DNA of 63,935 nt, the filler included. It is 17 parts of 17 records of this genome, joined end to end, with 100 filler letters (N's around TTAATTAATTAA, not from the genome) between each part and the next. Parts side by side here need not be neighbours in the genome. Positions count along the whole stretch, not along the records: positions 45,978 to 56,008 come from SRR9670534_890; 16 more parts are not named here. One strand, written 5' to 3'. Position numbers and translations under genes: made by a program. The notes beneath the pieces are model-generated. The model saw only the letters and a list, made by a program, of their open reading frames with translations, did not search any database and was not told the DNA's origin. Below, in pieces: positions 1 through 63,935 of this stretch; the stretch's first letter is position 1, and the number at the start of each line of letters is the position of its first letter.

Positions 1-147
1 GTAGAGTCTCTTTAAAATAAAATAAAAATATAGCTACGTATGTCACACTGTGACATTGTCATCACAGGAAAATTTCAGTTTTTTAAAAGAAAGGCGCAAA
101 TCCAACATTCTTTATTAATAATAATAATTTCATTTAATCATATTTAG

Positions 148-1064
148 CTCTTGAGCTGCTTGAACACAGAGGGAGATATGATTTGATGTACTATTATTTT
201 TTTTACTCCCGTTTTGATTATGTAAAGTTCTTTTCCCAAGTAAATATTACAACATTTGAAGACTTGGCTCAATTTTTCTATACTGCGGCACATAATAACA
301 GCAGCCCATATCATTACCTTGTCTATACCTATGACATTGCAAACACTAACAGAAAACAACCAATGGCAGAAACAATCACAGACGCACTTTATCTTTTCTT
401 TTATTATGTTTACTACTATAGGGATTACTGGGATGGCAATCTGGCCCGATTTCTTTTCTATTTTAGGTTCTTTAATGTACATAATCCTGAGTTGGACATT
501 CTTCGTAATCATATAACACAGATGTCGCAACTCATTTGTAACAACGAACACTTACTGGATGATACAGAAAAAGCATTTAGTCAGTATGGAATTAATGATA
601 CTCAAGAACGAATTACACTTGCAAAGCAAACAAACAAATTTTTCACGGTAAATAGATGTGTGAGCTTATCCAAATCATTTAGTAAATTGGCTGAGTTTGC
701 AGAAAACAGTGATGGTGTCAACAGGTATTCAGCGTCATGGGATATATACCTTAAAGCAACTGATGAGCTTTTCACTGCTATGAAACGGGAAGATCAAAGA
801 TTTCATGAATATACCCTTTGCTATCTCATCTTTCTACTCGATAACCCAATCAAGGAAGATTGGCAACATTGGCAAGATTGTCAATATCATGAATACAAGA
901 AAATGACGAGTGATGCACATTATGATTACAATGCACGCTACGGTTTGTATATTACAAGAATCCATGATGTTTCTCACAATGACATATTTGTTCAAAAGTA
1001 TTATAATTTCTACAGTTTTTCATATGTTTTGTCAATATTGGATGAAGCGTTATACTGGATATAA
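148..1064 (+). CDS. Orphan Tyr/Phe-rich protein, probably a terminal exon (about 305 aa)
   Basis: The frame is open from the tttag acceptor at 147 (..LELLEHRGRYDLMYYYFF..) to TAA at 1064, in very AT-rich DNA. No family recognised. Confidence 0.6.
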
Positions 1065-1529
1065 CAATAAATGAACTGCACTACAGCAACAGCTGTATGT
1101 TTCTAACAATAAGATGTAATAGTATATATATTTGTTATTACTAATAACAACAGTATTATTACAATTAGAAATTTACTATCATTTTATAAATGTTCAAAAC
1201 ATGTAACGAAAGATTTGATTACTGTAAAGCTGTCTTAATAATAAAACACACAGTTGTAAATAAAAATAGATGTAAGTCAGGGTTCATCTACAATAATTCA
1301 GTTATTATCTGACAATAAAAAGCGCGTTAAAATGAAAGAAGATACCATAGTATGACACTATTTCCAAATTTAACAAAATTCACAATAGTAATTTAAAATA
1401 ATAAAATTCATTTTGGTAGGATATAGCGATTATAATATATACTGCTACTAATATATGTAAACTGTTAGGGTTAAATATATGGATCAGATGTAAGGTAGAG
1501 AAGCTATTAAACCATGTAACAGTGTTACA

Positions 1530-2065
1530 GTAACACAGATGTAACAGCAATCAGTTACTCGAAGATACAGCAAAAGCATTTAGTCAGTATGGAATTAATG
1601 ACATTCAAAAATTAATTACACTTGTAAAGAAAACTAACAAATTTCTCACACAATACAGATGTGTGAGTTTTTATATACCTACTTAATAATAATGTTACCT
1701 ATGTCACCTTACAATTCAAAGATCCAATCAGGCAAGATTGTCAATATCATCATGATTATCATTGATTACTATCAATACTACAATAGCTTATTAAAAATAT
1801 TCCGTAATATTCTTCATAACCAATAGTTTTGTTAAATATATTCCGTAATATTCTTCATAACACCGTGCTTGTTTAAAACTATCATAATTTCTATAACTGT
1901 TCAATGAACAATGTTCATACCTTATAACATCAATGTTTGATGAATAATTATACTGGACTGAACAAATTTAGTGTAGCACGTGCTACAACAGCAGTTGTAT
2001 GATTTAAAGATATGATAGTATTTTTCTAATAATAATATTATTACAAATAGTACTTTACTATTAGT
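1530..2065 (+). pseudogene. Decayed tandem duplicate of the 3' half of the 148-1064 gene and its 3' flank
   Basis: 1561-1670 (gaagatacagcaaaagcatttagtcagtatggaattaatg..) matches 558-668. ggcaagattgtcaatatcat occurs at 871 and 1731. The tactgga..gcaacagc end is shared. The copy has deletions and stops. Confidence 0.85.
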
Positions 2066-2266
2066 TCTTCAGAAATTAAAGTTTAAAATTTGAACTTCAA
2101 ATGTTCAGAATCAGTGATTAAAGTTTTTTTACACGACTGACCTGAAAGTCATGTGATCGGTTTTCGTATCGGATTTCTATGTGAAATCATCAAGTGGGGG
2201 GGAATTTTTTACTGGCGACATATGCTTTCTATAATATTTGCGAATCTTGAATGTATACAATATGGT

Positions 2267-2366
2267 NNNNNNNNNNNNNNNNNNNNNNNNNNNNNNNNNN
2301 NNNNNNNNNNTTAATTAATTAANNNNNNNNNNNNNNNNNNNNNNNNNNNNNNNNNNNNNNNNNNNN
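2267..2366. other. Artificial contig linker (first of 16)
   Basis: Identical 100-nt spacers of N44-TTAATTAATTAA-N44 start at 2267, 4553, 6712, 10624, 16649, 19111, 22412, 26038, 29436, 36753, 39372, 43090, 45878, 56009, 59150 and 61398. Genes are truncated at them. Confidence 0.98.
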
Positions 2367-2451
2367 TTAGTTTTCAGACCTCTTGACAGCCTGCTATTAC
2401 GTAATACTGTAATTATTAAATGTCATAAAAAGCAATGTTTTGGTATAACTT

Positions 2452-3085
2452 TTAATTCGTTGGTACGGAAAAACCCTCAACAAAAACGTTGACAGCAACA
2501 ATCAATACAGATATAAGTGAAGCTGCACCATGCAATTTGTCTACAACTTCCAAGTTTTTCTTGACTTTTATATTCTTCGCCTGGGCCAAGACAGTAACAG
2601 AAGCATGTGCTATTTGAAGTACAATGGAAACACTTAACAAAATTATCACTGGGATGGTGAATTGGGTGTACGTTTCTCTGGCAATGTTAGCTTTGAAGGC
2701 TACTACATTTTTCATCAATAGTGCTAAGTCAAAGCAACCCTTGGAAATGTTGAGTTTTCGTTGAAATTTATTCATTTTTACGTCATTGTTGAAATCACTT
2801 CTATCTTCGTTCTGAGCTGGCTTTTCCTGAAAATGAAAAAAATTGAGTACTTTTTAGGTAATTTTATTTTAGAACAGATCATAATACTATAATAACATAA
2901 GTTATAATTTAATTTTACCAAAAGTGGTTTATCATCATCATCTGTCTGCTCTTCCCTTGGTAAATGTTTCTTCAGAGGTCCTGGAGAATCATCACCAGAG
3001 GTATCTGACAATTTTTCCTAAATCAAGTATAAAAAGAAGTTACCAAAAGAAATTATAAAAGTTTTGATGAATTAACAAATTTCAT
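2452..3085 (-). CDS. NINJ: Ninjurin A (exons 3085-3077, 3017-2919, 2827-2452)
   Basis: NKFQRKLNISKGCFDLALLMKN..LSVSIVLQI..LHGAASLISVLIVAVNVF matches the ninjurin domain. Phase-0 GT-AG introns join in frame. Confidence 0.88.
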
Positions 3086-3569
3086 TTTTGAACTAAATTA
3101 AATTTCATTTTATTAATTACAAGATTGCTTTATATTAACAAAATTTTAGCCGTTTTTATATTTACAAGGAATTAAAAAGGCAACACCTTTTTTCCAGCAG
3201 ACATTCTTTAATAATAATACAATCTCTATATTTCAAAAGAATAATGTTTATTAATATTATTATTAAGTTTTCGTCAAAATGTGCTCGTTATATATGACAA
3301 CAAAACGTGATTTTGCAGATTTAACAATAACAATTTCCGGATGAGCATTACTAATAATATTTTGAAATATATACCTAGTGATAAATATTATATTAATAAT
3401 AAAGTTGTTATGTGACAGTGTGTGGTCTATTTATGAAAATAAATATTCAAAATAAAACATAAAAAAAACCTGATGAAATTGATATTTGATTTTAATAACA
3501 CATGTATATCCTCTCCATAACAAATATGCATTACTCATACGTTATAAGTCATAAAATATCTTCCTAGTG

Positions 3570-3627
3570 CCCCATGCGGAAATTCCACAAAATATGGTAA
3601 TAGTCCCATGCGGAAATTCCACAAAAT
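3570..3627. repeat. Tandem duplication of cccatgcggaaattccacaaaat
   Basis: Two copies about 35 bp apart, between the two ninjurin genes. Confidence 0.85.
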
Positions 3628-3776
3628 CCATGTGTTTTTAATTAATAATACAACCTTTACAACTATTAACTGAAATAAATATTATGAATAAATATAAAAA
3701 ATTATAATGTATTTTGTTACTATTATTAAATTAATTTGACTATTAATAATAATAATAATAATATGTGCATTCTATT

Positions 3777-4360
3777 TTACGAACGAATTTTGGTTATATT
3801 TAAGACACATCCTTCATCTTCTCCACCACACAATTCATCAATAAATATATCTTTGTTTTTTTCGATAGGGTTTGACATTGCAACAATCATGATGTTGATC
3901 AAGACGATTATAAGAGTTATAATCGTGGCCGCTGACTGCAACTTATTCACCAAGATCAAATTCTTTCTATATTTCATGTTCTTTGAGGTGGCAACAAGCA
4001 GGATAAAGGCACCTGCAATTTGGAGTATAATTGATATGACTAACATGACCAACAGTGGCACATGAAACTTTTGGTATACTTCTTGCCCATGGTCTATGAC
4101 ATTCCTTAATTCTGATGCATTTTTTAGCAGCAACAAAGCATCAAAGCATCCCTTGGTGATGTTAACCTTACGGTGGAAAGCATTCATTTTTATATCGTGG
4201 TTAAAATCAGCATCTTTTTCCTAAAAGATAAGAAATATTTAAAAATGCTGATGCAGGTACTCCTTACTGGTTTTGAAGGTCCTTCTTCAGCTATAGAAGT
4301 AGAACTTGACTTGCCTGTACTTTCACTCACAAAGGAGTCTTTTGTCAGAGTTCGTGCATT
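3777..4360 (-). CDS. NINJ: Ninjurin B, tandem paralogue (first exon not located)
   Basis: NAFHRKVNITKGCFDALLLLKNASEL..ISIILQI..LQSAATIITLIIVLINI. Its intron is in the same position as in ninjurin A. Confidence 0.88.
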
Positions 4361-4652
4361 CTATAATGATATATTTTATAATATTTATTGAAATATACCT
4401 AATGTATTATTATTAATAATGATTCTTAATAAAATCCAATTGCTATAACATTTAAATGTTATTAATAACCTTTTGCGCTTATTAAATCTTAATAATATAT
4501 ATTATTAATATTTAAATGTATTATAATATGTAATATTATTATATTTATTATTNNNNNNNNNNNNNNNNNNNNNNNNNNNNNNNNNNNNNNNNNNNNTTAA
4601 TTAATTAANNNNNNNNNNNNNNNNNNNNNNNNNNNNNNNNNNNNNNNNNNNN

Positions 4653-5554
4653 TCTGCTGGTGCTTCTCCTTCTGCTGCCTTTTTACTTGGTGTTTCTCCT
4701 TCTGGGGCAGGTTCTCCTGGAATAACTGGAACATCTCCTGCAGTCCATGCAGGATCCTCGGGTGGTGGCAACCATTCACGATCGTACAACATTCCAATGA
4801 TTATCAAGGTAACGATGAAAGCAGCTGCTATGGTCAACTAAAGGCATTAAGAAGTTAAGTATTCCGTATTTGCGCATTATTAAAGAGTGTTCTTGACTTA
4901 CACATTCAACAAAGAATCCCTCCGCCGCAATAACGCATGCACCAGCTATGGAATTTAAGTTACCTAAACCATATTGCCTTTTCTTGCGAAATCCCACACC
5001 ATATCCTCCACCGCCTTCACTTGATGGAATACCAGCCTTTCTAACATTCATCATCGCCAATAATAGCAACAGTGCCAACGAAAGCAGCTCGAAAAAAATT
5101 AGCTACAAATGAGCACCATCTTTCTTGATCAGTGATAAATATTACAATATTTATTAATAATTAATAAGATTTAATGTAAACACAAGCCATTTAATAATAA
5201 CTGAAGAAATAAGGAAAATTACTACAGTTATAGGCATACCTTTTGTCGAAAATTCTTAGGAGTTCTAAAACAATCAGTCTTTTTGCTAAAGATGCAGCAC
5301 CAATAACAGTTCATTGCTCCCAATCCAAGTCCAATCAATATAGTCAACATTTGAGCAGCTGCTACTTCTTTAAAACTTTTGAAATAACCTTTACACCAAA
5401 TCGAACCGCACCAAAAAGTTAAACCTACCATCCCAAACTGCAATATCTACAAAGAGAAACGGTTTCCCTATGGATATGAACTGCAGAAACTTACAGCTAT
5501 GGCAATTTTCATCATCATAATGGGCTTCGTTGTAATTTTTGTAAAATCTGGCAT
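4653..5554 (-). CDS. Four-TM MARVEL-like protein, 3' end truncated (4 exons)
   Basis: Spliced product MPDFTKITTKPIMMMKIAIA|ILQFGMVGLTFW..|LIFFELLSLALLLLLAMM..FFVEC|LTIAAAFIVTLIIIGMLYDREWLP.. gives four hydrophobic helices and a Pro/Glu tail. The MARVEL assignment rests on pattern only. Confidence 0.65.
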
Positions 5555-5721
5555 TTTCGTAAGTTTTTTGGAAAAAAATACAAGTTTACAGAAAAAGTTT
5601 GAAACAACGAAAACGCTTTATTTTGCAAAGCGTTTTTAACAATATGGTTTAGGCTAATAAGGAAGTTTTTATTATGACTCATACAATAAGAAAGCAAAGC
5701 TAAATATTAAGATAACTTCTG

Positions 5722-5943
5722 TTATTGTTGCTGTTGTTCCTCTACTGGTGCACCTTCAATCGATTGAATCGAACCGGGTTCTGCAGGCTTCATCGATTGA
5801 CTTGGTTGATCGGGTTCCATAATGGGGATCAATGGAACACCCTCATCCCACCATGCAGCATTCTCAGGAGATGGTAACCATTCACGGGTGTACAAGAAGC
5901 CAACAGTAATTAAATGAATCAGAAAAACAACAAATCCGAAAAG
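5722..5943 (-). CDS. Terminal exon of a tandem paralogue of the tetraspan gene
   Basis: LFGFVVFLIHLITVGFLYTREWLPSPENAAWWDEGVPLIP..EEQQQQ* aligns with GMLYDREWLPPPEDPAWTAGDVPVIP. It has the same phase-0 acceptor. Confidence 0.75.
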   Translation of the reverse strand, partial: LFGFVVFLIHLITVGFLYTREWLPSPENAAWWDEGVPLIPIMEPDQPSQSMKPAEPGSIQSIEGAPVEEQQQQ

Positions 5944-5957
5944 CTAAAAAACAAAAT

Positions 5958-6138
5958 CAAAATGTCACGTGACAAGTAGAAATGCATGACGATCGTCATC
6001 GACTGAAAATGTCACGTGACAAATAGAAATGCATGACTCATCGTTCCCGCTCGACTGTAAACGGTTTTTAATCGAAACTACTACAGTCGAGCAGGAACGA
6101 TGACGATCGTCATACATTAATATTGGTCACGTGACATC
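5958..6138. mobile_element. Foldback/MITE-like element with nested palindromes
   Basis: Direct repeat aaatgtcacgtgacaa.tagaaatgcatgac (x2). Inverted pair tcatcgttcccgctcgactgta / tacagtcgagcaggaacgatga. Outer atgtcacgtgac..gtcacgtgacat. Confidence 0.7.
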
Positions 6139-9100
6139 CCGACAGCCAGTCAATGACCGTTATGATTTCAGTTCAACAAATTATACCAACAAAATGATAT
6201 ATTTTAATACCTATTAATTAACTATTCTAAAATAGCACTTGTTAATAATTGTTACAGGTACTTACAATTAGTATCTTATTAATTTCTTATAGCGTAGAGA
6301 TTACTTATTAAAATAAAATGGTAAAAAAAATAAAAGTGATGTAAATAAATAATAATAAAACAAATTAATTAATATTTCATAATTAGTAAAATAAATTAAT
6401 AAAATAATAAAACTAATGCAATAAAATCTGTATGCTATTTTATAATAAATATACCTATAAATATTATTATTCAATTTTAAACATAATACTAATTATTAAA
6501 TATGTAATTAGCAAATAAAATAAATATGAAAAAGAACTAGTTATTAATAATGTAAATGTAATATGTACCTAATAATTATAATATACATTCAATGTACCTA
6601 TTATAATAATTACAAGCTGTAATGTTCCTATATTTATATTATGTCACTGATCAATTTATTAATATCTGACAAAAAATATTTAAATTTACATATTTAATAT
6701 TTTTGCATATTNNNNNNNNNNNNNNNNNNNNNNNNNNNNNNNNNNNNNNNNNNNNTTAATTAATTAANNNNNNNNNNNNNNNNNNNNNNNNNNNNNNNNN
6801 NNNNNNNNNNNTTATTTCGCAAATGGGACAGCTTGCTTGCCTACTATGCGATGTGGATGGCCACTTCATGAAGTGGACAATTTTGCATCTGAGGCATAGT
6901 ACAGACATAAGCATTTATCACACATTATGCTAATTTAGACTATAAATGCAAGTTACTAAAGTTTTGCTTGTTACTGGTTATCATAACATAATGTTATTAT
7001 TAATGTTAGGACCCCTAATTTTTTAATGGAGAACCCTAATTTTATAATCTTCCCACCAACATTAGTGTTACTGTTGAAGTAGTTTTGAAACTTCATTTCT
7101 ACTTAAAATGGAGTCTGTCTAATTTGTATATGAATCTCTCTAATTCATATATGAATATGTAAAATCATTGACTAATGTTATGAAGAATACTTTTTCATTG
7201 TGGTATAGTAACAATATTTTTATAGAATGTAAAAAATCAACAAATCAACAAAGCATATAATTTCTATATGCTTAGAAGTGAATCATTCACTGTAAATGAT
7301 TTTGTATTTTTTAAAAGTAACCTTTATAAACTGCAACAATCTAATTACAGTTTTGTAATTGTGTCAACTTGAAATTATGGTAGAATAATACAGTGTAATT
7401 TTTAATTTTTTAACAAATTGTATAAATTTGTGATGAAGTTAAAAAGGCAAAATTACAATCAAAGGCAGAAACTTTCTTTTAATTTGATAGAATGTGATTA
7501 TAAACTTTAGCGAATTACCTATATACAAAGCATTTATAACTAAACTATTTCAAGCAATCGTCTATAAATCATAGACTATGATAGTGTTTATTGCTATTGC
7601 TTTTGATATTTGCTATTGATTTTTAATAACTAAACTTTAATTATTAATAATAATAGAGTATAATAAGTATTTAATTTAAGTTTCAAAATCAAAGTTATAT
7701 ATTGATTGATTTAGAAGAACACTTTTCAATTGAAATGTCATATTGCTATATACCTTGATATTATAAATGTCATATTGGTATATACCTTGAATTATTACAT
7801 ATATTCAAGAGTTTAGAAATTTGAAAAAGATGTCGCTGATAGCAAATTTTAAAAAGGCTGGTACAGAGCAAACAAAGGCGTCAGTGGGAAAAGGCAACTC
7901 ATCGCCTGGTGTAGTCTACAAGGTGTATCAATTACAATATAAACTTCATACAAAAACAACAAGTTGTTTTAACAAAAAATAATCATATCGTTGAGAAGAT
8001 ATGCAAATTAGAAAAAGGCTAATTACAATCTACATTGAGTCTATTTGTTTTATCACAGTGATTTGACTTTCCTGGGAGTAAACCTATGAGGACCTTAAGA
8101 TAGTATTCTTTTATTTTTGAAACCCATTAGTATTTTTTTAAATTTTAGGGTTAATTAACTTGAATTAAATGTAGAAGATTAAAACTTTATTAACATCAGA
8201 ATAGAGTAAACTTTTTCGTTTATAATACTTTATTAATATGGAAAAATGCATACTATGCATTGCATAGTACTGTAACATGCGAAAAACATGAAGTTGTTTA
8301 CACAGATTTTTTATCTATGTACTATTATTTCAAAACTTGTCCTGAAGCTAAATTTAATAACCTGAGAATTCAATTAATTTAGACGAATTATTTAAAACAT
8401 TATTAACTTTCCGAATAAATGTCATTTATTATTATTAAACGAACGTACATGATTAATAATAATAATAGGAGAAATAACAATGAACTTGTATATACTATAT
8501 AACATATGGGGCAATTGAAAATTATTAATTTTTATTAAAACGTATCATCTTTCATTTTCAACACTATTTTTCAACCTAAATTTGGGAAAATAATTGTTTG
8601 GTGTTATTATTACGAGCAATTTTCCTAGGGCAAACATACCTGTTTACCTACTCAAACAACAAAACAACAAACAATAGCCATTGTTGTTATATGAGAGACT
8701 CTCATTGAGAGTGCTTCATTGAAAGAGCTTAAATGTATGTTATTGTTAGAATACCCAGCCAAAGATGCCAGCCAGCAGGTGAGAATAAAAAATCGATAAT
8801 TTGTTTTATTTTGTGTACAGTGATGGTTTTTCATTTCAATTTACTGTTTATAACAAATAAATCAATAATAATCTGTACTATTTTGTTTTGTTATTCGAAT
8901 ATAACCACTCTAGAAATTTTTAGACCAATCACTTCACAGAGTTTTCACTTATAAGCGAAGGTTAAAAGCCTTTTTAAGTTAGCAACAGTATATTAAATGT
9001 GTAAAAATTGAAAAAGATGTCGCTGCTGTCTTAATGTTTCATAGACCACATCATCAAAGCGGAAGGCCCTATGACAATAGCTAAATTATCGCTGGATGTA

Positions 9101-10440
9101 GAATTAAATTCTCCAGCGAATGCTTATTAAGAGAAGGAGAGGAATACTAACCTATAGTACAGAAATTGATTTGATCTCAGAAGGTATGCAAATTAAATGT
9201 TCTCAAACTACTACTGATGTAGGATGTTTAATTGAGCTGAAGATGATCTGTTTAAGTTTGGTGGGGATTTTTGTCCTGGGGTTAGGCGACATGTACCTTT
9301 TAAAAGGTACAACCCTATATATACTACTTTGTATTTTTGATACCCTTCATAGGGTTAACTTGTTCATATTTGTTTTCAAATGAATGATTGTTTTACCATT
9401 TTAAATAAATAATTTTGAATAAATTCAGTATTTAAATTAATAAAAATAGCTTAATTGTAGTTGCTACATTAATTCATTTTTGTTTATCATTTATGTAATT
9501 TATATGAAATTAGGATGATATTATGCCAATGCCATACTATTATTGTTATTGTATTTTTTGATATAAATAAGATATAATTATAATATGTTTAAATTCTATC
9601 TTATATTAATAATAATAATTAATATAATAGTTATGTTATTTCAATAAACGTTATTATTAATTTACTTTATAATTATATTGTACATTAAGAAGTAACATTT
9701 TATTATAGTTCATTAATGCACTTGTATTACATATTTATGATTTTACCTGTATTACATATTTATAATTGATTATGATCTAGAAGTCTGCTCATGTTTATTA
9801 TTTATCCTGTACGTGACATAGTGCCCTACAGTAATAACAGGTACTAAGTGCCAATAAGTAAAATGAAATAGCCTATTGGCAATAGGCAATACTTATACTA
9901 TATTATAACAATATGTCACTGTACAAAGGTTACTATAGCAATGAGTAAAGAACCGGTTATTGAATAGACATTAGTCATACAGTAATTATTCTGGTAGCTT
10001 GAATAGCAATACAGGTTATCCCTATTATTAATCAATAACTATACTTGGTACAGTACATCATAGTGTAGTGTTTATAACTTATTGTAAATTGAATGTTACA
10101 TTCAACAGTGGAAAAATTTGAAAAAAGGCTGATACAGAACATTATACGCCCATGCTAAGTTCCATAGTACTGTATAAATATTGTTAATATCACACAGAAA
10201 GTTTTTTATTGCACAAAGTTTTGGTTAGTAAACCCATATTAGTAGTGTTGAATATAATAATAGTAATAATAATGCAAGCCAAACAAAAATAAGTTTAAAC
10301 TCAGACGTAACAAATAATGACAATTTTTACACCATATGAGATTAAATATAAAGATATAATATAACCGTTATATTACAACGTGATATGAGAATATAACGAT
10401 ATATTCAATATATTATATTGTCGGCAATGCAGATAGCATT

Positions 10441-10522
10441 AAAAAGGCTTTAATTAAACGTCAAGGCTTTAATTAAAAGTTTTAATTAAAAGCTTTAATT
10501 AAAGGCTTTAATTAAAAGCCAA
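10441..10522. repeat. Minisatellite of unit aaggctttaattaa, about 6 copies
   Basis: Read directly from the sequence. Confidence 0.85.
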
Positions 10523-11349
10523 GGCTTTAATTAAAAGTCAAGGAATCGCAAATGCATTTGAAATACACTAAAAGGCATAACATTTAATATTAATAATAAT
10601 AATAGTGATATATATTAAGATAANNNNNNNNNNNNNNNNNNNNNNNNNNNNNNNNNNNNNNNNNNNNTTAATTAATTAANNNNNNNNNNNNNNNNNNNNN
10701 NNNNNNNNNNNNNNNNNNNNNNNGGGCAATTTCGCATCTGGGGCATAACAATTGTATAGGTATGTGTTGTATAAGTTATAAAATACAAATAAAACCAATA
10801 ATTTTAAAAAACAAGGTATGGATGATGCCATCAACTCCGGGAATTATTCGAACGTACCAAATACCATATATATTGAAATACCTATCTTTTCTATCTTTTC
10901 AAGCATATTTTATAATAGAATAATATTCATAGAACCAAATGCAAAGGTTTATCTCCATGATTGCCATGAAATTTGTGGAAACATAAATCATATGTAATTA
11001 TTCTGAATACTAATTTTCAGAAGCTGCCAAACCTTGGCGAACTAATTTATTTATGACCATATGATATTATCCAGCAGTGAATAATTAGAGCTAAATTTGA
11101 AATGAACATCTTATTATAATACAATGAATGAAGGTTCTGGTGCTTCAGAAGCATTGCTTCTATTTTTCCTGGTATAGTAATTTTGTTAATAATAACGATG
11201 TCTCATTAGTTAGTACTTGTCCTTATGTGCATATTTGTTACTATAGTAGATCATTAGTGATATTGATTCAGCATATTATAAACGTCTATTTGACTAAATT
11301 TTATTTCTTATGAGAAAATTTGGGGTTTACTTGATTCCCTCTTCAAGAT

Positions 11350-11898
11350 ATGGGCCTAAAGCATACCAAAGCAAAAATTGAAGTATTTGAAAATGGACAT
11401 CATAAACTTTTGCCATTCACCATAAAACAAATGAATTTGCTCACAGCGTCATGGAGTAAAATGAACATCGAGCATTTGGGATTTTTTTCCTTTGTCAGAA
11501 TCTTTGAAGCTGAACCTGATATTCAAAATCTCTTTCCACAGTTTAAAGGAAAGTCAAAGAAAGAATTAGTATCTTCAAAATGTGTTCGAAATCATGGAAA
11601 GAAATTTTTTGACGTAGTCTATGATGTCATTTTGTCTTTAGAAAGTAATGAAGGTTTGGAGAATGAAAAAGAACAGTTAATAAAGTTAGGTGCTGATCAC
11701 TACGCACATGGACCATTTAAGCCATGTTATTTTGATATTTTTTATTTCTCCATTATATCTGAATTGAATGAGGTAGAAGAAGACAATGAAACTATAGCTT
11801 CTTGGTCAATAATTCTACGCTTCATAATCAGTTACCTTCAAATAGGATATTTGGAAAAAGCGGAAGAAGAAACAGACAGTATCAAGGTTCTTTATTAA
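11350..11898 (+). CDS. Intronless globin with N-terminal extension (globin X-like, predicted myristoylated)
   Basis: A-helix W (ASW), CD1 Phe (NLFPQF), distal E7 His (RNHGKKF), proximal F8 His (LGADH), and the start MGLKHTK. Confidence 0.9.
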   Translation: MGLKHTKAKIEVFENGHHKLLPFTIKQMNLLTASWSKMNIEHLGFFSFVRIFEAEPDIQNLFPQFKGKSKKELVSSKCVRNHGKKFFDVVYDVILSLESNEGLENEKEQLIKLGADHYAHGPFKPCYFDIFYFSIISELNEVEEDNETIASWSIILRFIISYLQIGYLEKAEEETDSIKVLY

Positions 11899-12759
11899 TG
11901 TAACTGGGCTAAGTTTTTGGCAAAATAATAAAATTATATTAATATTAATTACTAAATTGCATTACTACTGATAAATTTACAAATAGTCTCTCGGGTGCTG
12001 GCATGTGACATGATGTGCCATTTTTTTCGTTGCACATAAACATAACAGGTTACTACAATGTGAAATTACAAATGATAATAATGTTACAAGAAAAGTGGTT
12101 TTTGATGGCCCATTTTCAACCGGGTTTTTGAAATATCTTTATCAATAATTATTCATAAAACTCAAAATTATTGTAATAAAACAATTGTATCGATACTTGA
12201 CGCAGTTAAAATAAAGCAGTAGTGTAGCGTTTTTGCATGACAAGAAAGCGTTTTTATGAAGAATAGATATGAAATTGGGCACCAGCCTATTAAATAATCT
12301 CATGACGGTAGTCACTAAACAGTTTTTCTCGAATAAATTTGAATTTCTTAATGTAAGAAAACTTGTTAGTACAACTTACCTATTGCAATAAAATAATTGC
12401 TATAAGATTTATGAAAGAAAAAAGATGTCACTAATAAATTTTAGGTAAATTGGCGCGAAAAGTAATTTGTTTGTTATTGTAAGTATACGTAAATGATGGC
12501 AATGTTTATAGATATTATTAAATTAAAATGGAAGTTGATAAAATAGAATGGTTGTGAAAATAGCGTTTTATTAATAGATTGATTGATGGTGTACAAATAT
12601 TAATAATTATAAATATATATTAATAGATTGGTAGTGTACAGATATCAGTAGATTGTAGTGTTTAAAGAAGGTGTTGTATTTGTATCAATTTGAAAAAATA
12701 TATTATATAATAAAAATACTTATTTATATTTTTACTAAGGTGAAGTAGAGATAACAATG

Positions 12760-15700
12760 TTAAAAAGAGGCATTGTGCATCTTTGCAACTTTTTCTAAGA
12801 TTTCCTTATGACCTGCATAATAAGATACATCTGCCTTAAGATCTTGCCATCGAACACTTTTAGCATCTAAAGCTTTCAATTTGAAAGAATCCAATATATT
12901 TCCAGTTTCATCATGATAGTTAACAGCTGTGGTTTCAACCCACGCATTATCTGTGTTTCGCACATCATCCATGTATCCCTTAAAAACATTCGTTCCTCGA
13001 ACGAAAAATTTCCAAAGCTTTTTCTTTGCCCGAAGTTTGTCCTCTACTGACATCTTTTCTCCTTCACTTGTTTCATCTTGGTATAATCTTGCCTTTAGAA
13101 CTTCATAAACTTGCATATGTTTGCCTCTGAGTATCCCCTAAACACAAAATGACTCATTAATTGTTTAATAGTGACATCTCCATGCATTATGTAAATTTGA
13201 GCATATATAAATATACCTTTGAAATATTATATTAATATTAGTGATTACTAAATTATAATATCATACTATAATATTAATTATAAAAATGTTAATTATTATT
13301 AATAATGTATTAAAGGCTGTAGTTTACTGCAATAAACAATTCTCGTAAATGATAGTATACTATAATGACTATTATAATGTAATAGTACTCCAGGTAATGC
13401 TAAATCATCAGTATCAGATCTCTCCACACAAATGAACTGTAGTGTAGGTAAATGGTTATTATCGTCATAGCATATGTCACCCACAGCATTTCTTTTCCAT
13501 CGAGTGACTACTGGATCACCAGTAGAATTAGGTCCCCATCTACCCAAGTTTCCCCTTCCAATAATACCAGTTCTGCCCATTGGATTCAATGGGATGTTAT
13601 CTTTGTCTAAAAGGTATTCAGTAACCAAACTTGTTCTATCAATTTCATAAAAATCATCCATGGCATTAAATTTTAGCTCAACATCAGGTGTTTCATTTTT
13701 TATGTCTGGATCTGCCCAATCAGGTTTTTCTGTTAGGATTGTCTCGTTTGTATATTCCACAGGTGCATACTCTGGAAAATCAATTTCCCAAGGCACTTGA
13801 ATATCTGGCACATCAAATCTTTTGATTGTCATGTTATGATATGGTGATATTCTTGCTTTTGCATGATAGTAACCACTTGCTGTTTTTTGTGTTATAAATC
13901 TGTTATATTCTAAAACAAAAACACCTTTGCACATCTACCAATTAAAAATGTAATAAATATTGATTGATTGATATTATTAATTTTACCTGATGCAGGTAAA
14001 GGTTCTATTATATCTTCTTTTGTTTGCACTAAGTTTTCCGAGGGTAAGGTTATGTCCTTTAAATTTGGGAACTGGCTTGAAAGTGATTTCACCACTTCAC
14101 CAATCATGTTAAACATAAACTCATTTTGACTTTCAATTTGTTTTAAACTTTTTTCAAACTTAGCCAAGGTTGTGTTTACGTTGGCATTCTTTGTTTCATT
14201 TTCAGCATAAACTAAATGATCAACAGTTGTCGTTAATAACTGTACTTTTTCATTTGTTTCTTTAACTCTTGTTTCTGGATTGTCCTTTGCTTTAATTGCA
14301 GCAGTTCTTAAATATTCATTCAGCTGTTCATCTTCCCACATGTTTAATTTACTTGCTTCACCAGGCGTCACCTTTTGCTCTATTAATTAAACCATTTATT
14401 TATTATATTAATATTATTCATAATAACAACTTCAATAATTATTAATAATAATTTTTATAAAAATAACTACTAATTATTATAATATATATAACAATAATAA
14501 TAATAATTAATATTATTAACAATTATTAATTATTACTTAACAATTACTAAGTATTAATTAACAATAATAAGGACTTACTAAATCCTTTTCTATTAGACTG
14601 AATTATGTCAGTTTTATCTGTTAAGCAACATTTTTTTGCTATGCTATTTGCAGCCATGTATATATGTGAAAAAATCATAAAAGGTGGAGCTAGTGATGGC
14701 CTATCAAAATATTCTCTAATCAGAGAGTATCTTTGAAATTTGTAAATCTCATCGGTGTTTCCTTGAACCACTTGAAATGTATAACTGAACATGGCAATTA
14801 ACAAATTGAGCAGCAAAATATTGACACATAACATGTACATGATCAGCATGATGGTATAAATGATCTTTGATGCTGTTGGTATGTTATTGCAGGTAGCGTC
14901 AGTTTCATCACATTCAATCCATGAGTCAAGATATAGTTCACCATACATTTGCCAATATGGATAATAGAATATGTTTCTAATGGCAAGCCATGAAAGGGTA
15001 ATACTGCTTGCATCATCAAGTGAGGCATTAATCACACATTGTGTTGCCACACCAAAGGCAACTAGAAATACTAGTAAGATTGCCATGAAAAAGGCAAGAT
15101 CTTTGAGCTACAAAACATAATGTTATGCTAATTTTTATATTATTAAAAAAAGTAAATTTAAAACCATTTTGCTAATCATGACAAGTTTGGGACCAATATC
15201 CTTCATGGCTGAGAAAATATGTAATAATCTCATAAACCACACAAATATATCCAGTGAAAATAGAATTCTAAAAGCAATTCAAAAAAGTTATAAAGCTTTA
15301 ATACTTTTTACTATCTCTTAATTATTAATAATAGTAAAGATACCTTGAAGTATAGTTGCATTCAGAGCACTCATTAGCTGGTATATACTTTAATATCATA
15401 GCTATAATGAAAACAATAACTCCTGTGCAATCTAATATGTTCCAAAAATTCTGAAGATAACTGTGCAATTTTGCAGATGTACTTCTGTCCTCACTACTAG
15501 CAAACTAAAATATAGTGATATCCATAAATAATAATTGATCACAAATCCATGAATCAATGGATTGTTGAAACCTGTCGAATTTCTTCCAGTATAATGTTAA
15601 ACAGCCAAATTATTAGCAGTATATCCAAATAATCAAATGAAGTCCCATCATACAAGCCAAACAGTATTTGAAAGCTGAGTAGAACAAGAAATGCTATGTA

Positions 15701-16428
15701 AGACAGCTAAACAAAAACATCAAAACAATATTATTATTAATAACAACATTTAATGAAACAGAAGACTTACCAAGCTGTGAATGAAAATAACAAATGGAGA
15801 ACTGTAGAAGTAAATAGTTTTTTGAAATAACCGAAATGGTAGTGTTTTATTAGCTCCAACACTTTTACTTTGATCTTTTTTATTTCTACAAAATATTTAC
15901 TTTTATGAAAAATGTTTTTTAAAAAGATAAAATTTTCAATTTATCAGTACATACTGCATATACCCAGATTGATTTTCCAATAAATTAATTTTTGTTTCCC
16001 TTCTAATGTCCATTATTTTTTTCTTATTTGTGTATCTTGTAGCATTTCCTCCTTTCTTTGAACTCTTGTTTGTTTTCTTCATAACATTATAGTCCAGAAG
16101 ATTTGTTGGTACAAGAAATGGAATAAGAACACATGCCAGAATCTAAATAATTAAAGAATTATTTATTTTTTCCTATTCAGCCATTGAGGTGCGACATCTA
16201 ACCATAAGTGTGCTGTTGCTAGCTGCCAAGTTGCCATACCAAATATTAGTCAACAAACTCTGGGTGGCAGCATGAGCCATAAATTTACTGTCATCACGCT
16301 CAACCGCTAATCTTAAACAGGTGGACATCCCAAATTCCTCTAATTCTCGAACTAATAACTTCTGTACCCTTTTATGGTCTTCTTCATGGCATTGATCCAA
16401 CACGCCATAAGCCAAATCGCCAAATATG
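12760..16428 (-). CDS. TRPM2: TRPM2-like channel with C-terminal NUDT9-H domain, 5' truncated
   Basis: LLVRELEEFGMSTCLRLA..WYG; pore PYWQMYGEL; NILLLNLLIAMF; TRP box YKFQR; NUDT9-H motifs PLNPMGRTGIIGRGNLGRWGPN and GYMDDVRNTDNAWVET. Confidence 0.93.
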
Positions 16429-17246
16429 CTATTATTCATAATTTTTATTACTAATAATGCAAATGTTTTATTTTAAATATTACCAACAATTTGTTGTTCT
16501 ATTAGGCCTATACTATGAATGTGAAATGTAAAACCTTACATTATTAGCTATATTGTTATTATTAAATATTAGTTATTAATAATAATAGAGTTAAGGTCAC
16601 TTTCTGGTAGACAACTAAGACCTAAACATGTCCCAAAACATATTAGATNNNNNNNNNNNNNNNNNNNNNNNNNNNNNNNNNNNNNNNNNNNNTTAATTAA
16701 TTAANNNNNNNNNNNNNNNNNNNNNNNNNNNNNNNNNNNNNNNNNNNNTAATAATAATAATAGTAATAATAATAATAAGAATAATAATAAATAATACATA
16801 ATAACAATAATAGTGTTATTATTTTTGTCATTTTTATTGCAAGACAGGTACAATAAAAGAATAAAAGTTTGTTGATTTAGGCTAACTAATCTTCAAATAT
16901 TGTTATTGTTTATTTCTGCTGTAAGCTTTTTATTTTATAAACATAAGCTATAAGCTCTCTTACATATACATTTTGAATAGGTCTAATATGCAATATTTGA
17001 CAATTAGCCAATCAAGTACCTATCGTTTATTCGATAAGTCAATTCAAAAATCTAATAAAAATGCTAAGGTTCCTAAACATAATTTAACATAGGTAATTAC
17101 GATCCCAATACTAATTATACCTCATATAATATTTATTATTATTAATAAGTAATTGATTAGTGATCACAATATTGAAGTTATATTGCAAAATTCACACCTA
17201 TAGGTAGATTCATTGAAAAATTGAAATGTACAATAGTAGAACTTAC

Positions 17247-18785
17247 ATTTGGATTTTTGTTATGAAGATCAGCTTGACCTTGCAAACTCCATTCGATGTA
17301 CTTCTCTTCTTTTCTTGAAATTCTTTTGCATTTTGTTGGTGTGTCGGAGACTATGAGGAACCAACAAATACACCAAATAACACCAAAACCCCCAAAGATA
17401 TAGAAAATTGATGGCCATCCACCAGCAAATCCATACTTACACAAAAGTCCAGAAATTGGCATAGTTATAACATTACCAATTTGAGATCCTATAGTAAAAT
17501 ATAATAATGTAGCATCTCAAATGACATTGAACACAATATTCTACCATAAGCATGAGTGTGCTAAATATTATTATTAATAATAATAATATTGTCGTATATT
17601 TATTTAGGCCTATAATCATTATATGATAGCTTTCAATCGATTAAAAATAATTAAAAGCAAACCGGCATAAGTAATTCCTGTTAGGGTTGTTCTTTCAAGA
17701 GGAGGAGCCCAATGTGCCCACATACTGTGCATAGAGGGATAAGCCACACCCTGCAATTAGTGTTATTAATAAAAATTTTAAAAAAACTATTAATTATTAA
17801 TAATAATTAATATCTTTTATTCTACCAACCTCTCCTATGCCTTGGATAATCCTCAAAACAATTAAAAATGCATAGTGAACACTTGCACCAAGAGGACAAA
17901 ATAAAGTTGAAATAGCCGTTGCCAACATGAATCCACCATAAACCCTTTTACCACCAAATCTGTCTGCTAACCAACCACCAGGTATTTGAGTTATTAAGTA
18001 TCCCCAGAAGAAGGATCCTAAAATTAGGCCTTGAATATTTTTGGGCCAGGCATATTCTCCATCTTCCTACATTGTTTTGCTTTTTAAATTATTCTATTAT
18101 CATAATCAATAATTACTTAGTAGGTATAGATTTTAATTCATAGATGTAATGCTGCAAAGGTGTCATCAATTTATTGCTAGATATTACAGTATTAGTATTA
18201 CAATTGTTGATCATTGATATTTATTATATGCTATTATATTTGTGTAGATATAGATATGATATTTTGTAAAGGCAGTTATTTTATAAATATTTTTATGGGC
18301 CTATAATGTTTTTCATTAGAATGACTTTGTTTGTAATAAGTACAGTACATTTGTAATTTGTAAAAAACTATTGTGAATATTTTTGCATATTCATAACAAA
18401 TCTAAAACCATACCTTATCCTCCACATACGATACATTCTGGCCACTAAAATCTTGATTATCGGTCCGTCCATTTGGACATTCCAAAGTGTCGTCTTTTGT
18501 CACATTAAAATCTTCTGGTGCATGAACAGCTGTATGGTTTACCATGCAAACCATTGCAACACTTAAATTCACTCTCTGGGCGTACAAATTTACAAATCCA
18601 CAAAATCCAAGAAATGCCAATAAACTTCTTTGAGAGCATAGTAATCTTGCTAAAATTACATGAAATTAGAAAGTATGATATACTCATGTTATACATTTTC
18701 GGGTGCTGTCCTGAGATCTGAAGGAAAAATGTCTTGAAGCATTAAGAGAAATGTTAATGCTGTTCTTGCTGACAGTCAGCGTCAT
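17247..18785 (-). CDS. SLC17A: SLC17 (sialin/VGLUT-like) MFS transporter, 3' truncated
   Basis: [49 protein letters not shown] and [11 protein letters not shown]. Confidence 0.92.
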
Positions 18786-19210
18786 CTTTGAGAAAAGTGG
18801 AACAAGTGTGTGAACATGCTGACGTTCTCAACTTATATAGAATTTATGTTACAACATTATCAGTTATAGATAACGCCATGTGAATATTTTTCACATAAAC
18901 TAATTGTATCATGTATCACACCACTTGTGCTTGCTACTATCAGATGTATATCATATGGTCTATAAATATATGTAGCTAAAGGATTATTACTATAGTAGAT
19001 TATTACTATTATTACTATTATAATAAGGCGAAAAGTTCAAATGATTTACCTTTTGGACTGTCGTTATTATTGTTACAACAAATTCGCTCATTTCACGAAT
19101 TTGTTGTATCNNNNNNNNNNNNNNNNNNNNNNNNNNNNNNNNNNNNNNNNNNNNTTAATTAATTAANNNNNNNNNNNNNNNNNNNNNNNNNNNNNNNNNN
19201 NNNNNNNNNN

Positions 19211-19333
19211 GGGGGGGTCAAAATTTTCCCAATCACCTTGAAACTTTTCAGATGTTATTTTTTCAGGAATTTCCATCATATGCTAGGGGTGCAGCTTAAA
19301 AGTCCAAATCTTGGATTTTTGAACAACCCTAAT
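19211..19333. mobile_element. End of a hAT-like element (TAGGGTTGTTCAA terminus)
   Basis: tttgaacaaccctaat near the contig start. The same word occurs at 37589-37603 and 51570-51587, with a variant at 46011-46026. Confidence 0.5.
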
Positions 19334-19740
19334 GCTCATAACTCAATAAGGGTAAGGTTTTATGGCGATATCTACATGCTACTGGTCCAGTAGTACTAAA
19401 TAGCCATTCTCTTTCCTTTCATCTATGGGACTGAAATGCGGCATCTATTTCCTATACTTTTTGTAAATACAGGATTAATGACATGTGCTCAAGCTTTTGA
19501 TATTTGTTATATAATTATGGACAATATAATTAATAATAATAATATGCTTTATTTTATTATAATAGTCATCAATAAATAATATTTTGTTATTACTAATAAT
19601 AATTATATTTTAATAATATCATCAACCCAAAAAATAACTTTACATGTTTTCGAAAACATCAAAAAAAGAACAAAAATCTTATTAAATAAGCTTAAATGAG
19701 GTTAGTAACAAGATAACAACAAAAAATGATGATGTCATCA

Positions 19741-22256
19741 TCAAGACACAGCACAAATTCCATCGTGAGGCGCATCAATGTTATTTTCAAGTAAACATTC
19801 AATAACAGCTTTTGCAAGGTAACTAGTGGTTCCATGCTTACTGTATGGGGAAGAATTGTAGAAATTCTTCCAAGCAATCGATTCGTTCTGGTTATTTGTC
19901 CTTACTTCTTCCCGATATTTGGCAAATGCTGAGTGAACGATCTAAAATCAATCAATCAATAATTTTAATCAATAAATATTTGATCAATAGTTATTAGTGT
20001 AGAATCCTCTTATAGTCACCATACTCATAGTCATGAGACTGGTATAGTCATCATACAATATGATTACATTGCTATTATAATATATATTAGCCCGCTTATA
20101 GTCACATTCAAAAAAACAAGTTTTCTCATGACTATAAGCGGATTATAATGTATAAAACTATCTTGTTCATAACCATTGTTATTACAATATACATGAACCC
20201 GTTTACAGTCATGACCCGCTTATAGTCACGTTCAAGGAGAAAAGTTTTTGTATGACTATAAGCAGGTTCTACTGTATAAAACTATCTTGTACATGTGCAT
20301 TGCTATTGCAATTGCAATATATATCAACCCGTTTATAAGCACGAACCGCTTATAGTCACGGTAAAGTGACCAAGTTTTTGTGACTATAACCGTGTTATAT
20401 TGTTATTACAATAAATTTCAAGCCGTTTATATCCATGACCCGCCTATAGTCAAGTTATTTTGGTGACTATAAGCGAGTATTACCGTATAATAGTAAAACT
20501 ACCTTGTCCATGTCCACATCATGGGCAAATCTAAGTTCTGGATTTCTCCTCAAGATGGTGGCAACAACCATAAAAGCTTCCACCACAATTTGCCTATATT
20601 CTGGATGTGAAATCTTGCTCAACAATTGTTCAACAACCATTGAAAAATTTAGTTCATATCGAGTCATGTCAGAAAGCGTTGGTTGCTAATTAACATAAAT
20701 TAGCATAAATTACAAGTATTATTATTAGTTACCTGTTGAAGGTGAACACTAGCAGTTCTGATGCCCCCAGGGGTAATTTCTAATATTTCCCATATTTTGG
20801 CATAAAAATCTCTGGGGACTCTGTTTAGGGCGCCATCTATTTGTCTTATTTGAAATGGGGTTCTAAAGATTAAATTTAATTTAAAGAATGTTTAAATTTA
20901 AAAAATTTAAATAATTATTATAACCTTGTGACATTTGCCTTTTTTAAGATTTTGTCAATTGTGGTGCCATGAGTGTCCAAACCCCCAAGTTCTGAGAAAC
21001 TTCCAGAGCTCGGGATGCTGGAGTGGGTGACATTAATCAAACGGGGGTTCTGAAGAGGTGTGGAGGCCACATTAATTCTGGTTGATCCAGATACAGGTGC
21101 AAGAACAGCATTGGATCTGCTGGGACCTACTTTGCTTACCGTCAGAACCCTAAATAGTAGATCTTGGATTGCACTTGGAGACAGGGTGTAAATGTTCTAA
21201 AAATAGAACAAATTAAAATCTTTAAAATTAATCGAAATTTTATAATAATATAAATCAGCAGGGCATCAGATTCAAATATTCGTAAGATGTGTTTTAAAAT
21301 TTTTGCTCAAAATAAAGATATCAAGGGCATTTTCATTGAAATTTGGGATGGGGAAGTGGGAGAACATCGAAATTTGGGATGGGGATGGGGGAACACTAAA
21401 ATTTGGAAATTTTTCCCTTTCACAAGTGGAGAAACATTGAAATTTGGGATAGGGATGTGGGGGACCACTAAAAGATGGAAAAGTTTCCCTTTTATAAGCG
21501 GGGGAACATTGAAATATGGATGGGGAGGTAGGGCAACACTACATTTCTCCCTTCAGCTAATCATTAGTAATGGGGCCCCATATTCAAATTTTCTTCAGAG
21601 ATGAACTTTGGAACATATAGTAGCAAGTTCATTTTCATAAAAAGATGTCTCTATTGTGAGGGAGAATCCCCCTCTCTCCTGTCAATCTGAAGCCCAGCCA
21701 GGTTTTAAATATTAATAAACAATACCTCTTCATAACCACTAAATTCCAATTCCAGCTTCATTGCATGCACAAACCACCCCATCCTCAACTTCAAGATTCC
21801 ATCAAATAATTGGGAGTGTCTTGAAATGTATTTGGCGCTGGCCAAAATCAGCTCTTGCTGCAAAACAGCTTGGCATATCGAATGGGGTTTACAAAGGTTA
21901 TACAAACACCCCTTCAATTCATTTGGATTTATAGGTCTATCAATATGGATTTCATGATGCCCAAACACCCCCAGGGTTAAATTTCTACCCATCACCAAGA
22001 TGGCGGTAACACTGGGGGCCAAACTATCCACCAGCTTCCCCAACATACTCGATGTATATCTGACAACAAACCAATTTCTCGAAAGACAAGCTTCATTGTA
22101 AATTTGTTGTAATATAGCAGAAGTTGTGGCGCCATCTATGCAATAATTGGGGCCTTCACGTTCATACAGGATTGAGCAAAGTTGACTTTTACCATATAAG
22201 GTTACAGTATGTCGGTATCTTTCCAAGATTTCCCCAGTTGATCGGTGACGATATTG
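19741..22256 (-). CDS. PHKB: Phosphorylase b kinase regulatory subunit beta, C-terminal part
   Basis: [43 protein letters not shown] and [10 protein letters not shown]. It ends in the CaaX box CAVS*. Confidence 0.93.
19996..20488. mobile_element. Nested pogo/Tigger-like MITEs in a PHKB intron
   Basis: Repeated ccgcttatagtcac and its inverse gtgactataagcgg. The terminus reverse-complements to TA-CAGTAGAACCTGCTTATAGTC at 20254-20276. Confidence 0.75.
21259..21697. mobile_element. hAT-like MITE in a PHKB intron
   Basis: TIRs cagggcatcagatt / aatctgaagcccag (12 of 14 match), internal gaaatttgggat.ggga repeats, and higher GC than the flanks. No TSD seen. Confidence 0.6.
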
Positions 22257-22511
22257 CTAAAAAGTACATTTAAAGTCGTGGCCAAATTAAATGGTCACAT
22301 TTCCATGCTATCCTATGCAAATGTATTGATTATGATGTGGCCGCAGCCACTGGGCAACATAATTAGCCACTTTTCCCATGTTATGACAAGGCGGCCGTTA
22401 TGAATTGGCCANNNNNNNNNNNNNNNNNNNNNNNNNNNNNNNNNNNNNNNNNNNNTTAATTAATTAANNNNNNNNNNNNNNNNNNNNNNNNNNNNNNNNN
22501 NNNNNNNNNNN

Positions 22512-25470
22512 TTTTTTTCCTTTGATGTTGATTTGCTTGTTCTTGCTTCTGGGACTGCTATTTTGCAAAGTAGCATTAGGTATACCCACTCTGTTTCCTT
22601 TAATATATCTATATAGGTTATTAATAATAATAAAATCATACAAACATATAACTAGCTTTACTGGAAAAGATGTTGAAGAAGGTTGGTCTGGATGAAGAAA
22701 GATGCAATCAAATGGCAGAAGCTTTTGATGGTATAAACAGCGCGAAAACTTACGTTATGAATGCAACTAAACAAGCAATGGCAGCTGCTCAAGTTTCAGT
22801 TATGGTTGAGGTACCTATTTAATTTTTTAATTACCTTCATCTTACTATATTTGAAGGAATATTATTATTATTATTAAAAATGATGAATCATTTTGGATTT
22901 AGTATATTGTTTAGCATTGTTTAGATTTTACTAATTGTACATTATTAATTAATATTTATTATGATCATTACATTAATAACAAAGATAAAACTATAACTAC
23001 TATTATCTGACTAACAATTACTTGAACTTGTCAAATATTAATAATATTTAATAGTTATTAATACAGATTAGAATTATTATTAATAATAACTTACTATTAA
23101 TAAATGTAAATACTATCATTATCTCTTATTAAATATTATTTATTATCTATAAAGCACAATTGTATGATACAATTTGTATGTAATAATTATTAATGCAGTT
23201 GTAATTAATAATAATGCAAAGTAACTTATGCTCTTATAGTTACTAAATAATTGTATTTTAGTATAAAGCACCAGATATACCAGCAATTCATCCTCCGAAT
23301 TTAATAAAAGTTAGTATGAGATGGGTTATTGTTGTTGTCAGAATTGCCGTTAAAATCATTCGGTCTATGGTAGATATCATTGTTATAATCAGCTTTCTTA
23401 TGAGTCTCAAGAAGTTAGTTTTTCTATTTGACAAACTCGATGATTTTTTTATTATGAATAAACACTCGTCTTTTTCAGGACTTTGAAATATATGCGTAAA
23501 TATTTTTATGATGATTGGTGGGACAATAGATATTTATCTGGGTACTGGCATAAAATTGAATGGCGTAGAGTAGCCTTGGTAACAACTCTCCAGTTTCGCA
23601 ATAAGCACTACTAATTGCGACATCTTTTAGGGAAAATCTCACTTGTTGCCAATCAGGTCAATGGAAAGAAAGCAAGTTACACAGGAACATTCATTATTCA
23701 ATCCTAGACTTATGAAAAGTAATAAATGGGTTTTCAAAAAAAATGTTATAAAAGGACTTTGGTTTCCAAAGTTCAGGTTAAAACCAGAAGAAAAAAAGAA
23801 AATTGTACCTTTATCATCATTACTAATATATTAAATATAATTATTTATAATTATATCAAATTTTTATATATTTTTTGTAAGCACTATCATACGTTTATAT
23901 ATAGTTATTATTGTTATTAGATAGCCACTTGGGTAATGGTAACAGCTCAATGCATTCATATTGTTATCATTTGTGTTTTGGACTGGATTATTAGCTATAT
24001 ATTTACATTAGTGAGGGATCATGGATTTGTATCCTATACACAAGAAATGGATATAAAGTTTGAGCACACAACATATGGAATAGGTGTTATATATCAACTC
24101 ACAAGAAAAATGCTAGACAAATTCGTACAAGACAGACATATAGAAGCCAATTTCACTAATGCGGGTAACAAACATTATTGAATATTTCTTGCATTTATTA
24201 ACGCAATCAGTTTTAACATGTTTAATTAATAACAAAATTTAAATGTAACAAGTTAAAATTTAGTATTTTACTATTGTTTAGTTTGGTGCATATTATATGG
24301 CTAAAATTTCAGACAACTGCATGTAGACGTCAATTACCCTTGTATTCTTTAGCTTGTCTCCCTGAACCTAGATATATGGAAACAAGATATTACTGGATTA
24401 TGTTCTATCTGTATCTGACTCTATTAATGATCACATACCTGAAGTTTATAACTCAGCGTATGCATCACAAGTTATGCGCCTATTTTCATCCTGCAGTAAG
24501 AATTTCAAAATACTGTAATAATTATTAGTAGCAATTAAAACAATAATTTACATCCAATCAAAATGCAAATTATAGCGAGATAAAGAAAGACTGTTGAAGC
24601 TTTATAATTTCATGTTGAGAACAAGGACATTTTATCAACATGAAAGAGCTTCAAAATTGCAAATGTTAAGGTATTTGCAAGCTCAAAGGGGGTTAATTAG
24701 ATCGCCTCATGATCAAAAGGTAAGTTACATAATTATTTAATAATATTATTTTTATTAATAACTCAAATTAACAATATTTTCTTACCTTTGTTTGCACGTA
24801 GGAAAAGCCACTTTTCATCAAAAAACTTAAGTACAATCTTGGTTTATGCAGTGTTTTCTTGTTTGGGAAGAAAAAGTTGATTTGCTGCATCTGTGGCTTA
24901 AAGGGCAGTCCAAAATGTCAAGAAACCCTTTGCAATAATTGCATGTATGCCTTCTGCGAATTCTGTCTGGAAGAATTGTTACCTGAGGGAAATCATGTTG
25001 CTATGCCATGTCCAGTATGTAACCCCTACTATGAAGGTCCACCTGTATTCCCTGAGCTTGACAAGGAAAAACAGCAGAAAGAGGGAGGTGGGGGAGAAGA
25101 AGAGGAAGGAAAACCTGAGGAAGAGATTGAGTTTGAGGAAACTGCTAGTGAAAAGGAAAAAGCACAGAAAAAAGAGGAGCAAAAAAAGAAGGAGCATGAG
25201 CCAGCAAAAGGTAAGAAGAAACCTAAGGAAAAAAAGAAGAAAAAAGGGAAGGACAAGAAGAAAAAGGAACAAGACAAAAAGAAAAAGGGAAAGGGCGATA
25301 AGAAGAAAAAGGGGAAGGACGATAAAAAGAAGAAGGGGAAAGACGATAAAAAGGAAAAGGGGAAAGACAATAAAAAGAAAAAAGGCAGAAAAGGGAAGGT
25401 ACAATTGGACACTAAGGGTAAAAAGAGATACAAGAGTCCAAAACGCAAAAGGAAAGCAACGGGAGACTAA
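22512..25470 (+). CDS. DCST1: DC-STAMP-domain protein of the DCST1/Sneaky/SPE-49 type, 5' truncated
   Basis: Spliced YMRKYFYDDWWDNRYLSGYWHKIEWRRVAL|GKSHLLPIR; NFTNA|ACLPEP..RMHHKLCAYFHPA|RDKERLLKLYN; and a C-terminal Cys-rich finger CCICG..C..C..C..CEFC..CPVC. Confidence 0.85.
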
Positions 25471-26443
25471 AATAAGACCAAAAAGAAGACTAGAACGGGA
25501 TAACCTATACATCTATTATTTATTGGTTAGTAATAGTAATATTTTCATACTTTGATAACTGATTTCGGCAATTGATAATCTTCATTGTTGTATCTTGTAA
25601 ATATTGAATAAAGATTTAAGAATAATTATTATGTTATTGGTAGTATACAACTAGTAATTATTAAGGTACATCATTTAATAATTATAATTAGTAGTACATT
25701 GGAAATAACCCACATAGTTATCTATTAATTAATAATAATACCTGCCATTATAATCAATAGACATACAGTGTACAATGTATAGGCATAGGGATAATACCTA
25801 GCCAAAAATACATATAATTAGTTTAATTTCTGTTAATAAGTTTACAAGTTAATATTTCAATATGCTTAATACTGTAATAATTTTAGTAACTAATTATTAC
25901 ATAATTATCACATATTGTAATAATTACATATTTTAGTAACATTTACTTTACTGTTATTTAGCTAGCCTTTATTTTTACTAATAATAGTAACAAATCCTTA
26001 TATTAATAATAAGAAGATATGCTAAAGAGTTACACTTNNNNNNNNNNNNNNNNNNNNNNNNNNNNNNNNNNNNNNNNNNNNTTAATTAATTAANNNNNNN
26101 NNNNNNNNNNNNNNNNNNNNNNNNNNNNNNNNNNNNNCCCTTTAATTTATGACATCATCACTTGTGCAACTGGCACTTACCAAGTGCCTCATTAATATGC
26201 ACAAAATAATCCCTTCCTAACATGTGGCTGTCATTAATGGTGGAGCAGGCATAATATACCTACTCAATTAGTAGTGTTTAATTAAGCACTTAGCTTCACC
26301 ATCCTAAGATTAATGATAGTATTTATCAATAGTTTTTTAATAAAATTGTTATTATTAATTGTAAGCATATCAATGATATTTATTAACATATTTTTAATTT
26401 TTAATAAGTATATTAAGTACATATGAGTTTTGGCTATATTTAG

Positions 26444-28481
26444 ATAAAAACTACATGTGATGGAATTACATTTGCAGCTGGAATATTTAATTCTCAAAAT
26501 GTTTCTAATGCACACCTAGTATCAAGTGCAGCTTTGGAAATGATTGATATTCTTCTTACTGATAAAAATGAATATCAAAATGATAAAAGATCATATCTTG
26601 ATATTCAAATTGGTATTAGTACAGGATCTGCTATAGCTGGTATCATTGGTAAAGCATTACCTAAATACTGTCTTTTTGGCAAAGCAGTTTTAATTGCAAA
26701 GCAGTTGCAAACTTATTCTGATGGTATTAATATATATTCTAATTATAAGCTATTTTTAGCACTATTTTATAATATATATACAATATTTTATAGTACATAT
26801 ACTGAAATACTATATATACCATATTTATTTAAATACATGCCATGGCATAAGCTCTTTATGGCCATGGCATGTATTTTAAGTTAGGCCTTGGCAACTTGGC
26901 ATTTATTTGAGAAAGGTGTTATATTAAGGTAAATGTATATTGGTTTTAGCCAATAGGTACATTAAAAAACATATTATAGTCTAATTAAGAAAGGCTTATA
27001 ATTAAGAGAGGTATGTATTACAAATCTATACTTTTTAAATTGGCATTTATTTAAGAGAGGCATTATATTATGAAAGGCATATAATCAGATAAATATGGTA
27101 TATCAAGTATGTTTTAGCTAATAAAGTAGTAAAATCTTTAGATAAATTCTTTGTACTTTAAAGAATCAATAAGCTCTTTATACCTTTTTTAGATATAAAT
27201 AGGCCATTATTTTGATTATAGTTATTATGTATTCTTATAAAAAATTACAAAACATATATAGAAGTAAACTGGCTGTAATATTTGGTAAAGAGTTTTTAAA
27301 ATAAAATAAGTTAAGTTTGTAATTATATAGATATAATAGTCTTAAAAAATATAAATTGGTCAAACTTTTTTATTCTTATATTTTAAAGAAATTTAGCAGT
27401 AAACATAGATAGTTAATAGTTTATTCTTTTGTTAAACTGAAAGTTAAATGGGCTAAATTTAGTTTTTATATGGATTTATAATAAAGCTTGAGAAATAAAT
27501 AAGCCATTTTTTAGTTTTATTATTTTAGCTTTTGTTAACTTTTTAATGTTATAAAATGCACTTTCAAAATATACATTTTTAAAATAAAATAAGCTAATTT
27601 TAATAATATTTAATAAATACTGATAATAGTTTTTGAAAAATATAGATAATATAACTTAGTAAGTTTAACTTACCATTTAGTAGTATTATATATTAAAAAA
27701 ATTATTTACAATTTGTCTACTTAATAAAATAAAAATATTTTTTATTGTAAATATAATAATGCAATTCAAATTGAGCCTTTCAAACTAGCCTTTTAAACTT
27801 GCATTTTTATTTTTGATGTCTATTTTTAATAAATATACTATTTTAAATTTATTTAAAATATATTTAGTTTATTTAATATTTGATACCAAAAGTAGGCAAA
27901 ACTACTAACTATCTATAATTGTTACTAAATTTCTTTAAAATAGTAATATTAGTAAATAAAAAAAGAATGGCCTATTTATATTTTTTAATAGCTATTATAT
28001 AAACTTAATTAAAAAAATAATCTATTTTACTTTTATAAAATCCTATAGTAAATCTTATAGTTAATTTGCCTTTTTATATATTTTATAGTTTTTATGAAAA
28101 CAAAAACTTAAATTCAAAAAGTAAGTAATGGCTTATTTATATCTGGTTAACTAGAGAGCAAAGTATCAACATATGTAAATTCTTAATATATATGTAGTAC
28201 TAAACTTTAATAAAGTTATTAGTTATATATAATATTATAAATATTTAATATTATTGTTATATTAATAGTAATAATTTAGCTATGAATGTTCTTATTTGTG
28301 AAGAAACAAAAAGGATACTTGATAAGAATTATTCAGAATATGTTACAAAGTTTAATCAAGTTCTTAACTTAAATAAGGTATTATGTATATTATTATAAAT
28401 ATACAATTAAATTTATTTACAATTTTTTATTATTTTTAGAAAAATGCATTCTACAACAGCTATTGGCTATTCAAACATTAA
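26444..28481 (+). CDS. Divergent class III (guanylyl-type) cyclase domain, last 3 exons
   Basis: IKTTCDG..AALEM..IQIGISTGSAIAGIIGKALPKYCLFG..|AMNVLICEET..|KNAFYNSYWL. The frame is intact across introns 26724-28279 and 28378-28439. Confidence 0.8.
26815..27102. mobile_element. Decayed Tc1/pogo-type MITE
   Basis: Termini tataccatattta / taaatatggtata, an internal hairpin catgccatggc..gccatggcatg, and two ttggcatttattt.aga repeats. Confidence 0.55.
27173..28160. mobile_element. Decayed foldback element (about 1 kb) with long inverted arms
   Basis: 27191-27430 aligns to the reverse complement of 27890-28144. A third internal copy lies at about 27490-27650. Confidence 0.75.
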
Positions 28482-29535
28482 CTAACACTACTATACTTAT
28501 TATAATATTAATTTAGCATTTAGTATATAATGTTTTTTAATATAGTATATTTTTAAGCTTTATTGATATATATGTATCTATTTATATACCACATTAATAA
28601 CAACAAGTAGCTATAGCAGTTAAGTTGCATTTATATATGTAGTATAGCATTGTGTTTTATCAGTACTAATTTGTTACACTTAGTAGTATGTACTACTATT
28701 ATAGTATAATATGTTAATAATAAACATCTCTTGATTGAAATGCATATCAAATAATTGTGTAAGAATAAAATTGCTATTATATAACAATACATAATGTATG
28801 AAAAATTGTGAAAGATTTTTACTCTTCTCAACATTGATTTATTTATATGTATAAGATTTATTTTCCATATTGTTAGAACTACTACATAGTTATTAATAAA
28901 GGCTAGGTCTCATAAAATGCTTAATAATAATAAAGACTTAGGGTATTTTTAATAATAATGTGAAGTCTAAAGTTAAATAATAAAAGAATTATATGTAGAT
29001 TATTAATAATATAAGAGTTACTAATTTTTAAGGTAAGGGATCTCAACTGTAATTTTAGTGCATCTAAGTACATTGAATAGGTATGTGCGCATATCTGATA
29101 CCATCACAAACTTTGGAATTATAAATAGACTACCTACCATGGGTAATAAGTGACTTAGGTATTGTTGTAAGTAAACTATAGTTTGATCGTTTTGAAATTG
29201 GTACAATATTAATAATAGGACCAGTTACAAAATTTATACACAACATGTTTTTTTATTTATTTTTATGTACAAACATTTTATTTTTGTTTATTTTTATGTA
29301 CATACATTTTGTTTTTATGTATGTACACATGTATTTATTTGTATCCCTTTTTATTTCATGCTTTTCAAATTCCAGGAAAGAAATTTTTTGATCAAGGTCA
29401 TCTGATACTAGTGTTGGTCTGATATTTGATAAGTTNNNNNNNNNNNNNNNNNNNNNNNNNNNNNNNNNNNNNNNNNNNNTTAATTAATTAANNNNNNNNN
29501 NNNNNNNNNNNNNNNNNNNNNNNNNNNNNNNNNNN

Positions 29536-29794
29536 GTGGGATTCCTATGGGAGAGATTTCAGCATGAATTTCTGGCTGTATTCCAACAGGAATCCATGAA
29601 GGAAAATTCCTGCAGGATACCACCAGGATTCTTGTCGTGAAATTGGCAGGATTTCGTTAAGGATTTCTGCCTGGATTCTTTTCAAGGGATTCCTGGCGTT
29701 ACCTTGTCAGTGGTTTTCCTCTATAGAATCCATCCAGGTCTAGCTCACTAAATTTGTTTTGAGTCAGGATCCGAGTAGATACTCACACTAGGGA
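29536..29794. mobile_element. DNA-transposon end with subterminal ggattcc/ggaatcc repeats
   Basis: GC-richer repeat ending in cacactaggga. The same terminus is at 36886-36896, also at a contig start. Confidence 0.55.
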
Positions 29795-31319
29795 TATTCG
29801 ATATGAGTCATTTTATATTTTTCTTTTATTACCTATAGCTTTATTAAAATGTGCCAAAACTTATTATATTGTACAATAGTTTACTAAAAATATGTTTTTA
29901 GCTTTTAGCTTCATGAATGGTTGGTTTTTATTAAAACTATAGCACTTTAAAACTACTAGTATTTTACTATTGAAAAAGATACTTACATAAGTAAAGTTCC
30001 TAAAGTTATTGTATTATTAATCAATCTTACACGGCCTTTTTTCTTGATATTGACAAAAGGAGATAATGTCCCACCATATTTTTCCCTGACAATAAATGAA
30101 GGTTTCTTTCTCAACATTTCAAAGCAAAAGTGACTTAATTTGCACTATAACATGATAACATATGTAGTAAACACGGAGCCAAGGTTTTATTACTACTAAT
30201 AAAGACAGTCTGCTCGTCCAAGAATAGCCACAATGACAAACAGACAGACTGCAGTTACATGTTATACGCGTGTTTGTGACAATTTTTAGTCATTTAAAGT
30301 CAATTTTTAGTCAATTTTTAGTCATTTAGCCTATTATAATTATCATCATTTATAGTAATGTGTCAACCTGTACCTTGGGGGAGTCTAAAAAGTTCTTACA
30401 ATTGGTAAAAACCCAGAGTTTTGAATTTTAAAAACAGATGCCGCCTCGTATTATCCCCTTTAAGCTTCCAGTTACCATTATTAGTATAATTATGAATGCA
30501 CGTGCTTTCGCATTCACACAAGTGGGGAAATAATTAAATTTGCACTAATTAATAATTAGTAATATGTACTAATTAGTGATTGAAGATTGCCGGATTTTCC
30601 TATGGGATTTCTATAGTAAAATTAGTAGGTATTATATTATGCAATAAGGCGTAAAGTGGAGCATAAAAATTTTTTCGCTCTATTTGAAATCTTCTATCAG
30701 AGAATCTGTCATCAATCACCATCTAAACGTGGGTAGGCATGAATAATCGAGGGAAAAAACTTTGATTTTTTAGACCACCTTACTGATCCACCTACTGTGG
30801 AATGTATTATTTTAATAATAACAACATCTGTGCGTTAGTTGCATTTTACTTTTGTAATTTCAACTAATAATGATGAGTGTTGGTTATGATATTGTTATTA
30901 TTATTAATCAAAATATTTTTATAGCAAAAACATTATTATATGTAATTGATGTGTGGTAATTATTTTTTAAGTTAGAACATCTTTGATATTAATTTAAGGA
31001 ATTTAACTTAACATGTTTAAATTTAAATTGCATTTAAGAGCTCTTAAAGCTAGCTTTTGAAATTAGTTATTTAAATATCGAAAAAGACCTTTTAAATTTT
31101 GAAGTACCCAAAGACTAACTTATAAAAAGTGATGAAAATAACCACTTTTATATGATATTTGTCTAACAACATCAATTATTTAATATTGATTTTGCCTATT
31201 GATTATTATTAAGACAACATATGTAAACAAGTTATGACCAAATAAACAGTCAGAAAATAAATAATTAATCAAATAATGAAAAAATTATAACAAAATAAAT
31301 TTGAAATATTGGAACAGGA

Positions 31320-34300
31320 TCAGGCTTTACTGTTGTAAAGATCTTCCAAGATTCCAATCAGATATGGAATTCTTGTCATGTACTCCAGTTTGGTAATAGC
31401 ATTTACATCACTCTAAACAAATTTAAAAAATAAACTACCAATAGGAGCGACATCTTTATTTATTTTTAATAAGAACTTTGATATTTCCTACCAGTTCAAG
31501 CAAGTCTATGATCTGGTCTGCAATTAGATCTGATATGTTTTGGTGATTGACCAGTCTAATTATTTCCTTTAACTCTTGTCTGGTTACAAATCCAGAACCA
31601 TCCGTATCATGTGCATTGAACTCAGTCTACGAATGATAGCGATATCTTTTACTTGTTATGTTTAAATTACAATCTATAATAGGATTCATAGTATAATAAA
31701 TACCAAATAATGAAGAACTTCTTCCTTTGCGCTGAAACCTGTTTTATTTTGAACTTTATCAAATGCATCCTTTATGTTAGGTCTAAAATGATAAATTTTT
31801 TCAAAACTTACTTTATTATTATCAATATTATTATTGTCATCCAAAGTGTTTGGAAGTTACTTCAAATTTGTCATTTTTCTACCCAAGGTCACTAGTAGGG
31901 CAAATTCTTTCTTGCCAAAATAGCGAGACTGACTAGCCAATTGATAAATCTCAATAACAAGGTAAACATATATTAGATGAAAATGTGTATTTTTATGTAG
32001 AATTTGGAGGTACCATTTTAAGGTAGGAAACTTGATATTTCGTCAATGGTTTTGGTAAATGTAACTCAACTTGATCAAACCTTAGATGTCTAGAAAATAT
32101 AATCTTATTAATTATTACGTAAGGTTGCATAGTAATGGTTGCTTACCCGTTCTTGTCAATGTCAGCCTTTTCAAATTTAGAAGATAGTTGTTTTTCATCT
32201 TCGCTTGGCATCCATTCTTTTACGTTAAGTCCCTATATTTACCATTTATTAATTAATAATAATACTTATTAATAGTAAAATATGAATTTGAAATTAGTTA
32301 CCTTAAAAGGTGATGCTGATGAGCAACTAACCACGTCATCCTCATCAGGTACATCTAAGGTTTGATGAGCACATGTATCTTTTGGTTCGGAGTCACCTAC
32401 TTCTACATTTGTTGAAATATTTGCCAGTTTAAAACTTAAGAGTTGGTTTAAATTTTTGTGATCAAGTTTCTTGCTGCAAACAGTGCTGCAAAATAGTATG
32501 CTATTATAAATTATTAATAATTGCTGCGAAGAAGATTACACAATTGTTCTACATTCTTTACTTTGGTGGTGAAGTTTCAGTTATTGCTGTATTTTTTGGG
32601 TCTGGTAAAGCATCAGAAGAATTACTAGATAATAAGGTTATCCATGGTGAGAATAAATGATTATGCACAGTGAAAATAGCAAATTTAGCATATTTCGTAA
32701 AGCACATTTATTAAAAATATATAATAAACAATGCGTCATCATTATTATTAACAATAATTTACGAGATTTACAGAGTAAATTTTACGCCATGTAATTTACG
32801 TGATGTAAAGTACATTTGCCTCATCGTATTAATAGCACGGTATTACTGCTGGTACGGTTATCGTACTACGGTAGTACCATAATGGTACTATCATAGTACC
32901 ACTATCTAGTACAGTCTGCACACCGTACACATTGTGCAGCACACGTTGTAGTGCAATATAATCTACAATACGTACATTATATGATATATATGATAGTACC
33001 GAAAATGTTGTACGGTGGGTATTATGGTATCATGAACTGTAATATTACAGTATTATGTACTAAGTATTCTATCACAATATTAATACTATACTAAAAGTTA
33101 TAACTACTGTACTATTATACTATTCATAACTATTACTATAATTACAGTATTATTACAGTATTAATACAGTGGTATTAGTACTGTAATAATATTGCAATAT
33201 TATGTACTATTACAGTACTATTATAGTATTATTACAGTACTATTACAGTACTAATACTACTGTATTAGTAATGTAATAATACTGTAATAGTACTGTAATT
33301 ATAGATATATTACAGTACTAATACAGTAGTATTACAGTGCTATTATTACAGCATTATAATTATTACAGTATTATAATTACAATATAAGAGTATAAATACA
33401 CATAAATAATATGCTAGTACATAAATACATTATGAATAGTGGTAATTTACTATTACAATAAATACATTTTATACTGTTCCAATCTGAAAGAATCTGATCT
33501 TTCCTTGAGAAGAGAATTCTTCCTGCTAAGAGATTTCTTAGCCATTGCTTTTGACTTTAAAGTTATCGGTTCTAATTTTAAAACATTTGCACATTTTACC
33601 ATATCAATTTCATCATTGGCTGCCCTAACAAACATGATTTATAATAAATCCAACACAACAGTACAGTGTACTGAGTACACCAATTAAAATAATAACCATT
33701 TAAAACTGGCATTGATAGAGGTAATTTATGAAAAGTAATAATGAAATATAAATAACAACAAAATACAATTTTTTTCACAAAATAATAGCCATGCTAGTTA
33801 CAACTCACTATAATGATTATAGCATTATCATAAAACAAAAGATCAAATACGATAATGGGTTAATTAGTAGATGAAATAGACTACCTATAAGTGTTATTTT
33901 CACCAGAGAGTCTACTTTTACCCTCATTAGTCCACAAAAAATTCAGGCCCTTAAACATGCTTCTAACAGTTGGTGGCAATGGAATAGTTTTCAGCTTGTG
34001 GAATTCTATTATGTCACATTCTCTAAATTTTTACTATTATAATATTAATTATAAGAATTATTAATAATAATGATAATATTGCATAATTATTTACTATAAT
34101 GATAAAAATCACAATTATTATTAATAATACAAATAATTGAGTAGATATTAGTTGTTATTATTCATTATAATATAAAATATTATTTGATTATTGTTGTTAT
34201 ACAATATTATAGTACCTTGTATTATAATTATAATATTTTTTATATTATAATTATATAATTTTCGTATTATTTGGGTCTTTTTTTATTCTATAGGTATAGT

Positions 34301-35381
34301 ATAAACTATGTTCTATAGAGTATACTTATATATCGCTAAAGTCGTAATTGAAAATAAATTAAAATATCTATGATATAGTATGTTATACATTATAATATAC
34401 CATAACTGATATGCTATGTAGCAATGCTATAATATGCTACATTGTAGCATATTATAATATAATAATATACTATAATATGTTATAATACAGTACATTGTAA
34501 TATAATAATTACATATTATAATATGTTATAGTACAGTACATTATAGAGTATTGTATTATAGGTCCCACCCATTTGTTAACAAATTATATTACAGTATTTA
34601 AATTACATTATAATTGAAATAAGAGAACCTTTGCTCCAAAGGAATTTTCGATCCCAGTATAATGTCATTCGTATCCACAGTAATGTCAAAGTGTTCCTTG
34701 TCATTTTTCTTGAAACTGTTACCATTGTCATTGTAAACAAATGCCACATTCCTTTTGCTTTGGTACTAAATGTTATTAATTTTAATAACAATATTTAATA
34801 TGTAATAATGTAAATATTATTATTATTAATAATATATGATAGGTAGCCTATATCTGTTGACATAGGAAGCATTTGGTTTGGTGCAACCTTTTTGTTTCCA
34901 TCACTGTCAAGGGAGCGGTGTTGAAAATAGTTTTTCTCCAAAGCTCTACTATAGCTATTTGCAAATTTTGGTAAATAGCAATTCATATCCTGCAAAAAGT
35001 GAGATTTCTTTTTTTTTCATGAATGGTTGGTGGCATAGAGTAAAAAAATTAATAAACATAGTATTATAGGGATACTATTACCAGTATTAGAATGCTATTA
35101 ATATACTAATGTATTAATACATTAATATACAATTATACACTATATATTATCAAGTTAAACTACATTATTATTATTAAAGCAAACCATGTTATTATTATTA
35201 ATAAAACATTATTAACATATTAAAATATCAACATATATTATACACCATAGTCCATGGCATAGTAATATACTATAATCATAAACTATAGTATAATATTATA
35301 GTTATTGTTAATAAATTTTCATACCAATGTTTTCTTATGCACCAGGTACAATTGTCTTTGGTTTTTTCTGTGAATTAGCAT
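31320..35381 (-). CDS. Uncharacterised EF-hand protein (about 13 exons)
   Basis: Hand-spliced from MLIHRKNQ to ..DLYNSKA*. EF-hand loops FEKADIDKNG|HLRFDQV and FNAHDTDGSGFVTRQEL. Confidence 0.75.
32980..33395. repeat. Degenerate tattacagta minisatellite in an intron, with internal inversions
   Basis: Many tattacagta and tactgtaata units. Confidence 0.8.
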
Positions 35382-36231
35382 CTTTGTCAGTGCATGATGA
35401 AATATATGTTTTTTACTAATTTAGTTATTAATTTACTCCTTTTAATGTATTTGTGTTGAGTGTGACTGCTTTTATGTCTAAGTATTACAATGAAGCATCA
35501 CCACTTAAGCACATAGAGGTATGCCCTTCCTTAGGTTAATAATAATAATAATAATAATAAGGCCAAGCTCTTACTATTGATGTCACTGCTAATGTGGTAA
35601 TGCAGTATATTATATACTTACTTGTTGTCATAGTTACATGTAGGTTACAACAAAGATATGATGTGCTGCTCTGATGGTAGTAGTAAATAACATACTGTAG
35701 TAGATTCAATGGTAGTAGTGCTATAGCTATATCTATAGTAAGCTAGTATACTATCTATAGATTTATGTTTATTACTATGTTAAATAAATAGATATTTTTA
35801 ATAATAATAATTATTATAATAGACTTTCCTATTATCTTAAAAAATGTTGCAATTTACATTAGATAAGCTTAAAGCTTATTACACAATAGATGGTATTTAT
35901 TAGATAAAATAAATATGCTAATAATACAATAATTTATTAGATATAATATAATATACTAACTAATACAATGATAAAAAGTATATCTTAAAATATGTTATAA
36001 ATTACACCAAAAACTTAAAAGTTTATAATATGTATATTTAAGTTCAGTAATGTCCATCTATATTAGTAATACATGTATTAACACATATTTTTAACTTTTA
36101 ATGCATTATATTACTTGTTATTATTAATTAACAATATATTTAATAAAATTAATATATAATATTAGTTATATAATAGTTTATTTTTTAATAATTATAAATA
36201 ATATTTTTGTTTTTATATAGTATATAATCTG

Positions 36232-36505
36232 AATCAATCAATCAATCAGAATAGAGGAGGACAAACTCCTTTATGAAACCCTCTGTAAGGTAATCCTGTC
36301 ACAAGGGCAGGATTTCTTGACAAAACACCATGGCATTTATGTTATGGGTGATATGAACTACAGAACTGTAGATTGGTTCACAGGATCCTTTCCAGGAGCT
36401 CAAAATGAGGTCTTTAACAAATTCTTGCAGGATATGCTACTTGAAAATGTCCAATTCGCTCCCACAAGAGGTGAGAATAATCTTGATATATTTCTGACTG
36501 ATTGA
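36232..36505 (+). mobile_element. LINE (CR1-like) AP-endonuclease fragment
   Basis: IYVMGDMNYRTVDW..FAPTRGENNLDIFLT. Confidence 0.85.
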
Positions 36506-36911
36506 ATGCAAAAACATTTTTCTGTTTTGAAAATGTAATATATAAATATAAATTACTATAATTAATTTAGTATAATATTTCTAATTTATAATAAATTTAT
36601 TCTGTAATCTATTGTAATATCTTGATAACTACTATATTTACTTAATTAGAGTTTTTTTTAATTAAAGCTCTATCTTAAATAAAGTTCTTTCATAAATAAA
36701 GCCCTTATTCTAAAATACATAAACATATATAGAAAGTTGTTAATTAATACCTNNNNNNNNNNNNNNNNNNNNNNNNNNNNNNNNNNNNNNNNNNNNTTAA
36801 TTAATTAANNNNNNNNNNNNNNNNNNNNNNNNNNNNNNNNNNNNNNNNNNNNTCGTTTTCCTGGCGGATTCCCTTGTTATAAACGCACACTAGGGAGTTA
36901 ATTCAAGGATA

Positions 36912-37160
36912 AGAGGAGGTATTATCAAAGGTCTACCGCAAAGACATTACAAAGAAGCGAAAACGCTAATGGTTGCTATAGAAGATAATCCAAGTTGTTG
37001 CATCTGCCTTGGACTCCAGATCTCGGAGATTTTGAAAACGGTGAAATGGTAAGAACCTTGAAGTGCATACATGAAATGCATTTTGTGTGCGTGGATAAAT
37101 GGATAATGAAAGCTAACTCTTGCCCACTATGCCGCACAGTACAGACACCAGCTTATTATA
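36912..37160 (+). pseudogene. RING-H2 E3 ligase pseudogene
   Basis: CCICLG / DFENGEMVRTLKCIHEMHFVCVDKWIMKANSCPLCR is split by a 14-bp frameshifting insert. The 5' side abuts a transposon end. Confidence 0.85.
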
Positions 37161-38101
37161 ATAACTTATTATAATATATTAATAACTTAATTATTAGCTT
37201 ACTAATTATTACCCATAGGTATTAATAATAATTAACACGCATTATTAATTCAATTAAAGACTATTTATTGTTAGTACTATGAATAATAATGGTAATAAAA
37301 AGATTTTGAGGGAAATTTTTTATCTGTTGTGGTTGTTTTTATTATTATTAATTAACGAACAGTACTAGAGGGCTACTACTATTACTGCAAATATTTATTC
37401 TTCAATTTCGTACATTCACTGTTATGTATATGTATTCTGATCATTCCACTAATATTGTAAGTTGATTTGTATGCAATTGCTGCTTAATGGGCGACATCTT
37501 TCATTTATTTTACTATGCTTGACAAATCTCGCATAAAAATCTACCGTACTAACCTTGGAGAGCAAAAAATTTCGAAAATGCACTATTATTGAACAACCCT
37601 AATCATATACAGTACTGCTACAACTAATGTGGGAAGCAATCGCAGACTGTTATAATTGATAATAATAAATAATAGGACTCTTGTTCAGAAAAATAGCAGA
37701 CTGCTATTAGCAACTTGAAATATATAGCCATATAAAAACATTATATTCTATTATTCTATTAATTCATAGTATGAATTTCATACATAGACAATACTTAGCC
37801 AGGTGCCATAAAGATTGTTTTCTCTATTTTTTATTTTAATAATAGCTTTATATTATTTTATAATACTAATAGCACTGCAATGCTGAAATTCAAAAATAAA
37901 ATCGATCATGCACAGCCAGTGGCAAGGTGATGTCATGTACACATTATTTTCATAAGTTAATTAATTCTAATTACTCAGTTGACTTTGATCTGGTATTTCA
38001 TTACGCAGTAAAATTACTATTTATTAAAACCAGGAATAAATGCTTCTACATCAGCTCGATAATATATTTGCATAGCTTTTGGATAATTCTATTTCGACAT
38101 A

Positions 38102-39203
38102 ATGATGAGCAATACCCAAAAAGAAATTCATAGATTGTATCTAAAGAAACTTATACTAAATGTTTGCGCTGGTGCAGGAGTAGCTCTGCTTTGCCTTATA
38201 ACAATTCTCATGGTAAAAATTTGTATTGCAGCAAAACAAAAAAAGACTTCAGTGTGGAAAATAATTCTTGACTTCATCTTGACTTGTTGCTTTGCTGTAA
38301 GTAAAATATGTGTTTTTGAATTTTTTAATTTCTTTATAAATTCTTAAATTCATGCTTTCACAAATGTTAAAATAACATAAGAATAGGTTTATAAATTAAT
38401 ATAAACAAACACAGACTACATTACAGTAAATACATTAAATTATATGTTATGAACCAGCACTATTGTATTTATTCAAATATACTATATTTAATATAGCATA
38501 TTTATTCAAATATACTATATTAAATATAACATAATTCATAATAATCATTATACCTAATAAAAATGCTACTATATATATATATATATATTATACTACTATG
38601 GTATACAATATTCTGCTATAATATTATATGATATTGAACATTATTACAGTATATAGCATATCTATATGTTACTATGCCATATAACATAGTATCTTATTTT
38701 TCAATAATACATTGTAATACATTATATATTACAATATTATGTATTACTATTGTATTATATATATTAAGTTAAACATATTATAATACATTATAATATTACA
38801 ATATTATGTATTGCTATAATATACATTGTATTGTATATTATGCAATAGATTATATTGTTACTATAGTAATTATATATAATACAATATATTATCATTACTT
38901 TGTTAGACTGTTACAAAAAAGCGAAAATCGCGAACAATTTATTACGAAGGAAGTGAAGGTAGCGATATTAAAAATGAATTTCCCCAAAAAGTTCCTCTAA
39001 AGTTTGGCGCAAAAGGATGCAAAACAATTCCGATCGAAACTGTAGAAGAAACTGTTCTGGTAATTAATAATATTAATGATAATCCATATGATGATAAAAA
39101 TGACTATGTGAGTAATGGTAAAGATTCAGAGCAAATTTGGTATCAACCTGCCTCTAATAGTGCAATTAACACAGGAAGTCTGATTAATGGCACCCCTGTA
39201 TGA
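38102..39203 (+). CDS. Small membrane protein, 2 exons, with a C-terminal PDZ-binding motif
   Basis: Exons 38102-38296 and 38907-39203 join in phase 0. TM segment LILNVCAGAGVALLCLITILMV; ends GTPV*. Confidence 0.65.
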
Positions 39204-39536
39204 GACAAATGTATATTAATCACTAAAATTTGCAAAAAAATCGTGTCTTGCATTGATGTATTTTGCGTAATTACTTATTACATGTTATTAATAACCCATG
39301 TATGACTACTGTCATTATTATTGCTGTAATATCACTATCACTATTATTATTATTATTAATAATAAAGTTGTNNNNNNNNNNNNNNNNNNNNNNNNNNNNN
39401 NNNNNNNNNNNNNNNTTAATTAATTAANNNNNNNNNNNNNNNNNNNNNNNNNNNNNNNNNNNNNNNNNNNNCAATTAGTAGTGTAAGTTTTATAAAATTA
39501 TAATTTTTACGTAAAAAATATTGACGGCGTTTGTAG

Positions 39537-41803
39537 GGATGCTGACTTTGGTGCCAATAAAGTTGGTGCAATGGAGGTCATACATGCAAGAAAAGAAGAC
39601 ATTCCAAGAATCTTCAAAATACGTGGTTCTCTTCTGGATGTACCTAAAATTAGGCAAGAATGTCTATTCTTAACCGGATCTGAAGAACCTGCCTACTGGA
39701 TCAAAATATTCTCAGGTGTACGGGACGCGTTGGAAAAACAAGAATATTCCAATAGAATTTGCCTGGTAATGAACATTGTGCGGCCACTTTTTTATACCTT
39801 AATAATTATTAATAAAAGAAACTTTAAAAAATCTAGAACAAATTTTAATTATAGAGACGTTATCCGGTAAATCACACCAATTTATAACATGCTGTCTTGT
39901 AGGATTATAGTGCGAAGGAGATACTGTATGAAACAACTCCTCATCATTTGAAACAAACCACATGTGCTGCCATACTGGATTCTAATAAATTTGTGGTAGC
40001 AAACGATGATTGCATGTATTACATTGATTTATCGCAAATGAGTATGTGTATCATGACGTCATCGATGATCTTGTCGAAAATATTTACTGAAATTTTTTAG
40101 CTGCTTCTGTTTTGCAACACGTCAAGAAGTGTTTTCAAGTAGAAGTTTTGCCAAAGGAGGAATTGGTGATATTACTATCTGGGAAGGGTAGACAACTCAA
40201 ACTGATACCCACGTCGGGTTTGCTTCATGATACGAACGAACCTATTAAAATTCAAGAAGCCAGAAATTGTACACTTTTTACCGTTGGACTTGTTCAACAA
40301 GGAAAATGCCATTATTTGTGTGCTGTTCTACGAAGTAGAATTCTAGTATATGTTATTACGAAATCACAGACAAGACATAGATTCATCAGAGAAATCAAAG
40401 TAGAAACTCAAGTTACGTGGTGCCAAATTATCAACGAAAGACTCTTTGTTATAACATCTAAAAATGAATTCAGAATTTATAGTCTGCAATCAGAGTCGCA
40501 ATATGCCACTCAGACTTTGTTAATTAATACCAGCGATTATTCACTGCATTTTACCAGAGATGAAGGCTATGATGCATTAGCTGTTATAAATATTTCACAA
40601 AGGGAATATCTAGTTGTTTATAAGTGTAAGTAATGTAATTTTTATTAATAATATTCATAAAAAGCTTATAAGCAGCATCCTGATTTAGATGTCGCTGTTT
40701 ACATTGACAATGAGGGTTCTAGATCCAGACAAGAGGAGCTTGTCTTTGTTAACCAACCAATTTATGTTTGTAAGTTCATTTGGTAAATTGTAATTATTGG
40801 TAGGCTACCGTAGGTTATGGTTTCAGTAATATTGAATATTGAAAAATAAGGATAAATCAGCTTATCGATTTTCAATTCTTTTTAAATTTAGGCTTTAATA
40901 CTCCCCATTTGGTTTGTTTCTGTGATGCTGGCATTGACATATATGATGTTTACAGGGTTAAGTGGATTCAGAATATAGCTTTAACAAGTCCTAAACCCTT
41001 AACAAAGGATGGCATTTTATGTCTTTCACTTGTTAATGAAACTCACAGGTTGATATATTTAAAGAACAATTGCTGGGAAGAGGATAAACTCAACATACCA
41101 GATAGTGTCATCAAAAGAACTCAAAGTATCAAAAAAAGAGATAAAAAACAAAGAGTTAATTCAATGCGTAATCCTGAAGATTTGAAGTCTATGATTTCAC
41201 AGCCCTCCGATTTCAGACACATTACTCATATTGGTAAAAACGGAGGCGGCGGAGGAGGTGGGGTCCCGTCAGTTTCTCCCCCCAATATTCATCCGTAAGT
41301 GATTTTGTTATTATCAATAGAAGATTATGTTTCTAGATGATGTTCTTTAGAGTGGACAAAAAAGCTTTAATTTCTGGTCCGTTAGATTTTAAACATGTTC
41401 AACATTTTGGTCACAGTCTAAATCCTAAGTCAAGCACAGCAAAAACTGCTTTCACTACATCCTCAACTCTATCAGGTGCATACTTTGTTATTCATTACAC
41501 ATGTACAATTCTAATGTTCTTACAATTTAAAAATTAGGTTCATCACCAAATGCTGAAAATACAGCTTTGTCTAGTTCCAGTAAATTTGGTGGATATAGTC
41601 AAGATAATTCAAGTAGTAGCAGTGACATTGAATCAGAAACAGACCTCCAACTTTCTATTCCAAGTGGACAAGAAAGTCCTTCGTTATTGCAATCAGTTAC
41701 TGAGGAATTTGAAAGACTTACCTCTTCCTCCAGAAATAGTTCATCACATGGTGCTAGCAAAACTTCAGAACCCTTTGTAGATGAAAGTAGCTTTCACTTA
41801 TGA
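39537..41803 (+). CDS. CDC42BP: MRCK/Genghis khan kinase C-terminal part (PH, CNH, CRIB), 5' truncated
   Basis: EVIHARKEDIPRIF; CNH motifs ILLSGKGRQLKL and GIDIYDV...WIQ; CRIB ISQPSDFRHITHIG. Confidence 0.9.
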
Positions 41804-42664
41804 TACAATGCAATGTACTTAATAACTACCTACCATATACATACTAGTATAACTAGTACAATATTATCCATATACATCCATGGGTCCTTTTTACTAATTA
41901 CGTATATAAAACAAAGTAGCTGTTGTTTTTTTGCGCCGATTTTTTGAGCTGGTACATTTGTACAGGATAATATTGTATTGCTGTCAGTTTGAACCATACT
42001 TTATGACACGTTAATATGCAAATTAAGTTCATTTGATTTATTGTCAAAAGACAGTTCTTCCAACTGTATTTTATTTATAATTTGAATATTTTAGCTAGTT
42101 ATTAGCATTTCCTACTTCTTCAGAAATATGTGTGAAGGAAATGGTTTTTAAGCTTTTCACATAGCCTTTGTACCCAATTTTCAGTATGTCCTCCTGTTCT
42201 TTTTTGAGTGTAGTGACTTTACTAGTATTCATATATGTACGTCACAGTTATTATATGTATATTGCTACTATGCAATTCCAAAGGTGCATTCTCATGTTAT
42301 TGCAATCAATGTTCCATTATTTTTTGTTGTGGTAAAATTTACGTGGATGTATGCTGACATTATTATGTTTATTACATAACTGTTATTAAATGTAAGTTTG
42401 TTATGTTATTGATTGGGTTATTTTGCATGAAAGTGCAAGTGTTGTACAATTGTGTCGTTCTGAACGAATCGTTCAGCAGCGAACATAGCTTCTTGTTTGA
42501 TTTTCTTAAAAATAAAATTTTGAAATAAAAGCAAAAGAAAAGAAAATTATAATTGAAATAGTAAAATAAAATTTCGACAGACTTCATTATGTTATGATTC
42601 TGCGAAATATACGGAAAGACCAAAGCTTTTTTACTCTTCACTAATAAGGCTTTGGGAAAGATTC

Positions 42665-42716
42665 ATTAGTGGATTGGTTGCTGCGTAACGTAATTATTTC
42701 CAAGATGGCGACCGCC
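42665..42716 (+). promoter_or_regulatory. Putative ZSWIM2 promoter (CCAAT box and YY1-like AAGATGGCG)
   Basis: gattggtt at 42672 and caagatggcg at 42701, in a CpG-retaining patch just upstream of the ATG. Confidence 0.45.
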
Positions 42717-42768
42717 TTACTTTCATGATTCATTTTTGAAACTGCAATACTGTTCATAGGTATTACTT

Positions 42769-43089
42769 ATGCAATCGCTACGTTCATCCTGCCCTGAAGT
42801 GGTTGAAAAACGCCAAGATGAGGCCGTTAGCACGTCGATGCTCATATTGGCTCAAACTGGACCTACTGCATTTGTACTAAAAGTTGAAAGCGAATCTAAA
42901 ACATACAAGGTTTTATTTTTTAAATTTCAATAATTTACGTCCAAAGGTTTTATCATAGCTATATTATGTGATTTATATAGGTTTGCCTTGGATCACCTCA
43001 TACCTGCACTTGTTTGACATATCTGAAGGAAAAGGAATTGTGCATCCATATTTTATGGATTTTGCTCAAAAGATTTAAAATTCCTGATT
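42769..43089 (+). CDS. ZSWIM2: ZSWIM2 E3 ligase N-terminus (SWIM finger), 3' truncated
   Basis: RQDEAVSTSMLILAQTGPTAFVLK..YK|VCLGSPHTCTC..ELCIHILWILLKRFK. Confidence 0.9.
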
Positions 43090-43639
43090 NNNNNNNNNNN
43101 NNNNNNNNNNNNNNNNNNNNNNNNNNNNNNNNNTTAATTAATTAANNNNNNNNNNNNNNNNNNNNNNNNNNNNNNNNNNNNNNNNNNNNAAATTTGTTGC
43201 ACAGTGTAATTATAATTATTACTATAGTAGCATAGCTATATTTTTTGTTACAATAATATTATTATTAATATTATTTTTTTATTTACTGAAATACATAACA
43301 AATTATTACTAACAATTTTCAAAAGCATATATGCTTTTGCTATAGCTAATTATAATTAAATTTCTAGTTAATGTACTTTATATATTTAGTATTCAATATA
43401 CTAAAATATATTACTATCATCTTTTTTCTATTGATATCAAAATTCTTCTAATAATATCTTTTGTTTTTAATAATGTAAAAATAGAGTTAATTTGTAAAAA
43501 TATAGTTACTCTTTTTTTAGTCTTTTGTTAATTTATTTATAAATACATTTAAATTAATTGTAAGAAAACATAAAAATAAAGTAAAAAAAAATAATTTAAA
43601 AATTAGTAACTATATTTATAAAAATAAAATTTAATAACC

Positions 43640-45600
43640 TGAGGTGGTAAATCATAAGTATATTGATGATAAATGGAATGAGCTTAAAACAATGATGCAA
43701 AATGCCATAGACAACAATGTGCCAAAGAAGAATCATGATAGTGAGAATTTACGTGAGGCAAAAAGGGAATGGAACATAGCCACAAGACGTTATGACTATC
43801 TACCATGTGATACTAATCAATTACTTCTAAATGATGCATGTAGGGAGGTGAGGGTACAGATCTGGTGGAATGATTTATATCATGATAGGGATAACACAAA
43901 ATTCCTAAAAAGTAATCCCAGGCTATTTTGGAACAAAATGGACAAAAAGAGATCTGAGATATTTAAAATACCTCCTCTAAAGGATAGTTCCAATAGCAGA
44001 ATAGTTATAGAAGACATTGACAAGGCAAATGTCTTAAATAAATTCTTCCAATCTGTGTTCACAAGAGATATTAGAACCAACTTCCCAAAAACAAAAGAAT
44101 TGAATAAAACTCTACGAATGCCAAAGTTCAAGAGGTGGGAATTAAATGAGGTTATCAAAAAGTCTAACAATTTCACTTCACCTGGACTTGACAACATTCT
44201 CATCATGCTCTACAAGCATAGTGGAAATCTATTCCAAACAAAATTACTTCAATATTACAATCTTCTCCTGAACAATGGCTTGTATCCATCTGAATGGAAG
44301 TTGTCAATAATAACACCAATATATATATTAGGAAAAGGATTGAGGCCTTTTGGCTAACAACAGGATTTATCAACTTATCCCAACATGGGTTCTTAACAGG
44401 AAAAGACTGTATCTTGCAAATGGTAGAATACGTAGATTACATACTACGAAACTATGAGAGAGGCCTCTCAAAACACACAATATACACAGATTTCAAAAAA
44501 GCCTTTGACACAGTTAGCCACAATGCACTTGAGACCCTACTCCTGAGGGCCGATATCCGAGGAAATCTACTTAAATTAATAATGAACTTCCTTAGAGGAC
44601 GACAACAGTGTGTAAGAGTGAATTCCTCTGTATCGGATTTTGCCGATGTTCATAGTGGGGTTCCTCAGGGTAGTGTTCTAGGATCATTACTATTTCTTCT
44701 AATGATAAACTCAATTGATGAGGTAATTAAATATATGCATCTATGGAAATATGCTGATGATATGAAATTAGCTACTCATCAAAACAACTTTCATCATATA
44801 CAAAAGGATCTAGATAGCATCAGTGAATGTCTAAAGACTGGATGCTTCAATTTGCACCAGAAAAATGTAAACACATACAATTCTTTACGAAGAAAATGCC
44901 TCCAGCACCACTTTCCATCTGCAACCATGTCTTAGAAATCTCAAATTTAGAAAGGGATTTAGGCATTATGATGGACTCCAATCTGACATTCCATAAGCAT
45001 GTAAACAAAATTATACAAAAGGTAAAACCAACACTGATAGGAATTATGATATCTTACACATCAAGAGAAATTGAAACATTAATGCTGCTTTATAAGAGTT
45101 ATGTCTCCCCACTTTTTAGATTTGGTAGCCCATTACTATTACACATAATGAAGAGTGATATAGTAAAACTGGACAAATTGCAAAAACACTTTATAAAACA
45201 TTTATACTACCCAAGACAAAGTGATACCAACAATTACAGAAAGAAACTGGATTATATAGGTATTTTTAGCATTGAAAACCTATTCATCTATCACTCGCTA
45301 TTATTAGCCTATCAAATAATAGTACAAAAAAATCATCCAAAACTACACGACTTGCTAAAATTTAAGGTTAATCCGTTAAGGAGACACCCACACGAATTAA
45401 GTAATGAACTATGGTTGAAGACAAAAGTTAAAAACTTTTTTATAAATTCCATTTACATACACTGGAATGATCTTTCTAGAGAGGCCTTTAATATAAAAAG
45501 TAAAGACTACTTTAAACGAGAACTCAAAAAACATCTGTTCTCCAAACAGATAAAGAATGTTTCCCTGGATAACATTTAATGTAGACCACAAAAAAGGCTT
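43640..45600 (+). mobile_element. CR1/L2-type LINE reverse transcriptase, frameshifted and 5' truncated
   Basis: KANVLNKFFQSVFT, SPGLDNI, YTDFKKAFDTVSH, SGVPQGSVLG, YADD and ERDLGI, spread over three frames. Confidence 0.95.
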
Positions 45601-46414
45601 TACACTTTTTCCATATAATTAAAAACTAACAAATATCCTAACATAAGTTATACTTTAATTAACAAGTTTTTCTATAAATGTTTAAATATGTGTCATTGTT
45701 ATTTTAGGATATTGAATGAGATTCTGTTGGATCAAAAGCCTTGGTAAAGTGTTCCATGTCTCATTCCTTATAACACACTGTGCTATATGTTTTTATCATT
45801 ATTTGATTTACAATTTTTTCTGTCCAATTTTTGGTGATGTTTTTATGTACTAACTATAGTGCCATGACATAACTGTTNNNNNNNNNNNNNNNNNNNNNNN
45901 NNNNNNNNNNNNNNNNNNNNNTTAATTAATTAANNNNNNNNNNNNNNNNNNNNNNNNNNNNNNNNNNNNNNNNNNNNATATTCAAATGAATTTTCAAAAA
46001 AAATTTTCTTTTTGAGACACCCTAATGAATTATAGTGCAGTTTATATTATAAGGTTTAATGCTCTATTGGTGTGCATAAATCAATCTATTATAAGTGCAA
46101 TAACTTTTTTCAATAATAACTAATGTTATTATTATTAATAACAATAAGCCTTATTTATGATATCTAGAACAAATATGAATTTATTGATATTATTATTATT
46201 AATAATAATATAGCATATGTCAATATAACCAATAAGATTGCAGGAGAATGACATTCAAAAACATGAATATTAATAACAAATAACAATGGTACAAAGGATG
46301 TAAACAAATAGACACATAGAATAACTGTAACTATTTTATTAATTATTTTTTGTTAGCTGAATAGTATGTAATTATTCAAATAATTTGAAAATAATACTTC
46401 GTGAAGTTTGGCAT

Positions 46415-49400
46415 TTAGTCACGTTTTGCTTTACTCCACTGAATAAGTAGTGTAGAATCTCGAAATATATAAACTAGCTTTTCATATAATTCTTGTTCCA
46501 AGTAAAATTCTTTGGCAGATCGTGTAAGGTAAATATCTAGGCATAGCCTTATGATGCGATCAGGATATGGAAGTTCTTCATAAGGAATCTGTCTATAGAT
46601 GCCGCTAACAAACGTGCGCACAAACTGGCCAACAATGAACACCATAGAAACATACAACCCCATAATGCTAAAAAGTTTTAAAAGTTTTCAATATAAGCTT
46701 ACCACTACCATTACAATACCCATATCCAGCAAAAAACGAAAAACTTTCTGGTGCAACACGGTCGTTAAAAGCTATAATGCTAAGAAAATCAGTTCTTTTC
46801 TTATTCCTAATGCTTTTGGGAAGCCATGTGCTGTGACCACCTAACAACTCTGAAACCTCCCACCATTCAGAAAAAGAACCGTTTTTTCCAGAGTTTCTTA
46901 GTGTTAAACTGACATTGCTGAACATATACGATGCATCTAATAATACATGCTTCCTTTATCAAATATACAATAATAAATCATAAACAAACAAAGAAGTTAT
47001 TAACTTTATTACTTGACAGTAGTTGAGAAACGTATTCTGATTTTCGGCTAGCAGGAACTTTCACAAATCTCGGAAAAAGAGCCGTAACTTGCCTAAATTT
47101 GAATTTTTATATACTTTTTGCGATACCTTCATATGGCCACGCCCTATTGCTTCATTGGCTGTACGATCAATAAGGCGGAGCTACATTGATTGTTATGCCA
47201 ATATGTAGTTTATTTGGTTTACGTGAGCGATTATTGAGTCCACGTATAAGTTCACACCAATTAGGCCCGAACATATGAACAATGTAGCTCAGTTGATTTA
47301 TGTATTCGAATAATTGCAGACAAAATGACATCATACACTGCATCTTGCGATTTTCCTTCCATTAAATTCGCAAATTCTTCTCGAGTGCGGTCGTCATGCT
47401 CTAACTCGGCATTGTGAATATTGCTGACGGTATCTTGAACTAAGGCTGTATTTTCTGGTTCCCTCGTAAATTGCCATGAAAAAGCAATGTTAATCTTGTG
47501 TTCAGACTTCAAATCGGCGATTAAAGCTGCTTTTCCTGGTGGACTTATATCCCAAACTGAGCTAGAATTGCCCTGTATAGTTACCCATGTCATATCATCA
47601 TGGCTGTATTCAATAATAAACGATTGAGCTTCCTAAAAATATAATAGTTTAGTCAATCAGGTAGGTAATACATACTACGCACAGGTACGCGATGGGCAAA
47701 TAAACCCAAGCAGTGCATGTACCACTGGCACACAATATACCAGTCATGCACTACCAAGGTTTGTTCAATCATTCATACAATGTATATGTAATTATGTAGC
47801 AATTACGTAATTATTAGTTAATTTCTTATTGCAATTAGGTTATTGCATTTTTGTACATGTCACGTTTTTCGTGACATGTGTTGTAGTACACTGTATGAAT
47901 GATTGTATTTTATCCCCCATGACCCCATGACCACAAGTACTAGTTGCGAAGTTCTATAGTAGAACTGTAACAATATAACTAGATAATTTCTCTGGTGGAA
48001 GCAGGGGTGGATGGTGGGGTAAACATTTTATTTAAATTTACCAAGACTACAGTAACGTAGTCTTGGCAAGATTATATTCAGAATAATACAAGTAGTGTAT
48101 GCAATGCATCTTATATGCAGCCGATCCCAAAACTAGTTTGTTACATTTTATTGTACCTATGAATCTTGTCATAGGTTCAATGCAACACTTTTCATGTCAG
48201 TTTACTCATAATAACAAAGGTGCATTATTTCTATAACAATTTCTTTAAGATTGTTGCCCATCGTCTAACCTGTGCTGTCCGCATTACAACAGTAAATTGC
48301 ATTTACTTACAGTAAGATGTAGAAAATGAACCTACCCTGTCTTTTTCGTAATAACTAAGCATATCTTTGTACTCACTTTCGGTAAACGTTCTGAGCTCTG
48401 CTTGCTGAGCACTCATTCGAAAAATAGGCTAGAACAGGGTTTACATTTTTTAGAATGTTAATTAATAATAATGATTATTTTAATAAAAATTCAATGAGAA
48501 AAACTTTCTTTAATTAATAATAACAATTTGAAAAGTACTATTGTAACAATATATACGCCAAGGTCGCAAAGTAGGCGCAGTTATAATTTTGTAAAAGTAT
48601 AACTCCACCCATTTCACGATCTTTTAATTTTATATAAGATTTGACTTGTATGCTTTTTAATTCTCATTTTAAATTTTAAATTATAATAAATTTTAATAAT
48701 TTTAAGTTTAATAAATTAAGATGTGCATAACAGATTTCAAGTTGTTATTAATATAAATGTTACCTGGTAACTTCCTAATCTAATTTCCACCGTGGCATCT
48801 ACAGGAGGATTGCGGATGCCAGCTGAATTTGCAAATGAGAAAAGTAATAATGGAAACCATATGATTCCTATGATTCCTAAAAGCAAAATTCCGCCACAAC
48901 CATACTTGACTAGGCTTCTTCTCTTAGCGCCTCTTGGTATAGGATATGTCTATCAAAAAAAGATCACATTTGACAACCTTAGTTTAAATTTTAATAAAAA
49001 CTTTGCTCGACATAATTTTTAGATTTTTACTTCTTCCTGAGTTCTCCAACATTTAATAATGTACATATTAGAATAAATATCTTCCATTTGAAGCCAATTA
49101 GACAAGGACAACGTAGTATCCGTCCACATCCAATCCATGAGCGACCTTAATTCCAATAAAAATGGAATAAGCAAAAATCTAAAAGATAAGTATTAAGAAC
49201 AATCGCTATTACGTAACGATTACTAAATACTGATAAATGGTCACCCTCTATATAAAACAAAATTGACCATATTGTATTTTTTAGTTAAAAAGTTTCCAAG
49301 AATTCTAGTTGGATAGCCACAACGGACTTGGTATGCAGATAGGCCAAAATAAATGCATTTGGTAAAATACCAGAGTTGTGCAGGAATATTTTCTGTGAAC

Positions 49401-52400
49401 TTTCTAAATTATAAAAATGGTGTTAAAAATTATTGTAAGTGATTATTATCATTATTATTAATAATGAATTATTTGACTAAACACATACCTTTCAGTAACT
49501 GCAGGTAAAATATAAAACATCCATAAATGCGCCACTAAAACAATAACATACTGATAAAGTAATTTTCCAATAACATTTTTTCTTAGAAATAATGCTCGAT
49601 CGACAACAATCATGGCAAATTGCAGCATCAACATAATCAGGAATGGCTGAGGTACTTTGTTTTGTTCAATAAGTTTTGCAACATTGCTGCTTCCAGCCTT
49701 TTCCTATTCAACAATTTTAAATGACATAAAGTCATTGCTTTTTCCACAACCAATTATGTAATTTAATTGAATCATATACAATTTTAATTTTAAATTTTAA
49801 AAATGTAAATTTAAAAAAAATTAAATTTAAAATTTTAAAAAATTTAAAAAAATTAATTTTAAATTTTAAAAAGATTATAAATAATTAGCCTTAGATATTA
49901 AATATATGCATAAAATGTACCCCAAAAGCATAGTAACCAAAACATATAATTATAAAGCAAATGAAATCACAAATGAACATCATTGCATAGACATCTGCTG
50001 GTGGGTTGTTACTGTAGATTACTGCATGGAAGAAACTTCTCAATGGTTGAATGACTTTGCTCATTCTAAAATACAAAAGGCAAATATCAGTCATAATGGT
50101 GAAAGGGTATTATTTAATTCTTTTGTTATTCTATCAGATAAGTATAGATTCTTCACCTTCGCCTAATGTAGCGCTTCCTTCTAGCTATCACTGACTCCTT
50201 TTTCAATTTGGCAGATTTGCGCTGTATTTCATCTTCTTCATCCTCTGCAAATGGCGGAAGAATATATTGAATACATTGGACCTATAGTTATTTTAGGTAC
50301 TCTACTTTTGATTGTCTTATGTTCTGTAATATCCTGGTTATGGGGATACTGCTTATGTTGTTGTAAACGACGAACTGTAACAAGACATGAAGAACATGAA
50401 ATGAGGAGAGTGGACTCATGCGAGGAAATCGCATATATCAGCTATCATAACGAAAGAATGAAGGAACTAACTCAAAAAATGAGGGAAGAAAATGAACAAC
50501 TTAAGGAAGTATTTCACGAATTAAGCGGCACAAGCAAAAAAACCACAGTCAAATGGGATGATTTTTTGAAAGTGAAAAAACGCTTGTTTTAATAACAACA
50601 AAGGGACATAGGTACCTGCTACTACACTTTGAGAATATTCGACATCTGTTTCCGATTCATCCTCTGGCGGGGGACCACCAGCACCAAACAACGGTTTTCT
50701 TTCACTGTCAAGTTCAGACATAGAAACTGATTCAGAAGATGATTCGTCCTTTTCATGATCGTCTTTTTTAACAGGTGATACAGTTGCTTCTGTGGAGCTG
50801 ACAGGTTCTGTTTGTTCCTCAATATGTTGATCAACCAGTGGCACTTGCAATGAATATGGTAGCGTTTCTTGCGGCACAGCCTCAACAATGACAGGTCTTT
50901 CATCTTTGTCAGACCCAGAACTTTCATGCTCAAATCTACTGCTAACAGTGTCTGGATGAATGTATTCTGATCTGTCTTGCCAAAGACCTTGTTTCTATAA
51001 ATATTGTATTCTAGGTTGCTCAATTGAGCGATACATTACATATTAATATTAATAAAATAACCTTGAGTATGTTTCGATGGGTAAACAGCATTAGCAGCAA
51101 AACTAAGTCAAATGATGCATAATTATCTCTTTTTTCTATGCCTAATATTCTAGGAGGCCAAAATGGAGAATCATTATAACTCCCATCATTCCAAGGAAAA
51201 AATCCAAATTGAAAACAATACTTGATAACTACCACTGCCTAAATAAATTTACATCAAAATTTCTATATAATAATAGGCTTGTTGTTCTGACTTCAGTGTA
51301 AGTTATAACTGTGATCCAAAAACGCTTTGAAGGCCTTGGCGAGCTAAGCATAGCCCATAAGAAAACCATCAATGGCAATGGTAAAGACAAAATACTTGCA
51401 GACTGCATTTGATTTAAAATTATAACCAAATAACATAAAAATTCAGATCTGCTCATCAATGCATGGAATAAGCATACACAAAGCTTATATAATCTATTTT
51501 TCCTTTTGAAACTTGCATTTGAAGAAACAGTTTTTTCAGCCTCACTTTTTCTAAAATTTATTGAAATGTTATTGGGTTGTTCAAAAAAAAGCAATGACAA
51601 AAACGTCACCGTGTCAAGAGTTAAAAAATATAAACTATCTCAAAATATATAAAAATTACTAATAATAAATAAATTTTAAATCTAAAGATACCCATCCTCC
51701 TCTTTAACGATAGTGCTACCCTCGAAAGAATTTGTTTCTGTTCTCTTTTCATGAACAGGAGAATCAGTGACTGTAATCTCAATAAGTTGTGCTGAATCAT
51801 AACTAAAGCCTCGAAGTGGCGCCTTAGCGTCATCGTTATCACAATCGTATCCACAGTGAAAGTTAATGTGGGCTTCCCTGTGATCTTTCTGCAAAAGTGC
51901 AAAAAATGATTACTACTACATTATGACATATGATTACGATTACTATGTATTAAATAAACGGAAGACAAATTAACTAGGATATATTCAATAACATGATCTA
52001 ATTATGATAATAACAATTTTAAAAATTTCAAAAATTTAACTTATCCTTACAAGCTGTTTCTGTTTCAGGGTTTTTTTCTCTTGAGATAACTTGTTATAAA
52101 CATATAAATAATCTCTCGTACTATTAACCAGAAAATCCGTAATTTGATCCAATGAGGCACAAATTGCAGCATGTACAAGCAAAAACATTCTTCTGATTTT
52201 CTTGGGTGTAGCTACGATTAAATTTCCATACATATAATGTTATTACAATATTGTAAAATAGTGAATGAAATCTTACTGTCTTTTTCAATGTGTGCCAAAA
52301 TAATGTGTTCATCAAATAATACTTGAGAACCACCGCCACCATTTTCCTTTGAAACATCTATGGTTTCGAATGGTGGTGGCAAATGAACTGTACTGATGTA

Positions 52401-55400
52401 CACATCTTCTTCATCTCCTTCCTTTGCTGCCGCAATGTCTAGTGTCGATTTAGATTTCACTTGAAAAACTTCTTCTTCCCATTCATCGGCATCTGTACTA
52501 ACAGCAGTCTAAACATTTCATTAATATGAATGGTTGGCATTGATTTTATTAAATTTAACATCCATTACCATCCAGTCAGAACTAACACCTGAAAGTCCAG
52601 AATTCTTTCTCTCCATAATAGCTTCATATAGGGCTGTTCTAGTCCCAGATTGAAGAGCCGTATTCAACAACTAGAAAAGGAATAAGTATAGATAAAAGAT
52701 GTCGCTGATACTGGCTCGTGCATTATACCTGAAATGGTCCCATCCGACTACTTGCACGTCGTTTAATTTCTGCAATTTTTTGCCTAATTACATTTTCCTC
52801 ATCTTCAGTTATTTCATCCGACTCTATTTCATCAGAATCAATTTGTTCATACTTATGCCAATCCTGTGCATGAAGAACTAGGAAACGATAATACTATATA
52901 TTCTATATCCATAATAATTGTAGAAATCGACAAGACCACCATACATTATTTTAGACTACCTCTGCCTTGTCAATGGGGCAAAGTCTAGTTAAAAAAGAAA
53001 TAACAGAAGAAAAGGATATTGCTGATTGGCAAAAACCTTTCTTAAGTTTAGAAGACAAAAGAATCATTTTAAGGACGTGGACGCTTCTTCATGGGAATGT
53101 AAACAATGTCATGATGGCAACATTTATAAAACTTATTCTTACTAACAAGGAAATTAAGAGAATTTTTAACGATATAGAGGTTGAAAAAGTTAAGGTATCA
53201 GAAATTGGATATCATAAGTATGAGATCCCATGTCGAAAGGCCTGCGATTTCATCCAAACAAATATCATAGATGATATACATAACATGCAATTTAATAAGC
53301 AAAAATGTATACAACTTGGCCAGTGGCACCAAAAACAGATCCATGGCTTCAAGACAAATATGTTAGTTAAATTTCAGCAGTATTTTATGCAAAATGCAAA
53401 CGTTCATCTAAATTCCGATGAAATGGAAGTTTGGAACAGAGTTATGGAATTCATGATTGGTGCAATGGTGACAGATGAAAGCGTTCAACAAAATACCACA
53501 CTTGCTAGTAAAGATAATTAGTTACTTCTGAGAAAATACCTTCATAATCTTGTTTATTGGTATCTTCACCATCAATCGATTTTTCTGAATGTTGAGCTTT
53601 AATACGCTCCATGTTTAATTTAATTTTTAAAATAAGTCTGTGTTCTTTTTTTCGTTCTCGTTCAATGTCTCTTTGAAATAATTCGTGAATTAGTTCTGCA
53701 CCCCTAATATTAAAAAAACAATAAAAATGAAGTACCTACGTCAAAAGTTTAAACTTCAATAGATTTCATACCTAGATGCCAAATCTCCTTCAGCACGGAA
53801 CTCATTAACAACATGCTTGAAGTAATGACTCCCAAACATTCGTCTTTGCACGATAAGAAATGCAAAGCAAATTCCATCCCAAAGAAGTCCAGCTTCATCC
53901 ATGGGTAAGGTACAATTTCCAATTGTAATGTATTCTAAATTTAATTGATTAAGTTTAACTTTACTAGAATGATCTAAAAGAATAAAATGTTATGCATGTT
54001 ATGAACTAATTGATCAAATCCTGATAGAAAGCTACTGCCAATACGAATCAAATAATGATTTGTATTAATTTGAAACCTGTGGTTGAACCAAAAGGACCAA
54101 ATGAACCAAAAAAGTCTGTTACTAATCCACCTAACACAATGATAAGTAGGATGATGTTGTTGTATAATTATGCTATTGGATATATGAATTTTTACTACGT
54201 TTACCATCTAACGGTACGGAGAAGATAAAGCACAATCACTTTTTTCTGCATCATGCAATCTGAACAATTTTTTGCAATAGCTAAGGAAAATAAGCAAGCC
54301 TATGCTTATAACGATAGTTAATGGCTAGAATATTTTCAGATATTCAAAATATCATTACTGATCAGCATAAAGCTACGAAGGATATATGTGCTTGGAGTAG
54401 CAGTAAATGTGTGGATACTAAAGCAGCAAGAAGAAACTATGCATAACAACATAGTACAATTATTTGATATTTACAAGAAAAGCTCCTGAATAAAGCATAG
54501 GAATAAAATTACTTTTGTTAAATGAAGCAAGTGGTCATAAAATATATTTATAACTTAATATTAGCTGATATTTTAATAGGCTATATATTGTACAGTAATA
54601 CACGTAACAATCTATCATGTTACAATATATCTACATTTTAGAAAAAAGATGTCGCTGTAAAATGTAACTTGGATTCCGCCATCTTGAATTTGGGACGGCA
54701 ACACCTTGTTATAAAATTTAGTGCCTGTTGGCAATTATTTCATTATGTAGTGAGCACAGCATTTATCTTATTAGAGTAATAAGGTTAAAATAGCGTTTTT
54801 ATCTAACAAATAATTCATTATGGTGAATTTCCAAATTATTAATATAAAATTTGTTGTATAGATTATACAGTATCTATATGAATACATAAATAGAAATGCT
54901 ATCATACCTTCCTCTATATTTATAAAACTCTTCCAGCAAACAATGGCAAACAACTGAACTACTACGCAATGATTTGTAAATAAGTACTCTAGCATAACAC
55001 AACCCACAACCTAAAAGCAATAGGTATGTATTTAATGTCTAATCTTCAGGAAATATGTAGAAACTCCACCTGTAGACATGACTTGACAAAAAGTACCAAA
55101 AAGCTATAAACTAGCAGAATGTTCCACCTAAATACAATCTATACATAAAGTTACATTCGATACAATTTTTCATAACTTGTAATCAGTACTATTCATCGTT
55201 AAATGCTTACCATTTGATTACAATTCTGATTGGTTTAACCAACAGATCTTGGCCATACCATAGAAAAATAAAGCAGCAAACCACATATCCCATGCAGAAT
55301 AAGCTAATTCGTGAGGTGCCAGTTATGTAAACTATGGCTAAAGTTATCCAAAAGCCATACATGAACAAGAATACCTTCATTAAATCTAGGTATGACCTAA

Positions 55401-55911
55401 AGATAAAGTGTTAAATTTTGGAAGTCAAAACAAATTACGCATACTTTGGATATGAAATGTAATCATAAACAGGATTATCCAAGGATGTTTCATCATCATA
55501 TATAATTTCCCGATTTTCTCCACCACCATACACTCTCAATTGGTCCTTTTCTCTAGCGAACACTCTCCATTGGAGACATACAAACAGAAGTTGAAAAAAA
55601 TCCGCAATTAATTTGTGAGGATTTGGTTTGTAGGCAGGGTGATACTCAGGTAAGTACAACCATGTTTGAAGATTTTTATTCATTTCATCAGGTTCATCCC
55701 ATGGATAACCAATACATGCACCTTGGGGCAAGCCCAAGCATAGAAGATATTGTAATGGTAAAACTAGAGCAAGAAAACTAGCATATACAGGCCAGATTTT
55801 GACAATGTGCTTTCTTTTCAGTAATAAAAATAATCCAAGCCATAACGCGTAGATGATGGAATATCCATCAGTTCTGACGCCAATGGTAGCAACAGAGGTT
55901 ATGTAACAAAT
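46415..55911 (-). CDS. PIEZO: Piezo mechanosensitive channel, C-terminal half (more than 20 exons), 5' truncated
   Basis: [59 protein letters not shown] and [10 protein letters not shown]. Confidence 0.97.
47679..48275. mobile_element. TIR-bounded non-autonomous element in a Piezo intron
   Basis: Imperfect inverted termini gcacaggtacgcgatgggcaa / ttgcccatcgtctaacctgtgc (CAC..GTG type). Confidence 0.7.
50251..50592 (+). CDS. Nested antisense single-pass membrane protein (113 aa)
   Basis: ATG-to-TAA ORF wholly inside Piezo intron 50245-50615. TM helix, then CLCCCKRR, then a coiled-coil-like tail. Confidence 0.8.
   Translation: MAEEYIEYIGPIVILGTLLLIVLCSVISWLWGYCLCCCKRRTVTRHEEHEMRRVDSCEEIAYISYHNERMKELTQKMREENEQLKEVFHELSGTSKKTTVKWDDFLKVKKRLF
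52973..53521 (+). CDS. Nested antisense intronless globin (182 aa), no distal His
   Basis: MGQ.., [15 protein letters not shown]1 Phe (KRIF), F8 His (LGQWH) and H-helix EVWNRVMEF. It lies inside Piezo intron 52878-53539. Confidence 0.85.
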   Translation: MGQSLVKKEITEEKDIADWQKPFLSLEDKRIILRTWTLLHGNVNNVMMATFIKLILTNKEIKRIFNDIEVEKVKVSEIGYHKYEIPCRKACDFIQTNIIDDIHNMQFNKQKCIQLGQWHQKQIHGFKTNMLVKFQQYFMQNANVHLNSDEMEVWNRVMEFMIGAMVTDESVQQNTTLASKDN

Positions 55912-56219
55912 CTAATATAAAAAATTATTATAATTATTATTATAATATAATAATTTAAATTATATATTGATATATATTGATTTAATAATATATATATATA
56001 TATATATANNNNNNNNNNNNNNNNNNNNNNNNNNNNNNNNNNNNNNNNNNNNTTAATTAATTAANNNNNNNNNNNNNNNNNNNNNNNNNNNNNNNNNNNN
56101 NNNNNNNNATTTAAATTCAAAATTTTAAAATTCAAATTCTAAATTCTAAATTTTAAAATTCAAATTAATTTTTTTTTTAAATTTTCAAAATTTAAAACTT
56201 AAACTTAAATTTTACATAG

Positions 56220-59110
56220 ATGCGGTAAGACGTCTTTATGCCAAGTAATTGCGGCTGCAATGAACAAGGAATTAGCTATTGTCAATTGTCATCAGCACAC
56301 GGAAGCGTCTGATTTTTTGGGAGGACTAAGGCCATGTCGAGATGTTTCTTTGGTAAGTAGTAAGCAATATTCCATTTTCTTTGTAATAATTGGTAAAGTT
56401 AAATGACATGAAAACTCCACTGTCATATTCATCCCCCTTTCTTTCCGTTCTAATAAATCTTCCTCCAAGTATTGCTGCTATGATTGTCAAAATGCACAAA
56501 ATTAGCACAATAGAAAAAACACAAACACATATCCATTTGCTTCTGAGGTCCATAATGGTGCTTAACAACTTGGAAAACTTTGTACAACAAGCTTCCTTTA
56601 TGTTATTGCACATGCCTCTGGCCATATCGTAGCAGATTGTTATATGTCTAATTTGCAACACATCTGGTAGTATTAGCAGCTTAATTTTCGAATGGTTATC
56701 ATTATTGATCAACTTTACCACTTTAATATGTATTCCTCTTACCCCATCTTCATAATGATGGACTTGGACAGTTTATATATTGTTTAGAAGGCAAAAAGAG
56801 TATAAGTATTTGTTCTTAATTAGAATGTCTGTTTGATGTCATTATTATTTGCTTTGTAGACTTCTGGTAAGTTGTTCGAGTGGGTAGATGGCCCCTTAAC
56901 AACAGCTCTGAAGACAGGGAATGCAATCATGTTAGATGAAATTTCTTTAGCAGATCATTCAGTGTTGGAGAGGTTAAACAGTGTGCTGGAGGATGAAAAA
57001 TCACTAATTCTTGCTGAAAAAGCAAATGTTGAAGTTGTAATAGGTCAAGAAGAGTTCAATTTGATGGCAACCATGAACCCAGGTGGTGATTACGGCAAAA
57101 AAGAGTTATCCCCAGCGTTGAGAAACAGGTTCACTGAAATTTGGTGTCCTGTTGAGTTTTCAAGGGATGATTTGCTAGAGTTGGTAAATCACAATATGAT
57201 ATGTAAAGATTTAAGAGACCAGGTCATTGACTTTTTTCTGTTTATGAAAGAACAAGTTTTTTCGCAAGGGCGAAATGAGTTTCTAAAAATAGTAACAATC
57301 AGAGATTTATTGATATGGATATCTTTCGTTAATACTACAGTACTTAAAAGATGGACTGACAGTGATGCCGTTTTTCAAGGTGCACAAACGGTTTTTCTGG
57401 ACATGATGCCTCAGAAAGGTGATAAGTATAGCAAAAGTTGAATACACTACCTATATTAATAAAAAACATCTACTTATTATAAGTACGAGCGATGTTTTAG
57501 GTACTTTGTATGAAAGGTGGTTTCAGAAACTAGATGATCTATTTGGTTGCACAGTTGATATTTCACAGAGTGAACTGGTTGTCGTTGAAGAAGCAAATCA
57601 AGCTGGAATTTTTCCATGTTTTATTACAAAAGGTGATTGATGATGAATATTTTTAAAAAAGATGTCAGTATTTAGTAGAATTTCTCTTGTAGGACCTTTA
57701 AATCATGCAAACCCATCATTTCCATTCACTTTCAATTGTGCAACAACGAAGCACAACTGTATGCGCGTTTTACGTGCTTTACAAATAGAGCACAGACCTA
57801 TTTTGCTGGAAGGTTCTCCAGGTGTTGGAAAAACTTCACTGGTATGTGCCTTGGCAAATTTCTGCGGCTATGAAATTACTCGAATTAATTTGTCTGAACA
57901 AACCGACCTGTGTGACCTTTTTGGTTCAGATCTTCCAGTTGAAGGTCATAGCTCAAAATTCTCATGGAGAAATGGCCCTTTCTTGAATGCTTTGCTTAAT
58001 GGGCATTGGATAATCCTTGATGAATTAAATCTAGCTTCCCAATCGGTTTTGGAAGGGTTGAATGCTTGCTTTGATCATCGAAAACAAATTTTTATCCCAG
58101 AACTTGGAAAAACCTTTAAGCTTGCAGAAGGTTCATCCACTCAATGTCAGATTTTTTGTTGTCAAAATCCACAACAACAGGGTGCTGGAAGAAAAGCTTT
58201 ACCAAAGTCTTTTTTGAATAGATTTTCCCGAATTTGGATGGAAGAGTTTTCTAAGGACGATTTAAATTTTATAATGTCAGCATTATATAAACAGGACACA
58301 GTATCACAAGAAGACATTCAGCAAATGGTTGAATTCATTTGCACTTTGAATAAACGTCTTCCAAATTCTGCGAGCGTTCAGTATAGTCTTAGAGATTTGC
58401 TCAGATGGGCAGATATTTATATTGAATACCAGAATTCTTGCTCACCATCGCATTTTATTTTTCCTCTTTTTGTTCAAAGGTTAAGATGTGAACATGACAG
58501 AAACAAATGTCTAGATATAGCTTTAGATGTGTTTGAAAATGCACGTAAAGATGACATTCTATCCTACAACCGCGGCTTTTTAACTCTACTTGCTGAGTAT
58601 ATTACCATAGACAAATTTAAATTTTCTAAAAGTAGTACGAATAATGTTCTAATGAATGGTAATGAAATACTTTTGAATGGACATTTAAATACTTATTTAA
58701 AAACCTTCTTAATTTGTATGAAAATGAACATTTGTCCCATTATAACTGGACGTCATGGCTCTGGTAAGACACTTTTGGCTACAACTGCAGCTCAGTTGTT
58801 GAATCAAAAAATTGAATTTATGAATGTTGATTCATTAACAGATGCCGCTGAAATATTAGGCAATTTTGATCAAAGAATCATTTATGAGAAGGTGTTGCAG
58901 GAGCATATCATGAAAATTCACTCACAATTAACTGACATCATAAAAAAAGATTTGTTTCAAGATGGTACTGACCATGTACTGTTTGAAGCACAATTTCTGA
59001 AAGACAGGTTGATCAATGACTATGAGGTTTTCCTGGAGAACTCATCAACTACTGGTCTAACAAATTTTGTAAATGATAACTTCATGCTCTTTGCAAAATA
59101 TCCAGAATTT
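56220..59110 (+). CDS. MDN1: Midasin AAA-ring region, partial
   Basis: NCHQHTEASDFLGGLRP, FEWVDGPL, ATMNPGGDYGKKELSPALRNRF, PILLEGSPGVGKTSL and LNACFDHR. Confidence 0.97.
56326..56625 (-). CDS. Putative nested antisense single-pass protein (99 aa) in a midasin intron
   Basis: MARGMC..CC..WICVCVFSIVLILCILTIIAAILGG.. inside intron 56353-56859. The last 27 nt overlap a midasin exon. Confidence 0.55.
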   Translation of the reverse strand: MARGMCNNIKEACCTKFSKLLSTIMDLRSKWICVCVFSIVLILCILTIIAAILGGRFIRTERKGDEYDSGVFMSFNFTNYYKENGILLTTYQRNISTWP

Positions 59111-59298
59111 AGTAAGAAGTTATGATTCTTGTAAATTTTCATAATTTAANNNNNNNNNNNNNNNNNNNNNNNNNNNNNNNNNNNNNNNNNNNNTTAATTA
59201 ATTAANNNNNNNNNNNNNNNNNNNNNNNNNNNNNNNNNNNNNNNNNNNNCTCGTTGCGTACATATATATAGTATGTAATATATTATTCCTCTATTTAG

Positions 59299-61397
59299 GT
59301 GGCAAATGGCTAAATGGCATGTGTGTCATTAAGAAAGCTGTTGAATCTCAAAGCTGTGAAAAAGTTGATCTGTCGAGGTTAAACGAAAGAGATCTAATAT
59401 CTTTGCTACCTCATTTATTAGAAGAAGGAGCACCCATTGTTAGTGACATGATGTATCAAGAGATAGGCAATTTGAGAAATGAAATTTCCAATAAAATCGT
59501 TTTGCCTTATTTTGCAACTTTTGGGAAAGCCTATAAAAATTACATTAGTAGTAGTAAAAGTGAAGATAAATTGGGTTTGTTTAATCGATTGCAAAGAATG
59601 TATGCTGAAGATATTACTGAAGGTACCTACACTACATAAATTATTTTAGATATATCATATGGTACATTTCTGGTGATGTTATTAATAAATTTATCACTTC
59701 AAACTAAAATTTTAGATGATAAAAGGCTATATGAACTGTTGCAGGAAAAAACTGAAACAGACCTTTTGCAAGACCTAAATGAATTTCACAGAAAGAAGGT
59801 GACAGAATTTGATCCATTAAGTTCATTTCAAAGTGATATTTCAAAAGTTGAAGAAAGGGGTGTGTTTCAATATCGCCGATCTTGCCCTAGAGAACCAGAA
59901 AAGTTTATAGAATATGCTGAGCTGCAAAAGAAATTAATGCTAATCACACTTCTTTGCCATTCTGGCAAGACCTACTTTCTAAAACAAATTCTAAAGTATT
60001 GGTATGTTGACAAGCCTCAGCCAGTTTTTGGGTCATCTAATGACACAGTTGATGAAAAGTTTAGCTCTATCATTTACTGTGATTTGGAAAAAAAGTCTAT
60101 TACTCAGGATACTTATGTGGACATTTTCATTGACTGTCATGGTGTTGAATTTTTGAAATTTCTTTGTAGAGAAGAGCCAATTTCACAGGAAGTAATTGAA
60201 AAGGTACCTGTACGATCTGAATTACGCAGAATCTTTTGGGACAAAATGAATGCACTTAAGTTTGGACAGTCAAAGAAAAAAATTCTTGTAATACTTGACA
60301 ACATTGACAAAGCAGAACAAATTTCTAATGTACAGTTAAAATCTGTTGTAGATAATTGTGAATATTGCATCTTTTCTGGCAGAGAATGGCGACTTTCTGA
60401 TGAATCTACACAAAATGATGTCTTTGCTGGTAAACTCATTACAACTTTGAGAGTTAATGAATTTTCTCAAGATACACTATTTTCATACCTCAAAGAACGA
60501 ATCCCAGCTCAAAATTTTGAAGAAGTTTTTCATTTGCTAATGGAAAAACATCTGATGAAATTTATGATTTTCCCAAAGTTTTGTAATCATGTGATCACTA
60601 AATATTCATTGGAAGATCATGAATTTGACAGCATTGAATTTCGAAGAAAAGTTAAAGAAGTTAGACGTAGTTTTTATAATGACCAAAAGCTAAGGGATAC
60701 AGTCTTTTTTCCAAGCAAAATGTTAAGTGAAGAATTCATTGAAACAATTGAAATGTGCTGGACTTTATATTATTACCAAAAAAAGCAATCAGCAAACATT
60801 GAAAGATTGTTTTTTGACAAACTAACTTTTTATGACTTTGTTTCTATTACGAGAAGAACTGCAGTGTTCAGATTTTTCATTAGGTCTCATTGCAAAGAAT
60901 TTTCAGAGGAAATTATCAAAGTTTTTCAACGTAAAATAACTATGGTTCATCCAGATTCTAAGCAAATCTATGAACTTTTAAGATCCAAGATTTTTATAGA
61001 CTTTATCCTGACATGTCTAACTGCTGTTCCAAGAGGTTTAAAACTTTTTCAAAACTTTCCACTGCAAAAATTTAACCCATATAATTTGATCAAAGAACAT
61101 AACATTTCACCTGCAGTTGTCAGGATGATTTTGCGCAATTTAAACACCTTTTCTCAAATGAATCACTTAGTGCTGGAAGAAGTCAAGGAAGAAACTAAAA
61201 ATTTGTATGACATGAATATGTTGTTAAGTTATTTACCTGAAAACAAGAACATCAGAAGGGTTACTCTTTATAGATGCAATTTTGAAGATATTCAGAATCA
61301 AGTACCAACATTTTTGATGACAGTTCTAACACAAATGGAAAACCTGGAGATAATTGAACTGGAAAATATTGTAATTACTGATGATATGGTAGATGTC
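59299..61397 (+). CDS. NACHT-like and LRR (NLR-like) protein with degenerate Walker motifs, partial
   Basis: ITLLCHSGKTYFLKQILKYW (Walker A), KILVILDNIDK (Walker B), IFSGR (sensor 1), LRVNEFS, and LRR-like IRRVTLYRCNF / LEIIELENIVI. Confidence 0.7.
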
Positions 61398-61498
61398 NNN
61401 NNNNNNNNNNNNNNNNNNNNNNNNNNNNNNNNNNNNNNNNNTTAATTAATTAANNNNNNNNNNNNNNNNNNNNNNNNNNNNNNNNNNNNNNNNNNNNG

Positions 61499-61675
61499 AT
61501 ATTATTCATGGCTAACCACACAGTAAACCTGTTCTGCTATATCTCCTTGGATTCAGCTTTCAGAAATGAGTTACATAAAATGCTATATGGTGTTGGCTTC
61601 AGATTTCTTGGTGATCCTGAAGTGACCAACATCACAAATATTGCCAGCGGATCAAATCATAATTCTGGTAAATAA
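61499..61675 (+). CDS. Rhodopsin-family peptide GPCR, TM7, helix 8 and tail
   Basis: ILFMANHTVNLFCYISLDSAFRNELHKML matches the NHxxNFxxY..FR.EL pattern. Confidence 0.75.
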   Translation: MLFMANHTVNLFCYISLDSAFRNELHKMLYGVGFRFLGDPEVTNITNIASGSNHNSGK

Positions 61676-63030
61676 ATCAGCAAACGGGGTGTTTGTGAGT
61701 CACAGACATCGAGCCTATATAATATTTTATTATTATTTTATTTTATCTATAGATAAAATCTATTCATGTTTGATGTTTTGTATTTATTAATATTATTTTG
61801 TTTATCCATATGGATAAATATTTATCAAAAACCTGAAGTAAAATTTGAATTAAATTATCTCATGTTTTGAATAAAGTCTTGAGCAAAAAATAATCAGCCC
61901 CACCCACCATCATTATTATTATTATTAATACTGATTATTTGCAAATAATGGTAACTAAAATCATTCATTCTTCATGTGTGTTGTTCAAATTGATTTATTT
62001 TATCCTTTTGTTTACTATATTGTAGTTGAAATGTCTTTATTTCTTTACTCTTCTGCTTGTCAAAGTTTTATCACTATCTTCATAATGATCACATTCTTGA
62101 TAATTATCACATAAGATTAGTAATCACATTCTTGATAATTATCACACTCATTTTCCTTCTCACTGTTTGGCAATTAGTAGTAATTGATTAAATGTTTTTG
62201 TCTCTTTCAACTATTTACTTCTCTTTTCATATGATATGGTTTATCTGTCATGTTCAATTAATTATTGCATTGCCCAACACAATGAGTCATTAATTATCGT
62301 GAATGCATTTTTCTATGTAATAAAAAACAAGATATTATATCATATGTGAAGTAAGTGCAAGGGCAGCCTGAGAGTGCCCGAAAATAATAAATTAATTATA
62401 ATAATAACAAAAACAAAAGACTTCACGGATAAATAATAAATCTGTTCGTTGTTAGTTTAAATTGATCTGCAATTTCAAAAGTTTTCCATTAATAAATGTT
62501 ATTTCAAATTTAATCTTATTATTAAAAAAATTAATTAAAATTAGTTAATAAAAAACACGAACTTCATGTTTAAAAATTATTCGGTTATCAATTTTTCGTT
62601 TAATATGAATTTTAATTTTTATTTTCAATGTGAATATTATTTTTCAAGATATTTATGCATTCCTGTAATGATTTATTATTTTTAATAACAATAACCGTCT
62701 TATTATTAATAATAATAAGTCATTCATAGTATTTTCAACTGCAGTGATATCATATTTTACGTAGTAATACTATATAATTTTATTGTTTAATAAATGTTCT
62801 CATTTGCATGCACGTAAAAAGTACAATCTATTGCATTTACATCACAATGTTGTGTGCTCAAAAAATAGGATCTAAAGAAAAAATATTACAAAAAAAAGAA
62901 AATAATATCTACTAAAACATTGGCAAAGTACTATGAGAAAATAGTAGTTCACTATTGTTATTACAATACTATTATTATTATTAATAATAATAAGTAAGAG
63001 ATCAACAATAAAAAAGTGACTAATTTTGCA

Positions 63031-63739
63031 TTAACAGCTGGTAGAACAACAAGAACGCAAAATTTTCAAAGAGAAGGCAGAGTTTAACGGTGTTTTCTTA
63101 AAATGTTCAGAAATTGCTTGACAAGCTTCTTCATGGCTAAGTCCCACTAATTTTTGTTCATTTATTTGCAGAAGATTATCACCTTCCATTAATTGACCAT
63201 CAGCACTAGCTGTTGCATTATTCTAAAATTGAAAAGTGCGCGTAATTTGAAGTTATAAAAACAAACGTATTTCAATTATGATTATATCATATACCTAGGG
63301 TATAAGTTATGATTAGTTTTCGAAACCACAAATAATTTTAATTGTCGTTGAAGTATTTTTACTTATATATAAAAATAAGGTATCAGTTACCGAAATTCTT
63401 TGAATAAATGGAAACATTCCTTCAGTACTTTGATCATCAGCACCACCTTGGACAACAATACCCAATGTTTCATGTGATTTGACAACACGGAGAACAAGTT
63501 CTTCCATGGTCTTTCGTTTATTCAAATTGGTTTCCACAGTTGGTGATGGCAATTCGCGGGTTAAATCTGTTACTGGAGCTACTGAGGTCTTGTCATTACC
63601 AACGCTTTTTTTCTGTAGAATGACTTCATAGCCTGGATCAAAGCCATTATTCATAGGTTTACTGGTTCCAATTTGTTGAACGTTATTGGTTTCTGATGTT
63701 AGTGTTCTTTCAGATCCACCACCCGAAACTATTGTTACC
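63031..63739 (-). CDS. PDZ-domain protein, last 2 exons
   Basis: KSHETLGIVVQGGAD..PFIQRIS|NNATASADGQLMEGDNLLQINEQKLVGLSHEEA..CCSTSC*. Confidence 0.88.
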
Positions 63740-63935
63740 CTGAAAAAAGTTATATAATATCATACTACATAGGCGTGTAGAGTCTATATTGTATACACAT
63801 GTGGACACACGACATATGTACATAGGAATAGGCGCCAAAACAATAGTATTCATAGCAATGCACGGTGTTATCATAATTATGTGGCGTCATCGACGATATA
63901 CCATATATATACTGTATTAAGATGACGCTACATAA

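Follow-up and report, generated by a model that had tools for sequence, protein, structure and literature searches.

A possible small membrane-protein gene nested antisense within a short intron of a Piezo gene

The stretch of DNA analysed here (the window, 63,935 nucleotides including the filler between its parts) carries a Piezo gene on its minus strand, with the part for the pore module divided among many exons. In a Pfam search the Piezo_THU9_anchor domain was found at 49458-49703 (E 5.4e-22) and Piezo_cap at 47261-47632 and 46415-46687, and in a PDB search the segments 51229-51639 and 49891-50109 were aligned with residues 1669-1747 and 1954-2002 of mouse Piezo1, respectively. By these similarities the exons flanking the intron described below are identified as Piezo exons. 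Because the two alignments to Piezo1 lie on either side of that intron, it can be placed in the poorly conserved cytosolic loop that precedes THU9.

The intron (50245-50615, minus strand) is 371 nt long, of the GT..AG type and in phase 1. The upstream exon (50616-50994, 126 codons, encoding an acidic loop, GC 0.427) ends GTA GCA G at 50616 and the intron opens with GTACCT at 50615; it closes with TTGCAG at 50245, and the downstream exon (50157-50244, 88 nt, rich in Glu, Lys and Arg) begins AG GAT at 50244. When the seven minus-strand exons of 49245-51480, which were read by hand, are joined with the 371-nt gap excised, 450 codons stay open with 0 stops, and when the gap is retained the Piezo frame meets a stop 31 codons into it. 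The open joined frame bears out the phase-1 intron of the original prediction, boundaries included. The GC content of the gap (0.353) is close to that of the exons (0.368), with six neighbouring introns at 0.193 when pooled and at 0.13-0.29 individually; a rough exon-chaining parse of the gene did contain other gaps with a GC of 0.34 and with lengths up to 485 nt. RNA folding of the gap was unremarkable on both strands (z -2.18 for minus, z -1.65 for plus).

The opposite strand of this intron is occupied almost from edge to edge by an ORF (50251-50592, plus strand), which runs from ATG to TAA (50590-50592) over 342 nt, or 113 codons plus stop. As had been claimed from the letters at the outset, it takes up 92% of the intron and its ATG lies 6 nt from the Piezo acceptor, with 23 nt left at the other end. 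The ATG at 50251 is the first in frame and has an A at -3 and a G at +4, and the stop is doubled, a second TAA directly following the first (TAATAA). The coding sequence lies wholly within one Piezo intron and on the other strand, and in this it would be a further instance of the antisense nesting in introns that is already known. An acceptor-like pyrimidine tract and AG (cctttttcaatttggcag, 50197-50214, plus strand), a candidate splice site, ends at 50214, as had also been noted, 36 nt before the ATG and with no other ATG in between. The first AATAAA past the stop, a candidate poly(A) signal (51051-51056, plus strand), is located 459 nt downstream and inside the next Piezo intron, so that a plus-strand 3' UTR reaching it would cover the Piezo exon 50616-50994 in antisense. 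Neither a promoter nor UTRs of the ORF would fit into the intron, and since so few of the intron's nucleotides are non-coding, the 5' and 3' ends of an mRNA must be antisense to Piezo exons, an overlap that had been foreseen and that follows logically for any plus-strand mRNA. The stretch that forms codons 1-13 of the ORF would also supply the Piezo intron with its branch region and pyrimidine tract.

The predicted product (P0001) contains one strong hydrophobic segment, with a Kyte-Doolittle 19-residue maximum of 2.77 at residues 9-27. In a single-sequence AF2 model (mean pLDDT 76.4) helices were obtained at residues 3-51, 57-94 and 102-112, with a pLDDT of 95-96 over residues 11-30, and both methods support a predicted transmembrane helix at codons 10-33 (50278-50349). 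The net charge is -3 in the 9 residues before this helix and +2 over residues 34-48, so that the product has the one hydrophobic helix of about 20 or more residues, with positive charge on one flank, that is expected of a single-pass protein. Directly after the helix comes the motif CLCCCKRR (residues 34-41, 50350-50373), in which a cluster of juxtamembrane cysteines gives way to basic residues; both the helix and the motif had been proposed earlier and both were recovered here. From the position of CLCCC at what would be the cytosolic end of the helix, the cysteines may be S-acylated, and the motif is a candidate acylation site and stop-transfer signal. Further along, codons 57-94 (50419-50532) encode an amphipathic helix with heptad periodicity (AF2 pLDDT 81-94). 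When the residues were shuffled 5000 times, 5 of the shuffles attained its 3.5-residue hydrophobic moment of 1.206. By this moment it ranks 6th among the 186 window ORFs that are 60 aa or longer, some of which, such as 47170-47361 on the minus strand, have similar heptad moments and are probably non-coding.

Searches for relatives of the product gave no homolog. There were 0 matches among 1.84 billion protein representatives and none in a word-index search. The only Pfam families reported at an E of up to 10 were DUF4446 (15.5 bits, cut-off 27.4), HeLo (14.2 bits, cut-off 23.2) and Tweety, all below threshold, and a PDB search at an E of up to 10 returned 11 sequences, the best at E 0.17. The Atlas recognition was 2040, under the 2300 mark, with a best match of 0.86. 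Pattern searches for P0001 gave 101 matches in metagenome contigs and 26 in viral contigs, with 0 confirmed in either. A conserved Piezo exon fared the same in metagenome contigs (438 pattern matches, 0 confirmed), and the Piezo exon P0002 had no match among proteins of up to 2000 residues. Moreover, an exact look-up in the protein collection found 0 of 5 ORFs of the window, a Pfam-supported globin included, which indicates that the organism itself is absent from the collections searched and that close relatives may be absent too. With the source organism missing from those collections, orphan status cannot be claimed firmly for this protein. Within the window there was no second copy, repeat or paralog of the ORF or the gap and no Rfam family, and no terminal repeats were found around the gap, so nothing here marks the ORF as a transposon or as an RNA gene of a known family. 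Insertion of a retrogene was rejected on the sequence alone, given the lack of a poly(A) remnant past the stop and of room for UTRs. A literature search for a gene nested in a Piezo intron gave nothing relevant.

A second plus-strand ORF (52973-53521, 182 aa) is located about 2.4 kb from the first, in the same Piezo gene and on the same strand. It fills 83% of a Piezo gap at 52878-53539, and its length was reached by 0 of 5000 shuffles. Atlas grouped it with the globins (score 0.92, 205 of 256 features shared, recognition 2534), all 30 matches being globin clusters, and its best PDB match was a globin chain (E 0.043). A BLASTP comparison with the Pfam-supported globin of the window gave nothing (E 27), and the AF2 model of the 182-aa product, at a pLDDT of 40, was too low for a fold search. 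Like the first ORF, it has an acceptor-like sequence (ttattttag) shortly before its ATG, here at a distance of 22 nt. In nine further gaps of the Piezo gene, 144-382 nt long, the ORFs measure just 15-45 aa.

The length of the first ORF exceeds chance for the gap that holds it but not, by length alone, for the window as a whole. When the 371-nt gap was shuffled 5000 times with its dinucleotides preserved, a single shuffle yielded an ATG ORF of 113 aa or longer, both strands being considered. When the 64-kb window was shuffled in 1-kb blocks a mean of 0.435 such ORFs was obtained, with at least one in 37.5% of 200 shuffled windows, and the ORF had been picked out by eye. Coding stretches of the window, 26 in all, were used to train a codon model, in which real exons, scored leave-one-out, averaged 0.206 bits per codon (sd 0.086). 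The frame of the ORF (+1) scored 0.243 bits per codon, ahead of the other five frames. Of 44 further ATG ORFs that span 60 aa or more and had not been used in training, 4 scored as high. The lead of this frame over the next forward frame was equalled in 112 of 3000 shuffles. Measured against dinucleotide shuffles of the ORF itself, the in-frame score had a z of 1.27 (304 of 3000 reach it) and the transmembrane third a z of -0.29, with no phase signal; the high score owes much to an A-rich composition. A serious rival reading, to which we give a lesser but substantial probability, is that the intron just happens to be open on the plus strand and that the ORF is fortuitous or non-functional, being untranscribed or transcribed as noise, in which case its membrane-like and helix-like features would be by-products of a T-rich and then an A-rich stretch. 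Hydrophobic stretches are frequent in ORFs of AT-rich DNA. The window-level expectation, the codon score against own shuffles, the low Atlas recognition, the heptad moments of probably non-coding ORFs and the lack of a homolog, family or paralog in collections without the source organism are all consistent with a fortuitous ORF. Against it stand the rarity of such a length in the gap, the best-of-six frame, the heptad moment seldom matched by shuffling, a GC like that of exons beside introns at 0.13-0.29, and the globin-like ORF, which is not a product of chance and fills another gap where nine more hold short ORFs only.

Other readings keep the ORF, or part of the gap, as coding but assign it differently. 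The ORF might form the 3'-terminal exon of a plus-strand gene that is longer and undergoes splicing or trans-splicing through the acceptor that ends at 50214, but we regard this as improbable. Its stop-to-stop frame does extend back to 50185, and 50215 falls on the codon grid; a plus-strand ORF at 49906-50166 is open and could be joined in frame across a GTATTA...GGCAG gap (50107-50214) to give about 192 aa; over 49891-50109 this plus-strand frame outscores the other five in the codon model (0.121, with the true Piezo frame at 0.008); and the globin-like ORF has its own acceptor-like sequence. However, the splice sites were judged by eye only, an in-frame join is expected 1 time in 3 by chance, and frames antisense to hydrophobic exons are frequently open. 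The first exon would moreover lie antisense to a conserved transmembrane exon of Piezo, and it would be unusual for such an exon to be coding on both strands. Very unlikely, in our estimate, is a parse in which part of the gap codes for Piezo itself, with the upstream exon extended to 50532, a 69-nt mini-exon at 50306-50374, two smaller introns and an incidental plus-strand ORF. Such a parse preserves the frame and was preferred by greedy exon-chaining, but chaining rewards coding length and, in the gap of the globin-like ORF, likewise inserted an 81-nt exon that looks spurious. The new donor (GTGCCG) is weak, and the added residues are hydrophobic in an otherwise acidic or basic loop that cannot be aligned, with no similarity to solved Piezo proteins.

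The original prediction had also raised, as speculation, a role in Piezo function, with the product as a small acylated accessory subunit or the antisense transcript as a regulator; this found no support and seems extremely improbable. Apart from the location of the ORF in a Piezo gene and the complementarity of any plus-strand mRNA to Piezo exons, what favours it is that the MyoD-family inhibitor proteins MDFIC, MDFI and MDFIC2 are auxiliary subunits of PIEZO1/2 that exert their effect by way of a membrane-associated helix that is rich in cysteine and palmitoylated; in MDFIC this helix lies at the distal C-terminus, parallel to the inner leaflet (PMC13080014). The product resembles these proteins in being small and in having a cysteine cluster that adjoins a membrane-embedded helix and could be S-palmitoylated. 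In contrast, it shows no sequence similarity to the MDFI family, with no MDFI domain in Pfam and no MDFIC among the 11 PDB matches (both at an E of up to 10), and in place of a distal C-terminal, interfacial cysteine-rich helix its cluster sits at residues 34-38 of 113, right after an N-terminal transmembrane helix. Furthermore, residence in a Piezo intron implies no function related to Piezo, given that the other nested ORF nearby is globin-like. There is likewise only a very slim chance for the wider idea that Piezo introns serve as slots for antisense genes that nearly fill them, in which host coding exons would act as guest UTRs and host 3' splice signals as the first codons of the guest, the divergent globin 2.4 kb away would belong to the same pattern, and the acylated product would be co-regulated with Piezo or form a lipidated Piezo subunit.

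Nested genes of this general kind have been described before. In Drosophila, 2mit is nested in intron 11 of timeless2 on the opposite strand, and intronic genes were put at about 6% of D. melanogaster genes, some 85% of them protein-coding (PMC3786989). Like such nested genes, the candidate has its coding sequence wholly inside a host intron and antisense to the host, and its candidate product is a membrane protein; unlike them, it occupies an intron of only 371 nt that is 92% coding, into which its UTRs and promoter cannot fit. As to the product, the Atlas leads included SMIM36 (0.81), TMEM52 (0.80), stannin (0.79) and TMIE (0.79), all below 0.9 and hence leads only. LAT, PAG and NTAL are small transmembrane adaptors with a juxtamembrane cysteine motif. 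With these adaptors and the Atlas leads the predicted protein shares a very short ectodomain and a single transmembrane helix, at whose cytosolic end cysteines and basic residues precede a tail in the cytosol, but it lacks the tyrosine motifs of the LAT-type adaptors and has no family match. It is also similar to orphan or de novo genes in being short, single-exon and helical, without a detectable homolog, although, as noted above, its orphan status is not firm.

Taken together, we lean towards the reading that the ORF is a real, lineage-restricted plus-strand gene nested antisense in the Piezo intron and encoding a small, possibly palmitoylated, membrane protein. This is supported by the rarity of the ORF at the level of the gap, the best-of-six frame, the exon-like GC, the layout of the protein, the context of start and stop, the precedent of the globin-like ORF and the absence of a repeat or RNA family; it is weakened by the window-level expectation, the weak phase signal, the lack of relatives, the low Atlas recognition, a GC and length that are not unique among the gaps and the want of room in the intron. 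The earlier description of a membrane-protein gene is thus upheld in part: the rare ORF, its codon frame, the transmembrane and heptad helices and the second nested ORF agree with it, but no homolog was found. If the ORF is transcribed and translated, its 113 residues would form a membrane protein that crosses the bilayer once, at about residues 10-33, and has an acidic N-terminus of 9 residues on the outer side. The juxtamembrane CLCCCKRR may be S-acylated, keeping the positive side in the cytosol, where the amphipathic, heptad-periodic helix (57-94) and then a short basic C-terminal helix would follow. Such a build would be that of a small membrane-anchored adaptor or scaffold.

Should the gene be real, its product would be a further small membrane protein, possibly palmitoylated, that belongs to none of the known families. 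A connection with mechanosensation would be truly interesting, but nothing found here supports one. The nesting itself would be extreme, a 371-nt intron being 92% coding on the opposite strand, and the same sequence would bear two sets of constraints, with host splice signals inside the first codons of the guest and guest UTRs over host exons; each transcript could then influence the other. Combined with the globin-like ORF in another gap of the Piezo gene, this arrangement suggests how a compact genome may pack lineage-specific genes.

The stretch is AT-rich (GC 0.21-0.36 in 2-kb bins) and holds numerous eukaryotic genes whose introns are short. One of them, on the minus strand at 46415-55911, encodes a Piezo channel, of which the C-terminal part is present. 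On that strand Pfam located Piezo_cap at 46415-46687 (E 8.5e-33) and at 47261-47632 (E 1.2e-17) and Piezo_THU9_anchor at 49458-49703 (E 5.4e-22), and PDB searches matched 49891-50109, 51229-51639 and 55435-55911 to mouse Piezo1 residues 1954-2002, 1669-1747 and 993-1118 (E 5e-24), respectively. The last of these matches falls in the last Piezo exon seen; beyond it lie a run of N's (about 56,000-56,055) and then + strand exons of AAA_5, midasin-lid and nSTAND3 type. The N-terminal 990 or so Piezo residues were not seen within the window; the assembly may have a gap here, the intron may be very long or the gene may be truncated.

With minus-strand splice sites read by eye, seven joined Piezo exons (49245-51480) gave 450 stop-free codons only when 50245-50615 was taken out; when it was retained, the Piezo frame hit a stop 31 codons in. 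Thus the 371-nt phase-1 intron of the original prediction (GTA GCA G/GTACCT...TTGCAG/AG GAT) is real as a sequence feature. It lies in a non-conserved cytosolic loop ahead of THU9, and its GC of 0.353 is close to that of the Piezo exons (0.368 pooled) and unlike that of six neighbouring introns (0.193 pooled, range 0.13-0.29). The Piezo intron at 49704-49920 (minus, 217 nt) has a GC of 0.13 and consists of low-complexity A/T repeats. Since a rough greedy parse of the entire Piezo region, which gave 30 gaps of 42-485 nt (median about 91 nt), holds comparable gaps, including others with a GC of 0.34, the gap is not unique in length or GC.

The antisense ORF claimed for this intron was likewise found as described: P0001, a 113-aa + strand ORF at 50251-50592 that ends TAATAA, fills 92% of the gap, its ATG lying 6 nt from one edge and 23 nt remaining at the other. 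An ORF of at least 113 aa on either strand arose in 1 of 5000 dinucleotide shuffles of the gap. When the whole window was shuffled in 1-kb blocks, ORFs of this length numbered 0.435 on average and at least one was present in 37.5% of 200 shuffled windows; therefore a 113-aa ORF somewhere in the window is unremarkable, and one that fills precisely this gap is remarkable.

A codon model, with 26 coding stretches of the window as its training set and the remaining trinucleotides as background, gave the P0001 frame 0.243 bits per codon, the top of six frames, compared with a leave-one-out mean of 0.206 (sd 0.086) for real exons, where the true frame ranked first in 20 of 26 stretches. Among 44 further ATG ORFs of 60 aa or more that were not used for training, 4 scored as high, and these four look like real exons. 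Much of the P0001 score is composition; shuffles of the ORF itself matched it in 304 of 3000 cases (z 1.27) and matched its lead over the other forward frames in 112 of 3000. By part, the tail (aa 41-113) had a z of 1.81 and the transmembrane third -0.29, and the codon signal is weakly positive.

The predicted product has a single outstanding hydrophobic segment (Kyte-Doolittle 19-residue maximum 2.77, residues 9-27), with a net charge of -3 ahead of it and +2 in a 15-residue stretch after it (residues 34-48). Single-sequence AF2 modelling (mean pLDDT 76.4) predicted helices at 3-51 (pLDDT 95-96 at residues 11-30), 57-94 (pLDDT 81-94) and 102-112. The 3.5-residue hydrophobic moment of helix 57-94, 1.206, was matched by 5 of 5000 residue shuffles; as this segment was picked after the model had been seen, a ranking of ORFs across the window is the fairer control, and there the maximum 38-residue heptad moment of P0001 was sixth among 186 stop-to-stop ORFs of at least 60 aa, near real coiled-coil exons and also two probably non-coding frames.

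Relatives of P0001 were not found by a word-index search, by exhaustive HMMER against 1.84 billion representatives (0 matches at E <=0.001), among metagenome or viral contigs, or as a paralog within the window. The Pfam matches, to DUF4446, HeLo and Tweety, were all below threshold, the best PDB match had an E of 0.17, and the best Atlas score was 0.86, to an unnamed cluster, with a recognition of 2040, below the 2300 mark. In the 15-billion-protein collection none of five window ORFs was present, not even one that Pfam matches to globin at E 4.4e-16, so the organism itself is unrepresented there and the lack of relatives is weak evidence.

Another gap of the same gene, 52878-53539 (minus), is filled to 83% by a + strand ORF of 182 aa (52973-53521), a length matched in 0 of 5000 shuffles of that gap (longest 136 aa). 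It had no match in Pfam or sequence searches, and single-sequence AF2 modelled it poorly (pLDDT 40). In Atlas it scored 0.92, with 205 of 256 features shared and a recognition of 2534, all 30 matches being globin clusters; its best PDB match was an erythrocruorin globin chain (E 0.043). This second ORF is likely a globin gene, divergent in sequence, that lies nested in Piezo on the opposite strand. Its stop codon lies 18 nt from the Piezo donor, compared with 23 nt for P0001, and ORFs in nine other Piezo gaps (144-382 nt) reached only 15-45 aa. Since the 182-aa ORF lies beyond its shuffles and is globin-like, at least one intron-filling antisense ORF of this Piezo looks like a real gene, and the odds for P0001 are therefore raised. 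The Pfam-matched globin is a single-exon 182-aa ORF at 11350-11898 (+) that begins MG and showed no BLASTP similarity to the nested one.

Elsewhere, a 99-aa ATG ORF with a hydrophobic helix (56326-56625, minus; sole Pfam match a sub-threshold DUF3377) partly overlaps, in antisense, an exon of the + strand AAA_5/midasin-lid gene, and is the third small transmembrane-type ORF opposite the strand of a host gene. Two adjacent Ninjurin-family ORFs lie at 2452-2853 and 3777-4220 (both minus; Pfam E 3.5e-15 and 1.6e-15). By eye, three long overlapping ORFs of 213-250 aa at 43638-45579 (+) resemble a frameshifted non-LTR reverse transcriptase, and the exons at 12760-16472 (minus) resemble a channel of TRPM type whose C-terminus is NUDIX-like, their stretch 13299-13934 giving no Pfam match at E <=0.01.

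The best reading of P0001, and a somewhat probable one, is a real lineage-restricted nested gene; that it is a chance ORF is rather unlikely. A smaller share goes to P0001 as one piece of a + strand gene that is longer and spliced. Opposite the conserved Piezo exon 49921-50065, an ATG at 49906 opens a + strand reading frame whose codon score over that stretch, 0.121, is the best of six, against 0.008 for the Piezo frame, and by eye 49906-50106 would join 50215-50592 in frame through a GT..AG gap (50107-50214). Similarly small is the share of a Piezo parse with a 69-nt mini-exon at 50306-50374, which in the greedy parse preserves the Piezo frame; however, its donor (GTGCCG) is weak, it puts hydrophobic residues into an acidic loop, and the script made a similar alternative inside the gap of the globin-like ORF. 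We rate this mini-exon an artefact arising from the script's preference for coding length.

A Piezo-linked function of the product also holds only a smaller share. In the excerpted text of PMC13080014, MDFIC, MDFI and MDFIC2 are Piezo auxiliary subunits that act via a palmitoylated, cysteine-rich C-terminal helix; the likeness of P0001 to them goes no further than the concept of cysteines beside a membrane helix, and neither its sequence nor the position of its cysteines places it in their family. Nested antisense intronic genes are already a known kind, intronic genes making up about 6% of Drosophila genes according to an excerpt of PMC3786989.

Were the nested gene expressed, + strand transcription would cross the Piezo exon 50157-50244. 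By eye, a TATA-like AAGTATAGAT precedes the P0001 ATG by about 100 nt, and an acceptor-like AG lies at 50214 (+); no + strand ATG occurs between 50215 and 50251, and the start has A at -3 and G at +4. Transcription would continue over the Piezo exon 50616-50994, and the first AATAAA past the ORF is at 51051. The protein would insert in the membrane with its N-terminus outside, may be acylated at its juxtamembrane cysteines, and would present an amphipathic helix in the cytosol. Because such a transcript would overlap Piezo exons, sense-antisense interference with Piezo is possible.
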